From an uncultured cyanobacterium (GTDB lineage Bacteria; Cyanobacteriota; Cyanobacteriia; Cyanobacteriales; Cyanobacteriaceae), in assembly GCA_963710605.1 (NCBI GenBank), contig CAVQBA010000006.1, positions 882,440-946,439 on the forward strand: 64,000 nucleotides of DNA, written 5' to 3'. Below the pieces are notes generated by a model. The model saw nothing but the letters and a program-made list of their open reading frames with translations. It was not told the DNA's origin and did not search any database. The first letter of the stretch is position 1. Each line of letters opens with the position of its first letter. The position numbers and the translations under genes are program-made. This document shows positions 1 through 64,000 of this stretch, one piece after another.

Positions 1-26
1 ATAATTATTTCGATTAAAAAAAGAAG

Positions 27-1109
27 ATGATAAATATTGCCAAACATAATAAATTACTTAAAGGATATAAATTTATTGACTTATTTGCTGGTATTGGTGG
101 TTTTCATTATGCTTTAAAATCATTCGGGGCAGAATGTGTTTTTGCTTCGGAAATTGACCAGAAAACAGCCGAAATTTATTATCTAAATCATAAATTAAAA
201 CCAGAAGGAGATATTACTAAAATCAACGAGCAAAGCATCCCCAAGCACGACATTTTGTGTGGTGGATTTCCTTGTCAGGCTTTTTCTATCTCTGGCAAAC
301 AAAAGGGATTTGAGGATACTAGAGGGACTTTATTTTTTGATATTGCTCGTATTGTCGATTATCATAAGCCAAAAATTGTTTTTCTAGAAAATGTTAAAAA
401 CTTTGTTAAACACGATCGAGGTAAAACTTTAAATACCGTTCTTAAAACTCTTGAAAATCTTAATTATAAAGTATTCTATAAGGTTTTAAATACGAGTAAT
501 TTTGGTTTACCACAAAATAGAGAAAGAGTTTATTTAGTTGGATTTAATAACGATCGTTTTCATCAAATCAATTTTTCTTTTCCTGCTCTAAACCTCGTTT
601 CATCCTTAGAAAATTATTTAGAAGTTAATCCTCAAAATGGTAAAGTTATCGATCGTGATGACATTCATATTTATAAAGAATTCACGCCAACTACAAACAT
701 ATTTGGTGAAATAGATTTACCCAACAAACCCATCCAAATTGGAAAAGTAAACAAAGGAGGGCAAGGAGAAAGAATCTATCACCCCAAAGGACACGCTATT
801 ACTTTATCAGCTTATGGTGGTGGTGTTGGTTCAAAAACTGGATTGTATAAAATTGATAATAAAATCAGAAAATTATCTCCTAGAGAGTGTGCGAGGATTC
901 AAGGATTTCCTGAAGATTTCATTTTTCCTAAAAGTGTCACTCAAGCGCATAGACAATTTGGTAACAGTGTTTCGATTGATACCTTACAATTTATTATTGA
1001 CGAAATATTAAAGACAATTCAAGACAATGACAAACGATCGACAAAAAGGCTCTCAAACAGCATTGAATGGATTCAAAAACGAGAAAGATATAGTTCAAAA
1101 ATTCAATAA
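27..1109 (+). CDS. DNA (cytosine-5) methyltransferase, M.HhaI-like (probable GCGC specificity)
   Basis: C5-MTase motifs DLFAGIGG, GFPCQ, ENVK, QNRER, RECAR and QFGNSV. The target-recognition segment KGGQGERIY..GHAITLSAYGGG closely resembles M.HhaI. Confidence 0.92.
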   Translation: MINIAKHNKLLKGYKFIDLFAGIGGFHYALKSFGAECVFASEIDQKTAEIYYLNHKLKPEGDITKINEQSIPKHDILCGGFPCQAFSISGKQKGFEDTRGTLFFDIARIVDYHKPKIVFLENVKNFVKHDRGKTLNTVLKTLENLNYKVFYKVLNTSNFGLPQNRERVYLVGFNNDRFHQINFSFPALNLVSSLENYLEVNPQNGKVIDRDDIHIYKEFTPTTNIFGEIDLPNKPIQIGKVNKGGQGERIYHPKGHAITLSAYGGGVGSKTGLYKIDNKIRKLSPRECARIQGFPEDFIFPKSVTQAHRQFGNSVSIDTLQFIIDEILKTIQDNDKRSTKRLSNSIEWIQKRERYSSKIQ

Positions 1110-1774
1110 GAGTGCAAAATGATATTGAAGCTCAATATTGGTTGAGTCTAATGGAGTACGATATCAAAGAAATAGAATATGTGAAGGCAATTATCTTATC
1201 AGGGTATAAAACAGATGTTCAAGTACAAATTTCAGTAAAATTAAAAGAAGCTATTGATGTTGAGAATATACAAGTCAAACTGGTAAGTAATTTAAAAGGA
1301 TTTAATCAGATAGATAAGAGGTGGATTGATAAATACATTGAGATGTGGGCAATACCATTGAATGTTTCTACTTTATTAAAACAATATACAGGAGAAATTT
1401 TGCCTATAATTCAAAATCCAAAAGATGAAAGAAGAACTTTTGCGAATGAATTTAGTCAACAAGACCAAAAAATATTACTTGATTGGTTGAATAACAATAA
1501 ATCGCTGATTGTTAGTGATATTTTAAAAGGAAGAGGTAAATTTGCGGCTGAGTGGATGTTAGTGGCACAAAAAGTCGAAGACTCTGCAAGATGGATTTTG
1601 AAACCGATGAATTATTGCTTAAACTTTTTTGGAAATGGAAAAATAGAAATAACAAATAGAGGCAGTTTTAAAATAGGAAGAATTACGATGCAAAGAAAAG
1701 GAGGAGATGGAGGTCGGAAAACGGCTCAAATGCTACAATTCAAAATTAATCCAGCAGAATTATTCGATGAATAA
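1027..1774 (+). CDS. Type II restriction endonuclease, R.HinP1I-like, with an apparent +1 frameshift near 1110
   Basis: ATG at 1027 gives MTNDRQKGSQTALNGFKNEKDIVQKFNK, which resembles the HinP1I N-terminus. It continues in the 1112..1774 frame (NIQVKLVSN, GFNQIDK, AAEW, QRKGGD, MLQFKI). Lies directly after the MTase. Confidence 0.85.
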
Positions 1775-1873
1775 AACCTACTGTATAACGAAGTTACCAA
1801 TCATTAATAGATAGTAATAAATCACGATCGATTTTACTATTATTACTATTTAAGATCGTTATCCTCCCAAATA

Positions 1874-2506
1874 TCATTGTGATAAAGTCGATCGATATAT
1901 GTCTTTTTGAAGAGAATGTATCTGTTTGTTATTTATTCGATCGATAATATATTGTTTTGCCATATATTTAGCCTCTAAAAACCATTGTTTTTCAGTTTCT
2001 TGTACCTCCCAAACTTCGGAGTATTCTTCTGCTAATTCATACGAATGAGCTACATGACACATCAAATCGGTTAAACTATCGTAACGAATTGACCAATCTT
2101 CGCATTCATGATCTAACATTCTCATAGGATGATAATTGCTATCTTCGCAAACAACAGTTAAAAAAACGCCATTCTCCGCCCAGTTTTCAAAAATGGGAAA
2201 GCTATTCTCAAACCAGTATATTTCTTCCATTTCATTGTAATGTATGTCTCTCAACTATTCGTCGTAGGCGGCAAGAGCAAATTCAAATGACAAAAAATCA
2301 TAATTATTAAAAATAAATTTATTTACATATCCGTTGTGCCATTCATAAAGTTCGTACACTTCATTTGGTATCTCAAAAGGTAATTGTTTGATTTGTTCTT
2401 TAATTAAATCTCGGTTAATTCCTGGTGCTAAATTATTAGCCTGTATTGAAATATTTAAGGATAAGAATGTGTCTATTTTTTCTAAGGCTTCAGTTAGTTT
2501 TGACAT
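1874..2506 (-). pseudogene. SMI1/KNR4 (SUKH)-family protein interrupted by one in-frame TAG at 2255-2257
   Basis: Two abutting same-frame ORFs (..AYDE*LRDIH..). Motif LAPG..LPFEIPNEVYELYEWHNG..YDFLS..FPIF is typical of SMI1/KNR4. Confidence 0.7.
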
Positions 2507-2534
2507 TTTAATTTATTTTTAATTTGTATTATGT

Positions 2535-2661
2535 TAAGTCGCCCCAATTAATTAAAAGTCAGAAAGATTAAGCTTGTAGTGAGGGCTTAAGCCCTTATCC
2601 TAACAGCTTTTTATACCCCTAAAGGGGTAACGACAAACTTTTTTTTAGGTAAAGCTACTTA
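2535..2661. repeat. ~127-bp dispersed MITE-like repeat, copy 1
   Basis: Closely similar to 48016-48145. Ends TAAGT(C/A)GC...GCTACT(T)A, with internal palindromes GGGCTTAAGCCC and ACCCCTAAAGGGGT. Confidence 0.8.
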
Positions 2662-2729
2662 GTCGCTAATCGATCGTAATTAATAAGTAAGGGCTTATGA
2701 GAGTTGTTACAATTAATTGATAAGGAGAA

Positions 2730-2826
2730 TTCAACCCGTCACCCCCGAGCAATTGATCGAGGAAATACTTTCGTGACATATGTCTTATTACGTTCAAGTG
2801 CGTTTGTTCGAGAAGCTAAGAAAATT
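2730..2826 (+). pseudogene. Remnant of a type II toxin-antitoxin junction (antitoxin C-terminus plus RelE/YafQ-like toxin N-terminus)
   Basis: QPVTPEQLIEEILS* overlaps via GTGA (2773-2776) with MTYVLLRSSAFVREAKKI. Resemblance stops at GCGATCGT (2827). Confidence 0.4.
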
Positions 2827-3023
2827 GCGATCGTACTTGTAAAAACTAAACAACCAACTGGATCAGGATTACTAATTTTTAATGTTCGAGGGCTTTGAAA
2901 CTGATAGTTTATAAATCTCAGCTTATGATATATAGCTTTTTGATAACTAAAACTTATGCAATATTAAATAAACTTATATTTAATCACCCTTGTCATAAGT
3001 AAAAAATATCACTATACTAGTAA

Positions 3024-3347
3024 GTGTTAAGCAAAACTAATCAATTAATCAGTAAGATGATGTTAAATTACAATCTATCAAATTTAGTAAAATCGCCTTT
3101 AAATACTATCAAAACAAGACTAATAAATTTAGAAATTAGTACGAAAGAAACCGCAGAAAAAATAGTTAATTTAATTCCTAATACTTGTCCATTTGCTAAA
3201 GATATCACAATTTTTGGTCTTCTAATCTTCACTATTCCCCCACTATGTAAACTCAATCCTTTCTACGACGATTTAATGATGTTACGTTTTCGTGCTTTAT
3301 CTTTTCTTTGTGAAATAGGAGAAGATATTAGCCATTATTGTCAATAA
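3024..3347 (+). CDS. Mo-dependent nitrogenase C-terminal domain-like protein (cyanobacterial, function unknown)
   Basis: Signature IPNTCPF..IPPLCKLNPFYDDLMMLRFRALSFL. True start is possibly the ATG at 3057. Confidence 0.85.
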   Translation: MLSKTNQLISKMMLNYNLSNLVKSPLNTIKTRLINLEISTKETAEKIVNLIPNTCPFAKDITIFGLLIFTIPPLCKLNPFYDDLMMLRFRALSFLCEIGEDISHYCQ

Positions 3348-3566
3348 AATTGCTTTTTTACTTTTAAAATATGTCTGACTAATACCAATTGAGTTATAAG
3401 TATATGTTATTAATTATTCGAGATGATTTGAATACGATCGCTAAATGAATTTATGGTTACATAGTACTGTGTCAGAAACGTTTGAACTCCTCAAGGTTGG
3501 ATTTCTCTACGATACATTATAAGAGAGAAACCTAATAACCAACCCCGATCGAGTATCAACTAATTA

Positions 3567-4415
3567 TCAGCCTAATTCAAAAGTAGTAACACCAAAAATT
3601 TGGTTAACAGGCAAATCAGGAATTTCTTGGTTATACATTCTAGCGGTTTCAAATACCATCTTTAAACCATATTTAGCTACCAAAGTTTTTGCATCAGGAT
3701 TAACTTCAGGTATATCTAAATAAATCGGTTGTTTTGGTTTGACTGCGGAAATTAAACCAATAAAAATGTCTTCTGCTACAGTTAAATTATCCGCAAATAA
3801 GGGTCCTATTTTATACCCTGTCTGACAAACTCGAATCATACCGTAACCAAGAAGCCGATCGTTTTTAACTATACCTAATACTTTGTTTTCAGGTTGAATT
3901 AGCCAAGATTTCAAAAAAGCACTTCTATCGTCAGGGAAAAAAAGATAATCGTATTGATTAATCGTTTCTGGGGAAAAAGAAGCTAAATCAATCACATTAG
4001 GATTAACAGGTAGTTGTTGAGAGATACCTTCATAACGAATATTACTATAAGCTAATTTAAAACCCGATTTCTGATAATTATTTTGTTGGGCAACTACACC
4101 ATCAAGCCCAACATTTCTTCCCGACAGATGTTTTAAGGCTTCATTCCAAATTTGGATACCGTAACCTTGCCCCCGATAACCTTCTTTGACAATATAAAAA
4201 CCAATAAAACCGAAACTATCACCATATCTTACCGCAGAAATAGTAGCGATCGGTTTATTATTAAGTAAGCCTATCAAAAACCCTTCTTTGTCTGCTTGAT
4301 AAAAACATTGAGCATCATATAAACCTGGATTCCAACCTTCACGACTTGCCCAGTCAACCGCAATATCTATTTCAGCACGAGACATTACCCTAATTTGATA
4401 ATTATTAGTATTCAT
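3567..4415 (-). CDS. GNAT family N-acetyltransferase (YitH-like, two-domain)
   Basis: WASREGWNPG, acetyl-CoA motif YRGQGYG, YQKSGF, KIGPLFAD, FETARMY. Confidence 0.88.
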   Translation of the reverse strand: MNTNNYQIRVMSRAEIDIAVDWASREGWNPGLYDAQCFYQADKEGFLIGLLNNKPIATISAVRYGDSFGFIGFYIVKEGYRGQGYGIQIWNEALKHLSGRNVGLDGVVAQQNNYQKSGFKLAYSNIRYEGISQQLPVNPNVIDLASFSPETINQYDYLFFPDDRSAFLKSWLIQPENKVLGIVKNDRLLGYGMIRVCQTGYKIGPLFADNLTVAEDIFIGLISAVKPKQPIYLDIPEVNPDAKTLVAKYGLKMVFETARMYNQEIPDLPVNQIFGVTTFELG

Positions 4416-4639
4416 TGGCGTTAGTGATGAAGGTTATCTTGTTATCTTAATTCTACGATCGAATTTTAATTGACTATATTTATAAATTTAAAAGAATACT
4501 CGTTTCTTTAATTTGACATATTTATAGCTTCTGCTACTTTCGAGATACGATGAAATCCCGCCGAACTATACTGATAGCTACAACCCTTTGAACTTGTTAG
4601 TTCTTTTACACCTATTTTTTAGCTAATTGTTTTTGATCA

Positions 4640-5257
4640 TCCCGATCGCAACTTTAGCCTAAATTACAAGAATTTTATTGATTGTTCCAAATTGAGGATT
4701 TCCTGATTCGCAAAGAGTTGTTTTAAACTTTCTCTTTCTAAATCAGTATTTTTAGCAACTTGATTAAATCCACCATTCGCTTTGACTACTTCTTTGAAAG
4801 CAACGTTTTAGACGTAGGTAATCCATCTTTAAAGCTCCTCAAATACCGTTCTAAATCTTGGTCTTGTAAATTGGTTTTAAGAAGTTTTGATATGTCGTTT
4901 TGATTTCATTTTATTTTCCTCCCAAAGATTAATTATTTTTTGAGGTTTAAAGCTTGATTCCCTGGGATACTTTTCTATCTCTTCGTAAAAAACCTTAACA
5001 ATTACAGTTCTAATTGACAAAATAGATTCTTATCCACTACTTTAATAAATTGCTTAATTCTGATACACCTTTACCGACTGGTTTGCAATCTCCAAAAGTC
5101 ACCAGTCTATTTTTAACGATCGATTCGTAGCGGCGATAAAGTCTTGGATAATTTTTATTGTCTTTGATACCGAAACTACCATCATCAAAAGTTGACAATA
5201 ACCTTGACCAAAGTTTGAAGAGCGGTTTGTGGACCTATTAATTTCGTTTGGTTTCAT
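4640..5257 (-). pseudogene. Degraded addiction-module pair (RelE/HigB-like killer plus HTH antidote)
   Basis: Fragments LVTFGDCKPVGKGVSEL (~5053-5106) and VVKANGGFNQVAKNTDLERESL..SGNPQFGTINKIL (~4672-4790). ATGs at 5257 and at 4909 (GGAGG upstream). Many stops and frameshifts. Confidence 0.7.
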
Positions 5258-5482
5258 TATTTAATTGAATCCCAAAGATACAGTCAACCAAATATTAATA
5301 CAATAATTTTAAATTGAAGCAGAAGATAAACTACTTTTGTTTAATAACATTTAATTAATTAGATTTATCAACGAATTTTTATGTTATCATCGTCGTGATG
5401 ACTACTGTAAAATAACTATTATTGTTACTAAATCAAGTAGATAAATAACCTTTATCGTTGTCTTTTACACCTAGCTCGCTCG

Positions 5483-6490
5483 TTAAAGTTTAATATTATT
5501 TAATTGAGAGCGAGGATTTTCTTTACTTATTTGCTGTATTTTTTCGTAATATTCCTTCTCTAGCTTAGTGACATTTTTAGGAGTTGCGATCGTGATTCTA
5601 GCAAAAAGATCGCCATTTTGTCCTTTTGGGCTACTCCAGCCTTTGCCTTTAAGTCGTAAAGATTGTCCGTGACGAATACCTGCGGGTATCTTCATCGAGA
5701 CATTACCTTCAGGAGTTGGAATATCTACTTCTCCACCTAAAACTGCTTCTGTTGGAGTTATTGGCACTTCACAAACTAATTTATCATCTTCCCATTGAAA
5801 AAACTGGTGTGGAGTTAATTGTACTTTTAAATATAAATCGCCTTTTTGTTGATTTAAAGGATTTACATTACCTTTACCCTTGAGTCTTATTTTCGTCCCG
5901 TTTCTTGCTCCTGCGGGTATTCTGGTATCGATCGTTTCTGTACCCAATTTCAGCTTAGTTTCTACACCATGATAAGCTTGAGAATAAGTTAGATTAATAC
6001 TTTTTTCTAGATCGTAGTCTTTGTTATTAATTGTTTGACGGTTATTAAAATTGTTATAACCAGTACTATTATTGGTTGTTGTACGTGTATTTGTTCTAGC
6101 ACCACCGCCAAATGGACGACCGAGCAAATCACCAATAAATTCGTCAAAACTACCATATTCACCGAAATTGAAATCGTTGACATTGACATTGGTATTAAAA
6201 CCTGTCCGTTGTTGCCCCGCACCTGCACCTGCCCAAGGGTTGTTACCAGCTTTATCAGCTTGTTGCCAATACTTGCCAAATTGATCGTATTTTTGGCGTT
6301 TGTCTTTATCTCCCAAGACTTCATAAGCCTCGCTAATTTCTTTAAATTTTTCTTCTGCTACTTTGTTATCTGGATTACGATCGGGATGATATTTTACTGC
6401 TAACTTACGAAAAGCTTTTTTGATTTCGTCTGGAGAAGCACTTTTTTGAACGCCTAATACTGAATAATAATCTTTAAAATCTGTTGCCAT
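5483..6490 (-). CDS. Type II DnaJ/CbpA-like co-chaperone
   Basis: J domain ([23 protein letters not shown]), G/F-rich linker and DnaJ C-terminal domain. No zinc finger. Confidence 0.93.
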
Positions 6491-6713
6491 CTCCTTTGAT
6501 TTCCTCCTTTGTATCTATATTTGTTGTTTGTTTAAAAGTGCAATCAATGTCATTGACTTAATCTAACTGACAATCTTTGTCTTGTAACTAAGTACCGTTA
6601 GCAAAAGTGATTATTCCTCATTTTATTGTAACCTGATGTTATCGGGTTGTTGATTCAATTAGACTAACCAAAAAAATTTTCTTGTTTGTAACTCAATTAT
6701 CAATATTTTATAA

Positions 6714-6918
6714 TATATAGCGTTTCCCAGACTTGTGAGGTACAGTTAATGATCAATAAGTCCCCTTAAATAAAAGCGAAGCATCCTTAAATTTCCCCCT
6801 TACGAAGGGGAGGGGCTGTCACCTGAATTAATTTCAGGTGCTTGTAAGCCCCGTGGCAAGGGGGATGGGGATTTAGGGGGATTTCTTTGTATTTCAGAAT
6901 GGTGATAATTGCTATATA
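6714..6918. repeat. Intergenic palindromic/MITE-like element
   Basis: Bounded by TATATAGC...GCTATATA. Contains the hairpin CCCCTT-ACG-AAGGGG and a GGGGAT tract, also seen at ~21340, ~24865 and ~37805. Confidence 0.55.
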
Positions 6919-7059
6919 TTGACAAAAATGAGAGAAAATGCACGACAACAATCAAATAGTATTTAGAGTGAATAACAGATTATAAGTTTGTCAGACTATC
7001 AAATAGAAAAACATAACGATCGCAAAAATTAATAAAAACCTAAAAAAACTAAAAGATAT

Positions 7060-7830
7060 ATGATTTACTGGCGAGAAACTTTAGCCGTTACTCAAAGAAT
7101 TTTACGAGAGTTATTTACTAGAAAAAGAAGCTTAATATTTTGGTCAATTTTTCCGATTTCAATTCTTTTGATTAATAGTTATATTATCGCTGAAAGAGCA
7201 AAGATAACAGTAACTTTAGCGATGAAAATATCTGCTCCTTCTAGTTTGATGGGGGCGGCTTTATTTTTTAGTTGTTTAGGTGGTACTGTAGCGACTATCG
7301 TCAGAGAAAGAGAGCAGAAAACTTTAAAACGTTTATTTATCTCGCCGATGAGAGGAATTTCTTATTTTTTAGGTATTTTTTTAGCTCATAGTTTAATTGG
7401 TTTAGGACAAACTGTTTTAATTTATGGACTTTTATTTGCTGTTGGTAAATCTATCTCAGGATCAATCGTTTTAGGTATTATTATTATTATTTTAAGTATT
7501 ATTAGTTATGTCGGAGTTGGTTTTATTTTAGGTACTCAATTAGCCAAAAGAACAGAAGATGTAAATACAGTTGTTGCCACGATCGGTGTTCCTTTATTAA
7601 TTGTTGGTGGTACTTTTTTTCCTAGTTCTTTATTTCCTGATAAATTATTAGAAATTGCTCAATTTAATCCTATTTTTCACATGAATGAAGCCTTAATTGA
7701 TTTATGGGGTAAGGGCAAAGATTGGCAAGATATTCAAGGTCATTTTTGGTTTTTATTGGTATTTTCGATCGTCATGATACTATCAGGTTGGTGGTGTTAT
7801 GAACACATGGTCAAATCTGAGAATAATTAA
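7060..7830 (+). CDS. ABC-2 type transporter permease
   Basis: Six hydrophobic segments, EREQKTLKRLFISP, GGTFFP, NPIFHM. Confidence 0.88.
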   Translation: MIYWRETLAVTQRILRELFTRKRSLIFWSIFPISILLINSYIIAERAKITVTLAMKISAPSSLMGAALFFSCLGGTVATIVREREQKTLKRLFISPMRGISYFLGIFLAHSLIGLGQTVLIYGLLFAVGKSISGSIVLGIIIIILSIISYVGVGFILGTQLAKRTEDVNTVVATIGVPLLIVGGTFFPSSLFPDKLLEIAQFNPIFHMNEALIDLWGKGKDWQDIQGHFWFLLVFSIVMILSGWWCYEHMVKSENN

Positions 7831-7912
7831 CAACGTGAATTTCTCTTTCTACTTTTATCTACTTTAATTATCAATTGTCAATTGTCAATTATCAATTATC
7901 AATTATTTATTA

Positions 7913-8482
7913 TTACTTATTCTTCGCTGTCCAGACTCCACCAATAAAACCAAATAAGTGAGCTAACCAAGAAACATGAGGAGTAGAAGGCAAGACACCC
8001 CAAATCATACCGCCATAGAGGAAGAATACGAGTAAAGAAAGAGCGATCGAAGCAGTATTACGTTGGAAATAGCCTCTGAGCATCAAAAAGCCTAAATAGC
8101 CGAAGACAACACCACTCGCACCCACAGTAATTGAATTAGCTTGACCAAATAACCAGACACCTACTCCACTAAACAAAATCGAGTATAAAGAAACGACGAA
8201 AAAATCACGGGTATTTTGTAACATCACAAACCAACCCAAGATAATGAAAGGAAAAGTATTGGCTAACAAATGAGCAAAATCAGCGTGAAGAAAGGGAGAA
8301 AGAATAATTCCTCTCATGCCAATTATATTTCTAGGTACAATACCAAAGTAGTCTAAACTATCGCCAAAATACGATTGACTGACGATTTCGATCGCCCATA
8401 ACGCTACCACACAAACACCAATAATACTAAACTGTTCTTTTAATTCTTTACTTAAAGCCTTGACTTTATCTTCAGTAGTCAT
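7913..8482 (-). CDS. Rhomboid family intramembrane serine protease
   Basis: FLHADFAHLLAN, catalytic GASG, AHLFG. Confidence 0.92.
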   Translation of the reverse strand: MTTEDKVKALSKELKEQFSIIGVCVVALWAIEIVSQSYFGDSLDYFGIVPRNIIGMRGIILSPFLHADFAHLLANTFPFIILGWFVMLQNTRDFFVVSLYSILFSGVGVWLFGQANSITVGASGVVFGYLGFLMLRGYFQRNTASIALSLLVFFLYGGMIWGVLPSTPHVSWLAHLFGFIGGVWTAKNK

Positions 8483-8958
8483 AATTTTGTTGATGATTTA
8501 ACTATCTTCTCCATTTTATACCTTCGGAAAAGAACATCACCATAATAAACCGTTTCCATTGTCACAACTTCAAAACCACAACGGCTAAAAACAGGCTCAG
8601 AAAAAAAACTTGCTTCTGTATAAAATTTTGTAATACCAGCTTCAATACCGATGTTTAAGACATGATTTAAAAGTTTTGTACCATATCCTTGACGAGTATA
8701 ATCTGGATGTAAATAAAGAGAGACTATATGCCCATCTTCAGTTGCTAAACCACAAAAACCAATAATTGTTTCGTTTTGAATTAATAAATAAGTATCACAG
8801 CCAAAAATAAATTGCCAATATTTGTCTGGATTATCAGGCGTTAATGACCATGCTTTTACTTGTTCGGGAGTATATAAACTTGGTGCTAGTCTTTTTACAC
8901 TATCACGATATATCTGTCTTAAACGGGGAAAATCTTTTTCTTCGGCAATACAAAACAC
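8479..8958 (-). CDS. GNAT family N-acetyltransferase (YafP-like)
   Basis: YTPEQVKAW, LYLHPDYTRQGYG, TEASFFSEPVFSRCGF. Confidence 0.88.
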   Translation of the reverse strand: MFCIAEEKDFPRLRQIYRDSVKRLAPSLYTPEQVKAWSLTPDNPDKYWQFIFGCDTYLLIQNETIIGFCGLATEDGHIVSLYLHPDYTRQGYGTKLLNHVLNIGIEAGITKFYTEASFFSEPVFSRCGFEVVTMETVYYGDVLFRRYKMEKIVKSSTKL

Positions 8959-9083
8959 AACTTATTTATTATCGTTAATTATTTACTTTTCATTGTTAAT
9001 GGTTAATAGTTAATTGTCAATTATGTTGAACAGTCTAAATTATTCAGAAAAAGAAGCTGAGCTAGTATGAGGAAAAATATATA

Positions 9084-9539
9084 ATGAGCGTCAATAAAGT
9101 AACTAAAATTATATTTATTATACTTAGTATTTATAGTGTTATTGCTATTATATTATATGGTTTATTTGTTTATATTGATTACAAAGTTTTAACGCCAGAA
9201 TCAGTAAGTTTCCCAAATATCAATCAAGTTACGCACATAGAAGTTCAGGTATATCAAGAATCTGAAATACCATCTAAACTTTATTTTTATTCGATTGAAG
9301 ACAGGAAAAAAATAAAAGCAATATTATTATTTTTGAATAAACACGATAATAAATGGTCTTATTACATTGCAACATCACCTATTTATCCTTATACTGCATC
9401 TTTTAAAAATGATGAAGAATATCTAATTTCTATTTTCCTTGGTCTCGAAAAATCTCTTGGAGTTTCTGGAGATATTGTAACAAGTATTTCATCACAACAA
9501 GAGCAAGAATTATTTCAATTATTAAATATTCCAGAATAG
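9084..9539 (+). CDS. Hypothetical protein with an N-terminal membrane anchor
   Basis: 151-aa ORF with a hydrophobic N-terminus and GAGGA upstream. No recognisable motif. Confidence 0.6.
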   Translation: MSVNKVTKIIFIILSIYSVIAIILYGLFVYIDYKVLTPESVSFPNINQVTHIEVQVYQESEIPSKLYFYSIEDRKKIKAILLFLNKHDNKWSYYIATSPIYPYTASFKNDEEYLISIFLGLEKSLGVSGDIVTSISSQQEQELFQLLNIPE

Positions 9540-9666
9540 CTTTGTATTCAGAAATACTATTATAATTTTGTTCCTAATTAGTTAAATATTCCTTTTTTAA
9601 ATCACTTTACTATACTTTAATTCTTCAGACAAAATTACAAATAATATAAAATTTTTTTGTTAATTA

Positions 9667-11370
9667 TCAATTACTTTCCGTTATTCCGTGACTTTTACCT
9701 AATACCCAATGACGACGGAAATAACGATATAAAGAAGATTCTTCTAAAGATAAATAAATTGGTCTGCCATGAGGGCAAGTATGAGGATTTTTAGTTATTT
9801 TCCATTGATTAATAATATCTTCCATTTGCGATCGAGTCAAAGTAGTTCCATTCCTGACAGCCGTACGACAAGCGAGCGAAGTTTGAGCGGCATCCAAATC
9901 ACATCCCCAACTTAATTCTAGTATTGCATCGATCGTGTCTTCTCTCGTTAATAATATTTGCGGAATACTTCTAATTGCCCATAAGTCTTCACCGAAACTA
10001 TCTATTTCTAAACCGATATTGACTAATTGTTCGATTTGTTTTGGTTTTAATTTTGGTAAAATAATTGGTTGTTCTAATGGTACTATTTCCCATTGTTGTT
10101 TTAGTTGTTCATATAATACTCTTTCATGAGCAATATGTTGTTCGACTAACCAAATTCCTTGACTATGTTCGGTGATGATGTAAGTATTTCTTGATTGACC
10201 AATTATCTTCAAATCGATAAAGCCAACTGTTTCTTCCTCAGAGTTATTATCAGTTTTTTGTGTATTGTAATTATTAGATGAAATGCCAGTATTATAACTA
10301 GCTTTTGGTTCAGCCACTTTAAAATACTTCTCTACTTTTTGATTAATAAACCCTGTATTTATATTGTTATTAGTTAATCTAAAAATATCACTGATACCTT
10401 GTTTTATTGCATCTTGCCAAAAATCAGTTTTATCGATGTAAATTTCTGTTTTCGCAGGGTGACGATTCCAATCAATATATTGAGGCGAAATTTGTAAATT
10501 GATGGTAGCGACGGGAAAACGATTGCGGTTAAGGCTACGGTGAAAACTACTATAAATAGCCGATTCTAACTCAGGGCATTTAACGATTCTGCCATTCACG
10601 CCTATTTTAACCCAGTCTGGTCGAGGACGAGAAAGACGATCGGGTAAACCGACGACTAATTTAAGTAAAGATGATTCGTCTTGTTGATCTAAATCAATTT
10701 TTTTGTCTAATGATTTAAGATCATTGTATTCGATCGTTTTCACTAATTGAGGTAAAATCTTTTGTGTTGAAGTGCTACCACTAATTTGTAAAATCGATCG
10801 TTGATTTACCCACAACTGCCAAGTAACGTGAGGATGACATAAAGCAAATTCACCGATGATGGTTTGTATTTGTTTTAACTGTTGCTTAAAAGGCGGATTA
10901 ATTTGTCTTCTTAAAGGTAGATTCGCAAATAAATTAGATACAGAAATAATTGTGCCAGGAGCGATCGCTTTCGGGTAAAATTTAACTATCTCACAATCTT
11001 CGCAAATAATTTCCCAACCATCATTCTCTACTTCCCGACTACAAATACTAACGGTTGCTAACTGAGCGATACTATTTAAAGCTTCTCCCCGAAAACCAAG
11101 AGTTTTAATTTTCATTAAATCAGCTTGACAATCTATCTTACTTGTACTGTGTGGTTCGATCGTTGCCGACAAATCATCGGGAGAAATACCTTTACCATTA
11201 TCAGCGACTTGTAAACTCCACGATTCAGGATAGATGGAAATAACAATTCTCGTTGCATTAGCATCCAAACTATTTTCAATTAATTCTCTCACCACAGAAG
11301 TAATGGAATCGATGACTTCCCCAGCGGCAATTAGTTTAATTACATTTCGAGGTAATTTTTGAATAACCAT
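9667..11370 (-). CDS. mutL: DNA mismatch repair endonuclease MutL
   Basis: IAAGEVI, RELIENSLDA, TLGFRGEAL, NRHPAKTE, EQHIAHERV, CPHGRP. Confidence 0.97.
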   Translation of the reverse strand: MVIQKLPRNVIKLIAAGEVIDSITSVVRELIENSLDANATRIVISIYPESWSLQVADNGKGISPDDLSATIEPHSTSKIDCQADLMKIKTLGFRGEALNSIAQLATVSICSREVENDGWEIICEDCEIVKFYPKAIAPGTIISVSNLFANLPLRRQINPPFKQQLKQIQTIIGEFALCHPHVTWQLWVNQRSILQISGSTSTQKILPQLVKTIEYNDLKSLDKKIDLDQQDESSLLKLVVGLPDRLSRPRPDWVKIGVNGRIVKCPELESAIYSSFHRSLNRNRFPVATINLQISPQYIDWNRHPAKTEIYIDKTDFWQDAIKQGISDIFRLTNNNINTGFINQKVEKYFKVAEPKASYNTGISSNNYNTQKTDNNSEEETVGFIDLKIIGQSRNTYIITEHSQGIWLVEQHIAHERVLYEQLKQQWEIVPLEQPIILPKLKPKQIEQLVNIGLEIDSFGEDLWAIRSIPQILLTREDTIDAILELSWGCDLDAAQTSLACRTAVRNGTTLTRSQMEDIINQWKITKNPHTCPHGRPIYLSLEESSLYRYFRRHWVLGKSHGITESN

Positions 11371-11530
11371 AGATGATAATTAATAATGAAAATAATTAAT
11401 AATTAATAATACTTCGGCTTTCGCAGAAGTTGAGCGTTGTCGAAACTCAGTATAAATGAATAGTTGATAATGAATAATGAAGATTTATTAGTACGTTGAT
11501 ATTGTAGCAAAAGAATCGATCGAGGCGAAT

Positions 11531-11558
11531 TATTGGTAATGAATTTTAATACAGTAGC
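11531..11558 (+). repeat. 28-bp perfect direct repeat, copy 1
   Basis: TATTGGTAATGAATTTTAATACAGTAGC, identical to 13235-13262. Confidence 0.9.
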
Positions 11559-11756
11559 GATTGAAAAAAGCCTTTTCTATTATCGAATAATTAAGGTACA
11601 AAACCCCGCCTTAACAATGAGTAATAAATATTAATTGCGGCGTTGTTCACTCTTACCACTCTTCATTGTTCATTGTTGAAAGGGTGCATAAACAGTAGAA
11701 TAGTTGTCGGATTACAACAATTATGTATTATTTTAAACCTCGATCGTAACAAGATA

Positions 11757-11912
11757 TTAGCCGATATTACTAGCAATATCATAAGCTATTACTATGAGTG
11801 AAAAGGTTTGTCCTACTTCTGCTTTTACTTCATCACTAACGGTAATGGTGATAGTATGATTACCAATATTGTTAATAGTAAGTGTCCAACGTAAACGACC
11901 ATTAAACTCATA
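11757..11912 (-). pseudogene. Startless fragment resembling a putative Ig/cadherin-like repeat
   Basis: Translation YEFNGRLRWTLTINNIGNHTITITVSDEVKAEVGQTFSLIV resembles putative-Ig repeats of large surface/RHS proteins. Confidence 0.5.
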
Positions 11913-11977
11913 ATATATTTAGTTATGTTTTGCTATAATTACTAAGATCAATAATCATAAAAATAGCTTGATTTTCA

Positions 11978-12907
11978 ATGAGTCAATTTCCTCATGATGA
12001 CTTTGTTAAAGAATATTTACCTGAATTAATATCTGATTACGGAGTAGTTACTTCAGGAAAGAAAATAGCTTCTCAAACCAAAGAAATAGATGTGTTTTTT
12101 CAACCCCATAAACAAGTGTTAACTGAATCTAATAACTTAGGCTTACTGGGAAAATTGTTAGATACAACCTGCTTGTTAGAAGTTTATCGAAATTCAGTTT
12201 ATACTCATCAAATAATCGAATGTGTAGGGAAGTTAGCAGATGTACAAACTTCTATCTCCAGAGAAAATAAAAAGAGCAAAGATAAAAAGAAGAATGAAGA
12301 GCAGGTAAATTTATGGATTTTAACTCCGACTTTATCAAATAAAATATTGAACTCTTTTTCAGCAAAAAGAAAAGAGGATTGGGAGGAGGGAATTTATTTT
12401 TTACCATCTGCTTTATCGACAGGAATAATAGTTGTACATCAGTTACCAGTCAACTCTAAAACTCTCTGGTTGAGAATGTTAGGAAAGGGTAAAGTACAGG
12501 AAAAAGCCATAGAGGAATTAAATGCACTACCAAAGGATAATCAATACAGAGACAGTGTTTTAGAGTTGGTCAGTAATTTATTTACAATGCTACAATTGAA
12601 TCAAGAAAAAAGGGAAGAATTGACCAAAGAGGATCAAGAATTAATTATGAAACTGTCACCAATTTATACTGCTAGATTAAATGAGGTAAAACAAGAAGGT
12701 ATTCGACAAGGAGTCGAGCAAGGTATTCAACAAAATGTTATTCGCCTTTTAAAAAGAAAGCTAGGTGAGTTATCTCCTAATCTAGAAACAAGAGTAATGA
12801 GTTTACAAATCAATGTTTTAGAAGATTTAAGTCTTGCTTTATTAGATTTTAACTCGATCGATGACCTCATTAATTGGTTAAATGAAAACAACAAAGAATT
12901 AAAATAA
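11978..12907 (+). CDS. Cyanobacterial Rpn-like / DUF4351 domain protein
   Basis: HDDFVKEYL, EIDVFF, TLWLRMLGKG, QEGIRQGVEQG repeats, and C-terminal LEDLSLALLDFNSIDDLINWL. Confidence 0.82.
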   Translation: MSQFPHDDFVKEYLPELISDYGVVTSGKKIASQTKEIDVFFQPHKQVLTESNNLGLLGKLLDTTCLLEVYRNSVYTHQIIECVGKLADVQTSISRENKKSKDKKKNEEQVNLWILTPTLSNKILNSFSAKRKEDWEEGIYFLPSALSTGIIVVHQLPVNSKTLWLRMLGKGKVQEKAIEELNALPKDNQYRDSVLELVSNLFTMLQLNQEKREELTKEDQELIMKLSPIYTARLNEVKQEGIRQGVEQGIQQNVIRLLKRKLGELSPNLETRVMSLQINVLEDLSLALLDFNSIDDLINWLNENNKELK

Positions 12908-12964
12908 AAGAGCGATCAGCAATCATTAAAATTATAGCTATAAATAGTATTATCAGTAATCGAA

Positions 12965-13225
12965 TTATGCACTGAGAATTAATTGATTATCTTTTACTTC
13001 TATAGATTTTAGTTTTTTTATAATTTCGACTGTTTTAAAATCACTAATATAATTAGCTACCTTGTCATATTTTTCTAATGTAAGCTCTTCAAGTTGAATT
13101 GGTAATCCAGAATCACTATTTTTTCCTACATTAAATGAAGAACATAATGAGGAATCGACAATCCAAATAAACGTGTATAAAAGACTTTTCATAAACAAAA
13201 AGTAGTTCTTTGTTGCTGTAATCAT
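12965..13225 (-). CDS. Small hypothetical ORF or gene fragment
   Basis: 86-aa ATG-initiated ORF with no recognised motif. Confidence 0.3.
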   Translation of the reverse strand: MITATKNYFLFMKSLLYTFIWIVDSSLCSSFNVGKNSDSGLPIQLEELTLEKYDKVANYISDFKTVEIIKKLKSIEVKDNQLILSA

Positions 13226-13234
13226 TTTAATTAA

Positions 13235-13262
13235 TATTGGTAATGAATTTTAATACAGTAGC
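13235..13262 (+). repeat. 28-bp perfect direct repeat, copy 2
   Basis: Identical to 11531-11558. Confidence 0.9.
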
Positions 13263-13540
13263 TTTTCTCGAATTTATTAGTACAATTACGTTATTCTTAT
13301 GTAATTTCAAATTCTTGAACATAGGCTTTATTTATAGCTACGACTATACTTGCAGAAAAAAGAGCTTTCTATATCACTAAAAACCTAAGTTGGAAACCAA
13401 AGTCTCCTCATTACTCATTACTCATAAAAGAGTGTATTAGTAGTAGAACATTTGTCTGTTTTGCTATAATAATTATGTATTGCTTATGGTATTTTAATCA
13501 ATAGCCTTAATAGCTAACAGCTTAAAACTTAGAAATATAC

Positions 13541-14644
13541 ATGAAAATTGCTGTTATTGCACACTCGCATTTTCCTATCACTCAACCTTTCGTTGGCGGT
13601 TTAGAAGCACATACTTGGTCAATGACAAAATCACTACAAGAGCAAGGGCATGATGTTACTTTATTTGCGGCACAGGGGAGCGATTCAACACTACCTTTAG
13701 AAGAGTTTTGTCAACCAACTAGTACAGAAATTTACCAGCCGATCGAAGAAATTGTCCAATATCGTGAGCAAACTTATCACAATTTGATGATTCGGTTACA
13801 AAACAGTAATTTTGATATTGTTCATAACAATAGTTTGCACTATATTCCCTTATCTAAAGTGGCATCTTTACCAATACCGATGGTGACAGTATTGCATACT
13901 CCTCCCTTTATCACGATGATTGATGGTTTAAAAAAAGCCGTAGATAGTCACAATCACCATCTTATTTCTATCTCAAACTGTATCACCAAAGACTGGCAAC
14001 AGCAGATTAATCAGATCAACCCAGCTCTAATTTACAATGGGATTAACACAAATGTCTGGCTACCCAACAGTGCCTATCAAAAAGATGGCTATGCTGTTTT
14101 ATCAGGGCGTATTTGTCCTGATAAAGGTACTCATTTAGCGATCGAAGCCGCCCGTATTGCGAATATCCCGTTAAAAATTTGTGGTAGTATTTTCGATCGA
14201 AACTATTTTGAAAATTATATTAAGCCGAATTTATCAAACGAAATTGAATATCTGGGTAATCTAGAAACAGCATCTTTAAGAAAAATTCTCGCAGGTGCGG
14301 ATGTCGCATTGTGTACTCCTTGTTGGAACGAGCCTTTTGGATTAGTCGTTGCTGAGGCATTAGCTTGTGGTACACCAATCGCCGGTTTTCGTTGCGGTGC
14401 ATTACCAGAAATTATCACGCCTGAAACTGGTGTTTTAGTAGAAAAAGATCCAATTCTCTTAGCAGATGCAATTTCAATTGCCGTACGACTTAATGCAGTG
14501 AAATGTCGTCAACACGCTGTTAAAAATTTTAGTTTGGATGTAATGATTAATAACTATATTCAATTCTATACCAGCGTCATTGACGATTATCAGACAAAGA
14601 AGGAAAATTCACCGAGTTTATTAGATAAAACTTTAGAGAAATGA
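13541..14644 (+). CDS. Glycosyltransferase family 4 (GT-B)
   Basis: PFVGGLEAHT, GRICPDKG, EPFGLVVAEALACGTP. Confidence 0.93.
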   Translation: MKIAVIAHSHFPITQPFVGGLEAHTWSMTKSLQEQGHDVTLFAAQGSDSTLPLEEFCQPTSTEIYQPIEEIVQYREQTYHNLMIRLQNSNFDIVHNNSLHYIPLSKVASLPIPMVTVLHTPPFITMIDGLKKAVDSHNHHLISISNCITKDWQQQINQINPALIYNGINTNVWLPNSAYQKDGYAVLSGRICPDKGTHLAIEAARIANIPLKICGSIFDRNYFENYIKPNLSNEIEYLGNLETASLRKILAGADVALCTPCWNEPFGLVVAEALACGTPIAGFRCGALPEIITPETGVLVEKDPILLADAISIAVRLNAVKCRQHAVKNFSLDVMINNYIQFYTSVIDDYQTKKENSPSLLDKTLEK

Positions 14645-15708
14645 GTATCTTATACTTTATCAATACAGATGGTGCGGGGCATAGCAAACGTGCGGTTACA
14701 ATTGCACGTCACTTAAAAATTCCCTGCCATTTCGTAACCGAAAAACCTCAGCAACTACGAAGTATTTTTACAGATGCGGTATTAAAAGGTTTACCTCATA
14801 CAATTCATTTTATTCCAACATTACGTACAGAAGATCATGGTTTGAAATTAGCAACAGATGTTTTACATATTCCTTTTGCTAAAGATGGATTGTATTTAGC
14901 TCGTAATAAAGCCATAATTGATATTTGTGCTAGATATAAAGTGAAATTTGCCGTTATTGATGTCTGTGTTGAAATCGCTATGCTAATGCGTCTTTGTGGG
15001 ATTCCTTATATATACATGGCAATGCACGGTGAACGATCGGATTTAGCTCATACTCAAGCCTTTAAAGCCGCCGATCGACTTTTAGGAAGCTATCCAGAGC
15101 AATTAGAAAACCGAGAAACACCAGATTGGGTGAAAGCAAAAACTATTTATGTTGATGGTATTGCTAATGTAGAAGATTTTGATGAAACTAGTACAAAAAA
15201 ACCTCAATATTTTCCCGAAAATAAATTTATTATCCTACTGATTAAACCAAAAGGAAAGAGTAGTCTGTCTGTTGATTATATTAAAAAGTTTTCTGAGGAG
15301 ATTGATGATTATTATTGGTATGGTATTGGTTTTGAGCGAGAAGATTCTGGTAAGAATTATACAGTTGAAACCTTTGTTGATGATTCATTACCTTATATTC
15401 GATCGGCTGATATTATTGTGGCTAATACGGGCAACAATTCAGTATTAGAAGCAGGATATTTTGATAAACCGTTAATCACAAAACCTGAAAGACGTTTTTT
15501 TAACGAACATGAAATGAAGGCTAAAGCTTTATCTGAAAAAAATCTGGCGATTACAATTCAAGAATTACCAACACATACTAGTCAATGGCGATCGCTTTTG
15601 CAACAAGTAAAATCCTTAAATTCTTGGAATGGTATGGTCAAAAAATACTCTACCTTCTCTGCGGCACAAGCGATCGAGCAACGGTATCAAGTAATAGGTA
15701 ATAGGTAA
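14641..15708 (+). CDS. GT-B glycosyltransferase (GT28-C/MurG-like)
   Basis: GAGHSKRA, DVCVE, ADIIVANTGNNSVLE, PERRFFNEH. ATGA overlap with the upstream gene. Confidence 0.8.
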   Translation: MSILYFINTDGAGHSKRAVTIARHLKIPCHFVTEKPQQLRSIFTDAVLKGLPHTIHFIPTLRTEDHGLKLATDVLHIPFAKDGLYLARNKAIIDICARYKVKFAVIDVCVEIAMLMRLCGIPYIYMAMHGERSDLAHTQAFKAADRLLGSYPEQLENRETPDWVKAKTIYVDGIANVEDFDETSTKKPQYFPENKFIILLIKPKGKSSLSVDYIKKFSEEIDDYYWYGIGFEREDSGKNYTVETFVDDSLPYIRSADIIVANTGNNSVLEAGYFDKPLITKPERRFFNEHEMKAKALSEKNLAITIQELPTHTSQWRSLLQQVKSLNSWNGMVKKYSTFSAAQAIEQRYQVIGNR

Positions 15709-15736
15709 TAGGTAATAGGTAATAGGTAATAGGTAA
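15691..15736 (+). repeat. Heptamer tandem repeat (GTAATAG)n, STRR-like
   Basis: About 6.5 perfect units. The repeat supplies the stop codon of the upstream gene. Confidence 0.9.
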
Positions 15737-15860
15737 AATTCAAATTGGGCTAGTTATATTAAGGCAAGGATGAACACTTATAAATAGGTTTGTAGTGATG
15801 AGTTTAGTCATCATAAATTGTCAATATTTTATTATAAGTAATAAAACAAACCTGATATTA

Positions 15861-16733
15861 TTAGTAACGGCGTAACGTTTTTGCTTGAGCTATTTCGGTT
15901 TTAGTCGGTATTTTTAAAATTTCTATAGTTTGAGAATCTGATATCCATTTAATGTAACTTGCTTCCACAAAAAGTTGTAACCATTTTTCCATCGGCCATT
16001 TTCCCCAATATTGTAAAAAAGTAGTGGCGTTGCTGATAATGTCTTGAAAATGTTGTAATGGTGGATTGTAGTTAGGATGATATTGATGAAAAACTGTTGC
16101 CCCTTTCACCCATAATAACGGTACTTTTTGACGTTGTGCTTTAAAGGCAAAATCAGTATCCTCAGCACCATAGCCTTGGTAACTTTCGGTAAAACCACCG
16201 ATCGTTTTCCAAAATACTTTTTTAGCAACCGCAAAATTCAAAGACCAAAATAAAGCATAACATTGCTCTGGCTGAAATAATTTTTCGGTTAAATACTTAC
16301 GCAACGGGTGTGACTCACCATCTGTAATTAAATCATTCTCCTGCCAGCTTTTTTGCCCAAACGCTTGTTTAAATTCAGCCGAAAGATAATAAACTTCACC
16401 CATTAATAGTGCATCGGGGTATTTTTTGTGTGCTGTAATATAATCGCTCACTAATCTATTACAAGGAATGCAATCAACATCTAAAAAGATTAATAATTCT
16501 CCCTTAGCTAAACTTGCACCCTCATTTCGTGCTTGGGCTAAGGGTAATGGGCTTGTCGTCTGAATCACTGTATTGTTATAAGTATATTTAAACCATGCGG
16601 GCTTTGGTAAGACAGTTTCGTTCATATGTACAACAACAACTTCATCGATGTCTGTATTGTTATTAAGCCCTTTAAGTACATTTTCTAAATGATCATATCT
16701 GTTTTTGGTGATAATAATTACAGAGATTTTCAT
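15861..16733 (-). CDS. Glycosyltransferase family 2 (galactosyltransferase-related)
   Basis: ISVIII, LAQARN.GA, FLDVDC, LFWSLNFA, GYGAEDTDF, HQYH. Confidence 0.92.
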   Translation of the reverse strand: MKISVIIITKNRYDHLENVLKGLNNNTDIDEVVVVHMNETVLPKPAWFKYTYNNTVIQTTSPLPLAQARNEGASLAKGELLIFLDVDCIPCNRLVSDYITAHKKYPDALLMGEVYYLSAEFKQAFGQKSWQENDLITDGESHPLRKYLTEKLFQPEQCYALFWSLNFAVAKKVFWKTIGGFTESYQGYGAEDTDFAFKAQRQKVPLLWVKGATVFHQYHPNYNPPLQHFQDIISNATTFLQYWGKWPMEKWLQLFVEASYIKWISDSQTIEILKIPTKTEIAQAKTLRRY

Positions 16734-16851
16734 GTGAGGTAAATACGATGAGTGTTAATCATGATCGTTTAGAGATATCTAATATAGCACTTGAATAACG
16801 ATCGTGATTAATTAATTTTCATCAATCAAAATTTGGACTATTAATTTTTGA

Positions 16852-19308
16852 TTATTCATCATATTTATCTATCTTTAAATCATTAACAGAAGTAACTAAA
16901 TATTCAGCAACATTCATCAAACCATCAGAGGTTTTATTCAGCTGATTACAAATATCGGCCATCGCTGAATCTGCTTGAGCAAAATTTTTGTTATAACTTT
17001 CATTAGCAGTAGTGAGATGATTACTAATTTGGTTATTAGTTTGGATTGATAATTGATTAAATTCACTGATAATTTGTTTGAGCATAGATTCAAAATAATC
17101 ATTCATTTGCCTTGTTTGTCGATCGAATCTATCACTCATCATATCTAAACTATGATCATAACTATTACTCATTTTTTCATAAGCCTGAGTCACTTTTTCT
17201 GCTTGATTAGCAGTAGAATTAGATAACTGTTGTAACTGTTCAAAACGATCGTTTGAATTCATTCCCGTCTTTTCAACTAACTCACTTATTATAGTCGTTG
17301 TTTTTTTGATTTTAGCTAAATTTTGATTTACCTCATCAGTTAATTTAGCCCTAGCGGTTACTTCTTGTTTAAAAGTAGTTTGTAATTGATCAATCACTAA
17401 ACTCAAACCTTCTTTTTGTTTACCTAAAGTTTCGTCTAAAAGATTATTTTGTTCACTAAAAAACTGCGTCAATGAGCTTTGGTATTCTAATCTAAAAGTT
17501 TCTAATTCATCTTGTAAATCAATTCGGGTTTTATCTAAAATATCATCAACATTAAGTAAAGTTTCGAGTAGATTCTCTTTACTTTGATTCATCAATTTTG
17601 AAGCTTGTTTACCGACTTCTTGAATTGTATCTGTTTGTTGCCTGAATGCTTGATTTGCTTTTTCTAAAATACTCTCAGTCGAAGTTTTTACTCCTTCTAA
17701 CATTTGTTTTTGTTGAGTTGCTTGAGTATCTAAAGCTAATTGTAATTGTGTGGTGATGTTATTAAAAGTAGTTTCTGCTTGATTAGCACTTTTTTCAAAA
17801 GCTTCTGACTGGATTGCCATTGCTTTGATGCTTTCGTTTGTTGCTTTGTTAATGCTTTCTCCTTGTTGCTGAAAAGTTTTTTGGGCAGTAGTGAGTGTTT
17901 TACTGGTTGCATTCTCTACACTTACTAACATTTGCTTTTGTTGAGTCGCTTGAGAAGTTAATGCTAGTTGTAAGTCTTCTCTTATTTGACGGAAAGTTGT
18001 TGCGGTTTCATTGACACTATCTTTAAATGCTTCTCGTTGAGTTTGTATTGCTACAACACTATCACTGACTGCTTGTTTCATTTCTACTGATACTGTCGTC
18101 AATACTTGTTTAGTATCTTGATTAAATTGATTGAGATTGCTGGTAATTGTTGTACTAAAATTTTGTAATTTATCAAGAGTATCATTTTGAAATTGGTTAA
18201 TGGTTGTCACTGCATCAGCTAGATTATGACTAATACTTCCTAACTCTTGTTTTAATTCGGTGACGGCGGTTGATGCTTGATTTGTTACTTGAGTCGTCTC
18301 GTCTAGTCTGGCAATTACAGGAGTAAGTAATTCGGTGGTTAGTTGCTTGATTTGTAATTCTAAATTTGATTGTTGAAGCGATTGAATTTTTTTGAGGTTA
18401 GTTAATTCTGTATGGATGGGAGTTAGTAAAGGATTAAAGTAAGAGACAATCGAGGATGGAGTAAGATTAGCTAAATGGTTAGTTTGAGACTTCAACTGTT
18501 GGATAACAAGACTGTCATCAGAATCGATCGTTTTTTGGATACTATGAGCAATATTATCAGGAGTTAGTTGACTAATTGCCGTAAGCGAATTAGTCACAGA
18601 AGATAAATGTTGTGCTACATTTTCCATTGCTATTCCTGCATTAGCTATTGCTGAAGTATCAAAACGAGATAGTAATGTTTGCGGTGATTCCACAAAAGCT
18701 ATTTGACTCAGACTCTTCCTTATCCCATTCCTTTTATCTTGTCTGAGTTTTCTACCTACAGCTAAAACAATCATCATCAAACTAGCACAACCTAAACCCG
18801 CAAGGGAAGTAGAAAAAGCTGTCTTCATTCCTGAAAGCAAAGTCGTGGAAGCTTCTAACAAGTCTTGAGTTTCTTGAATATTACCGATACCTACTTTTTG
18901 TAAACCAAAAAAGATACCAAAAAAAGTACCCAAAATTCCTAAGGCGGTTAATAATGTAGGTGCGAAATAAACTGGACTTCTAGCAACTGCTTTAGTTAAA
19001 ATACTAGGATAAGAAAACAAGACAAAATAATTATTTTCTTTTCGGGGTTGAAATTCGTTACCAATAATTTCTCCATCTAAATGCCTAATTAAATAACTAA
19101 ATAAACCTTGCTGTTTTTGCTCACATACACTTGCTTGAATAACTTTACTTTGCTGATTTTGCTCAAGAAAATTAGTTAATTCTAATCCTAATTTACAATC
19201 TTTTTGTCGATAATTAACGATCGCTATAATTTCAATAATTAATAAAATAATAGCCACTAATAAAATTATCCAAGGATTACCAATTAAAAAAGTTATCAAG
19301 TCAAGCAT
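16852..19308 (-). CDS. ZorA-like protein: MotA/TolQ/ExbB-type membrane domain plus a ~630-aa helical tail
   Basis: Three TM segments including APTLLTALGILGTFFGIFFGL and LLSGMKTAFSTSLAG, followed by a long Q/T/S/E-rich coiled-coil with an internal duplication (two LQLAL..QATQQKQML units). Confidence 0.75.
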   Translation of the reverse strand: MLDLITFLIGNPWIILLVAIILLIIEIIAIVNYRQKDCKLGLELTNFLEQNQQSKVIQASVCEQKQQGLFSYLIRHLDGEIIGNEFQPRKENNYFVLFSYPSILTKAVARSPVYFAPTLLTALGILGTFFGIFFGLQKVGIGNIQETQDLLEASTTLLSGMKTAFSTSLAGLGCASLMMIVLAVGRKLRQDKRNGIRKSLSQIAFVESPQTLLSRFDTSAIANAGIAMENVAQHLSSVTNSLTAISQLTPDNIAHSIQKTIDSDDSLVIQQLKSQTNHLANLTPSSIVSYFNPLLTPIHTELTNLKKIQSLQQSNLELQIKQLTTELLTPVIARLDETTQVTNQASTAVTELKQELGSISHNLADAVTTINQFQNDTLDKLQNFSTTITSNLNQFNQDTKQVLTTVSVEMKQAVSDSVVAIQTQREAFKDSVNETATTFRQIREDLQLALTSQATQQKQMLVSVENATSKTLTTAQKTFQQQGESINKATNESIKAMAIQSEAFEKSANQAETTFNNITTQLQLALDTQATQQKQMLEGVKTSTESILEKANQAFRQQTDTIQEVGKQASKLMNQSKENLLETLLNVDDILDKTRIDLQDELETFRLEYQSSLTQFFSEQNNLLDETLGKQKEGLSLVIDQLQTTFKQEVTARAKLTDEVNQNLAKIKKTTTIISELVEKTGMNSNDRFEQLQQLSNSTANQAEKVTQAYEKMSNSYDHSLDMMSDRFDRQTRQMNDYFESMLKQIISEFNQLSIQTNNQISNHLTTANESYNKNFAQADSAMADICNQLNKTSDGLMNVAEYLVTSVNDLKIDKYDE

Positions 19309-19465
19309 AAGGCAATAATAGTTAACAGTTAATAGTTAACAGTTAATAGTTAATAAATTTATTCACCAATTAATTACAAGGCTAACCCTTATCAATCAAA
19401 CATTTTAATTTTAGGGGTGTAAGGCTTACACCCTTTGTATTTCCTGTTGATTATCAATACTATAG

Positions 19466-20062
19466 TTAAGAATAAAGCTTGGCAATTTCGTCCAAATTTC
19501 TGACTTTAATACCATCACCTTGGGCGGATACTTCCCAATCATCACCAGCACGATAAATTTCTGCCATAATCATCCCTGTTTGACTTTGATAACTACCACT
19601 AGAAAGTGTATAACGAGCAATTTCTTTATTTGTGGTTACGTTAACTAACCTAACAAAAGCATTCGTTACTTGAGAAAAATCTTGCTTCCTCCCAACCGCA
19701 TCATAAATATTAACCACAAAAACAAGTTTGTGAATATTACTCGGAATCATCGGTAAACTAACCATAATTTGTTCATCATCACCTTGCCCTTTTCCTGTCA
19801 AATTATCACCCATATGGCTAATAGCAGAAGAAGGATGACGTAGATTACCAAAATAAACTAAATCTTGTGCTGAGGTAATTTTGTCTCGGCTATTTAAACA
19901 CAAAACCGAAGCATCCAAATCAAAATCACTAGTGAATAAACCACCTAAAAAACCACCTTTTTTTTGAGCCGTATCCCAACCTAAACCACACATTAATTGC
20001 TCTAATTTAGGGGCTTCTTTTTTTAAAGAAATTTTTTGTCCTTTTTGTAAGTTAATTGTCAT
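19466..20062 (-). CDS. TerD/TerZ family stress-response protein
   Basis: INLQKGQ, GLGWD, DLDAS, GDNLTGKGQGDDE, NAFVRLV. Confidence 0.93.
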   Translation of the reverse strand: MTINLQKGQKISLKKEAPKLEQLMCGLGWDTAQKKGGFLGGLFTSDFDLDASVLCLNSRDKITSAQDLVYFGNLRHPSSAISHMGDNLTGKGQGDDEQIMVSLPMIPSNIHKLVFVVNIYDAVGRKQDFSQVTNAFVRLVNVTTNKEIARYTLSSGSYQSQTGMIMAEIYRAGDDWEVSAQGDGIKVRNLDEIAKLYS

Positions 20063-20238
20063 AATAATTTTAATTACTTTGTTAAGTGAACAATAGTTGT
20101 AATTGGCAATCGATAAATAAACTAAAAAAACAACTTTTTTTATTTGTATTTATAGTTTAAAAGTTAAGAAAATAGAGAAAAGTAAATAATGAATAAAGTG
20201 CCGAATATAATTGTTGATATTCTTAATTCTCAATTCTC

Positions 20239-20288
20239 GTCTTGGTGGACATTCCCTTGCGTCTGTCGCCGACGCGGGCTTCCACCGC
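20239..20288. mobile_element. 50-nt GC-rich structured insertion element, copy 1
   Basis: Removing 20239-20288 restores a continuous (AATTCTC)n array. Homologous to 59433-59482. Confidence 0.8.
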
Positions 20289-20300
20289 AATTCTCAATTC

Positions 20301-20876
20301 TTATTGGTAGCGATTTAATAATGATTGTAAACCACCTTCATAACCTGCACCAACAGCATTCATACGCCATTCACCACTTTTACGGTAAAGTTCGGTCATA
20401 ATTAAAGCAGTTTCAATCGAAAAATCTTCTTCTAAGTCATAACGTAATACTTCTTCTTTAGTTTCTACATCGACTAATCTGACAAAAGCATTTCTAACTT
20501 GACCAAAATTTTGTTTTCTTTTATCAGCATCGTGTATAGTAACGGTAATGACGATACGATCGATATCTGCGGGGACTTTACGCAAATCAACTATAATCAC
20601 CTCATCATCTCCTTCACCTGCCCCTGTGAGATTATCACCCATATGTTTAACGGATTTGTCAGCATCTGGACTGGTAAGATTGTTGTAAAAGATGAAATGC
20701 TCATCAGAAATTAATTTTTCATTTGTATTAAGTAAAAAGACAGAAGCATCTAAATCAAAGTCATTCCCTGTATCGGTAACATTTACATCCCAACCTAAAC
20801 CGATAAAACCAGCATTTAACCCTGGTGCGACTTTGTCTAGAGAAACTCTTTGCCCTTTTTTTAATGAAACTGCCAT
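20301..20876 (-). CDS. terD: TerD family protein
   Basis: GLGWD, DLDAS, FIFYNN, GDNLTGAGEGDDE, QNFGQV, RYDLEED, W...AVG.G. Confidence 0.93.
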   Translation of the reverse strand: MAVSLKKGQRVSLDKVAPGLNAGFIGLGWDVNVTDTGNDFDLDASVFLLNTNEKLISDEHFIFYNNLTSPDADKSVKHMGDNLTGAGEGDDEVIIVDLRKVPADIDRIVITVTIHDADKRKQNFGQVRNAFVRLVDVETKEEVLRYDLEEDFSIETALIMTELYRKSGEWRMNAVGAGYEGGLQSLLNRYQ

Positions 20877-21067
20877 GATAGTTAAATATTTATTTTTACT
20901 ATTGTTGTTGTCGTTCTTTCTCTATTATCAATAGTAATCTGCTTATTCATCACTATATCGAAAAGATTTTTTACTTTTATAGTCATTTAAGTTAAGGTTG
21001 AGATAGTCAAAAGGGCACTCGTGCAAAGGGCAAAGGTAAGTAATGAGTAAGGAGTAAGAAGTAAGAA

Positions 21068-21361
21068 GTAATGAGAAAAAATAGCACCGTTACTACCATT
21101 GAAATTCCTCTCGCCTATCAATGGAGTATCCCCCCATCCTTACGCAGGGCTGATTCATTGTCAAATTTTGTAACTTATACAACGCCAGAAATAGCAGTAA
21201 ATAAATCGCAGTTTTTTTCTAATAATAAAAACACAATGTAACCAACGAGCGAGCGATTGTATTGTAGTAGTAATAGCAGATAGCTATTTATTTTGAGCTT
21301 CTAGCTATTTTCTTCTTCCTTTGAATGAAACAGCCCCTCCCCTTACCAAAGGGCGGAGATT
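21068..21361. repeat. ~95-bp dispersed repeat interrupted by a MITE
   Basis: Flanks match the reverse complement of the uninterrupted copy at 24859-24952 (GTAATGAGAAAAAATAGCACCGTTACTA...ATCCCCCCATCC | CCCTT...AAAGGG). Confidence 0.7.
21147..21336. mobile_element. 190-bp MITE with 13-bp terminal inverted repeats
   Basis: GGGCTGATTCATT ... AATGAAACAGCCC (1 mismatch), non-coding. A partial end copy lies at 37222-37272. Confidence 0.75.
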
Positions 21362-21543
21362 CGGGGCGTAATTACCCTTGATTTTGTGGTAACGATCGTA
21401 AAGCCGCCGTTGTTTAGGCTATTATTTAAATTCTGACTAAACTCGCAAAGCGATCGTTTTCGACAGTAATATGATTTAATGGAAATAATTAGTCTAATAG
21501 TACAGTCAACAAAAACCAATATTAAATAAGGAGAAAACTACCA

Positions 21544-21870
21544 GTGTTTTTAACTATTTTGCGTCGTTTTATTAGTGTCTGTTTAATTTCCATAACTTTA
21601 TTTTTTGCCACTGCTTTCGATCTCAATCTCACTCATAGTGCGATCGCTAAATCGATTACCAAAGATGTTAACAATCTCAACCCGGTTGAGGAAGTTACAG
21701 ATTCTGAATACGAAACCGCCAAGATAAATCGTCAAAGAGAACAAGCAATGCGTTCAAAACAGGCAAAAGCAGAAGCAGAAACAGAAAAAGCATCTGAAAG
21801 TATTGGCGAAATACTAAATCTAGATGAAATAACTGAAACTCTAACAGACGATAGCCCTGCTACTAAGTAA
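21544..21870 (+). CDS. Small exported hypothetical protein
   Basis: Signal peptide ending SAIA, charged helical body, AGGAG upstream of the GTG start. Confidence 0.7.
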   Translation: MFLTILRRFISVCLISITLFFATAFDLNLTHSAIAKSITKDVNNLNPVEEVTDSEYETAKINRQREQAMRSKQAKAEAETEKASESIGEILNLDEITETLTDDSPATK

Positions 21871-22110
21871 TATATATAGTCATATATGCTTGCTTATCTT
21901 GTCATATATGACATCTAATTTCTAAATTTGTTAATCGACATAACGAATGCAACTGCACCTTCTTTGTACGTCGAACGTCAGTTTTAGTCAATACAGTTCA
22001 AGACTAGGTACTTTAGCGCAGCCCTTTCAATGCGCGAGTTGATTATTAAGAGAAACATCCCCTATCAAAAAATCGAAGACTTTTTAATTCACCAAAAAAT
22101 CAAGGGTAAT

Positions 22111-22201
22111 GAGTAAGAAGTAAGGAGTAAGGAGTAAGGAGTAAGGATTAAGGAGTAAGGAGTAAGGAGTAAGGAGTAAGGAGTAAGGAGTAAGGAGTAA
22201 G
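22111..22201 (+). repeat. Heptamer tandem repeat (GAGTAAG)n, STRR-like
   Basis: About 13 near-perfect units. The same family occurs at ~21040-21075 and inverted at 33246-33326. Confidence 0.92.
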
Positions 22202-22409
22202 AAGAGTGAGTGAATTCAACTCTTGCATGGAGTGCCTTTTTTAACTTTTAACTTTTAACACCTAACTTACCCTTTGCACGAGTGCCCTTTGTTTACAGAC
22301 ACAATGCAAATACCAAGAATCAAACGTTGAAGACGATCGGGGCTTACACAGAATCACCGAACAAATACAATACTAAAATACTAGAATAGTAGAAACAGTT
22401 TGAAAAATT

Positions 22410-23660
22410 ATGAATATTTATATTCTTAACCTTTTGGTTATTGGCTTACTATTGCTGGTTGTTACTTTGGGTTCGGGGTGGATAAAACGCCTACCTCTAT
22501 CCTACGCTATTATCTATCTTATTGTTGGTATTGTATTGGGTAATTATGGCTTTGGACTAATCGAAACTAGACCAGATACCCAGTTTTTAGAAAGATTAAC
22601 GGAATTTGTGGTTATTGTGTCCGTATTTGGTTGCGGACTAAAGATCAATCGCCCTTTAAAACTTTGGGCATGGCAATCGACTATTAGGCTAATCGGATTA
22701 TTGATGCCTATCTCTATCTTGGCATTAAGTGCGATCGCCCACTACGTTTTAGGCATGGGTTGGGGAGTTGCGGTGTTGATGAGTGCAATTCTAGCCCCAA
22801 CCGACCCCGTACTGGCTTCAGAGGTACAGTTAGCTCATGTTGAAGATAAAGATGAACTACGCTTTGCCTTGACTTCTGAAGGAGGTCTGAATGATTCTCT
22901 GGCGTTTCCTTTCGTTTATTTCGGAATCTATGCCTTCAAAGATTCTAATTGGGATAACTGGTTTACCAAGTGGGTAGGAATCGACTTACTTTGGGCGATC
23001 GCATTAGGGATTATAATGGGCATTATTGTGGCTAAAGCCGTCATTTGGATCGATCGCATCTTGCAAAAGCGTCGCTCAGCCGATGATTTGATGGAAAATT
23101 TTGTGGCACTGAGCATTATCTTATTAACTTATTCTCTCACTGAATTGGTTAATGGTTATGGCTTCTTGGCAGTATTTGTAGCGGGTTTGGTGGTGCAACG
23201 GAGTTATTTTACCCAACAGGATAAACGCCTTACACAGCTAGAATTTACCGAACAAATCGAGAAGTTATTAGAAGTTACGGCGATCGTTATTTTAGGCTCT
23301 ATGCTATTAATCGAGCCGATGGTTAAGTATGCGGGAGAATCATTGCTTGTCGCAGGGTTATTATTTTTGGTGATTCGTCCTGTAGGAGTATGGTTATCTA
23401 CTTTGGGAAGTGACACGCCAAAAGTAACTCGTTATCTTATGGGTTGGTTTGGCATCAAGGGTTTGGGTTCGATTTATTATCTCACCTACTCTTTAGGCAA
23501 AGGAATTTCGGGGACTGTGGCAGAACAATTAGCTTGGATTACTTATACGGTGATAGTACTATCGATACTAGTTCATGGAATCACCGCATACCCTTTAATG
23601 GCTTGGTATGAAGACGCTAAAAAAAAATCAAAAGTTTCCCCTACCAAAGCAGTTTCTTAA
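22410..23660 (+). CDS. Cation:proton antiporter (CPA1/NhaP family)
   Basis: LAPTDPVLA, SEGGLNDSLAFP, IRP, WFGIKGLGSIYYL, many TM helices. Confidence 0.92.
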   Translation: MNIYILNLLVIGLLLLVVTLGSGWIKRLPLSYAIIYLIVGIVLGNYGFGLIETRPDTQFLERLTEFVVIVSVFGCGLKINRPLKLWAWQSTIRLIGLLMPISILALSAIAHYVLGMGWGVAVLMSAILAPTDPVLASEVQLAHVEDKDELRFALTSEGGLNDSLAFPFVYFGIYAFKDSNWDNWFTKWVGIDLLWAIALGIIMGIIVAKAVIWIDRILQKRRSADDLMENFVALSIILLTYSLTELVNGYGFLAVFVAGLVVQRSYFTQQDKRLTQLEFTEQIEKLLEVTAIVILGSMLLIEPMVKYAGESLLVAGLLFLVIRPVGVWLSTLGSDTPKVTRYLMGWFGIKGLGSIYYLTYSLGKGISGTVAEQLAWITYTVIVLSILVHGITAYPLMAWYEDAKKKSKVSPTKAVS

Positions 23661-23735
23661 AATATTACCTGACAATATTTGTGTAAAAATAATCATCAAG
23701 TTTGTCAGCCACGCAAGTGAGCAATTATTAAATAA

Positions 23736-24764
23736 ATGGTTAATCAAAAAACAGCAATATATCGTATCTTAGACGCTAACCTCGATCGTGCCAGAGAAGG
23801 TTTAAGAACGATCGAAGAATGGTATCGTTTAGGATTAAATAACCCTTCAAAGGCAAATTTATGCAAACAGATGCGTCAGCAATTAGCATCTTATCATCGA
23901 ACAGAATTTAAGTTAGCCAGAGACACAACCAATGATGTCGGTACTAGTTTAAGCCATCCTCAAGAAGAAAAAAGAGCCGATATTGAGACATTAATTCAAG
24001 CTAATTTAGGGCGTGTACAAGAAGCATTAAGAGTATTAGAAGAATATGCCAAATTATTTGATAGCCAGTTTGCCCAAGCGATGAAACAGATGCGTTATCA
24101 AGTTTATATTTTAGAAAGCGAATTTTTGGCTACATCTCACTCAAAACCAAAATTGTCTGAATGCCCCTTGTATTTAGTCACCTCTGATGTCGATAACTTA
24201 TTATCCGTTGTTGAGTCGGCATTAAAAGGAGGTTTAAAATTAGTGCAATATCGTAGCAAAAACGAAACTGACGATATTCGTTTCCAACAAGCATGGGAAT
24301 TAAAACAATTATGCGATCGTTATAATGCTATATTTTTAGTTAACGATCGAGTTGATATTGCCTTAGCTGTAGATGCTGATGGTGTACATTTAGGGCAAAC
24401 AGATTTACCTGTAGAAGTTGCCAGAAAGTTATTAGGTAAAGACAAAATAATCGGTCAATCTACTACTTGCCCCGAAGAAATGGCACTTGCCTTATCTACT
24501 GATGTTGATTATATCGGAGTAGGTCCAGTTCATGCAACACCAACTAAACCAGGTAAAAAAGCCTCAGGATTAGAATATATTCGTTATGCGGTGGCTAATT
24601 CTAATGTACCATTTTATGCGATCGGTGGTATTGATGGTGATAATATTGGCAATGTCGTCAATGCAGGGGCGAAAGGGGTTGCGGTAGTAAGGGCGATTAT
24701 GGAAGCAGATAACCCTGAAACGCAAACTGCAAGTTTATTAGCTCAATTAAAAATTGTGGATTGA
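23736..24764 (+). CDS. thiE: Thiamine-phosphate synthase (cyanobacterial long form)
   Basis: RILDANLDRAREGLR N-terminal domain, VQYR.K, NDRVD, DGVHLGQ.D, TPTK, AIGGI. Confidence 0.96.
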   Translation: MVNQKTAIYRILDANLDRAREGLRTIEEWYRLGLNNPSKANLCKQMRQQLASYHRTEFKLARDTTNDVGTSLSHPQEEKRADIETLIQANLGRVQEALRVLEEYAKLFDSQFAQAMKQMRYQVYILESEFLATSHSKPKLSECPLYLVTSDVDNLLSVVESALKGGLKLVQYRSKNETDDIRFQQAWELKQLCDRYNAIFLVNDRVDIALAVDADGVHLGQTDLPVEVARKLLGKDKIIGQSTTCPEEMALALSTDVDYIGVGPVHATPTKPGKKASGLEYIRYAVANSNVPFYAIGGIDGDNIGNVVNAGAKGVAVVRAIMEADNPETQTASLLAQLKIVD

Positions 24765-24858
24765 GCAATTGTTTCTATCTAAAAACTTAAATATTTTTAA
24801 GATTTGTTGATTATTTTTTTTAGTTTTATTCGAGTTTCCAAATAAGTTTGTTAAATCA

Positions 24859-24952
24859 ATTCTCCCCCCTTTAGAAGGGGGGATGGGGGGATCGTCCATT
24901 GAATGGCGTATTGGATTTTAATGATAGTAACGGTGCTATTTTTTCTCATTAC
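24859..24952. repeat. Dispersed repeat with CCCCCCTT-TAG-AAGGGGGG hairpin (uninterrupted copy)
   Basis: Reverse complement aligns to 21068-21139 plus 21339-21361. Confidence 0.7.
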
Positions 24953-25214
24953 CTTTGTCCCTTGTCCGCAAGTCCATTGTCCTTCAATTGACGATCGTTT
25001 ATCATTTGGTAGAAACACTTTTTAATAAAGCTATTATTTACTATTTTAAAATTACCTAAAATATTTAATTTATTTGTAACTTAATTTAGCTAACAATTAT
25101 AGGGAAAATTTAATAATATTTATTTTAAGATAAAATATAGCTAAAAAATAAAAAAAATTAGATTTAACTTCAAAACACTTTAAAGTTTGATCATAAAAAT
25201 TATTTACTTACTTA

Positions 25215-27008
25215 ATGAATAAATATCCTCTACTAAAAGAATATGCGTTACGTTTTCGTAATCTCGTATTTCTTTCGATCGGTTCAGGTTTCGTCAGTGC
25301 TATTTTTAATAGTATCGGAGTGACATTAGCAATTCCGATTATTTTAAGTATTCTTGATCCTAGTTTGCTTCCTCTTGATAAATTACCAGATATTTTAAGC
25401 CAGCCTTTAATGTTATTTGATTATTTTTCTGCCGATTTGAAAAATATTTTGATGGCGATTACAATTTTTGTTTTAATTGTTTTAAGAAATGCGACTCAAG
25501 TAGCTAATTCAATCTTTAATAGCTTACTAATTAAAAAACTAAGTAATTCTTTAAAAATTGATATTTTTGAAATACTATTTGATGTTGATTTAGATTTTTT
25601 TAATAAAAATAAAATTGGTAATCTAATTAGTACTTTAAACACAGAATCAATGAGAACGGCATTATCTATTAGAAGTTTTCTTGATTTATTAAGAACTTCA
25701 ATTAATATTTTTATATTGCTAATTATCTTAATTTCTCTTTCTTGGCAGATAACTTTAATTACTGTATTATTTTTACTTTTGCTGAGTTTAGGTAATCAAA
25801 TTTTTATCAAAAAAGCGAAAATAATTGGTAAGAAACAAAGACGAGTAAGTAGAGAATATGCTCAAAGAATAGTAGAAGTTTTTAGTGGAATTCGTTTGGT
25901 CAAATCAGTAGCTCAAGAACAACAAGAATATCATAAAATATCTTATCTAGTAGAAGAAGCCGAAAAGTTAGAGTTAGAAGCACAATATACCAGAATATTT
26001 ATTCAGCCGCTTAACGAAATATTTGGTGTGTTAATTATTTTAGTCATTGTCATTATTGGCAAATATTTTTTTACCGAAGAATCACTAGCATTAGCGGCAA
26101 CTTTACTTACTTACTTATTAGTATTATTTAGACTTTTACCTCTTGTTTCTAATATTAATCAATATCGAACTATGTTAGCTAATCAATCAAGTTCGGTTGA
26201 AATAGTAAATAGTTTTTTGAATACTAAAGATAAACCATTTTTACATAAAGGTAATATAGCTTATCAATCTCTTGAAAAAGGAATATATTTTAACAATGTT
26301 TGGTTTAGTTATCCTGAAGTAGATGAAGTAGTTTTAAAGAATATTAATCTATTTATTCCTAAAAATAAAGTAACAGCTTTAGTTGGCTCTTCTGGTTCAG
26401 GAAAATCAACTTTAGGAGATTTATTTACTCGTTTTTATGACCCTACTCAAGGGCAAATTTTATTTGATCAAACTGAGTATCAAGAATTAGAATTAAAAAC
26501 TGTTCGTCAAAAAATGGCGATCGTTTCTCAAGATACTTTTTTGTTTAATGATACAGTCAGAAACAACATTTGTTACGGATTAGGTGAAGTTTCTGAAGCA
26601 GAATTAATTAATGCTTCTAAACACGCTAATATTTATGACTTTGTGATGGCGTTACCCAAACAATTTGATAGTGAAATAGGCGATCGTGGTATTATGTTAT
26701 CTGGAGGACAAAAACAATTAATTGCGATCGCACGAGCTTTACTGAGAAACCCAGAACTACTATTATTAGATGAAGCAACTAGTGCATTAGATACAGTTTC
26801 CGAAAAAATAGTTCAAAAAGCCTTAGATGAATTATGTCTTAATCGCACAACTTTGGTAATTGCTCATAGACTATCAACTATTCAAAACGCAGATCAAATA
26901 GTAGTCTTAGATAAAGGTGAAATAAAAGAAATTGGTACACATGAAGAATTATTAGCTCATAATGGTTATTATAATAATTTCTATCAAATGCAATTTAAAA
27001 ATAATTAA
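25215..27008 (+). CDS. ABC exporter, fused permease/ATPase (HepA/MsbA-like)
   Basis: N-terminal TM domain, Walker A GSSGSGKST, LSGGQ, LLLDEATSALD, IAHRLST. Confidence 0.94.
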   Translation: MNKYPLLKEYALRFRNLVFLSIGSGFVSAIFNSIGVTLAIPIILSILDPSLLPLDKLPDILSQPLMLFDYFSADLKNILMAITIFVLIVLRNATQVANSIFNSLLIKKLSNSLKIDIFEILFDVDLDFFNKNKIGNLISTLNTESMRTALSIRSFLDLLRTSINIFILLIILISLSWQITLITVLFLLLLSLGNQIFIKKAKIIGKKQRRVSREYAQRIVEVFSGIRLVKSVAQEQQEYHKISYLVEEAEKLELEAQYTRIFIQPLNEIFGVLIILVIVIIGKYFFTEESLALAATLLTYLLVLFRLLPLVSNINQYRTMLANQSSSVEIVNSFLNTKDKPFLHKGNIAYQSLEKGIYFNNVWFSYPEVDEVVLKNINLFIPKNKVTALVGSSGSGKSTLGDLFTRFYDPTQGQILFDQTEYQELELKTVRQKMAIVSQDTFLFNDTVRNNICYGLGEVSEAELINASKHANIYDFVMALPKQFDSEIGDRGIMLSGGQKQLIAIARALLRNPELLLLDEATSALDTVSEKIVQKALDELCLNRTTLVIAHRLSTIQNADQIVVLDKGEIKEIGTHEELLAHNGYYNNFYQMQFKNN

Positions 27009-27160
27009 CAGACTACAGTGTTTAGAGTGAAAAGTGAACAGATAACTTATAGAATTAAGAATTAAGAGAATACGAAAATTGAGAGAGTACGAAAATTGAA
27101 TTTACTTAAAAACTATTAATTACTATTAACTATTAACTATTAACTATTAACTAATCGGTT

Positions 27161-29404
27161 ATGGGGAAAAAATCGACTAATTCATCTATTTTGAGTCAAA
27201 TGGTTACGGGTGTGTTTCAAACAATTCAAATCAAATTAGATACACCTGCACTTAAAGCTAACGCCAAAGTACCGACTTTACGGATTAAATACACTCAAAA
27301 TGGTAAAAAATATACAGAAAATTATCCTTTATTAGGCGATAAATATATCATTGGGCGTAGTCGTAGTCAATGTGATATTCCCATTCGTAGTGATATAGTC
27401 AGTACTCGTCACTGTACGATCGAAAAAGATATAAGCAATCCCAAGCAGTTTATTATTAAAGACTTAAAATCAACTAATGGGGTTTATTTTGGCAAAAAAC
27501 GTTACCAATCAATCACATTAAATCATAACGATGTGATTACCCTCGCTCCCCCAGAATTAGCCGATGCAGTAGAAGTTAGATTAGACAATTCTCCTGTCAA
27601 ACTTGTCTTGTTATTACGATACATTTTGATTACGTTGATGATTACTTTATTGACGACGATCGGTTTAATTGGCATACAATGGAGTAGATACCAAGTTAGT
27701 CCAATACCTGTTCATGTAGGTGGTGCTACTGTAGTTTATGGTAGTGATGGGAAAACAATCCTCGCACCGAAAATTGATGCACCTCACCGAGAAATAAAAA
27801 ATTTAGATGAATTTTCTCCTTATCTTCCCCAAGCATTACTTGCGTCTGAAGATAGTCGTTATTTATGGCATTTTGGTGTTGACCCGATCGGTATTTTAAG
27901 GGCATTATTAATTAGACGTGATGGTGTAACTCAAGGTGCGAGTACGATTACTCAACAATTAGCCCGTAGTATTTATCCTGATGTAGGAAGAGAAAATACG
28001 ATCGCCCGAAAATTACGAGAAGTTATTGTTGCAACCAAGCTAGAAGCAGTTTACAGTAAAAATTATATTATCAGAACATATCTTAATCGAGTTTATTTAG
28101 GTATCAACTTGTATGGTTTTGAAGATGCCGCTCAATTTTATTTTGAAAAATCAGCACGAGATTTAGATTTAGTTGAGTCAGCAACTTTAGTTGGTATGTT
28201 ACCCGCACCGAATGCTTTTAATCCTGTTCAAGATTATGATACCGCCATCGGTTTACGTAATCGTATCATCGAACGGATGTTGAAAGCAAATACGATTACA
28301 GAAGAAGAAGCCTCACGGGCAAGACGCTCAACTATTAAAATTAGCCCAAAAGCAAAACAAACATTATCTAATATCATTGCACCTTATTTCTACAGTTACG
28401 TTTTTCAAGAAATGAGCGATGTTTTAGGAAGTAATCTCACTCAAGAAGGAGACTTTATTGTTGAAACTAGTTTAGATTTGCGGATGCAAGAAATAGCCGA
28501 ACAAAATATTAAAGCCCATATTGATACCAACGGTAAACAAGCTAATTTTGCTCAAGGTGCGATCGTTACCCTTAAAAGTAAAAATGGTGAAATTGTCGCC
28601 TTAGTCGGCGGTAAAGACTTCCGTGAAAGCCAATTTAACCGAGCCACCCAAGCCCAAAGACAACCCGGTTCAACTTTTAAAGTCTTTGCTTATACAGCCG
28701 CCTTAAATAAAGGTATTAGTACCGAGAAAATATACTCTTGTGCACCATTATTTTGGCAAGGATTTCAATATCGTGGTTGCGAAAGAACATCAGGAGGGGC
28801 GACAATGGCAAGAGGTTTAGCAATGTCAGAAAATGCTATTGCTTTGAGAGTAGCCAAAGAAGTCGGTTTAAAAAATGTGGTTGATACTGCCCAACAACTA
28901 GGTATCTCCTCACCCTTAAATCCTGTACCCGGATTGATTTTAGGACAAAGTGAAGTAAATGTCTTAGAAATTACGGGTGCATATACTGCCTTCGCTAATC
29001 AAGGAATTTGGTCTCGCCCTCATGCTATTAATATTATTAGAGACGGTAGAGACTGTGAAGACGACGATAATTATCGAACTTGTCGAGAAATGTATCGTTT
29101 TAATCAAAGTGGTGATAATCAAAAACAAGCTTTAAATGTCGGTGTTGCTCAAAGCATGAATCGGATGTTACAGCAAGTAGTTACTAATGGTACAGCAAGA
29201 AATGCCTATCTAGGTAAAAAAGAAGCAGGGAAAACAGGTACGACAAATAAAGGCGTGGATTTATGGTTTATTGGTTATGTACCTCAAGATAATTTACTAA
29301 CAGGTGTTTGGCTGGGTAATGATGATAATAAGCCAACTAATAGTAGTAGTTTTCAAGCTGTTTTATTATGGCAAAAATATATGAAAGCAATCGATGATAA
29401 TTAA
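27161..29404 (+). CDS. FHA-domain class A penicillin-binding protein
   Basis: FHA (IGRS..VSTRH..STNG), TM, transglycosylase (SEDSRY, GASTITQQLAR, RKLRE), transpeptidase (STFK, SEN, KTG). Confidence 0.94.
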   Translation: MGKKSTNSSILSQMVTGVFQTIQIKLDTPALKANAKVPTLRIKYTQNGKKYTENYPLLGDKYIIGRSRSQCDIPIRSDIVSTRHCTIEKDISNPKQFIIKDLKSTNGVYFGKKRYQSITLNHNDVITLAPPELADAVEVRLDNSPVKLVLLLRYILITLMITLLTTIGLIGIQWSRYQVSPIPVHVGGATVVYGSDGKTILAPKIDAPHREIKNLDEFSPYLPQALLASEDSRYLWHFGVDPIGILRALLIRRDGVTQGASTITQQLARSIYPDVGRENTIARKLREVIVATKLEAVYSKNYIIRTYLNRVYLGINLYGFEDAAQFYFEKSARDLDLVESATLVGMLPAPNAFNPVQDYDTAIGLRNRIIERMLKANTITEEEASRARRSTIKISPKAKQTLSNIIAPYFYSYVFQEMSDVLGSNLTQEGDFIVETSLDLRMQEIAEQNIKAHIDTNGKQANFAQGAIVTLKSKNGEIVALVGGKDFRESQFNRATQAQRQPGSTFKVFAYTAALNKGISTEKIYSCAPLFWQGFQYRGCERTSGGATMARGLAMSENAIALRVAKEVGLKNVVDTAQQLGISSPLNPVPGLILGQSEVNVLEITGAYTAFANQGIWSRPHAINIIRDGRDCEDDDNYRTCREMYRFNQSGDNQKQALNVGVAQSMNRMLQQVVTNGTARNAYLGKKEAGKTGTTNKGVDLWFIGYVPQDNLLTGVWLGNDDNKPTNSSSFQAVLLWQKYMKAIDDN

Positions 29405-29605
29405 TAATGAATAATTAATAATTAAATACACTAATTAAAAGTTGGTTGTTAAGATGTTTAATTTACTTTATAAACTTTTGGGTACAACATCTATCACTAT
29501 TAACTATTAGCTATTAACTATTAACTGTTATTACTTTTTTCAGCTAAAAAGTTTCAACATGACAAGAATAAATTAAAATAGAAAAGAAGCTCCCAAGAAA
29601 ATTAG

Positions 29606-30223
29606 ATGCAAATATTTGGTGAATTTATTCAACATTTCCCTCCAGAAAAAGACTCTCTTGAATTAACTTTCACGCCAACTTCTGTACCTTTAAAAAAACG
29701 TTGGCGAAATAATCGTTTGTCAGCTCATTTTATTGCTGATTATTTTACTACATTTTTGCCTTTGGATGATGCTCAATGTAAGCAAAAAAAGCAAATAGAA
29801 GAAAGTAAATGTGCTGTTTCTTATGTTGCTAATGAGTTATTAGAAAATGCGATGAAATATAATTCGGAAAAAGTACGAACTCAGATTAAATTTGGGATTC
29901 ATTTTGTGGAAAAAGAAAGCTTAATTGCGGTTATTTTCGCTACTAATATTATTAGTTTAAAAAATCAAGAAAAGTTACAGGTATTTATTAAAAAGTTATC
30001 TGATAAAGATCCTGAATTATTATATATAGAACAGTTAGAAAAAAATGCTTTTAATGAGCAAGAAAATAAAGTAGAAGATGAATGTTCAGGTTTAGGTATT
30101 CTAACTATGATTAATGATTATAATGCTCTCATCGGTTGGCAGTTTGATACTTTAGAAGATTTTGATGATGAGAGTTTTTCGATCGTCACCACCATGGTAC
30201 AGTTAGAAGTTTGTCAAAATTAA
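29606..30223 (+). CDS. GHKL-like ATP-binding regulator (Slr1658-like anti-sigma-factor-type kinase)
   Basis: RWRNNRLSA.F.ADY, N-box NELLENAMKY, G-box SGLGILTMINDY. Confidence 0.8.
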   Translation: MQIFGEFIQHFPPEKDSLELTFTPTSVPLKKRWRNNRLSAHFIADYFTTFLPLDDAQCKQKKQIEESKCAVSYVANELLENAMKYNSEKVRTQIKFGIHFVEKESLIAVIFATNIISLKNQEKLQVFIKKLSDKDPELLYIEQLEKNAFNEQENKVEDECSGLGILTMINDYNALIGWQFDTLEDFDDESFSIVTTMVQLEVCQN

Positions 30224-30358
30224 ATAACTGCAAAAGCTAACAATAAAAGCTTCAAATTACTTATTATCGATCGATAATCTGAAAATTAATAATGAGTTTT
30301 AACGAGTATTTTGTTATATGATTGGAAATAAGCAAGTAGATAAATTGTGTGATAAAAA

Positions 30359-30712
30359 ATGGAAAATCAAGTAATTGAAGGTCAAGATTATTCAGTTAGA
30401 TTAAATAAAGCAGAAAATACAGTTATCTTTGCAGGAGAATTGAGTTTAGGAGAGCCAACAGAATATCATCCTATTAAAGATATACTTGAATCAGTAGCCC
30501 AAGAAGATCCTGAAAATATGACGATCAATCTGCAAAAATTATTGTTTTTAAACAGTTCAGGTATCAGTATGTTATCTAAATTTGTAATTAGTTTAAGAAA
30601 GAAAAAAAGACTACAATTAATTGTTTTAGGTTCAGAAGAAGTACCTTGGCAAAAAAAATCGTTGAAAAATTTACAAAAATTTTTACCGGGTTTAAAGTTA
30701 GAAATAAACTAA
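30359..30712 (+). CDS. STAS/anti-anti-sigma-like protein (Slr1659-like)
   Basis: L.FLNSSGI phospho-acceptor motif, PWQKKSLKNLQ. Confidence 0.82.
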   Translation: MENQVIEGQDYSVRLNKAENTVIFAGELSLGEPTEYHPIKDILESVAQEDPENMTINLQKLLFLNSSGISMLSKFVISLRKKKRLQLIVLGSEEVPWQKKSLKNLQKFLPGLKLEIN

Positions 30713-31171
30713 TTATTTAGCAAATAAAGGCAACATAAAAGTAGAACTAAGAATACCAACTATCAAACCAACAATAACTTGTATCGGAGTATGCCCTAAC
30801 AATTCCTTTAATTTTTCTTCACTAAAGTCTTCGTGTTTAATAATTTGCTCCATAATTTGGTTTAATATTCTTGCCTGTTTTCCCGCCGCTTGTCTAACTC
30901 CTGCCGCATCATACATGACAATAAAAGCAAAAATAGTAGCGATCGCAAATTCAGGAGATGACCAACCCTCTATTTGCCCTACACCTGTAGCTAAAGAACC
31001 GACAAGAGCCGAATGAGAGCTAGGCATACCACCCGTACTAACAAAAAAGCGAAAGCTAAATTTACGATTAATAATAATATCCGCAATAACTTTGACTAGT
31101 TGAGCAACTAAACAAGTTAACAAAGGTACTACTAGTAATGGATTGTTCCAGACTGCCACCAAAATTTCCAT
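30713..31171 (-). CDS. Divergent PAP2 family protein (DUF212)
   Basis: GGMPSSHSA, VMYDAAGVR, LKELLGHTP. Adjacent to crtE as is typical. Confidence 0.93.
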   Translation of the reverse strand: MEILVAVWNNPLLVVPLLTCLVAQLVKVIADIIINRKFSFRFFVSTGGMPSSHSALVGSLATGVGQIEGWSSPEFAIATIFAFIVMYDAAGVRQAAGKQARILNQIMEQIIKHEDFSEEKLKELLGHTPIQVIVGLIVGILSSTFMLPLFAK

Positions 31172-31185
31172 TTTTTTCAGTTAAT

Positions 31186-32112
31186 TTAGTTTTTACGATT
31201 AATAATATAATGAGCAATTGCTTGTAAAGGAATAGCTTTATCGCCATAAATATCCAACTGTGCTACCGCTTCATCAATCAATTCTTGAGCTTTAAGACGA
31301 GAAGTTTCTAAACCCCAAATTTTAGGATAAGTTGCTTTTTGAGCAGAAATATCTTTACCTGCGGTTTTACCTAACTCTTCACTTGTAGCCGTGACATCAA
31401 GAATATCATCCGCAATCTGAAAAGCCAAACCAATATTTTGAGCATAAGTAGATAAACGTTTCAAATCATCATCTGTCGCTTCTGCTAACACAGCACCTGA
31501 AGACACACAAGCTTCTAGTAAAGCACCTGTTTTGTGTCGATGAATAAAACTAAGAGTTTCGGCACTGACATTACTTTTGCCTTCACAATCCAAATCCATT
31601 ACCTGCCCACCAACTAAACCATTCGCCCCAACTGCCTTACCTAAAATAGCCAATACCTTGACCACTTGTTGTGGATTAAGCGAGCAAGTTTTTTCCGCCA
31701 CATATTCAAAAGAGTAAGCTAGTAAACCATCACCTGCTAGAATCGCAATATCTTCGCCATAGACTTTATGATTAGTTAAATGTCCACGACGATAATCATC
31801 ATTATCCATTGCAGGTAAATCATCGTGAATAAGAGACATGGTATGAATCATCTCTAAGGCACAAGCGGTGGGAATAGCTACCTCTGAGTTTTTGCCTAAC
31901 AATTCGAGGGTAGCCAAACAAAGAATTGGACGTAATCTTTTACCACCTGCTAAAAGAGAATAACGCATTGCTTCGTAGATTTTTTCAGGTTGCCCGATGG
32001 GGAGAGAATCATCTAAAGCCTTTTCGACTAATTCTTTTTTTGCTTCTAGATAACTTTTCAATTTGAAATTAGCTAGGTTTGGTGATGTCGGTTGAATATC
32101 GGTTTGTACCAT
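31186..32112 (-). CDS. crtE: Geranylgeranyl diphosphate synthase
   Basis: [44 protein letters not shown]. Confidence 0.95.
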
Positions 32113-32334
32113 CGTCTTTATCTTATGTGTGCAGTCTTTTAGCTTAGAGAAGATATGGTATCAATTATCATCAATCGAGGGTTTTTAATCAAGTTAATAG
32201 TTGATAGTTAATAGTTAATAGTGGACAATTACCACAAGTAAAAGAAAATAATAGTCAAGTAAAATCAATCAATCGTATAATCGAATATCTACTTCTCACC
32301 GTTATCTGTTAATTGTTTTTGTAGCTACTAATGA

Positions 32335-33147
32335 CTAATTAACTTCTAATAATTGCTGATTTAATTTACCACTACGATAACCTTCTAAATCCAAGGTGAC
32401 ATAAGTAAAGCCCAGACTTTGAAAATGAGCGACAATATCAGTCATATTCTGCTTGACAACAAAATTGGTAATTTGCTCTGGAGGTAATTCGATTCTAGCT
32501 GTATCGTCATCCGATCGAACTCTCAGGTTATTGTAACCCATTTTGCGGAGGTAAATTTCGGCACGACCAACTCGATGTAATTTGTCAAAAGTGATTTCTT
32601 CTCCATAAGGAAAACGGGAAGATAAACAAGGCTGAGAAGGTTTATCCCACCATGGCAAACCGAGGAGTTTAGTTAATTCTCTCACTTCCATTTTGGTGAC
32701 ACCAACTTCAGCTAAAGGCGATCGCACTCCTCTTTCTTTTGCCGCTTGTATTCCGGGGCGATAATCTTGCAAATCATCGGCATTAACCCCATCAATAATG
32801 TAGGGATAACCTCTGTCTTTTGTAATGATGGTTAATTTATCATGAAGCTCACTTTTACAAAAATAACAACGATTGACAGGGTTAGAAGTATAGTTAGGGT
32901 TATTCATCTCCTCGGTTTCAATCAATTCGTGTTTGATACCGATAATTTGGGCTTGGGTTTGAGCGTCGTCTAATTCTTCAGGTAATAATGAAGGAGAAAC
33001 TGCGGTGATAGCAATCGAATTTTTTCCTAAAACGTCGTTGGCAATTTTCGCAACCAAAGTACTATCTATCCCCCCAGAATAAGCAATTAAAGCTTGACCC
33101 ATTTGGGCAAAAATATCTTGTAAAGCAGTTAGTTTATCCTGAATCAT
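32335..33147 (-). CDS. larE: ATP-dependent sacrificial sulfur transferase LarE family
   Basis: PP-loop AYSGGIDS, NRCYFCK, DYRPG, CLSSRFPYG, RVR, LDLEGYRSG. Confidence 0.92.
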   Translation of the reverse strand: MIQDKLTALQDIFAQMGQALIAYSGGIDSTLVAKIANDVLGKNSIAITAVSPSLLPEELDDAQTQAQIIGIKHELIETEEMNNPNYTSNPVNRCYFCKSELHDKLTIITKDRGYPYIIDGVNADDLQDYRPGIQAAKERGVRSPLAEVGVTKMEVRELTKLLGLPWWDKPSQPCLSSRFPYGEEITFDKLHRVGRAEIYLRKMGYNNLRVRSDDDTARIELPPEQITNFVVKQNMTDIVAHFQSLGFTYVTLDLEGYRSGKLNQQLLEVN

Positions 33148-33245
33148 AGGTGATTATTTAAAATACGATCGATTCTCAAGTAAGTGTAACGTTTCTTCAA
33201 TCTAAATTATAACAACTATCAACAGAGTACAATGAACAGTGAACA

Positions 33246-33326
33246 ATTACTCATTACTCATTACTCATTACTCATTACTCTTTTCTTCACTCCTTACTCC
33301 TTACTCCTTACTCATTACTCATTACT
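33246..33326 (+). repeat. Heptamer tandem repeat (TTACTCA/TTACTCC)n
   Basis: Direct inspection. Reverse complement of the GAGTAAG family. Confidence 0.88.
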
Positions 33327-33330
33327 ACCC

Positions 33331-34191
33331 TCATCTTCGGGGGCTAAACCACTCACTCAAACCTTCTCCGAGTAAAGACAAACCCGTCACCATTGTTGTC
33401 ATAGCTAAACCGGGAAATAAAGCAGTCCACCAAATACCTGTAGGTAAAGCATCTAAAGCCAGTTTCAAATCATGCCCCCATTCAGGCACATCTTCAGGTA
33501 AGCCTAAACCTAAAAAACCTAAACCACCTAAAATTAAAATCGCATCGGCGGCATTGAGAGTAAACAAAACAGGTACACTTTGAATCACATTAAAAAATAA
33601 ATACTTAGACAAAATACGAGCAGGCGATGCACCCATTGCTTGAGCGGCTTCGATGAATAACTCTGTTTTAACACTAGTAGTATGATTGCGTACCACTCGA
33701 TAATATTGAGGAATATAAGAAATAGATAAAGCCAAAGCCGCATTAATTACCCCTCTACCCACCACAAAAGCTAAAGTTACTGATAATAATAACCCCGGTA
33801 AAGTATAAACAGTATCCATCACAAAAAGCAAAATCTTATCGACTTTACCACCAAAATAACCGCTAATTAAACCCAAAGGTACCCCCAGGACTAAACTAAA
33901 AAAAGTCGCCAATAACACTACTTTTAATGCCGCTTGAGTACCAAATAAAGTACGAGAAAAAACATCATAACCTTGACTACTTGTCCCAAATAAATATTCG
34001 GAATTAGGGGGTACATGAATCGGATTAGCCAAAGATTCTAAGGGATCTTGAATTAGATTAAGATTTTGTAACAAAGGAGCAGAAAAAGCAATGATGATAA
34101 AAGCGATCGTGATTATTAAACCTAAAATAGTCAGAATAGCTGATAATGATTTAATCTTTAATTTTGAGCGATTTATTTTGTTGGCAATCAT
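33331..34191 (-). CDS. Peptide/nickel ABC transporter permease (DppC/OppC-like)
   Basis: FGTSSQGYDVFSR, EAA loop FIEAAQAMGAS, LGFLGLG, PEWG. Confidence 0.92.
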   Translation of the reverse strand: MIANKINRSKLKIKSLSAILTILGLIITIAFIIIAFSAPLLQNLNLIQDPLESLANPIHVPPNSEYLFGTSSQGYDVFSRTLFGTQAALKVVLLATFFSLVLGVPLGLISGYFGGKVDKILLFVMDTVYTLPGLLLSVTLAFVVGRGVINAALALSISYIPQYYRVVRNHTTSVKTELFIEAAQAMGASPARILSKYLFFNVIQSVPVLFTLNAADAILILGGLGFLGLGLPEDVPEWGHDLKLALDALPTGIWWTALFPGLAMTTMVTGLSLLGEGLSEWFSPRR

Positions 34192-34629
34192 ATTTTACTA
34201 AGTAGTGTTGACACTGAAGATAGAAATAAAGAAAAAATTAGTTGATCATTAATTTAGCACTTAACACCAAAATAATCAGCATAATTTCTTTGTCTTCTGT
34301 TAATCAATTGTGCTTGATGCTGTTGCCAATAAATTTGGCAGTTTAGACTCTATTTACAGCAGTTTTTCTCAAATATCTTACCTAATGTATAAATAACAAC
34401 TTTCTTCCCCGATAAGAGAATAGTAAACGATCGCAAAACTATAAAATATCAAAACAAATAATTTTATTGATAATTGTAAATCAACCAAACATTACAGATA
34501 AACTTTATCTGTTTGATGAATCTAGCACAGATATAAAATATTATTATCCTGATGTAAACATTTGTTTATTTTGCTGATTTTTTACCAGTCATTAGTAATA
34601 TAAAAGAAAAGTCATGACTAAAATAAATC

Positions 34630-35136
34630 ATGTATCGAATAACTTTAGAATGGTCTGATACTAATAAGGTTAGAACAAAAACAATTACGGCTGAGAATCA
34701 GACACACGCCCCCCAAAAAATTATTATAGGACGAGGTAGTAAAGATGTTTGTGACGTAGTTTTAAAACACCAAAATCCGCAAACACTAAAGACTGTTTCT
34801 CATGTTCATTTAGAACTATTTTATGACCAAAATCAAAACTGTTTGTTGGCAAGAAACTTAACTCAAAATCGTCAACCTCCTAAACGTCCTAATCCTATTA
34901 TTATAGATGGTCAAAAAATAATTAAAGAAGTTGTCAAAATTAATGAAGGAAGTCAAATTAAATTAGGAAAAATAGTATTAACAGTAAAAGTTTTAGAGCT
35001 TGAAAAACCTAATCAGCAATTTATGGTTCAATGTTCTAATCCAGAACATACACATACTCTAGAAGCCGAATATGAGGGCTTAAACTGTCCTATCTGTGGA
35101 TATATTGTTTTTACAGGTACAACCCTTAAACTTTAA
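34630..35136 (+). CDS. FHA domain protein with a C-terminal Cys/His putative zinc ribbon
   Basis: IIGRG..CDVVL..TVSHVH, C-terminal CSNPEHTH...CPICG. Confidence 0.8.
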   Translation: MYRITLEWSDTNKVRTKTITAENQTHAPQKIIIGRGSKDVCDVVLKHQNPQTLKTVSHVHLELFYDQNQNCLLARNLTQNRQPPKRPNPIIIDGQKIIKEVVKINEGSQIKLGKIVLTVKVLELEKPNQQFMVQCSNPEHTHTLEAEYEGLNCPICGYIVFTGTTLKL

Positions 35137-35166
35137 TAAATTTAAGTTTTTAATTAGTAATCAGAT

Positions 35167-37205
35167 ATGGAAATTCAATTAATTACTCAAAATTCGATAA
35201 CTGAAGAACAAGAATCAAGAAATATTTACTTTACCTCTTGTTTTCGGTAGAGAAACCAATCAGCTACCATCGCAATGGGAAAATCAAAATGCTACCCCCA
35301 TTATTCTATTTGATTCTAGTAGTCAAATATCTCGTTTTCATGCTGTTATCAGCGAATCTAACGATCGAGTTATTCTAGAAGATAAAAGTAGTAATGGTAC
35401 AATCGTTAACGAGCAAAAAATTGTTAAAAATTCTCAACAAATTAACAATGGAGATATAATCAAAATCGGTAATTATGCTATTACGATCGTTTTTGTCAAT
35501 CCAGAAACTCAAATTAGTTCGTTTAGTGATTCGACTATTTTTAACTCTGACTCTAGCATTTTACCCGCCTCAACTTTAGAAGAAACTACTCGTGCTTCCA
35601 CTATTTTTTTTAATTCTGAAACCGACGAAATTGAACATCAAGAAAATGTAGTTACACCTCAACAAATCAATAGACAAAGAAATTCTTTTCCCCCTCCAGA
35701 AATTTTTAGCCAAGAAAAAGTTTCCCTCTCAGCAATTCGCTCGACAAATTTACCTGTACAAGAAGTAACCTATGCTTCTTTAGGTGGTGGTTTAGGTAGT
35801 TTTGTTTATGTCGATCATTTACGGATTGCAGGTGTCGAGGCAGAAAATATTGCTGTAGTTGGTTTAAATCCTATACCTTACGCTAGATACGAGCGATTAT
35901 TACGTAATTGCCAAATTCCTAGATACAAAAGAATTAGATCTGGTTCAGATTCTTGCCCTGATAATATTTGGGGCTGGCCAGGTTACGCTATTAGAGAGGC
36001 ATGGCGTGATATCTTAAAAGGTAACATTAATGGTACTTTTACTTATTTGTGGCAGATATTTGCCGAACCCGTGATGGCGGATACTTATACGCCTAAAGGT
36101 GATGATGTCTTCAAATCGATCGATCTAGAACGAAAGAGAATTGGTTGGGATAAAATTTATTATCAAGGAAGTATTCGCAGTATTCGTAAAACCGATGATG
36201 GACGTTATTGTATTGCTTATTCATTTAGCAAACCCGGACATTCCGATCGTCGTTTTTTAATTGCTAAATATATTCATCTTGCCACTGGCTATCCTGCGTT
36301 GAAGTTACTTCCCGATTTACAACAATACCGAGAAACAACCCAAGATTTAAAATCTGTAGTACAAGGTTACGAACCTCACGATCATGTGTACGAATATATA
36401 GAAAGAAAAGGGGGTACAGTAATTATTAGAGGTTCAGGTATTGTAGCATCTCAAGTAATGGATCGTTTAACCATTGCTCATCAAAATAATCCGAATATCC
36501 AAATTATCCATATGAATCGAGAGCCGAGAAAAGGGTTCAAATTTGGTCCGGCTCAAAGAGAAGTGGAGAATGATTGGGAATTTCAGGCTTATAACTGGCC
36601 TAAAGCGACATGGGGTGGCGATATGCGTCAAATGCTTGAAGACGCTAATCCTTTGGAAAGACGAGAATTGTTACAAAGTTGGGGTGGCACTACCACAGCT
36701 AGTCGTAAAATATGGCGAAAAACGATCGAAGAAGCTTTAAAAGATGGTTGGTATGAAATTCAATATGGTTTGGTGAAAGAAGTTAAATCTAATCCTCAAG
36801 GTAATGGTGTAATTGCCACTTTGATCACCAATAAAGGGGAAAATATAGTACAAGCAAACTTTATTATTGACTGTACTGGTTTGATTTCTAATCCAAAGGA
36901 AAATCCTTTACTTAATGATGTGATTACTCATTATAATCTTGATTTAAATCCTCAAAAAAGACTTCATGTGGAAAATGATTTTGAAATTAAAAAGATGCGT
37001 AATAATGATGCAAAAATGTATGCAACTGGTGTTATCACTTTAGGTGGCCGCTTATGCGGCTGTTGATACTTTTTTAGGATTACAATATTCGGCTCATCGT
37101 ATAGTAGAAAGTTTGGCTACTTTAAAAACACCACAAGTAAAACGGATTGCGGGGCTTTATTCTTTCCAACAATGGCTTAAATGGGTCAATAATGATAAAC
37201 CTTAA
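35167..37205 (+). CDS. FHA domain fused to a flavin/NAD(P)-binding oxidoreductase-like domain, with two apparent +1 frameshifts (~35226, ~37050)
   Basis: ATG at 35167. The frame is open without stops from 35228 to 37066 (FGRE..ISRFH..SSNGT FHA; GGGLGS; HLATGYP; RGSGIVA; IDCTGL). After the second shift it reads PYAAVDTFLGLQY...NNDKP* to 37205. About 680 aa; the ORF track shows only 36047-37066. Confidence 0.82.
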
Positions 37206-37221
37206 TCCGAAGGGCAAAGCA

Positions 37222-37272
37222 GGGCTGTTTCATTCTCAAAAAGAAGAAAATAGCTATCTGCTATTACTACTA
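37222..37272. repeat. Partial copy of the right end of the 190-bp MITE
   Basis: GGGCTGTTTCATTC..AAGAAGAAAATAGCTATCTGCTATTACTACTA matches the reverse complement of ~21265-21336 with an internal deletion between AAATAGCTA repeats. Confidence 0.75.
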
Positions 37273-37314
37273 GCTAAAACCTAAAACCTACTCATTACTC
37301 ATTACTCATTTAAA

Positions 37315-37767
37315 ATGACACCTACTTTATTGGGACGTTGGCAAACTAGATTATTTCTTTTCGCAACCATTGGCGTATTGTTTTCTTTTCCTTTTTATTT
37401 CGGTTTTTTCGGCGGACATCAAGGAGATTTAAGCTATTTTTTGGTTGTTTTCTATGTGGCTATATTTGGTTTAATTTGGGATATTTTATACGATCATCTC
37501 CAGAAACGTTTATGGGATCATGATTGGCCAGGTATTTTACAATTAGGAGCGGGAATTGCTGAAGGTGTTTTACTGGCTCTGATTCTCAGTGTGATTGGTT
37601 TACCCGGTATCGATCGATATTACTTCGATTTACCAGTCTTTATCCTACATTACAGTTTAGTTTGGTTGGCTGTTTATATTTCATCATGGACGATTATGCG
37701 TCTTCTCTTTCCTCACTGGCGTTTTCGGGGCGGTGAATGGATTGGACAATGGCCATATCGTAAATAG
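37315..37767 (+). CDS. Four-TM conserved hypothetical membrane protein
   Basis: MTPTLLGRWQTR, WDHDWP, HYSLVW, WRFRGGEW, and four hydrophobic segments. Confidence 0.82.
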   Translation: MTPTLLGRWQTRLFLFATIGVLFSFPFYFGFFGGHQGDLSYFLVVFYVAIFGLIWDILYDHLQKRLWDHDWPGILQLGAGIAEGVLLALILSVIGLPGIDRYYFDLPVFILHYSLVWLAVYISSWTIMRLLFPHWRFRGGEWIGQWPYRK

Positions 37768-38070
37768 TATCTATCTTGAGGTTTAACCGTTTAACCACCC
37801 CTAACCCCTCCTTCAAAGGAGGGGGAAAAGAGCAAAAATCTCAAATATCATCCGAGGACTACACTATAAATGATTTGAATGTAGAAATTCAACAAGCAAT
37901 TCAAAAAAATTGAGAAACCAGAGCAAATTTAATACTTTGCCCAGATAAAAACGATCGTTAAGTTTGTGATAAATCTAATTCATTAAATTACAATTTTGAC
38001 AATCAATTGAGTAAAGTAAGTATAATTATGCTATGAAAACTAGCCTGAATTAATTAATCGACGAGACAAA

Positions 38071-40395
38071 ATGTATAATTCACCCCCAGAGTTACCCCTT
38101 GTGGGAACTACTTTACACGATCGATACAAAATCATTAAAGAATTGGGAAAAGGTGGTTTTGGGCAGACTTTTCTGGCTGAAGATATTCAGATGCCAAGAA
38201 AAGAATTTTGTGTCGTTAAGCAACTCAATCCCCCTAGCTTTGAACCTCAAATGGTTCAAAAATGTGAAGATTTATTTAAAAAAGAAGCCTTGGCTTTAAG
38301 TCAGTTAGGAAAACATCCTTTTATTCCTGATTTGAGAGCATATTTTACTTATCAACAGCGTTTTTACTTAGTCCAAGAATACATTGAAGGTAAGTGTTTA
38401 AAGGATGCTATGCTTAATGCTACCGAAAATGATGTAATTCAAATCATTGAAGATGTAGGCAATGCTTTAGTGGAAGTACACAACAATAATAGAATTCATC
38501 GGGATATTAAACCAGATAATTTAATTTTACGATATTCAGATAACAAAATTGTCTTAATTGATTTTGGTGCGGTTAAAGAAATTACAACCCAAATGGTCAA
38601 CGAAGAAGGTGACATAGTCAAAACTGTTGTCATAGGTACAAATGGGTATATGGCTCCCGAACAAGCCCAAGGGCAACCTTCGTGTGCTAGCGATATTTAT
38701 TCTTTAGGCATAGTTGCGATCGAAAAATTAGTGAGAAAAAAACCTTGGACTTTTAGTTTTGACGAGCAAAGAAATATCAATTGGATAGTTAATCTACCAG
38801 TTGGAGGGGTATCAGTTAGCGATGGATTAGCAAATATTCTCAATAAAATGACTCGTTTTTCTCTTGGTGAAAGATATAATAATATTCAACAGGTTTTAGA
38901 CGATCTACAAGCTATCAAAGACGACGATCGTACTAACATAGTATCTAATTTCTCGGAAAATCAATCGTTAAAAACAGTAATAGCAAACTCTTCCACAAAT
39001 ACGGTAGAGCAAAATCAGACACGTGATTTGGGCTATAATAACCAATCTCAGCAGACAATAATCAATGATTCATCTTCATCCATCAAAAACAAAATAACAA
39101 CTACCCTAATTACTTTAACTACCTTACCGATAGTTTTTTTAGGATTATTCGTACTAGCAGTCGCAATAGTAGTAGTCAATGATTTATCAAATCCTAGTAC
39201 TCCCCCAGATAATTTAACAGATGTTAAAGTAAGCCAATGGAAGACATATGAAGATACGAATGATAATTTGGCATTTTCTTATCCTCAAGATTGGCAATTC
39301 AATAAAGATTCTGTTACTGGCGATGTAAATGTTTTATACGATCGAAACGATCGAATCTACGATCTAGTAGTATCTGTCGATTCAGTTCAAGAAAATGTGT
39401 CATTAGAGCGATATAGAGAAATTCTTGCCGATGAAATTAGTAATCAACCATTTGTTTCTAGCCCCACTAGTTTATCAGAGCAAGAACTAGCTAACACAGA
39501 AGGAAAAAAAATAGTTTATTCGACACAAGATGGAGATAGAGAAAAACAAGTAGAAATTAACTTTACAATATCTAATCAGAAAGTTTATATTATTAAAATT
39601 ACTACAGCTAACTTCGATAGTTTACTAAAAAAAGAAATTACCGACGAAATTCTTAATTCATTTACTTTTACTAATGCTAATGCTAATGCTAATGCTAATG
39701 CTAATGCTAATGCTAATGCTAATGCTAATGCTGATGCTGTTGCTTACTACAATCTTGGTAATACCCACTATGATTTAAACGAATATCAATTAGCCATCGA
39801 TGATTATACCCAAGCGATTACTCTTGATCCTAATTACACTAATGCTTATTATAATCGTGGTCTTACTTACTATCATTTAAAAGACTACAACAGAGCGATC
39901 GATGATTATACTAAAGCTATTAGTCTTGAGCCTAATTACACTAACGCTTATTACAATCGTGGTCTTACCTACTATCAGTTAAAAGACTACAACAGAGCGA
40001 TCGATGATTATACCCGAGCTATTGGTCTTAAACCCGATTATACAGATGCTTATAACAATCGTGGTCTTACCTACCAGAATTTAAAAGAATATCAATTAGC
40101 CATCGATGATTATACCCGAACGATTGCTCTTAAACCCGATTATGCATCTGCTTATTACAATCGTGGTAATACCTACTATGATTTAAAAGAATATCAATTA
40201 GCCATCGATGATTATACCCGAACGATCGCTCTTGAATCCGATTTTGTTGATGCTTACAATAATCGTGGTCTTAGCTACTATCAGTTACAAGAATATCAAT
40301 TAGCCATCGATGATTATGATCGAGCGATCGCTCTTGATCCTGATTATACTAGAGCTTACAACAATCGCCGTCTTGCCTACGAGAATTTAGAATAA
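38071..40395 (+). CDS. Membrane Ser/Thr protein kinase with a PsbP/DcrB-like domain and C-terminal TPR repeats
   Basis: LGKGGFG, VVKQ, HRDIKPDN, DFG, APE, DIYSLG; TM; FSYPQDW; (NA)10 linker; about 6-7 TPRs (AYYNRG..AIDDYT.AI.L.P). Confidence 0.94.
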   Translation: MYNSPPELPLVGTTLHDRYKIIKELGKGGFGQTFLAEDIQMPRKEFCVVKQLNPPSFEPQMVQKCEDLFKKEALALSQLGKHPFIPDLRAYFTYQQRFYLVQEYIEGKCLKDAMLNATENDVIQIIEDVGNALVEVHNNNRIHRDIKPDNLILRYSDNKIVLIDFGAVKEITTQMVNEEGDIVKTVVIGTNGYMAPEQAQGQPSCASDIYSLGIVAIEKLVRKKPWTFSFDEQRNINWIVNLPVGGVSVSDGLANILNKMTRFSLGERYNNIQQVLDDLQAIKDDDRTNIVSNFSENQSLKTVIANSSTNTVEQNQTRDLGYNNQSQQTIINDSSSSIKNKITTTLITLTTLPIVFLGLFVLAVAIVVVNDLSNPSTPPDNLTDVKVSQWKTYEDTNDNLAFSYPQDWQFNKDSVTGDVNVLYDRNDRIYDLVVSVDSVQENVSLERYREILADEISNQPFVSSPTSLSEQELANTEGKKIVYSTQDGDREKQVEINFTISNQKVYIIKITTANFDSLLKKEITDEILNSFTFTNANANANANANANANANANADAVAYYNLGNTHYDLNEYQLAIDDYTQAITLDPNYTNAYYNRGLTYYHLKDYNRAIDDYTKAISLEPNYTNAYYNRGLTYYQLKDYNRAIDDYTRAIGLKPDYTDAYNNRGLTYQNLKEYQLAIDDYTRTIALKPDYASAYYNRGNTYYDLKEYQLAIDDYTRTIALESDFVDAYNNRGLSYYQLQEYQLAIDDYDRAIALDPDYTRAYNNRRLAYENLE
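39673..39732 (+). repeat. In-frame hexamer microsatellite (AATGCT)10 encoding (Asn-Ala)10
   Basis: Ten perfect units. Confidence 0.95.
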
Positions 40396-40627
40396 TATCG
40401 ATTAAACCAGTCATACGATTACAACCGAATCATTGCTATTAATACCGAGATCAATAATCAAAAATTTTTTTGATATTAAAGGTGTACCAACAACTTTCCT
40501 CGCTAAAAGTGAGAGTCTTCTTTAGAAAGAAGGATAAAATAAGTATTTGCTAATTCAGTATCTTTATACTAAGAATTCGAGGTATAATTTAATAAGTAAT
40601 GAAGATAAAGATAACAATAAAAGAACG

Positions 40628-42163
40628 ATGCAGATAATTTGGTTTCGTCGTGATTTACGGATTAATGACAATGAAATTATTAGTAAAGCAACTGAGAATA
40701 ACCAAGAAGTTTTACCTTGTTTTATTATCGACTCTTGGTTTTATCAACAGCCAGAAGTATCAACCCTGAGAGTAAAATTCTTGTTTGAATCTTTACAAAA
40801 TTTAGATGCTAATCTCAAATCTCTTGGTAGTAGGCTTTATTTGTTTGAAGGTGAATCGGTAGCTGTTATTGAAAAATTAACCCAGTCTTTAATCGAGTTA
40901 GGAAAAAAACCCAAACTTCATTTTAATCAAGATGTACAGGTAAACTATGGTATCGATCGAGATTCTCAAATCAGAGAATTTTATCAACAACAAGGTTTAG
41001 AAATTTATCTGGGCTTAAATCATTTTTTACAAGAAAAAGAAGACTACGATTCTTTATGGCAAGATTATCATAACTATCAAAAACGATCGCTACATCCTAT
41101 TCCAACACAGATTAATACTCCAGAACTAAACTTTAATTTAAGCCAATTAACATTCGAGCAGTTATGGCAAAAATATTGCCCGAATCACCAAAATATAGAT
41201 AGTTACTTTGAAGGTGGTGAAGATGAAGCCAAAAATACTTTAGATAGTTTTTTAGACGGCAGATACCAAGGTTATCACTGGAAAATGTCTCATCCTTGGA
41301 TGTCACAACAGGGGGCAACTTCTCATCTTTCACCGCATCTAGATTTTGGGACAATCTCTGCACGTAATATCTATCAATCGGCTGTCAAAATCGCTGATTC
41401 ATTACCACCTAAATCAAAAAATAGTTACTCACTGAAGACATTTTTCGATCGTTTACGTTGGCACGACAAGTTTTCGCAAAGACATTATTTTCATCCTGAA
41501 TTAGCGTTTAAAAATAGATACCCCGAATTTGATGATTGGTATTGCGACGAAGAATTAGAAGGGCAAAAGTTAGAGTTTTTTACTGCTTGGTGCGAAGGTA
41601 AAACTGGTTTTCCTATGGTGGATGCCTCCATGCGTGAGTTAAATACGATGGGTTGGATGAATTTTCGGATGAGAGCGATGTGTGTTACTTTCTTATGTAT
41701 CAACTGTGGTGTTTCTTGGCAGTACGGGGCGAGGTATTTTATGAGTAAATTAGTTGATGGTAATATCGCTATCAATCATTGGCAATGGCAAGCCCAAGCT
41801 GGTGTGACTAATCCGATGTCCAAGACTTTTAGAATTTATAACCCAACCAAAAATTTACAGGAAAAAGATTCATATTTGAAGTTTGTTCGTTATTGGATTC
41901 CTGAGTTAAAAAACTATAACATGGAGCAAATACTAGCAGAAGAATATCTCTCTAAAGGCGATTATCTTCCTCCGATTTTGGATTGGAAACAAACACGTAA
42001 AATTAATGGTAAGATAGTATCAGATCTTAGAACAAAAGTACGCAATCGTTTAGAACAAGAAGAAGGAGAAGAGTATCATATAGCGATGGGTGCAAAAAAG
42101 ACGATCGAAAAATACGTTGCGACAAAAGATAAGCAATATAAAAACATGAAATCTTCTAGTTGA
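40628..42163 (+). CDS. DNA photolyase/cryptochrome family protein
   Basis: IWFRRDLRINDN, GGE, TSHLSPHLDFG.IS, WCEGKTGFPMVDA.MR, RIYNP. ATG at 40628 preferred over TTG at 40547. Confidence 0.93.
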   Translation: MQIIWFRRDLRINDNEIISKATENNQEVLPCFIIDSWFYQQPEVSTLRVKFLFESLQNLDANLKSLGSRLYLFEGESVAVIEKLTQSLIELGKKPKLHFNQDVQVNYGIDRDSQIREFYQQQGLEIYLGLNHFLQEKEDYDSLWQDYHNYQKRSLHPIPTQINTPELNFNLSQLTFEQLWQKYCPNHQNIDSYFEGGEDEAKNTLDSFLDGRYQGYHWKMSHPWMSQQGATSHLSPHLDFGTISARNIYQSAVKIADSLPPKSKNSYSLKTFFDRLRWHDKFSQRHYFHPELAFKNRYPEFDDWYCDEELEGQKLEFFTAWCEGKTGFPMVDASMRELNTMGWMNFRMRAMCVTFLCINCGVSWQYGARYFMSKLVDGNIAINHWQWQAQAGVTNPMSKTFRIYNPTKNLQEKDSYLKFVRYWIPELKNYNMEQILAEEYLSKGDYLPPILDWKQTRKINGKIVSDLRTKVRNRLEQEEGEEYHIAMGAKKTIEKYVATKDKQYKNMKSSS

Positions 42164-42187
42164 TTAAATAATAGGAATCTTAACCTT

Positions 42188-42448
42188 TCATTTTCGATAA
42201 GCGTCTCGACGATGACGACAACTTAATAAAATAACCACTTTTTCTGAATCATTAATTTCGTAACGTATCCGATAATTACTAATTCTAATACGATACTCAT
42301 TGTTAAAACCTTTGAGTTTTTTGACACCTGTAGGGCGAGGATTTTTTTGTAAGTCAAATATTTTGGGGAGAATTTTAGAATAAATTTCTGAAGGTAATTG
42401 TTTTAATTGTTTTTGTACTGGTTTAGGAATAACAATTTGATAACTCAT
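42188..42448 (-). CDS. RelE/ParE family toxin
   Basis: NPRPTGVKKLKG, YRIRISNYRIRYEI, HRRDAY. Confidence 0.92.
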   Translation of the reverse strand: MSYQIVIPKPVQKQLKQLPSEIYSKILPKIFDLQKNPRPTGVKKLKGFNNEYRIRISNYRIRYEINDSEKVVILLSCRHRRDAYRK

Positions 42449-42460
42449 CAGTTTTCAATC

Positions 42461-42688
42461 TTACGAATTATGCATAAATTCCTCTAAAGTTTGATAATCT
42501 CCTCGTCGATAAGCTTCTTTAGAGGCTAAAACTTCAGCTATTATTTCTTCACTGTTTTCCCATTCATCTTCTACTATTTCAATTTGATTTTCTAGTATTT
42601 CTAATAATTCTTGTTGTCGAGATATTTCTAATGATTTAACTGCTTCAACCAAAGTTTCAAAAGGAATAGGAATATTTACAGTTGTCAT
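42461..42688 (-). CDS. Putative antitoxin
   Basis: Small acidic protein 12 bp upstream of the toxin, ending AYRRGDYQTLEEF. Confidence 0.8.
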   Translation of the reverse strand: MTTVNIPIPFETLVEAVKSLEISRQQELLEILENQIEIVEDEWENSEEIIAEVLASKEAYRRGDYQTLEEFMHNS

Positions 42689-42917
42689 AACTATATTTAA
42701 AGATTAATTATATTATCAGTTTAACAATATTTTAGTTTGAAGCGATCGAGTTTTTAGTTACTACTGTGCGATCGTCTAATTAACATCACCGACTCAATTT
42801 TTAATAGTAATAAAAAGGATATTGTTATTCAACAGTCTCAAATATTAATTTTACCAACTTCAAATATTTTATAGTACAATAAAACTAGTTAATTTGTTCT
42901 GTTTTTTGTTTTGATTT

Positions 42918-44108
42918 ATGAATCGATTTAGCCGAGAAGTTACAGAAGTATTGAAGTTAAGAGAATGTCAATCTTATTTTGATAAAAATACAGGAGAAAA
43001 ATTATCATTATCTTTTGAACCATATTCATTATCTATCAAGAATATATCTATTCGATTAGATGGTGTGCCTTTGTTGAAGAATAAAAGTAATGGAAATATT
43101 TGCTTTCCAGATAAAACCAAAAAAATTATTTTTGATACTATTGAAGAGATGAAAAAAATAAATAAGGAGCAAGTTACAATTAAGCCAAGACAATTAGAAG
43201 ATAAAAGATATGATTATGCTAAAAAAATTAGTTTTTTATACTCATCTATTGATTACGAATATATACCTGGTTTAATCAGATTGAATGATGGTTTTCTTGT
43301 CCCTGTTTACTTTAACATTTCTGTATTGAATAAATATTCTCAACATCCTGATTATAAATTAAATTTATCTTCAGAGACATATGGAAATATTTCCTATAAA
43401 CAAGATTGGGAAATTTCATTTGGTATTAATAATAATAAAAAAGTAATTATTTGGTTAGGCGATATAGATACTTTGCCAGAAAGCGAACAGTATTATTTAC
43501 GTTCTGAAAATATCGACTCAGATCATGATATTCATTCTGAATTTTATGATGCTCAAATAGAACTTCAATTTTCTCAACCATCTAAACAAACCACTGCATT
43601 TCATTTACGAGACGAACTTAACAAGAAAATATTATCTTCTCTCAACTTTGATTTGTATATGTTAGAGGGAGAAGTAAGTGAAATATTTAAAAATCTCAAT
43701 CGTCCTATTTTTTGGGAGGAAAAACACGTAAAACCAGTTATTGAGTCATTAAATAGAATTTTTGTAGAAAGCTTTAATATAAAAGCTGTAAAAGAAGATC
43801 TCAAATCAATTGATGAGAATATTAAAATTAAAAGTTTGGGTTCTAATAAAATTTTTCAATTATGGTTACAACATAGATTAAAGATTGAAAATTCTAGTGA
43901 TTTGATATGTCCCTTTTTCGTTTTATATGATTTTAGAGTAGCAACGAATCATTTACAGTCGTCAGCTAAAAAAGAAGAAATGATGACAGGTATAAATAAG
44001 CGTTTAAACCTTGATGAAAATAATGAAAATTATGAAGTGATTTATGATGCTTTAATTGAAATGTTGGTATCATCTTATTCTGAAATTATTAGCCACGTGA
44101 AAATGTAA
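42918..44108 (+). CDS. Hypothetical protein (396 aa)
   Basis: Long, very AT-rich ORF with no confident family. No CGATCG site seen. Confidence 0.75.
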   Translation: MNRFSREVTEVLKLRECQSYFDKNTGEKLSLSFEPYSLSIKNISIRLDGVPLLKNKSNGNICFPDKTKKIIFDTIEEMKKINKEQVTIKPRQLEDKRYDYAKKISFLYSSIDYEYIPGLIRLNDGFLVPVYFNISVLNKYSQHPDYKLNLSSETYGNISYKQDWEISFGINNNKKVIIWLGDIDTLPESEQYYLRSENIDSDHDIHSEFYDAQIELQFSQPSKQTTAFHLRDELNKKILSSLNFDLYMLEGEVSEIFKNLNRPIFWEEKHVKPVIESLNRIFVESFNIKAVKEDLKSIDENIKIKSLGSNKIFQLWLQHRLKIENSSDLICPFFVLYDFRVATNHLQSSAKKEEMMTGINKRLNLDENNENYEVIYDALIEMLVSSYSEIISHVKM

Positions 44109-44213
44109 ATAAACTCGATTGTGTGATACTTACTTATTTATCACTGTTCGGTATCACCGATTATTGCTAGTAATACTTGGGTTTATGTTATCAACGATCG
44201 AAAACTATTCTTT

Positions 44214-45935
44214 TTAATCAACGTTTTTAAAACTAAACTCGTCAAACTTCACTACCTCAGAATCTGGTTGTTGAGTATCAAAACGATAACTACTTACCGT
44301 ACTAGTTTGTGTCTCCAAAATACTAAAAACAGTTATGTCATTACTAGCTATGTAAGGCAAATCCTTACCTCGATCGTCTTGTAAAGGGGCAATATTAGGT
44401 ACAATAGGTTCTAAGCCATTAGGATCGCCTATCAGTTTATAATTAGGATTATCCGCTGGTGCTTTGCGTAAATTAGCATCGAGATGAGCGCCGTAACTAT
44501 TACCGACATTAGAAGATTCGAGAAAATGTAACCCGCTGGGGCTAACAAAACGATTCCACAAATGAGAATGCCCGTAATAAACTAATTGTACTTCTGCTTC
44601 TTCTAGTAAGGGAATTAAATCTCGAATAATATAATCTCGATCGATCGAATAGTCATAATTAACCGAAGTAATTTTACCATTTTCGCCCTTGTTGATCATC
44701 ATTTGAGGGTTAGTATATGGCGGTACGATATTACTTCCTAAAGTATGCGGTGGGTGATGAAACATGACAATTTTATATTTAGCTTCTTGAAATTGTTCGC
44801 TGTCTAATTCATCTTTTAACCAGTTATATTGCTCGCTATCTTTACTTATCGGTTCAAATATATGTTGCCCGTAACCCCATTTTTCGGGCGAATCTAAATC
44901 TTCAATGCTTTCTTGATACCTACCTTTTACTGTTGGTTTTGTTGATGGCGATCGCCATATATTAGTAACATAAAGTACAACTAAACGAATATTACCAAAG
45001 CTGACAGCATAATATTTTTCTCTTCCTGTTTTATTTTGAGGAAGACTAAATATCTCTTCATAGGTATCGGTATTAAAAGAATTGTTTTTAATCTCTTCTT
45101 GATCTTTTTCTGTGAATAGTTTTTGGGTAACATCACGAGGTATGGCATCTGTAAACTGAAATTTGAGCGGTTGAGTGGTAGAAAATCTACCCATAACTTC
45201 ATGATTGCCTATAGTAGGAAATAAGGGTGTATGTTGAATTATTTCGCCACCATGATAAACGTTTTCACCTAATTGATAATTTCCTTTACCTTGTAATGCA
45301 GGAAAGAAAGCACCACCTCGATTATCATCAAACCATTCGGAGGCTCGATCGGGTATATTAATTAAATCACCAGCTAAAAAAACCGCATCAGGGATACCGA
45401 CTGTTTCGACTACTTTTTGTAAGTTAGCTGTCGTCATCGGCATTAATTGATGATCTGATGTTAATAATATCTTTAATGGTCGATCGATTGTCGGATTTGT
45501 GGTTAAGGAAAAAGTTTTACTAGTAATTGGTTGTTGTTGATTAATACTAGTAACTTGATAAGGAATACGTTGATTTGGTTGTAAGTTTTTAATAATAGCT
45601 TCGTGTCGCCAAATATCTCGTGGGGTAGTTTTATCATACTCAGTTTTGACATATGAGTTTTTGTCTTCTCTAGTACGACTGAGTTTTGTTGTTATAGCTT
45701 CTACGGTTTGAGTTAGATTTTCACCATAACTAACATACGATCGATCGCCTTTAAATTCAGTAAACCAAACCACATTAACTGAATTATTTGTCGGTAATTG
45801 CAAAAAAGGATCGCTTAAAAGATGAGATGATGTAGTTGTCATATCAAATGCCATAGAAGAAAAATTGCCTAGATAAATAATCAAGCAACAAGACAAAAAA
45901 AAGATTAATATTTGTTTTCTAGTAAATTCAAACAC
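44214..45935 (-). CDS. Exported metallophosphoesterase (purple acid phosphatase-like, FN3-like N-domain)
   Basis: SDHQ, AGDL, GNHE, FHHP, GHSH metal-binding motifs; N-terminal signal/TM. Confidence 0.9.
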   Translation of the reverse strand: MFEFTRKQILIFFLSCCLIIYLGNFSSMAFDMTTTSSHLLSDPFLQLPTNNSVNVVWFTEFKGDRSYVSYGENLTQTVEAITTKLSRTREDKNSYVKTEYDKTTPRDIWRHEAIIKNLQPNQRIPYQVTSINQQQPITSKTFSLTTNPTIDRPLKILLTSDHQLMPMTTANLQKVVETVGIPDAVFLAGDLINIPDRASEWFDDNRGGAFFPALQGKGNYQLGENVYHGGEIIQHTPLFPTIGNHEVMGRFSTTQPLKFQFTDAIPRDVTQKLFTEKDQEEIKNNSFNTDTYEEIFSLPQNKTGREKYYAVSFGNIRLVVLYVTNIWRSPSTKPTVKGRYQESIEDLDSPEKWGYGQHIFEPISKDSEQYNWLKDELDSEQFQEAKYKIVMFHHPPHTLGSNIVPPYTNPQMMINKGENGKITSVNYDYSIDRDYIIRDLIPLLEEAEVQLVYYGHSHLWNRFVSPSGLHFLESSNVGNSYGAHLDANLRKAPADNPNYKLIGDPNGLEPIVPNIAPLQDDRGKDLPYIASNDITVFSILETQTSTVSSYRFDTQQPDSEVVKFDEFSFKNVD

Positions 45936-45995
45936 AATAGCGAACCGTTAATTAATGCAAATTCAATTATTAATTATTAATTATCAATTAAAAAA

Positions 45996-47336
45996 CTAGG
46001 TTTGTAAACGAGCAACGATCGAATCGGCTTCGGCTTGAGCGATAATTTCAGCGATGACAGTATCAACACCACTACTTCCCCACGTACATCCATTTTCTAG
46101 GTAAGTTTGAGCCATTTTACCAACGATATAAGAACCATAACTAGCGATCGCTCCTTGAGTTAAAGCACTAGTTGCCAAAGTGGTAAAACCGGCGGGGTTA
46201 TCCCATAAACTACCAACAGCGATCGTTGTTTTAGCGATACTAAACATCACCATTGAAGCTAATTCACTAAGAAACAAACTACCCGAACTTTTAACTATCG
46301 CCTTCCACAGTTTTCCTGCTTCATAACTAGTAATTGGTAAACCATAAAGTCTGGCTAAAGAGCGAATCATGGTCAAATCGGTAATCAAACCGCTGATTAA
46401 ATCCAAGAAAACGATCGGGTTTACAGCCACGACTAAAGCTTTGTATTTTGCGTATCGCCAAATAATTTCCTCTGCTTCTTTTTGTCTTATCGCTACAGTT
46501 TTATGAGCAATATTTTGTTGGGCTGTTTTTGCTTGAGTTAAAGAATTAAGGGCAAGTAAAGCCTTACCTTCTCGGTTGAGAATTTGTAAAATCTTGTCCT
46601 GTAAAGCCGTAATTTGTGGCGGTGGATATTCTAAATCTGATTGTATTGAGCCGTCTGCTAATTCTATCCTAACAGGTATTGCTTGAGGCTCAGCCGCTAT
46701 CATGACTATTTCATCAGGAGTAAACAAAGGTTTGTTAGTTTGATTACTTAACTGTTGTAGTTGTTGATAGATAGTTTGGCGATCGATTTCAGGATACAAA
46801 TCTATTTTATTAAAAACCAAAATTAGCGGTTTATTAGCTTTACGTAATTCTAATAACGCCAAATATTCAGTACGGGTAATATCACCGGCAATCACAAATA
46901 AAATTAAATCACTTTGCTGACTAATTTCTTTTGCCATATTAGCCCTAGCTTCACCTTCAATTTCATCCAAACCGGGAGTATCAATTAACTCCACCTGTAT
47001 TTTACCGCTAGTAGGTGTCCAGCGAATCGATTTGGGCCACTTAGTAACACCATTTACAGGGCCAGTCGTGAGGATTTTTTGCCCCATCAAAGCATTGATA
47101 ACTGTTGATTTACCACGGCTAACTAAACCAAAGGCGGAGATTTTAATCAATTGTTGGTCAAGTTTTTCGGCGGCGGTTTTAAGCGATCGTAAATCATCTC
47201 TAACTGCTAACTGTAAATCCGCATTAGGAGGATAATTCCAATGACGACGATTACTAGAATACCAAGAAATTGATTGTTGTAAACTAGTACGGGCTAAAGA
47301 AAATAAAGTCGTGACTGAAGAAAGTTGAGATTTCAT
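45996..47336 (-). CDS. GTP-binding protein with DUF697 domain
   Basis: GLVSRGKS, DTPG, NKID. ATG at 47336; the longer ORF start lies in a heptamer repeat. Confidence 0.9.
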   Translation of the reverse strand: MKSQLSSVTTLFSLARTSLQQSISWYSSNRRHWNYPPNADLQLAVRDDLRSLKTAAEKLDQQLIKISAFGLVSRGKSTVINALMGQKILTTGPVNGVTKWPKSIRWTPTSGKIQVELIDTPGLDEIEGEARANMAKEISQQSDLILFVIAGDITRTEYLALLELRKANKPLILVFNKIDLYPEIDRQTIYQQLQQLSNQTNKPLFTPDEIVMIAAEPQAIPVRIELADGSIQSDLEYPPPQITALQDKILQILNREGKALLALNSLTQAKTAQQNIAHKTVAIRQKEAEEIIWRYAKYKALVVAVNPIVFLDLISGLITDLTMIRSLARLYGLPITSYEAGKLWKAIVKSSGSLFLSELASMVMFSIAKTTIAVGSLWDNPAGFTTLATSALTQGAIASYGSYIVGKMAQTYLENGCTWGSSGVDTVIAEIIAQAEADSIVARLQT

Positions 47337-47718
47337 CTTGGGTAGTAAAGCAATTGACAATTGACAATTGACAATTGACAATAATTTTTTCACTGAACAA
47401 TAACTAGAATAACAAATGATAATCAATAATTATCAAAGAAAGAATGAAAGATATATTTAAGAATTGAGAATTGTAATAATAGTTGATCTGATATAACGTT
47501 ACGTTATATCGGTTGGTAATTGGAATTTGTTAAGCATATTCTAACAAAACAAAAAGCCCTCACTTTCATGAGAAGCTTTTAATGACGATGTTCAAAAACA
47601 AAAAATTTTTCTTTACAGACTTCGATCGAAGTTTAAATACTTACTTAGCCAAGTCTGAATATAAACAATTGTTTCAACGATCGTATAAAGTTATTATTAC
47701 TAATATATAATTTCTAAA

Positions 47719-47835
47719 TTAGTCTAAATCTTGACGACCTGGGTTACGAGCAGGATCACCAGAAAGGAAACCAAAGATAAAGATTAAAAGAAAAGCACCA
47801 ACAACGACGTTTACAGCAATTTTTAAAGTTCCCAT
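47719..47835 (-). CDS. psbI: Photosystem II reaction centre protein I (38 aa; missing from the ORF track)
   Basis: [38 protein letters not shown], with GGAG upstream. Confidence 0.95.
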
Positions 47836-48015
47836 ATTATTTTTTATCTACTCCGATTTATTTAATTATTGATATATTCTACCGCAAACTAGGACTGTTA
47901 CAGTGATAATTTATAATTAACAAGGGCGATTAAGTTAAAAACTCGGTTATTTTTGTTGTGATTGTCGCTAATTGATCGATGTTATTATCGATCGTAATAT
48001 TTATCGTTTCATTAT

Positions 48016-48145
48016 TAAGTAGCCCCAATTAATTAAACGTCAGAAAGATTAAGTTCGTAGTATGGGCTTAAGCCATTATTTCAATAGCTTTTGAGACCCC
48101 TAAAGGGGTAACTACAAACTTTCTTTTATTTAGGTAAAGCTACTA
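48016..48145. repeat. ~130-bp dispersed MITE-like repeat, copy 2
   Basis: Aligns end to end with 2535-2661. Confidence 0.8.
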
Positions 48146-48413
48146 CTTATGCTGATTATTTTATCTTGATTTCTTCGGAATATGACATACTGAGGATACA
48201 GTTATTTAAAATCAGAACGAAACAATTTTTGGGAATCGAAAATCTTAGTTTAAACTTCGACTTCGCTCAGTTTGAAATTTATTAAAAGCTCTTTGTGTTA
48301 GCCTTGCAATGGTAATTTCTCGGCAGGTTTAATATTCAAGTTTTTCTTTTTTCGACAAACATTAATGTCTCAAGCTGATTAAAACAAGACAATAATTCTC
48401 AGTAATCTTCTTT

Positions 48414-48599
48414 TTAGTCGAGAATAAACGATCGATACTTCCAACACAACATAGTATTATCCTCTTCTTCTAATCCTTCTAAGATAATTTCGCTATAACC
48501 AATAATTGCATTGACTGGTGTTTTTAACTCCTGTTGTATATAAGATAGCCAGTTATAATTGGTTGATAATGTTGAGTCACTCATTGTTTTTTTATTCAA
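48414..48599 (-). pseudogene. Histidine kinase HisKA-like fragment
   Basis: LSYIQQELKTPVNAIIGYSEIILE is an H-box-like segment with Q at the usual His position. The ORF stops after 61 aa. Confidence 0.6.
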
Positions 48600-48650
48600 A
48601 GAGTATTTATTCGGGAAAAGAAATCGAAAATTTGCTTATTGTTATTATGA

Positions 48651-50258
48651 TTATCTCAGCATCAGCAAATCACGATCGTCTTTTAACTGAGTATAAAACA
48701 CACAAAGTAAATCTTTTACCTGAGGATTCCCAGCAGATGCACCTGTTGCACCCATCGCAATGATGACTCCACAATATGGTTGTTTTTTGTCAACTTGTTT
48801 TTTCCAAGAAGCAATGTTATCTAGAGAATATACGTCTGAATAATCATTAAAAATCTCGGCAAAAAGATATAAGTTGTTATCTCCACTTTGTAATATTCCT
48901 AAATCATACTTTTCATTTTCGGTGGTATCATGACCTTGAGCAAAGACAATTTTGGCTATTCCTTCGTGTGTTTGTAACTGAGAAATTAAATTTTTGGCTT
49001 TAGAGCGAGTTGTTTGTAATATGATGACAGGAAAATTCGGGTTTTTTTTAATTTGTTGTTGAAGACGATCGATTTGCCCAGAAGATAAGCCACTATTAAA
49101 ATGATTTTGGATTAATTGTAGTCGATCGTTAGTTATATTTTGAAAAATAACAAAAGTGCCTTTAGGAATCAACTCAGTATCAATTAATAAACTATCATCA
49201 TTTTCATCTAGCTCAGAATCCCACATTTTTTCTAAATCTTGGGTAAATTCGGGCATAGTTGTTAGATCGACATTGAGATAAGATTTTTGTAAAGGAATTT
49301 TTAATTTATACTTTCGATTAATAACAGGTTGAGTTTCTTGTAATAATTCCTCATCAAATTCATTAATAAATTTATCTAACGCTTTTAATGCTAAATAAAT
49401 TGGTAATACCTCTTCTGTTTCTTTAATCGAGCGAACACCTTCGTAAGGATGAATACTACCAAAAATGGGTTTGACTCCTTGAAATAAAGCTTTAGGATTA
49501 TAAGTTAATTCGTTTTCTTCTGGTTCGGAAAAATTAAGAAACCAACAATCTTGTTGCAAAAAAGCTTCTTCTAATGAAACATCTTCAGGAGATTCTCCTA
49601 AGTCAATCATCGTTTGCCGAAAGTTTTTTAATGATTCAATAGAGCGATATAATAGTATTCCAAATTCTTGCCCTAACATTCCCATTACGCAAATATAGAG
49701 ACTTTCAATACCCCAGTTATTGATTGTAATTTTAATAATTTCTTCTTCGGAAATAATATCCCAAGGTTGATTTTCCCAAACAGAAGATAAAGCTAAGTTT
49801 TCTAGTTGTGATAATAATTTACTTGAAATACTACTTTCGTTTTCCTGTCGAAGTGTATGAAAATTATGCCATAGTTCGTTGATAACTGGTAAATTCGGTT
49901 GATAATCAACTTTAATATCTAAGTTTTGTAATACTCCTCGCAGTAAAAATTGTAACTCACGGTTTTTAACTACTATTTTATGAGGGCGAGCTGGTTGTGC
50001 TGGATTTTGGGGATTTTCGATCGCTTTAATTAAGGCTCTAACCATGGCTTCTTGCCCCATATTAGAGGGAACTATATCCATTGAGCGTACCATACCATCA
50101 GAGGCATCTAACCACACTATACAATCGCTTTGCTCTGCGGTATCTGGTTCTATATTTTCCATAATTCCTAGCACCGAAAGGCGATCGCCTTCCCAAATAT
50201 GAGGAATTTTAGCTAAACGTTGTAACCGATTTTGTGTACTTGTAGGTAATGAGGTCAC
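48651..50258 (-). CDS. Conserved cyanobacterial hypothetical protein
   Basis: 535-aa ORF (WEGDR, VRSMD, MGMLGQEFGILLYRS, GSIHPYEG, AMGATGAS.GNP). Confidence 0.85.
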   Translation of the reverse strand: MTSLPTSTQNRLQRLAKIPHIWEGDRLSVLGIMENIEPDTAEQSDCIVWLDASDGMVRSMDIVPSNMGQEAMVRALIKAIENPQNPAQPARPHKIVVKNRELQFLLRGVLQNLDIKVDYQPNLPVINELWHNFHTLRQENESSISSKLLSQLENLALSSVWENQPWDIISEEEIIKITINNWGIESLYICVMGMLGQEFGILLYRSIESLKNFRQTMIDLGESPEDVSLEEAFLQQDCWFLNFSEPEENELTYNPKALFQGVKPIFGSIHPYEGVRSIKETEEVLPIYLALKALDKFINEFDEELLQETQPVINRKYKLKIPLQKSYLNVDLTTMPEFTQDLEKMWDSELDENDDSLLIDTELIPKGTFVIFQNITNDRLQLIQNHFNSGLSSGQIDRLQQQIKKNPNFPVIILQTTRSKAKNLISQLQTHEGIAKIVFAQGHDTTENEKYDLGILQSGDNNLYLFAEIFNDYSDVYSLDNIASWKKQVDKKQPYCGVIIAMGATGASAGNPQVKDLLCVFYTQLKDDRDLLMLR

Positions 50259-50327
50259 TTTTGATAGTTGATAGTTGATGGTTGATGGTTGATAGTTAAT
50301 AAGTAAAAATTATTAATTATTATCTGT

Positions 50328-51971
50328 TCACTGTTTAGTATTAATCATACTCATTGATTGCATTTGATTGTTACTAAGTAAAATACCATATTCTATTCCC
50401 TCTACTACTGCTTGATAAGAAGCATCAAGAATATTAGAAGATACACCTAATGTTGTCCATCTTTGTTCACCATCACTAGATTCAACCAAAACTCTTGTTT
50501 TAGCTTCTGTACCTGCTGTACCATCAAGTATCCTGACTTTGTAATCGGTTAGGTGGAATTTGGCTATTTGAGGGTAAAACTGTACTAAGGCTTTTCTTAA
50601 GGCTTTGTCTAAAGCACTAACAGGACCATTTCCTTCGGCGACTTCTAATAATTCTTGTTCATCTACCACAATCTTAATTGTCGCTAGGGCATTACTATCT
50701 AGCATTTGTTTAGTTAGTAATATATCTGAATGAACTTGAAACCCTTTAATCTTAAATAACTGCTCTCGTTGATTTAATGCTGATAACATCAAGAGTTTAA
50801 AACTTGCTTCGGCGGCTTCAAATTGATAACCTTGATTTTCTAATTCTTTGAGTTTTTGCAATATATCTCGACAAACACGATCGTTTTTATCTAATTCAAT
50901 CCCTAAACTTTTGGCTTTGGAAATCACATTACTTAATCCTGATTGCTCAGAGACAACAATCCTTCTTTGGTTACCGATCGCTTCTGGTTTAATATGTTCG
51001 TAGGTAATCGGGTTACGTTGTACTGCCGATACGTGTATTCCGCCTTTATGAGCGAAAGCAGAACGCCCAACAAAAGGAGCATGATCATCTGGGGCTAAGT
51101 TAACTATTTCGCTAATTAAACGGCTATTAGGTGCTAATTGTTGGAGCTGAGAGCTTTCTAGACAATCATAACCTAGTTTAAGTTGTAAGTTAGGAATTAA
51201 AGTACAAAGATTAGCGTTGCCACATCTTTCGCCATAACCATTCATTGTACCTTGTACCATACTCACTCCTGATAATACCCCGGCGATCGCATTAGCTACT
51301 GCTGTACCGCTATCATTATGAGTATGGATACCTAATTTTGGCGTATTCTCGTCATCTAAATCAAGAGCAAGACGATCGACAACTTGAGAAACTATCGAGG
51401 TAATTTGATGAGGTAAAGTGCCGCCATTAGTATCACAAAAAACTAACCATTTAGCACCACCATCGATCGCCGCTTGTAATGTTAAAAGAGCATAATCAGG
51501 ATTAGCTAAATAACCATCAAACCAATGTTCGGCATCATAGATGACATTACGACCTTGAGAACGAAGATACTCGATCGTTTCACGGATCATTAACAAATTC
51601 TCTTCTAAAGACGTCTTTAAACCCTCTGTAACGTGTAAATCCCAAGATTTACCAAAAATTGTTACCCAATGAGTATTTGCTGTCAGAATCGCTTGAAGCA
51701 TCGGATCTGACTCTGCCAATTTATGGGGGCGACGAGTTGAGCAAAAAGCAACTACTTGAGCATGATGTAAAGGGGTTTCTTTTAATTGCCAAAAAAATTG
51801 GACATCTTTCGGGTTTGCCCCTGGCCAACCTCCTTCAATAAAAGGTACACCCATTTGATCTAGTTTTTGGGCGATCGCTAATTTATCACTTAAAGACAAA
51901 GCAATTCCTTCTCTTTGCGCCCCGTCTCTTAAAGTTGTATCGTATAACCAGATTTTTTTTGGCTCGCTCAT
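50328..51971 (-). CDS. cimA: Citramalate synthase (LeuA/CimA family)
   Basis: DTTLRDGAQ, IEGGWPGANPKD, YDAEHWFDG, HTHND, GYGERCGNA, AFAHKGGIH, GNGPV.ALD. Confidence 0.92.
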   Translation of the reverse strand: MSEPKKIWLYDTTLRDGAQREGIALSLSDKLAIAQKLDQMGVPFIEGGWPGANPKDVQFFWQLKETPLHHAQVVAFCSTRRPHKLAESDPMLQAILTANTHWVTIFGKSWDLHVTEGLKTSLEENLLMIRETIEYLRSQGRNVIYDAEHWFDGYLANPDYALLTLQAAIDGGAKWLVFCDTNGGTLPHQITSIVSQVVDRLALDLDDENTPKLGIHTHNDSGTAVANAIAGVLSGVSMVQGTMNGYGERCGNANLCTLIPNLQLKLGYDCLESSQLQQLAPNSRLISEIVNLAPDDHAPFVGRSAFAHKGGIHVSAVQRNPITYEHIKPEAIGNQRRIVVSEQSGLSNVISKAKSLGIELDKNDRVCRDILQKLKELENQGYQFEAAEASFKLLMLSALNQREQLFKIKGFQVHSDILLTKQMLDSNALATIKIVVDEQELLEVAEGNGPVSALDKALRKALVQFYPQIAKFHLTDYKVRILDGTAGTEAKTRVLVESSDGEQRWTTLGVSSNILDASYQAVVEGIEYGILLSNNQMQSMSMINTKQ

Positions 51972-52100
51972 AGCTATGATTAATAATTGAGAATTGTTCA
52001 GTAAGAGAATTGATTATCGTAATTTATTTGGGTAAAAATATTTACACGCCCTAGCGATCGTTTTTAAACAGATCAAATTTAGTTGAATAATTATCTATTA

Positions 52101-53129
52101 TCAGTCAGTTTTTAATTTTTTGACGACTTTGTAAATTTCAGGTAACTTTTTATAGATTGTGGAAACTCTGAGATAAAGTTTATGAGCAATAGCGGGTGTG
52201 CCTGAAACCATTTCCCCCGGATTGATATTTCTATGTATTCCTGTTTGAGCAGAAGCGATCGCACCATCGCCAATATGAGCTTGATTGGCTACTCCTACTT
52301 GTCCTGCTAAAATTACTCTATTACCAATTTTTACTCCTCCTGCTAAGCCAACTTGACCTGCTAAAGCACAGTTTTCACCGATTTGACAATTATGCCCGAT
52401 ATGGACTAAATTATCCAGTTTGGTATTTTTACCAATTTTAGTTGTACCTACAGCAGGACGATCGACAGTACTATTACAACCGACTTCTACGCCATCTTCT
52501 AAAATTACGAATCCTGACTGGGGCATTTTGTACCAACCTTCAGGAATAGGCACAAAACCAAAACCCTCACCACCAATAACCGCTCCACTATGAATTACAC
52601 AATCGGCTCCGATTTGAGTTCGTTCTTCAATGGTACAATTGCTATGAAGTAGAGTACGATCGCCGATGGTTACTTGAGGATATACCACCGCATTAGGATA
52701 AATACAGACATCATCACCAATTTTAACACCCGCTTCGATGACCACATTAGCACCGATGGCAACATTGTTACCTAAAACTACATCATCAGCAATAACAGCC
52801 TTAGGATGAATTTGAGGTGAGAGTTCGTAAGCTTGATAAAATAAATTGATTGCCTGAGCAAAAGTCAAACGTGGTGAAGGGGTAGATAACCAAGCAATTC
52901 CTCGATTAGTTGCTTGTTCTTGTAGATTGTTATCTAATGGTAAAATAAGAGCAGAAGCGGTAGTTAGTTCTACCTTTTTCGCAAAACGATCGCCCTCGAC
53001 ATAGCTTAACTGATTAAAAGTTGCTTCATCAATGGGCATAATACTGTTTAATTCAGGATTAACCTCTGGATGAGAAGTTAAACTATGGACTTGAGGTGAT
53101 AATTGGTTAATAAGCTCACTAAATTTCAT
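52101..53129 (-). CDS. lpxD: UDP-3-O-acyl-glucosamine N-acyltransferase
   Basis: Hexapeptide repeats, [20 protein letters not shown]. Confidence 0.96.
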
Positions 53130-53140
53130 ACGATTAAACT

Positions 53141-53719
53141 ATGACTATTTCACTACAAAAAGGACAAAGAGTTTCATTAAAAAAAGTAGCACCTAGCTTA
53201 TCCGCTGGGTTTATCGGTTTAGGCTGGGATACTAATGCTACTGATACTGGTGGCGAGTTCGATTTAGATGTGTCTGTTTTCCTCCTTGGTGCAAATGATA
53301 AATTAGTCTCAGACAAACATTTCATTTTTTACAATAACCTAGTTAGTCCCGATTCTGATCAATCGATTAAACTTTTAGGTGATAATCGTACAGGAGAAGG
53401 CGAAGGAGACGACGAAGGTATTATTATCGATTTAAGAAAAGTTCCCGCCGATGTAATTAAAGCTGTGGTAACTGTAACTATTCATGAAGCGGCAAAAAGA
53501 AACCAAAATTTTGGACAGGTAACTAATGCTTATATTCGTTTGGTTGATGTGCAAACTAAAGATGAAGTTCTTCGTTATGATTTATCTGAAGACTTTTCTG
53601 TAGAAACTGCGGTAATTATGGCAGAACTTTATAACAAAGATGATGAATGGCGTATTAATGCCGTAGGTAGCGGTTTTGAAGGTGGGTTACAATCTTTACT
53701 TGATAAATACGGTAACTAA
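53141..53719 (+). CDS. terD: TerD family protein (paralog of 20301-20876)
   Basis: GLGWD, FIFYNN, GDNRTGEGEGDDE, QNFGQV, RYDLSED. Confidence 0.93.
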   Translation: MTISLQKGQRVSLKKVAPSLSAGFIGLGWDTNATDTGGEFDLDVSVFLLGANDKLVSDKHFIFYNNLVSPDSDQSIKLLGDNRTGEGEGDDEGIIIDLRKVPADVIKAVVTVTIHEAAKRNQNFGQVTNAYIRLVDVQTKDEVLRYDLSEDFSVETAVIMAELYNKDDEWRINAVGSGFEGGLQSLLDKYGN

Positions 53720-53748
53720 TTTTCAATTTCATTTTTGTTCAATGTTTG

Positions 53749-53780
53749 GAGGTGTTAATTTTTTTAAGCACCTCTTTTTT
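53749..53780 (+). terminator. Probable intrinsic terminator
   Basis: GAGGTGTTAA...TTAAGCACCTC stem followed by T6, 30 nt after the terD stop. Confidence 0.65.
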
Positions 53781-54073
53781 GATGATGAAAAAGGTTTGAG
53801 GTTTGAGTTTTTATGTGTTGATTTTCTTAATTAAGTTAGTTAGTTAGAATTGTGATTTTTTCTTCTTTAAGACTTACATTTTAATGTCAGATTCAATAGC
53901 TTTGCACTATCGTAGTATTGTAGCGATCGAATCAGCTAAAATTACTCTTGCCAACTTTTTTCTTCAACAAATATGCTAGAGTTGTATCAAGATTGTCTCA
54001 TTGACACTCCCAAACTGCGGAGCAGTGGGATTCTTCTTTCAACCAGTAAACTTAATCAGCTTTGTTTCCAATT

Positions 54074-54922
54074 CTAATCAGAGGTTCTTCTGTCTAGAAG
54101 CGTTACACCAAATGAAGGTGAGGTTTCGGTATGCCCTACCGTACCTTTAGCTAAGATATTCAGCGACGCATTGAAATCTCTACACAAACTCACACCACAA
54201 CTACAAGTATGAGTTCTTGTACTCAAAGACTTTTTGACTCTTTTCCCACAGTTGGAGCAGTCTTGAGAGGTAAAAGCTGGGTTAACTCGTACTATTTCAC
54301 GATTAAATACTTTACCAAAATATTCAAGCCACTCTCCAAACAGACTCCAACTAGCATCGCTGATGCTTTTTGCTAAGTTGTGGTTTTTGACCAAGTTGTG
54401 CACACTGAGGTTTTCTAACACTATCACATCATTGGATGTGCATAACGCCCTTGCAGTCTTGACCACAAAGTCTTTACGTCTTCTAGAAACCGTTAAATGC
54501 TGTCTTGCTAGCCTGTTTATCGCTTTGCGTCTATTAGAGCTACCTTTTTTCTTTCGACTAATTTTTTTTTGTAGCTTTTTTAATTTATGTTCGGCTTTTC
54601 TTAGATGTCGAGGATTTTCTACTTTTTGATTGAGGGAATCAGTGTAGAAAAAAGCTAACCCTAAATCCAAACCCACTTTGTTACCTGTAGAAGTAGAGTC
54701 TTCTACTCTTTCGCATTTGATGCAAAATTGGCAATAGTGTCCATCCGCTCGCTTAACGAGTCTCACTCTTTTGATGTCGGTCTTAGAAGCGAACTGAATA
54801 TCGCGACTCCCAACTAACTTCAGAGTTCCAATCCCTGTCTTGTCGGTAAAGGTGATGTATTTACGACAATCAGACAACTTCCATCCACTGGTTTTGTACT
54901 CGACACTTCTTGTCTTTTTCTT
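54074..54922 (-). CDS. tnpB: TnpB RNA-guided endonuclease, exon 2
   Basis: KKKTRSVEYKTSGW, RuvC motifs VGLDLGL, VLENL and RDFNAS, zinc finger CSNC..CSC. Confidence 0.93.
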   Translation of the reverse strand, partial: KKKTRSVEYKTSGWKLSDCRKYITFTDKTGIGTLKLVGSRDIQFASKTDIKRVRLVKRADGHYCQFCIKCERVEDSTSTGNKVGLDLGLAFFYTDSLNQKVENPRHLRKAEHKLKKLQKKISRKKKGSSNRRKAINRLARQHLTVSRRRKDFVVKTARALCTSNDVIVLENLSVHNLVKNHNLAKSISDASWSLFGEWLEYFGKVFNREIVRVNPAFTSQDCSNCGKRVKKSLSTRTHTCSCGVSLCRDFNASLNILAKGTVGHTETSPSFGVTLLDRRTSD

Positions 54923-57340
54923 GTCGAGTAGAGAGACGTATGTTGCCATACCCTCCCCCTCACAGAACCGTACTTGACAATTTCTCATCATACGGCTCTT
55001 AATCATGCCTTGGGTAAATGGTGGTTTTTGTGACACGATTTGTGTATATGTATTAAGTTTGATTCTTTGTCCGTACCTCCATTTTTGATTGGAATTATGT
55101 GGTGGGTTTCCCATCCCATGCCATTGATTAGGGTGTCACTACATACTGGACATTTCCATTTCTGGTTTTGGGCAACATTGTAGAGTTTAGAGCCTTTGGC
55201 GAATCTTGTTCTACATTCTTTGTCGTTCCTTTTTGTCCAGTATTCTTGTAAATCAGGGTTATCTGGTGATGCTCCTTGTTTCACTTTTATGTGCCGAGTG
55301 ATGGGGATTGTGGCTGTGCGGAAGATATTCAAGTTTTGTGGTTTTCCCTCTCTGCTTAATATCTTGGTAAAAAATACCCAATGGTCGTTTTTAACTCGAC
55401 CAAAGTATCTATACCTTACCCATTTGGCTTTTCTACCGTGATGTTTCCTCTTTGACCATTTGTATAATAACTGAACTATTCTATGGTCGAAATATGCAAA
55501 GATTTCCTTTGCTACGGAATGTTGGTAGTAGTTCCCCCATCCTCTTAGAATTGGATTAAGATGTCTAATGACTCCTTCGGCTTCTATCCCTGGGTTCTTT
55601 CTTAACCATTCTTTGATTTCTCTTATTTTGGCTAGTACTTTTCCCTTGGCTGGTTTAATGAGACATTTGCCTTTGTAAGTTCTTATATTGAATCCTAAAA
55701 AGTCAAATCCGTCTTTAACTTGAACTATTTTTGTTTTGTCCTTGTTTAGAACTAATCCCCTTTGAGAAAGCCAGTTTTTAATTATAGGTATAACTTCTTC
55801 AATATCTTCCTGACTTTGGCTGGTGACTATAAAGTCATCTGCGTATCTAATCAGGCTGTACTTTGGAAAGGTCATTTTCCTAACCCTTTTGATTCTTTTG
55901 CCTTTGTAACCTTTTTCGTTAGACTCGTATATTCTCTCAATTTTATACTCCGAGAGGTGTTTTTCTAAACCATCTAAGGCTATGTTGGCAAGTAACGGTG
56001 AAATGACTCCACCTTGGGGTGTTCCAGTTTTAGTTTTAATGAAGTTTCCCTGTTCTACGTAACCTGCTTTCAACCATTGTTTGATTAGTTCTCTTCCAGG
56101 AAAATTTTTTATTTTCCGTAGAATAAACTTATGGTCAATGTTGTCAAAAGCTCCCTTGATGTCGGCATCTAGAACCCACTTATCTTTCCCGTGTCCATTC
56201 AATCGATACCAAATTTGTTCTATTGCATCTTGGCATCTTCTTCCTGGTCGGAATCCATAAGAATTACTCTCGAATTGGGCTTCCCCTACTGGTTCTAAAG
56301 CATTTTTTACAATTGCTTGCATTGCTCTATCTTTAATGGTTGGTATCCCTAATGGTCTTTTCTTTCCGTTAGCTTTTGGGATATATAGTCTCTTGGTTGG
56401 TTTAACCTTCCAAGGTGTATATTCCTTGAGTTCTTCACAGAGTTTTTCTCTTGCGAGAGAAGTCAATGCTTTCCTTGTATCAATTCCAGCAGTCTTTTTT
56501 CCCGCATTGTCCTGTGTAACCTTTCTTACCGACTCAAGTAAGTTACTCTGACTTCTCATCATTAGCTTTGTTAAGCTTCTGACTTTATTCCAATCTTTTT
56601 CCTTGGTCGCACGATATATTCTATGTCTTAAGTTTTTTACCTTCTTATAGGTTTCAATCCAGTCAATCATAGACCAGTTAATTCTATCTTTCTTGGTTTT
56701 TAGCTCCGATGTCATTCTGACTCTATCTTTCACTATCTTTTGACTCTTACATTGAATTACTATCGTGATGATTTGTTTCGGAAGTTAGCTCGGTTTCCCT
56801 TAGTGAATGACACTATCTACCCACTTATATCAATATCTGATTTTCATGTTACCTTTCGGTTGGTAGCATTCGCTTTTTCCAACATCCCTTACCCTCTAAA
56901 TAATTCCGTCTCCCTTGCGTTCGACCTACTCAATAGTTATTGAGAATTTATAGGGTTTTCCGTGTTCCGCATCTTTATAGATTCATCTCTTTTAGGTTTC
57001 ATCTATTCTCCGACGAGCTTCTGTTCTATCGGTGAGGGCAAAATTCAAATTCCCCACCCTACTCGTTTACCTTTTGGTTCAAGCGTGTTAGCCTATTTCG
57101 CTTGTTATTCCTGACGAAGTTTTGTAGATGATTCACTTGCGTTAACCATGAGAGATTTTCCCTTGCTCCCTTAACCAGTTTTAGGCTACCAGCGTGGGCT
57201 ACTTTAGTGACTTGCATTCCAATGTATTCATTACTTACTAACATCGTAGTCGGAGTCAAGGACTCTTTTACTTGGGAATAACTCGATAGAATAAGTTAGG
57301 CATTTCTGCCACTATGTGAGATGCGACTTTCACGTCGCAC
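54923..57340 (-). mobile_element. Group II intron (2418 nt), probably subgroup IIB
   Basis: 5' end GTGCG at 57340. Domain V GAGCCGTATGATGAGAAATTGTCAAGTACGGTTC, domain VI, and 3' end ...CTACTCGAC at 54923. Removal rejoins tnpB in frame. Confidence 0.95.
55003..56733 (-). CDS. ltrA: Group II intron reverse transcriptase/maturase with HNH endonuclease
   Basis: RPLGIPTIKDR, SYGFRPGR, DADIKGAFDNI, GTPQGGVISPLLANI, RYADDF, FDFLGF, maturase LNPILRGWGNYY, C-terminal CPVC..HHI..GG.D..NL..H..CH. Confidence 0.96.
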   Translation of the reverse strand: MKDRVRMTSELKTKKDRINWSMIDWIETYKKVKNLRHRIYRATKEKDWNKVRSLTKLMMRSQSNLLESVRKVTQDNAGKKTAGIDTRKALTSLAREKLCEELKEYTPWKVKPTKRLYIPKANGKKRPLGIPTIKDRAMQAIVKNALEPVGEAQFESNSYGFRPGRRCQDAIEQIWYRLNGHGKDKWVLDADIKGAFDNIDHKFILRKIKNFPGRELIKQWLKAGYVEQGNFIKTKTGTPQGGVISPLLANIALDGLEKHLSEYKIERIYESNEKGYKGKRIKRVRKMTFPKYSLIRYADDFIVTSQSQEDIEEVIPIIKNWLSQRGLVLNKDKTKIVQVKDGFDFLGFNIRTYKGKCLIKPAKGKVLAKIREIKEWLRKNPGIEAEGVIRHLNPILRGWGNYYQHSVAKEIFAYFDHRIVQLLYKWSKRKHHGRKAKWVRYRYFGRVKNDHWVFFTKILSREGKPQNLNIFRTATIPITRHIKVKQGASPDNPDLQEYWTKRNDKECRTRFAKGSKLYNVAQNQKWKCPVCSDTLINGMGWETHHIIPIKNGGTDKESNLIHIHKSCHKNHHLPKA

Positions 57341-57655
57341 GAACTTTGGAAATCCTTTTTTGCCCGACAATTGCTTTTTACAATTATCGTAAAAACGACT
57401 AATAGCAAACCAAGCACGTTCTGCACTAGACTGCCTTGCCATAGAATTCAATTTATGGACGAAAGAGAATTCTGGGTTGTCGGACAATACCTTGGTGTAC
57501 TTATTAAGAGCAAAACTATTTATTTTGTCCTCTCTTTTAGCATCCAACCAATATCTCAGGCATTTATTTCGTATGAATTGCCCAATCCGTATTGCTTCGT
57601 CAATACTTGCTAGTTTAGCTTGACTGGCTTTAATTTTGTACTCGTAAACTAGCAT
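57341..57655 (-). CDS. tnpB: TnpB exon 1 (105 codons)
   Basis: MLVYEYKIK..IDEAIR..QFIRNKCLRYW..LNSMARQSSAERAW..KKGFPKF, ending exactly at the intron GTGCG. Confidence 0.93.
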
Positions 57656-57711
57656 CTGTTCCCCCTCCTTTTAAGTGTTATAGTTTTATAGTATAGTATC
57701 TCAATAGACAA

Positions 57712-58122
57712 GTGACAACTACTAACTACAGAAAAAATAGAAGAGGAACTTTTAGTCTCACTGTACACATTATATTCGTGACAAAATACCGAAAAAAAAT
57801 TTTAACTGATGAAATGCTCAATTCATTAGAAGATTACTTTACAGTTATTTTAGGTAAGTGGAATAGTTTTTGTTTGGAGTTTAATGGCGAATTAGACCAC
57901 GTTCACTTGTTAATCAATTACAGCCCAGACAAAAGACTGAGTGACTTGATTGGTAATTTAAAATCGAGCAGTTGCAAGAACCTCTGGCGTGATTATCCCT
58001 CTTTAACAGATACTTATGCGAAAAAAGTTTTATGGACTCCTAGTTACTTCGTCGCTAGTTGTGGTGGCGTTACTATCGAACAATTAAGGCAGTACGTTCA
58101 AAATCAAAAACGCCCCGAATAG
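57712..58122 (+). CDS. tnpA: IS200/IS605 Y1 HUH transposase
   Basis: HIIFVTKYRK, DHVHLL (HUH), LWTPSYF, helix with the catalytic Tyr in RQYVQNQ. Confidence 0.96.
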   Translation: MTTTNYRKNRRGTFSLTVHIIFVTKYRKKILTDEMLNSLEDYFTVILGKWNSFCLEFNGELDHVHLLINYSPDKRLSDLIGNLKSSSCKNLWRDYPSLTDTYAKKVLWTPSYFVASCGGVTIEQLRQYVQNQKRPE

Positions 58123-58324
58123 GGCTTATATCCCAATCGCCAAAGGCGAGGGTTTTACGCCCTCATTAGATAACGATTACGTACCTTGTAACGACGCTCA
58201 AGAGAATAGTAACGATACTACTGTATTTAAAGCTTTAAACGACGAGAGCAACACAGATAACATTATTTATATCGGTAATTATACCGTATGGGGTACTAAA
58301 GTTAAGACAGGTTCACGTGTCGGC

Positions 58325-58466
58325 ATGAGCTTTACACCTCCTAGTCAAGATTTAGTTAATCTACTAGAAATTAAAAGAGTACACAAAATTACCTCGGCGA
58401 GTAATGTGTCTTTTGCCAGTAATTCAAGAGGACGTATTGCAAATTGGTCTAAAAAGTATCTTGGAC
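58325..58466 (+). pseudogene. Possible 5' part of a gene truncated by the second IS right end
   Basis: ATG-initiated frame MSFTPPSQDL..WSKKYLG runs directly into the IS terminus at 58467. No family recognised. Confidence 0.3.
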
Positions 58467-58504
58467 TTGACACTCCTCTACCTGAAGGTAAGAGGATTCT
58501 TGGT

Positions 58505-59607
58505 TCATTGAGTCGTCTTACCTTGACAGGTGTTTCCACCAACCAAAATAGAGGACAATTCTCCCCAAGCGTTTAAATCTAAATTTTCAGATTTACTTCC
58601 CCAATGCCCTTGGGTAGCTTTTTTTAAAATATTCAATGATGCGTTGGTGTCCCGATCAGCTATATAACCACAACTACACAGGTGAGTTCTAGTAGATAGA
58701 CTTTTCTTGACTCGTTGACCACAGTTGAAACAATCCTGTGAGGTATAAGCTGGATTAACAGCTATGGTTAGCTTTCGATATTTCAGACCAAAATACTCCA
58801 ACCATTTGCGAAACTGACTCCAACTGGCATCATTAATACTTTTAGATAACTTTTTATTTCTAACTAGATTTTTGACTCTTAAATCTTCGTAGGCTATCAA
58901 GTCGTTTGACTGAACTAAACGCAGTGCGGTTTTCTTCCCGAACTCCTCACGTTGCCTACTTACTTTTAAATGTGCTTTACTATAACGTTTTCTAGCTTTT
59001 AAATAGTTGTTACTAACTGGTTTCCCTTTTTTTAATTTTCTTGACTTCCATCGGTTAAGTTTATTTAATCTTGGTTCGGTTTTGCGATAAAATTTAGGGT
59101 TTTGAACAAAATTACCATTGCTATCTGCATAAAAATATCGTATCCCCATATCTAACCCAATCATTTTCTTTGTTTGAGGTAGTTCTGGGGTTATATCTCT
59201 TACGTCTAGCTTCAAGCAAAACTGAGAATAATAGCCGTCGCTTCTCCTAACAATACGGACTCTTTGTATTTGGAATTCTTGGAAATAAAATAAATCTCTC
59301 GAACCAATTAACTTTAGAGTACCGATATTGTTACCGTCTGTGAAGGTTATTCTTTTGTTGTCTCTATCTAACTTCCATCCTGACTTTTTCAACTCGATAC
59401 TTCGTGTTCGCTTAGAAAACTGAGGATAACCCGCTTGGTGCGCGTTCCCTTGCGCCTGTCGGCGGCGCGGGGTCGCATCCGCTTCTTCCCTTTTATGTCT
59501 TTTTTACAATTATCATAAAATTTGGCAATTGCCGACCATGCTCTTTCTCCAGCTTGTTGACACGCTGTTGAATTTAATTGTTTGACAAAAGAAAACTCTT
59601 TTCTCAA
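58505..59607 (-). pseudogene. tnpB: tnpB paralog frameshifted by a 50-nt insertion and 5'-truncated
   Basis: LRKEFSFVKQLNSTACQQAGERAW..KGKK[insert]GYPQFSKRTRSIELKKSGW..IGLDMG..AYEDL..CFNC..DRDTNAS. Confidence 0.88.
59433..59482. mobile_element. 50-nt GC-rich structured insertion element, copy 2
   Basis: Removing it restores GGG AAG AAG GGT TAT CCT (GKKGYP) in frame. Homologous to 20239-20288. Confidence 0.85.
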
Positions 59608-62600
59608 ACAATTAAATTCAACAGCGTGTCAACAAGCTGGAGAAAGACATGGTCGGCAATTGCCAAATTTTATGATAATTGTAAAAAAGACATAAAAGGA
59701 AGACAATGGAAATACACAGCCACCGACACAAACACGAAGTATCGAGTTGAAAAAGTCAGGATGGAAGTTAGATAGAGACAACAAAAGAATAACCTTCACA
59801 GACAGTAACAATATCGGTCACTCTAAAGTTAATTGGTTCGAGATTTATTTTATTCCAAGAATTCCAAATACAAAATTCGTAGGAGAAGCGACGGCTATTA
59901 TTCTCAGTTTTGCTTGAAGCTAGACGTAAGAGATATAACCCCAGAACTACCTCAAACAAAGAAAATGATTGGGTTAGATATGGGGATACGATATTTTTAT
60001 GCAGATAGCAATGGTAATTTTGTTCAAAACCCTAAATTTTATCGCAAAACCGAACCAAGATTAAATAAACTTAACCAATGGAAAATGGAGAAATTTAAAA
60101 AAAGGGAAACCAGTTAGTAACAATCTATTTAAAAGCTGATAGTAAAGCACGTTAAAAGTAAGTAGGCAACGTGAGGAGTTCGGGAAGAAAACCGCACTGC
60201 GTTTAGTTCAGTCAAACGACTTGATAGCCTACGAAGATTTAAGAGTCAAAAATCTAGTTAGAAATAAAAAGTTATCTAAAAGTATTAATGATGCCAGTTG
60301 GAGTCAGTTGCAAATGGTTGGAGTATTTTGGTCTGAAAGATAACTGTAATCCAGCTTATACCTCACAGGATTGTTTCAACTGTGGTCAACATCAAGAAAA
60401 GTCTATCTACTAGAACTCACCTGTGTAGTTGTGGTTATATAGCTGAAAATGGGACACCAACGCATCATTGAATATTTTAAAAAAAAGCTACCAAGGGCAT
60501 TGGGGAAGTAAATCTGAAAATTTAGATTTAAACGCTTGGGGAGAATTATATTATTTTGGTTGGTGTAGAAGTTGAGGAAACTCGAATGAAGCGAGAATCC
60601 TCTTACCTTCAGGTAGAGGAGTGTCAAGTCCAAGATACTTTTTAGACCAATTTGCAATACGTCCTCTTGAATTACTGGCAAAAGACACATTACTCGCCAA
60701 AGTAATTTTTTGTGTACTCTTTTAATTTCTAGTAGATTAACTAAATCTTGACTAGGAGGTGTAAAGCTCATGCCGACACGTGAACCTGTCTTGCGTATAA
60801 TTACCGATATAAATAATGTTATCTGCGTCGTTTAAAGCTTTAAATACAGTAGTATCGTTACTATTTCTGTTCTTGAGCGTCGTTACAAGGTACGTAATCG
60901 TTATCTAATGAGGGCGTAAAAACCCTCGCCTTTGGCAATTCGACGAGCCTCTATTCGGGGCGTTTTTGATGTTGAACGTACTGCGATAGTAACGCCACCA
61001 CAACTAGCGACGAAGTAACTGAGGTCCGTAAAACTTTTTTCGCATAAGTATGTTTAAAGAGGGATAATCACAAGGATGTTGCAACTGCTCGATTTTAAAT
61101 TACCAATCAAGTCACTCAGTCTTTTGTCTGGGCTGTGATTGATTAACAAGGTGAACGTGTGCTAATTCGCCATTAAACTCCAAACAAAAACTATTCCACT
61201 TACCTAAAATAACTGTAAAGTAATCTTCTAATGAATGACATTTCATCAGTTAAAATTTTTTTTCGGTATTTTGTCACGAATATAATGTGTACCTGCTCTT
61301 CTATTTTTTCTGTAGTTAGTAGTTGTCACTTGTATTGAGATACTATACTATAAAAAGTCTCAACGAGAGGAAGGGGGAACAGAAGTACTCGTTCCAAAAT
61401 TCAAAAATGCGGAGAAGGATGAAGCTGAACTCGCAAGTATTTAGCAAAAGCAATACATAATTTGAAATGCTAGGTTCAGATACTCAAAAGAAAGACAACA
61501 AAAAATAAATAGGTTTTTACTCTAATAAGACTACACGACAACACGAGATTCTCTTCATCATAAATTGAATTCTATGGGCAAGGCATCTGTCGTGCAGAAC
61601 GTGCTTGGTTTGCTATTAGTCGTTTTTACGATAATTGTAAAAAGCAATTGTCGGGCAAAATGGATTTCCAAAGTTGGTGCGACGTGAAAGTCGCATCTCA
61701 CATAGTGGCAGAAATGCCTAGACTTATTCTATCGAGTTATTCCCAAGTAAAAGAGTCCTTGACTCCGACTACGATGTTAGTAAGTAATCAATACATTTGA
61801 ATGCAAGTCACTGAGAGCGCGCTGGTAGCTTATTGAACTCATTAGAAACAAGGGAAATTTCTCATGGTTAACGCAAGTGAATCATCTACAAAACTTCGTC
61901 AGGAATAACAAGCGAAATAGGCTAACACGCTTGAACCAAAAGGTAAACGAGTAGGTGGGGAATTTGAATTTTGCCTCACCCCGAACTTCGTCGGAGAATA
62001 GATGAAACCTAAAAGAGATGAATCTATAAAGATGCGGAACACGGAAAACCCTATAAATTCTCAATAACTATTGAGTAGGTCAAACGCAAGGGAGACGGAA
62101 TTATTTAGAGGGTAAGGGATGTTGAATGCTACAAACCGAAAGGTAACATGAAAATCAGATATTGATATAAGTGGGTAGTACATGTCATTCACTAAGGGAA
62201 ACCAAGAGCTTCCAAAACGAATCATCACGATAGTAAATTCAATGTAAGAGTCAAAAGATAGTGAAAGATAGAGTCAGAATGACATCGAAGCTAAAAACCA
62301 AGAAAGATAGAATTAACTGGTCTATGATTGACTGGATTGAAACCTATAAGAAGGTAAAAAACTTAAGACATAGAATATCGTGCGACCAAGGAAAAAGATT
62401 GGAATAAAGTCAGAAGCTTAACAAAGCTAATGATGAGAAGTCAGACTTCCTTGAGTCGGTAAGAAAGGTTACACAGGACAATGCGGGAAAAAGACTGCTG
62501 GAATTGATACAAGGAAAACATTGACTTCTCTCGCAAGAGAAAAACTCTGTGAAGCTCAAGGAATATACACCTTGAAGGTTAAACCAACCAAGAGACTATA

Positions 62601-64000
62601 TATCCCAAAAGCTAACGGAAAGAAAAAGCAGTTATCTACAACCATTAAAGATAGAGCAATGCAAGCAATTGTAAAGAAGGAGAACTGATAGGGGAAGCCC
62701 AATTGGAGGTTGAATTCTTATGGATTCCGACCAGGAAGAAGATGCCCAAGATGCAATAGAACAAATTTGGTATCGATTGAATGGACACGGGAAAGATAAG
62801 TGGGTTCTAGATGCCGACATCAAGGGAGCTTTTGACAACATTGACCATAAGTTTATTCTACGGAAAATAAAAAATTTTCCTGGAAGAGAACTAATCAAAC
62901 AATGAGACGTTACGTAGAACAGGAATTTTCATTAAAACTAAAACTGGAACACCCCAAGGTGGAGTCATTTCACCGTTACTTGCCAACATAGCCTTAGATG
63001 GTTTAAAACACCTCTCGGAGTATAAAATTGAGAGAATATACGAGTCTAACGAAAAAGGTTACAAAGGCAAAAGAATCAAAAGGGTTAGGAAAATGACCTT
63101 TCCAAAGTACAGCCTGATTAGATACGCAGATAGCTTTATAGTCACCAGCCAAAGTCAGAGATTGAAGAAGTTATACCTATAATTAAAAACTGGCTTTCTC
63201 AAAGGGGATTAGTTCTAAACAAGGACAAAACAAAAATAGTTCAAGTTAAAGACGGATTTGACTTTTTATAAAACTACAAAAGGCAAATGTCTCATTAAAA
63301 CCGGCAAAAGAGCCCTCAAAATCAGAGGAATTGAAGAAATTAAGAAAAAATTCAGGGATGAAAGCCGAAGGAGTCATTAGACATCTTAATCCAATTCTAA
63401 GAGGATGGGGGAACTACTACCAACATTCGTAGCAAAGGAAATCTTTGCATATTTCGACCATAGAATAGTTCAGTTATTATACAAATGGTCAAAGAGGAAA
63501 CATCACGGTAAAAAGCCAAATGGGTAAGGTATAGATACTTTGGTCGAGTTAAAAACAACCGTGGTTATTTTTTACCAAGATATTAAGCAGAGAGGGAAAA
63601 CCACAAAACTTGAATATCCGCACAGCCACAATCCCCATCACTCGGCACGTGAGAACAAGGAGCATCACCAGATAACCTAGATTACAAGAATACTGGACAA
63701 AAAGGAACGACAAAGAATGTAGAACAAGATTCAGCCAAGAAGGTAAACTCTACAGAGATGTTGCCCAAAACCAGAAATGGAAATGTCCAGTATGTAGTGA
63801 CACCCTAACCAATGGCATGGGATGGGAAACCCACCACATAATTCCAATCAAAATGGAGGTACGGACAAAGAATCAAACTTAATACATATACACAAATCGT
63901 GTCACAAAAACCACCATTTACCCAAGGCATGATTAAGAGCCGTATGATGAGAAATTGTCAAGTACGGTTCTGTGAGGGGGAGGGTATGGCAACATACGTC
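59597..64000. repeat. Error-rich inverted copy of 54935-59592 (probable fold-back artefact)
   Basis: Colinear reverse complement of tnpB2, spacer, tnpA, tnpB exon 1 and the intron. It is 4404 nt against 4658 nt for the original, and every ORF is broken by short indels. Confidence 0.93.

Follow-up and report, generated by a model that had tools for sequence, protein, structure and literature searches.

A group II intron nested in the tnpB gene of an IS605-type transposon from an uncultured cyanobacterium

Within the window (the whole 64,000-nt stretch of DNA analyzed), an IS605-type transposon is interrupted after codon 105 of its tnpB gene by a group II intron that encodes its own reverse transcriptase-maturase, and the computed join of the two exons yields a single open reading frame of 387 aa. 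This nesting had been proposed in a preliminary description of the same DNA, and it proved correct to the base. The composite is real and probably splicing-competent, and we consider it likely that the intron retrohomed to a cognate site in tnpB, is spliced from the transcript, and rides the transposon. The features are given below in window coordinates; the composite is treated with the tnpB strand as its top strand, and was delimited by right-end homology, the left-end hairpin and TTAT flank, and genes with Pfam matches.

54001..58169, minus strand: whole composite (4169 bp), an IS605-type element with divergent tnpA and tnpB plus a group II intron
54001..54073, minus strand: right end, with the 3′ part of the presumed omega-RNA scaffold, ending ...GGGAGTGTCAA
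54922..54074, minus strand: tnpB exon 2, codons 106-387 plus stop (282 codons), with the RuvC and zinc-finger parts
57340..54923, minus strand: group II intron, IIB/chloroplast-like, 2418 nt, in sense orientation to tnpB
55000..54923, minus strand: intron domains V and VI (Rfam RF00029, 62.8 bits, model positions 1-77 of 77)
56733..55003, minus strand: intron-encoded protein, 576 aa, reverse transcriptase, maturase and HNH endonuclease
57039..57046, minus strand: EBS1 (intron positions 295-302, GAAUUUUG), in the loop of hairpin 283-289/304-310
57341..57348, minus strand: IBS1, the final 8 bases of exon 1 (CAAAGUUC), in the codons of P-K-F
57655..57341, minus strand: tnpB exon 1, codons 1-105 (105 codons)
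57690..57718, minus strand: promoter-like site upstream of tnpB (TTGTCA, 17-nt spacer, TATACT)
57712..58122, plus strand: tnpA, Y1 (HUH) transposase gene, 136 aa
58123..58169, minus strand: left end, with subterminal hairpin CCCTCGCC-TTT-GGCGATTGGG at 58152..58132

The interrupted tnpB gene and its transposon

The GFPKF|KKK junction produced by removing the intron aligns without a gap (MAFFT) to 30 uninterrupted full-length homologs (385-420 aa, selected from the homology-search matches), the nearest being 76% identical over 387 aligned columns; the consensus around the junction is GKKG[FY]P[KR]F|KKNSRS[VI]EY. Left unspliced, the tnpB frame continues for 14 codons into the intron before reaching a stop, giving a product of 119 aa. 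Exon 2 has Pfam matches to OrfB_IS605 (1.4e-25) and the Cas12f1-like_TNB zinc-finger domain (6.9e-18), and aligns with the solved ISDra2 TnpB (8H1J/8EXA; E 1.6e-31). The motifs GLDLG, VLENL, and RDFNA, followed by CxxC...CxC, align with the corresponding columns of ISDra2 TnpB, with the D/E/D residues matching, and we take these three columns to hold the catalytic residues of that enzyme. Once the intron is removed, the gene has the RuvC D/E/D residues, the zinc finger, and the divergent arrangement with tnpA that identify TnpB; the claims that excision restores a 387-aa protein and that this protein retains all three RuvC acidic residues and the zinc finger are therefore borne out. The promoter-like site upstream of tnpB was found by a consensus scan (10 of 12 positions) and is a pattern match only.

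The transposase gene is an open frame with a Pfam Y1_Tnp match (1.2e-35). The right end was set at 54001, because two related elements (L152 and L157) align with this one until GGGAGTGTCAAT and then diverge; a DNA fold of this end forms the hairpin TCCCACTGC..GCAGTTTGGGA. By analogy with known IS605 TnpB systems, the right end may act as part of the omega-RNA, in which case the flanking bases, 54000 and below, would supply the guide. For the left end, a boundary at 58169 is plausible from comparison with one relative (L182), which has in common the hairpin and, 16-18 nt upstream, a TTATC motif; the flanking TTAT (58173..58170) likewise recurs in a single relative. Elements of IS605 type are expected to have subterminal hairpins, to lack inverted repeats, and to end on the right just past tnpB, and the ends described here agree with that pattern. 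The preliminary description regarded tnpA, the intron open reading frame, and both ends as intact, which holds for the intron protein and tnpA (Pfam domains and open frames) and for the right end (homology), whereas the left end is plausible only. The G+C content of the intron (38.6%) is the same as that of the transposon (38.4%), compared with 33.3% across window positions 1-53000.

A second copy of the transposon, with or without the intron, is absent from this 85%-complete assembly, in which the nearest paralogs are two tnpB genes (55 and 51% identical) and a tnpA gene (56%); with a single copy in the assembly, copies at different sites do not attest to transposition. The genome assembly also contains no empty cognate intron target with 0-1 mismatch in 16 positions. 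Given a single copy and neither an intron-less copy nor an empty target, nothing here shows recent movement of either partner. Additional copies of the element had been suggested as something to look for: none was found in this assembly, but related introns or their remains do occupy the same tnpB site elsewhere (see below). A look-alike at 59594-64000 was not counted as a true second copy; the contig ends, 4.4 kb further along, in a fold-back-like structure, and the look-alike is most likely an assembly fold-back. All open frames are intact in the arm that carries the composite, unlike those of the mirrored arm.

Intron boundaries, encoded protein, and exon recognition

On the minus strand, the 5′ splice junction (57341|57340) reads ...CCAAAGTTC|GTGCGACGTG and the 3′ splice junction (54923|54922) reads ...CTACTCGAC|AAGAAAAAG. 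The intron begins with GTGCGAC at 57340, which fits the GUGYG consensus, and the match to RF00029 (group II domain V-VI; gathering score 40) terminates precisely at the proposed 3′ splice site, 54923, with an alignment in which the helix of domain V and a 3′ end of ..CUACUCGAC are visible. Domains I-III can be aligned with those of five other cyanobacterial introns. Between 54800 and 57500, Rfam detected group II models only; identity as an IStron, in which a group I ribozyme encloses IS605/IS607 genes, was rejected on this basis and on that of the reversed nesting, a distinction that had already been drawn in the preliminary description.

The intron open reading frame contains no frameshift (56733..55003) and encodes the Pfam domains RVT_N, RVT_1 (2e-52), GIIM, and HNH, including a YADD motif. 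The closest structure is chain 6ME0_C (“Maturase reverse transcriptase”), which aligns with residues 6-572 (E 3.7e-127) and belongs to what we take to be the ribonucleoprotein of a Thermosynechococcus elongatus IIB intron. The nearest relative of the protein (P0121) is 88% identical, and the next is 65% identical.

EBS1 pairs with IBS1 over 8 bp, including one G-U, from exon position -1; complementarity between the intron and the end of exon 1, for which a fold of domain I had been suggested, is thus present, and in a hairpin loop. When domain I was shuffled by mononucleotide 5000 times, 198 of the shuffles gave a match this long, so that the control for EBS1 taken alone reached only about 4%, which we counted against it. 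Across the five aligned related introns, the homologous loop has a different sequence but changes together with the exon in three, where it suits its own 5′ exon (7 bp in L011, 10 bp in L072, and 5 bp in L075), and matches its own exon poorly in two (L071 and L052). For the EBS2/IBS2 and EBS3/delta pairings, candidates were limited to 5 bp. One of these, GAAAU, sits in a loop that is conserved in all six introns, and is therefore probably not EBS2; GGAAU at intron positions 230-234 is a tentative EBS2 candidate.

Recurrence of the insertion site and competing explanations

In other organisms, too, this tnpB site holds related introns or their remains. One protein (P0078) begins with MATYASLLD, encoded by the intron 3′ end, and continues with KKNSRSVEY, and another (P0331) ends in GKKGYPKF|VRCSKLRV. 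In G082, an exon-1 open reading frame ending GYPKF|VRRESRF is followed by a deleted intron remnant (82.5-95% identity with the present intron), a stump without exon 2; in G399, tnpB exon 1 halts at codon 105 before GTGCGATGTAGAG, again leaving a short stump only. Recurrence of the GFPKF|K site extends to tnpB genes that are 60-68% identical at the lowest, or too diverged for tblastn, and intron loci lie inside or directly 3′ of a same-orientation tnpB in 5 of the 19 loci fetched from relatives. Among plasmid-borne relatives, the one nearest to the intron protein (55.5% identity) lies inside iscB on pOSC7112.02 of Oscillatoria nigro-viridis PCC 7112 (NC_019730.1), in the order HEARO RNA, 48-aa RRXRR open reading frame, intron with ltrA, and iscB; no GTG[CT]GA occurs between the RRXRR open reading frame and ltrA, and the 5′ end is not GTGYG.

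Introns were also observed at a further four tnpB sites, at the right ends of transposons, in an omega-RNA region, and in iscB, the occupied tnpB sites including SRQ|REEF, YYSQ|KK, and the RuvC-III motif. Two other transposon-associated introns, L184 (in this same genome) and L062, have broken protein genes.

Under the explanation that we favor, a mobile IIB/chloroplast-like intron would have retrohomed into the cognate G-F-P-K-F|K-K-K coding stretch of tnpB. Because the intron lies in sense orientation with its ribozyme core, protein gene, and EBS1 loop intact, the tnpB pre-mRNA should be spliced, and with the help of the intron protein this would give the complete 387-aa TnpB, unspliced transcripts giving the 119-aa stump. 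Since tnpA, both ends, and the omega-RNA region are retained, the transposon could carry the intron along, whether by moving itself or through its restoration by TnpB-guided repair, and the freed intron ribonucleoprotein could invade intron-less tnpB alleles with a CAAAGUUC-type target. As the preliminary description proposed, the composite may have three routes of mobility (Y1 peel-and-paste, TnpB homing, and retrohoming into other tnpB copies). Either partner may still be mobile, and either may benefit from the association.

Intact exons would be equally expected for a recent insertion that does not splice, and the composite could instead be a dead end, in which the intron has lost efficient splicing in this host, leaving tnpB in effect disabled and the whole on a course toward decay. 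The single-copy state of the element, with no sign of recent spread, fits such a history, as does the decay common elsewhere, both at the same site (the stumps of G082 and G399) and in the broken protein genes of L184 and L062. However, this copy shows no damage to the 576-aa gene, domains V-VI, EBS1/IBS1, either exon, tnpA, or the right end, and we consider a dead end unlikely. The same decayed copies, being frequent, speak against selection for coupling, and thus against a maintained partnership in which introns specialized on OMEGA systems gate TnpB dosage through splicing dependent on the intron protein, rather than having arrived by a homing accident. The recurrence of GFPKF|K in such diverged tnpB genes, the 5 of 19 loci associated with tnpB, and the plasmid-borne relative inside iscB would accord with a selected partnership; yet any homing intron is expected in conserved multi-copy sequences, and insertion into other mobile elements has been described as a proliferation strategy (Mohr et al., 2010, PMC2882425), so that we view it as very improbable. 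That the nesting is a chimeric assembler join is scarcely credible, even though this contig has an apparent fold-back artifact at its end, as the junctions are base-exact with respect to both canonical intron ends and the reading frame of 30 homologs, the open frames of this arm, unlike those of the mirrored arm, are all intact, and cases at the same site occur in independent data.

With the intron as a probable passenger that homed to tnpB, the locus represents two stacked selfish elements: a peel-and-paste transposon and, within its RNA-guided nuclease gene, a retro-intron. The locus might be used as a model for asking whether TnpB output depends on splicing, whether an intron rides TnpA- or TnpB-driven spread, and how introns select “safe” multi-copy targets. 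It also serves as a warning that annotation pipelines list intron-split genes as separate fragments. More speculatively, and with considerable doubt, cyanobacterial chloroplast-like introns might include sub-lineages specialized on OMEGA systems (fixed tnpB codons, iscB, and the IS605 right-end terminus/omega-RNA region), with the output of the nuclease, and sometimes of the guide RNA, dependent on splicing aided by the intron protein and the transposon acting as vehicle. Nested intron/OMEGA states have also been proposed as the raw material from which the HNH insert of IscB/Cas9 arose.

Relation to known systems

The novelty implied by the preliminary description was too high, as group II introns occupying conserved positions in IS200/IS605-family elements have been published before (PMC2882425; PMC4810608). 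In T. elongatus, TeI3 family F4 introns occupy a conserved site in the IS200-family element ISEL1 (Mohr et al., 2010, PMC2882425). The present intron resembles them in being cyanobacterial, of CL/IIB1 type, and located at a conserved position within an IS200/IS605-family element; however, the 17 TeI3 introns, including F4, lack open reading frames (in contrast to the eight introns TeI4a-h), whereas this intron encodes a reverse transcriptase-maturase-HNH protein, its site is a defined tnpB codon, and the element is single-copy, compared with three F4 copies in T. elongatus (PMC2882425). For PCC 7107, an intron encoding RT-HNH inside an IS605-family element has been reported (Kapitonov et al., 2016, PMC4810608), which is the same kind of cyanobacterial composite; the mention consists of one sentence and a supplementary figure, and the abstract and Discussion passage contain no EBS/IBS or frame analysis. 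Given introns at four other tnpB sites, right ends, an omega-RNA region, and iscB, the association of cyanobacterial introns with OMEGA systems may be wider than these two short printed mentions imply.

IStrons, in which a group I intron is fused with IS605/IS607 genes (Tourasse et al., 2014, PMC4227781; Zedaveinyte et al., 2023 preprint, PMC10690162), also unite an intron with a TnpB transposon, and their splicing makes insertion harmless; they differ in that a group I ribozyme surrounds the IS genes and in their mobility mechanism, which involves no reverse transcriptase. The intron on pOSC7112.02 also splits an OMEGA nuclease gene, there iscB rather than tnpB, while 6ME0 chain C is related to the intron protein in sequence only, its host gene being unrelated. 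Since the phenomenon is already known, the value of this single locus is as a clean, intact, base-exact specimen of a reported nesting, rather than as a novel type of element.

The interrupted tnpB gene and its intron

The window is the terminal 64 kb of contig C6 in an assembly of 3.93 Mb (7 contigs, 85% complete), and the named homologues of the studied genes come from Pleurocapsales-type and other cyanobacteria. After codon 105, tnpB is interrupted by a sequence that opens with GTGCGACGTG. The Rfam model RF00029 (group II domains V-VI; gathering score 40) matches 55000..54923 with 62.8 bits, and the match terminates exactly at the 3' splice site proposed in the preliminary description; the intron therefore spans 57340..54923 (2418 nt). 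The coding features are as follows:

57712..58122, plus strand: tnpA, an intact Y1 transposase gene, divergent from tnpB
57655..57341, minus strand: tnpB exon 1, 105 codons from the start at 57655 up to ...GGA TTT CCA AAG TTC
56733..55003: intron ORF, 576 aa, uninterrupted, with RVT_N, RVT_1, GIIM and HNH domains and a YADD motif
54922..54074, minus strand: tnpB exon 2

Joined by coordinates, the exons form a single open frame of 387 aa. The junction is gap-free in an alignment with 30 full-length homologues (385-420 aa, from the first 59 non-self matches; best identity 76%), and its flanks fit the consensus GKKG[FY]P[KR]F|KKNSRS[VI]EY. The OrfB_IS605 and zinc-finger TNB domains are both located in exon 2, and its alignment with the ISDra2 TnpB structure agrees in the GLDLG, VLENL and RDFNA motif columns. 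In an unspliced reading, a stop is encountered 14 codons into the intron, which gives a product of 119 aa. The initial observation that the intron is nested in tnpB, and that its removal leaves a full TnpB frame, is thus confirmed by the RF00029 end, the restored frame and the homologue alignment.

The nearest solved relative of the intron protein is chain 6ME0_C (residues 6-572 aligned, E 3.7e-127), and we take 6ME0 to be the Thermosynechococcus IIB intron RNP. Thermosynechococcus introns are described as CL/IIB1 in a passage of Mohr et al. (2010; PMC2882425); this description and the likeness to 6ME0, rather than a tree, place the intron in the chloroplast-like IIB lineage. The Rfam D1-D4 models gave no match to the intron. 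The intron protein has one relative of 88% identity, P0121 (a cluster of 10 members), and the next-best is at 65%. Like P0078 and P0331, the two same-site proteins described below, P0121 is known as a protein alone, without readable flanks; none of the relatives with DNA exceeded 56% protein identity (41 genome-contig loci and 80 metagenome-contig loci kept), and the best DNA identity among 60 relatives was 64-69%, over parts. One sequencing run, X1, which shares 6% of words, was assembled against the studied locus; its contigs were short and ~90% like parts of the intron, gave no informative joint across 54923-57340, and say nothing on expression.

Transposon ends and copy number

Beyond the tnpB stop, two related elements from other genomes align through ...GGGAGTGTCAAT and then diverge at once; the right end is placed at 54001 (54000 with T counted) because homology to these relatives ceases there. 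Both relatives have codon 105/106 of tnpB uninterrupted. A terminal hairpin sits before the right-end terminus; if it resembles characterised IS605 elements, this region would be the 3' part of the omega-RNA scaffold (OMEGA being the TnpB/IscB RNA-guided systems), and the flank would be the guide. Upstream of tnpB there is a promoter-like site. The initial placement of the left end at 58169 is plausible, as it agrees with two features found again in one relative: a hairpin, CCCTCGCC-TTT-GGCGATTGGG (58152..58132), and, 16-18 nt upstream of it, a TTATC motif. The G+C content is 38.6% in the intron and 38.4% in the rest of the transposon, ~5 points above window positions 1-53000 (33.3%). A second IS605-family tnpB, 55% identical to the studied gene, lies on the minus strand at window 58467-59607, with a right-end-like terminus GAGGAGTGTCAA that ends at 58467, and is separated from the left end of the studied element by ~300 bp of other sequence. 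The reading frame of this second gene breaks near 59390, and the fold-back centre described next cuts through the 5' part.

The studied transposon and intron are single-copy in the assembly, where the best paralogues are 55% and 51% (tnpB), 56% (tnpA) and 45% (another intron protein) identical. A 92% match to the intron at window 61677-64000 belongs to a 4.4-kb inverted repeat without spacer, in which window 54935-59703 is mirrored at 59484-64000 around a centre at ~59593, and which extends as far as the end of the contig. Identity between the arms is 90-93%; the 248 mismatches of the right arm are even across codon positions (24/21/23 in the intron ORF), with 57 deletion and 23 insertion events, and on one strand they comprise 111 C<->T versus 36 G<->A differences. 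The longest stop-free frame is 142 residues in the mirrored arm versus 593 in the left arm. The excess of C<->T over G<->A is the pattern of single-read error, and the mirrored arm is very probably an unpolished read that folds back where the contig ends. Its interpretation as a second copy was rejected on the spacer-less arrangement, the evenly spread mismatches, the indels and the strand asymmetry; read as a fold-back artefact, the match was left out of the copy count. The annotations in 59.6-64 kb (decayed tnpB, tnpA, intron) are likely not real sequence. The further copies of the IS that were to be looked for at other loci in this genome were not found. Nor did the genome contain an empty 16-nt target elsewhere with 0-1 mismatch; four sites with 2 mismatches have contexts that are not tnpB-like.

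Exon recognition and occupation of the same site elsewhere

When the first 620 nt of the intron are folded without constraints, positions 290-303 form a hairpin loop, of which bases GAAUUUUG (positions 295-302) pair with the final eight exon bases, CAAAGUUC. This candidate EBS1 (the intron bases that pair with the 5' exon end, IBS1) comprises 8 bp, one of them G-U, from exon position -1. When domain I was shuffled by mononucleotides as a chance control, 198 of 5000 shuffles gave a pairing of at least 8 bp from the same position, and the pairing on its own is therefore only modestly significant. The homologous hairpin has a different loop in five other cyanobacterial introns with alignable domain I; this loop fits its own 5' exon at three loci (L011, 7 bp; L072, 10 bp; L075, 5 bp) and fits it poorly at two (L071 and L052). 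The comparative fit between loop and exon is a stronger argument for EBS1 than the shuffle control. UUGAAC at intron positions 259-264, which would pair with GUUC|AA, had been an earlier EBS1 candidate and was abandoned, as all six aligned introns conserve this segment. The complementarity to the end of exon 1 that had been proposed as a test is present for EBS1; EBS2 could not be assigned, and likewise EBS3.

The same tnpB site is also occupied in other organisms, by related introns or what is left of them. The metagenome protein P0078, with a TnpB part 68% identical to exon 2, opens with MATYASLLD|KKNSRSVEY; at the studied locus, the 3' end of the intron encodes the nine residues MATYVSLLD just ahead of exon 2. 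Among 120 short N-terminal TnpB fragments listed, 23 have at most 30 residues past the GxxG[FY]P[KRQ][FY] motif, and two of these 23, P0331 and the protein of the window itself, then run into V-R-[RC], an intron-like tail. A degenerate junction pattern, scanned in 401 genomes of the phylum, matched in four (the reversed control gave 1 match): the window's own genome, G082, G399 and G342. In G082, an exon-1 ORF adjoining a divergent tnpA ends GYPKF|VRRESRF and is followed by a remnant corresponding to nt 3-22 (95%) and nt 353-472 (82.5%) of the studied intron; the remaining intron and exon 2 are lost. In G399, tnpB exon 1 stops at codon 105, ahead of GTGCGATGTAGAG, and neither an intron protein nor a domain V was identified in the remaining 1.5 kb of the contig. 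The 11 matches in G342 all derive from an unrelated short repeat and were rejected. A plasmid tblastn search with exon 2 plus the intron-encoded prefix returned 19 records; two matches starting upstream of exon 2 (H29 and H30) were rejected as split tnpB genes, as both are uninterrupted.

We consider it likely that a mobile IIB intron resides at a cognate, recurrent homing site in the tnpB of an intact IS605-type element, so that TnpB can be made solely from spliced RNA; splicing of the tnpB RNA would yield the full-length protein, and unspliced RNA the truncated one. The main rival explanation is a dead-end insertion in which the intron no longer splices, a fate seen in several relatives, although we regard this as improbable for the studied locus. 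Splicing and present-day mobility, like the "three routes" of mobility put forward in the preliminary description, are inferred.

Other introns in tnpB, iscB and transposon right ends

Of 19 intron loci from relatives (L052-L070) checked for tnpB, five have a tnpB match, all in the same orientation, with the intron inside tnpB or directly at its 3' end. Introns lie within the tnpB coding sequence, with the junction in frame, at HLKVSRQ|REEF in L067 (G042:C129) and at DYYSQ|KKTLPQ in the metagenome contig L071. Introns that belong to a single lineage (5' end GTGCGATTCGTTCAG) split tnpB in L064 (G041) and L052 (G033) at an identical phase-2 site, which follows the NAA[LV] residues in the RuvC-III motif. 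L052 resembles a twintron, with another intron 5' end 204 nt into the first, and the metagenome locus L072 has an exon context identical to that of the L052 inner intron.

Other introns are associated with transposon right ends. In L184 (own genome, C5:124879-127216) and L062 (G015), the intron begins directly after an IS605-type right-end terminus (GGGAGTATGTCA and GGGAGTGTCA, respectively), and this insertion point is the omega-RNA scaffold/guide junction. These introns (5' end GTGCGACCTGAACTGGTC) belong to a different lineage. The EBS1 loop of L062, UGACAUU, pairs with AGUGUCA, giving 7 bp with the terminus; L184 has a frameshifted protein gene and an EBS1 pairing of just 4 bp. The intron of L058 (G043:C122), whose protein gene is intact, lies 7 nt past the tnpB stop and ~65 nt ahead of a right-end-like GAGCGTCAA, and given this position it is apparently within the omega-RNA scaffold region; the exon of this intron, GCUAGAU, is fitted by the EBS1 loop AUCUAGU. 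Elsewhere in the studied genome, L183 (C4:1257356-1260101) has an intron 5' end, GTGCGATTCG, ~100 nt past the point where the alignment of a tnpB paralogue ends and preceding the stop codon of that frame. L186 (C5:10000-29999) is rich in introns, with several partial matches to intron proteins and, within 20 kb, five separate domain V or V-VI sites (four matched by RF00029, the fifth by both RF04357 and RF00029).

Among plasmid-borne relatives, the one closest to the intron protein (55.5%) comes from Oscillatoria nigro-viridis PCC 7112 plasmid pOSC7112.02 (L200, NC_019730.1 98390-107081), where a HEARO (IscB omega) RNA (146 bits) is followed by a 48-aa RRXRR ORF, an ltrA-carrying group II intron and the remainder of iscB. 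This order makes L200 an intron inside iscB, with a 5' end lacking GTGYGA; RefSeq annotates the nested iscB as three separate genes. A census might be worthwhile for the wider link between such introns and tnpB, iscB and the right ends of transposons.

No paper dedicated to tnpB introns came up in the literature search. Kapitonov et al. (2016; PMC4810608) describe an RT-HNH intron in an IS605-family element, with cases in Anabaena and Nostoc, and their supplementary Fig. S9 may depict the same site. Mohr et al. (2010), who reported introns in the IS200-family element ISEL1, count the invasion of other mobile elements among the mechanisms of proliferation. The phenomenon is an already known habit of group II introns, and the studied locus is an added case.
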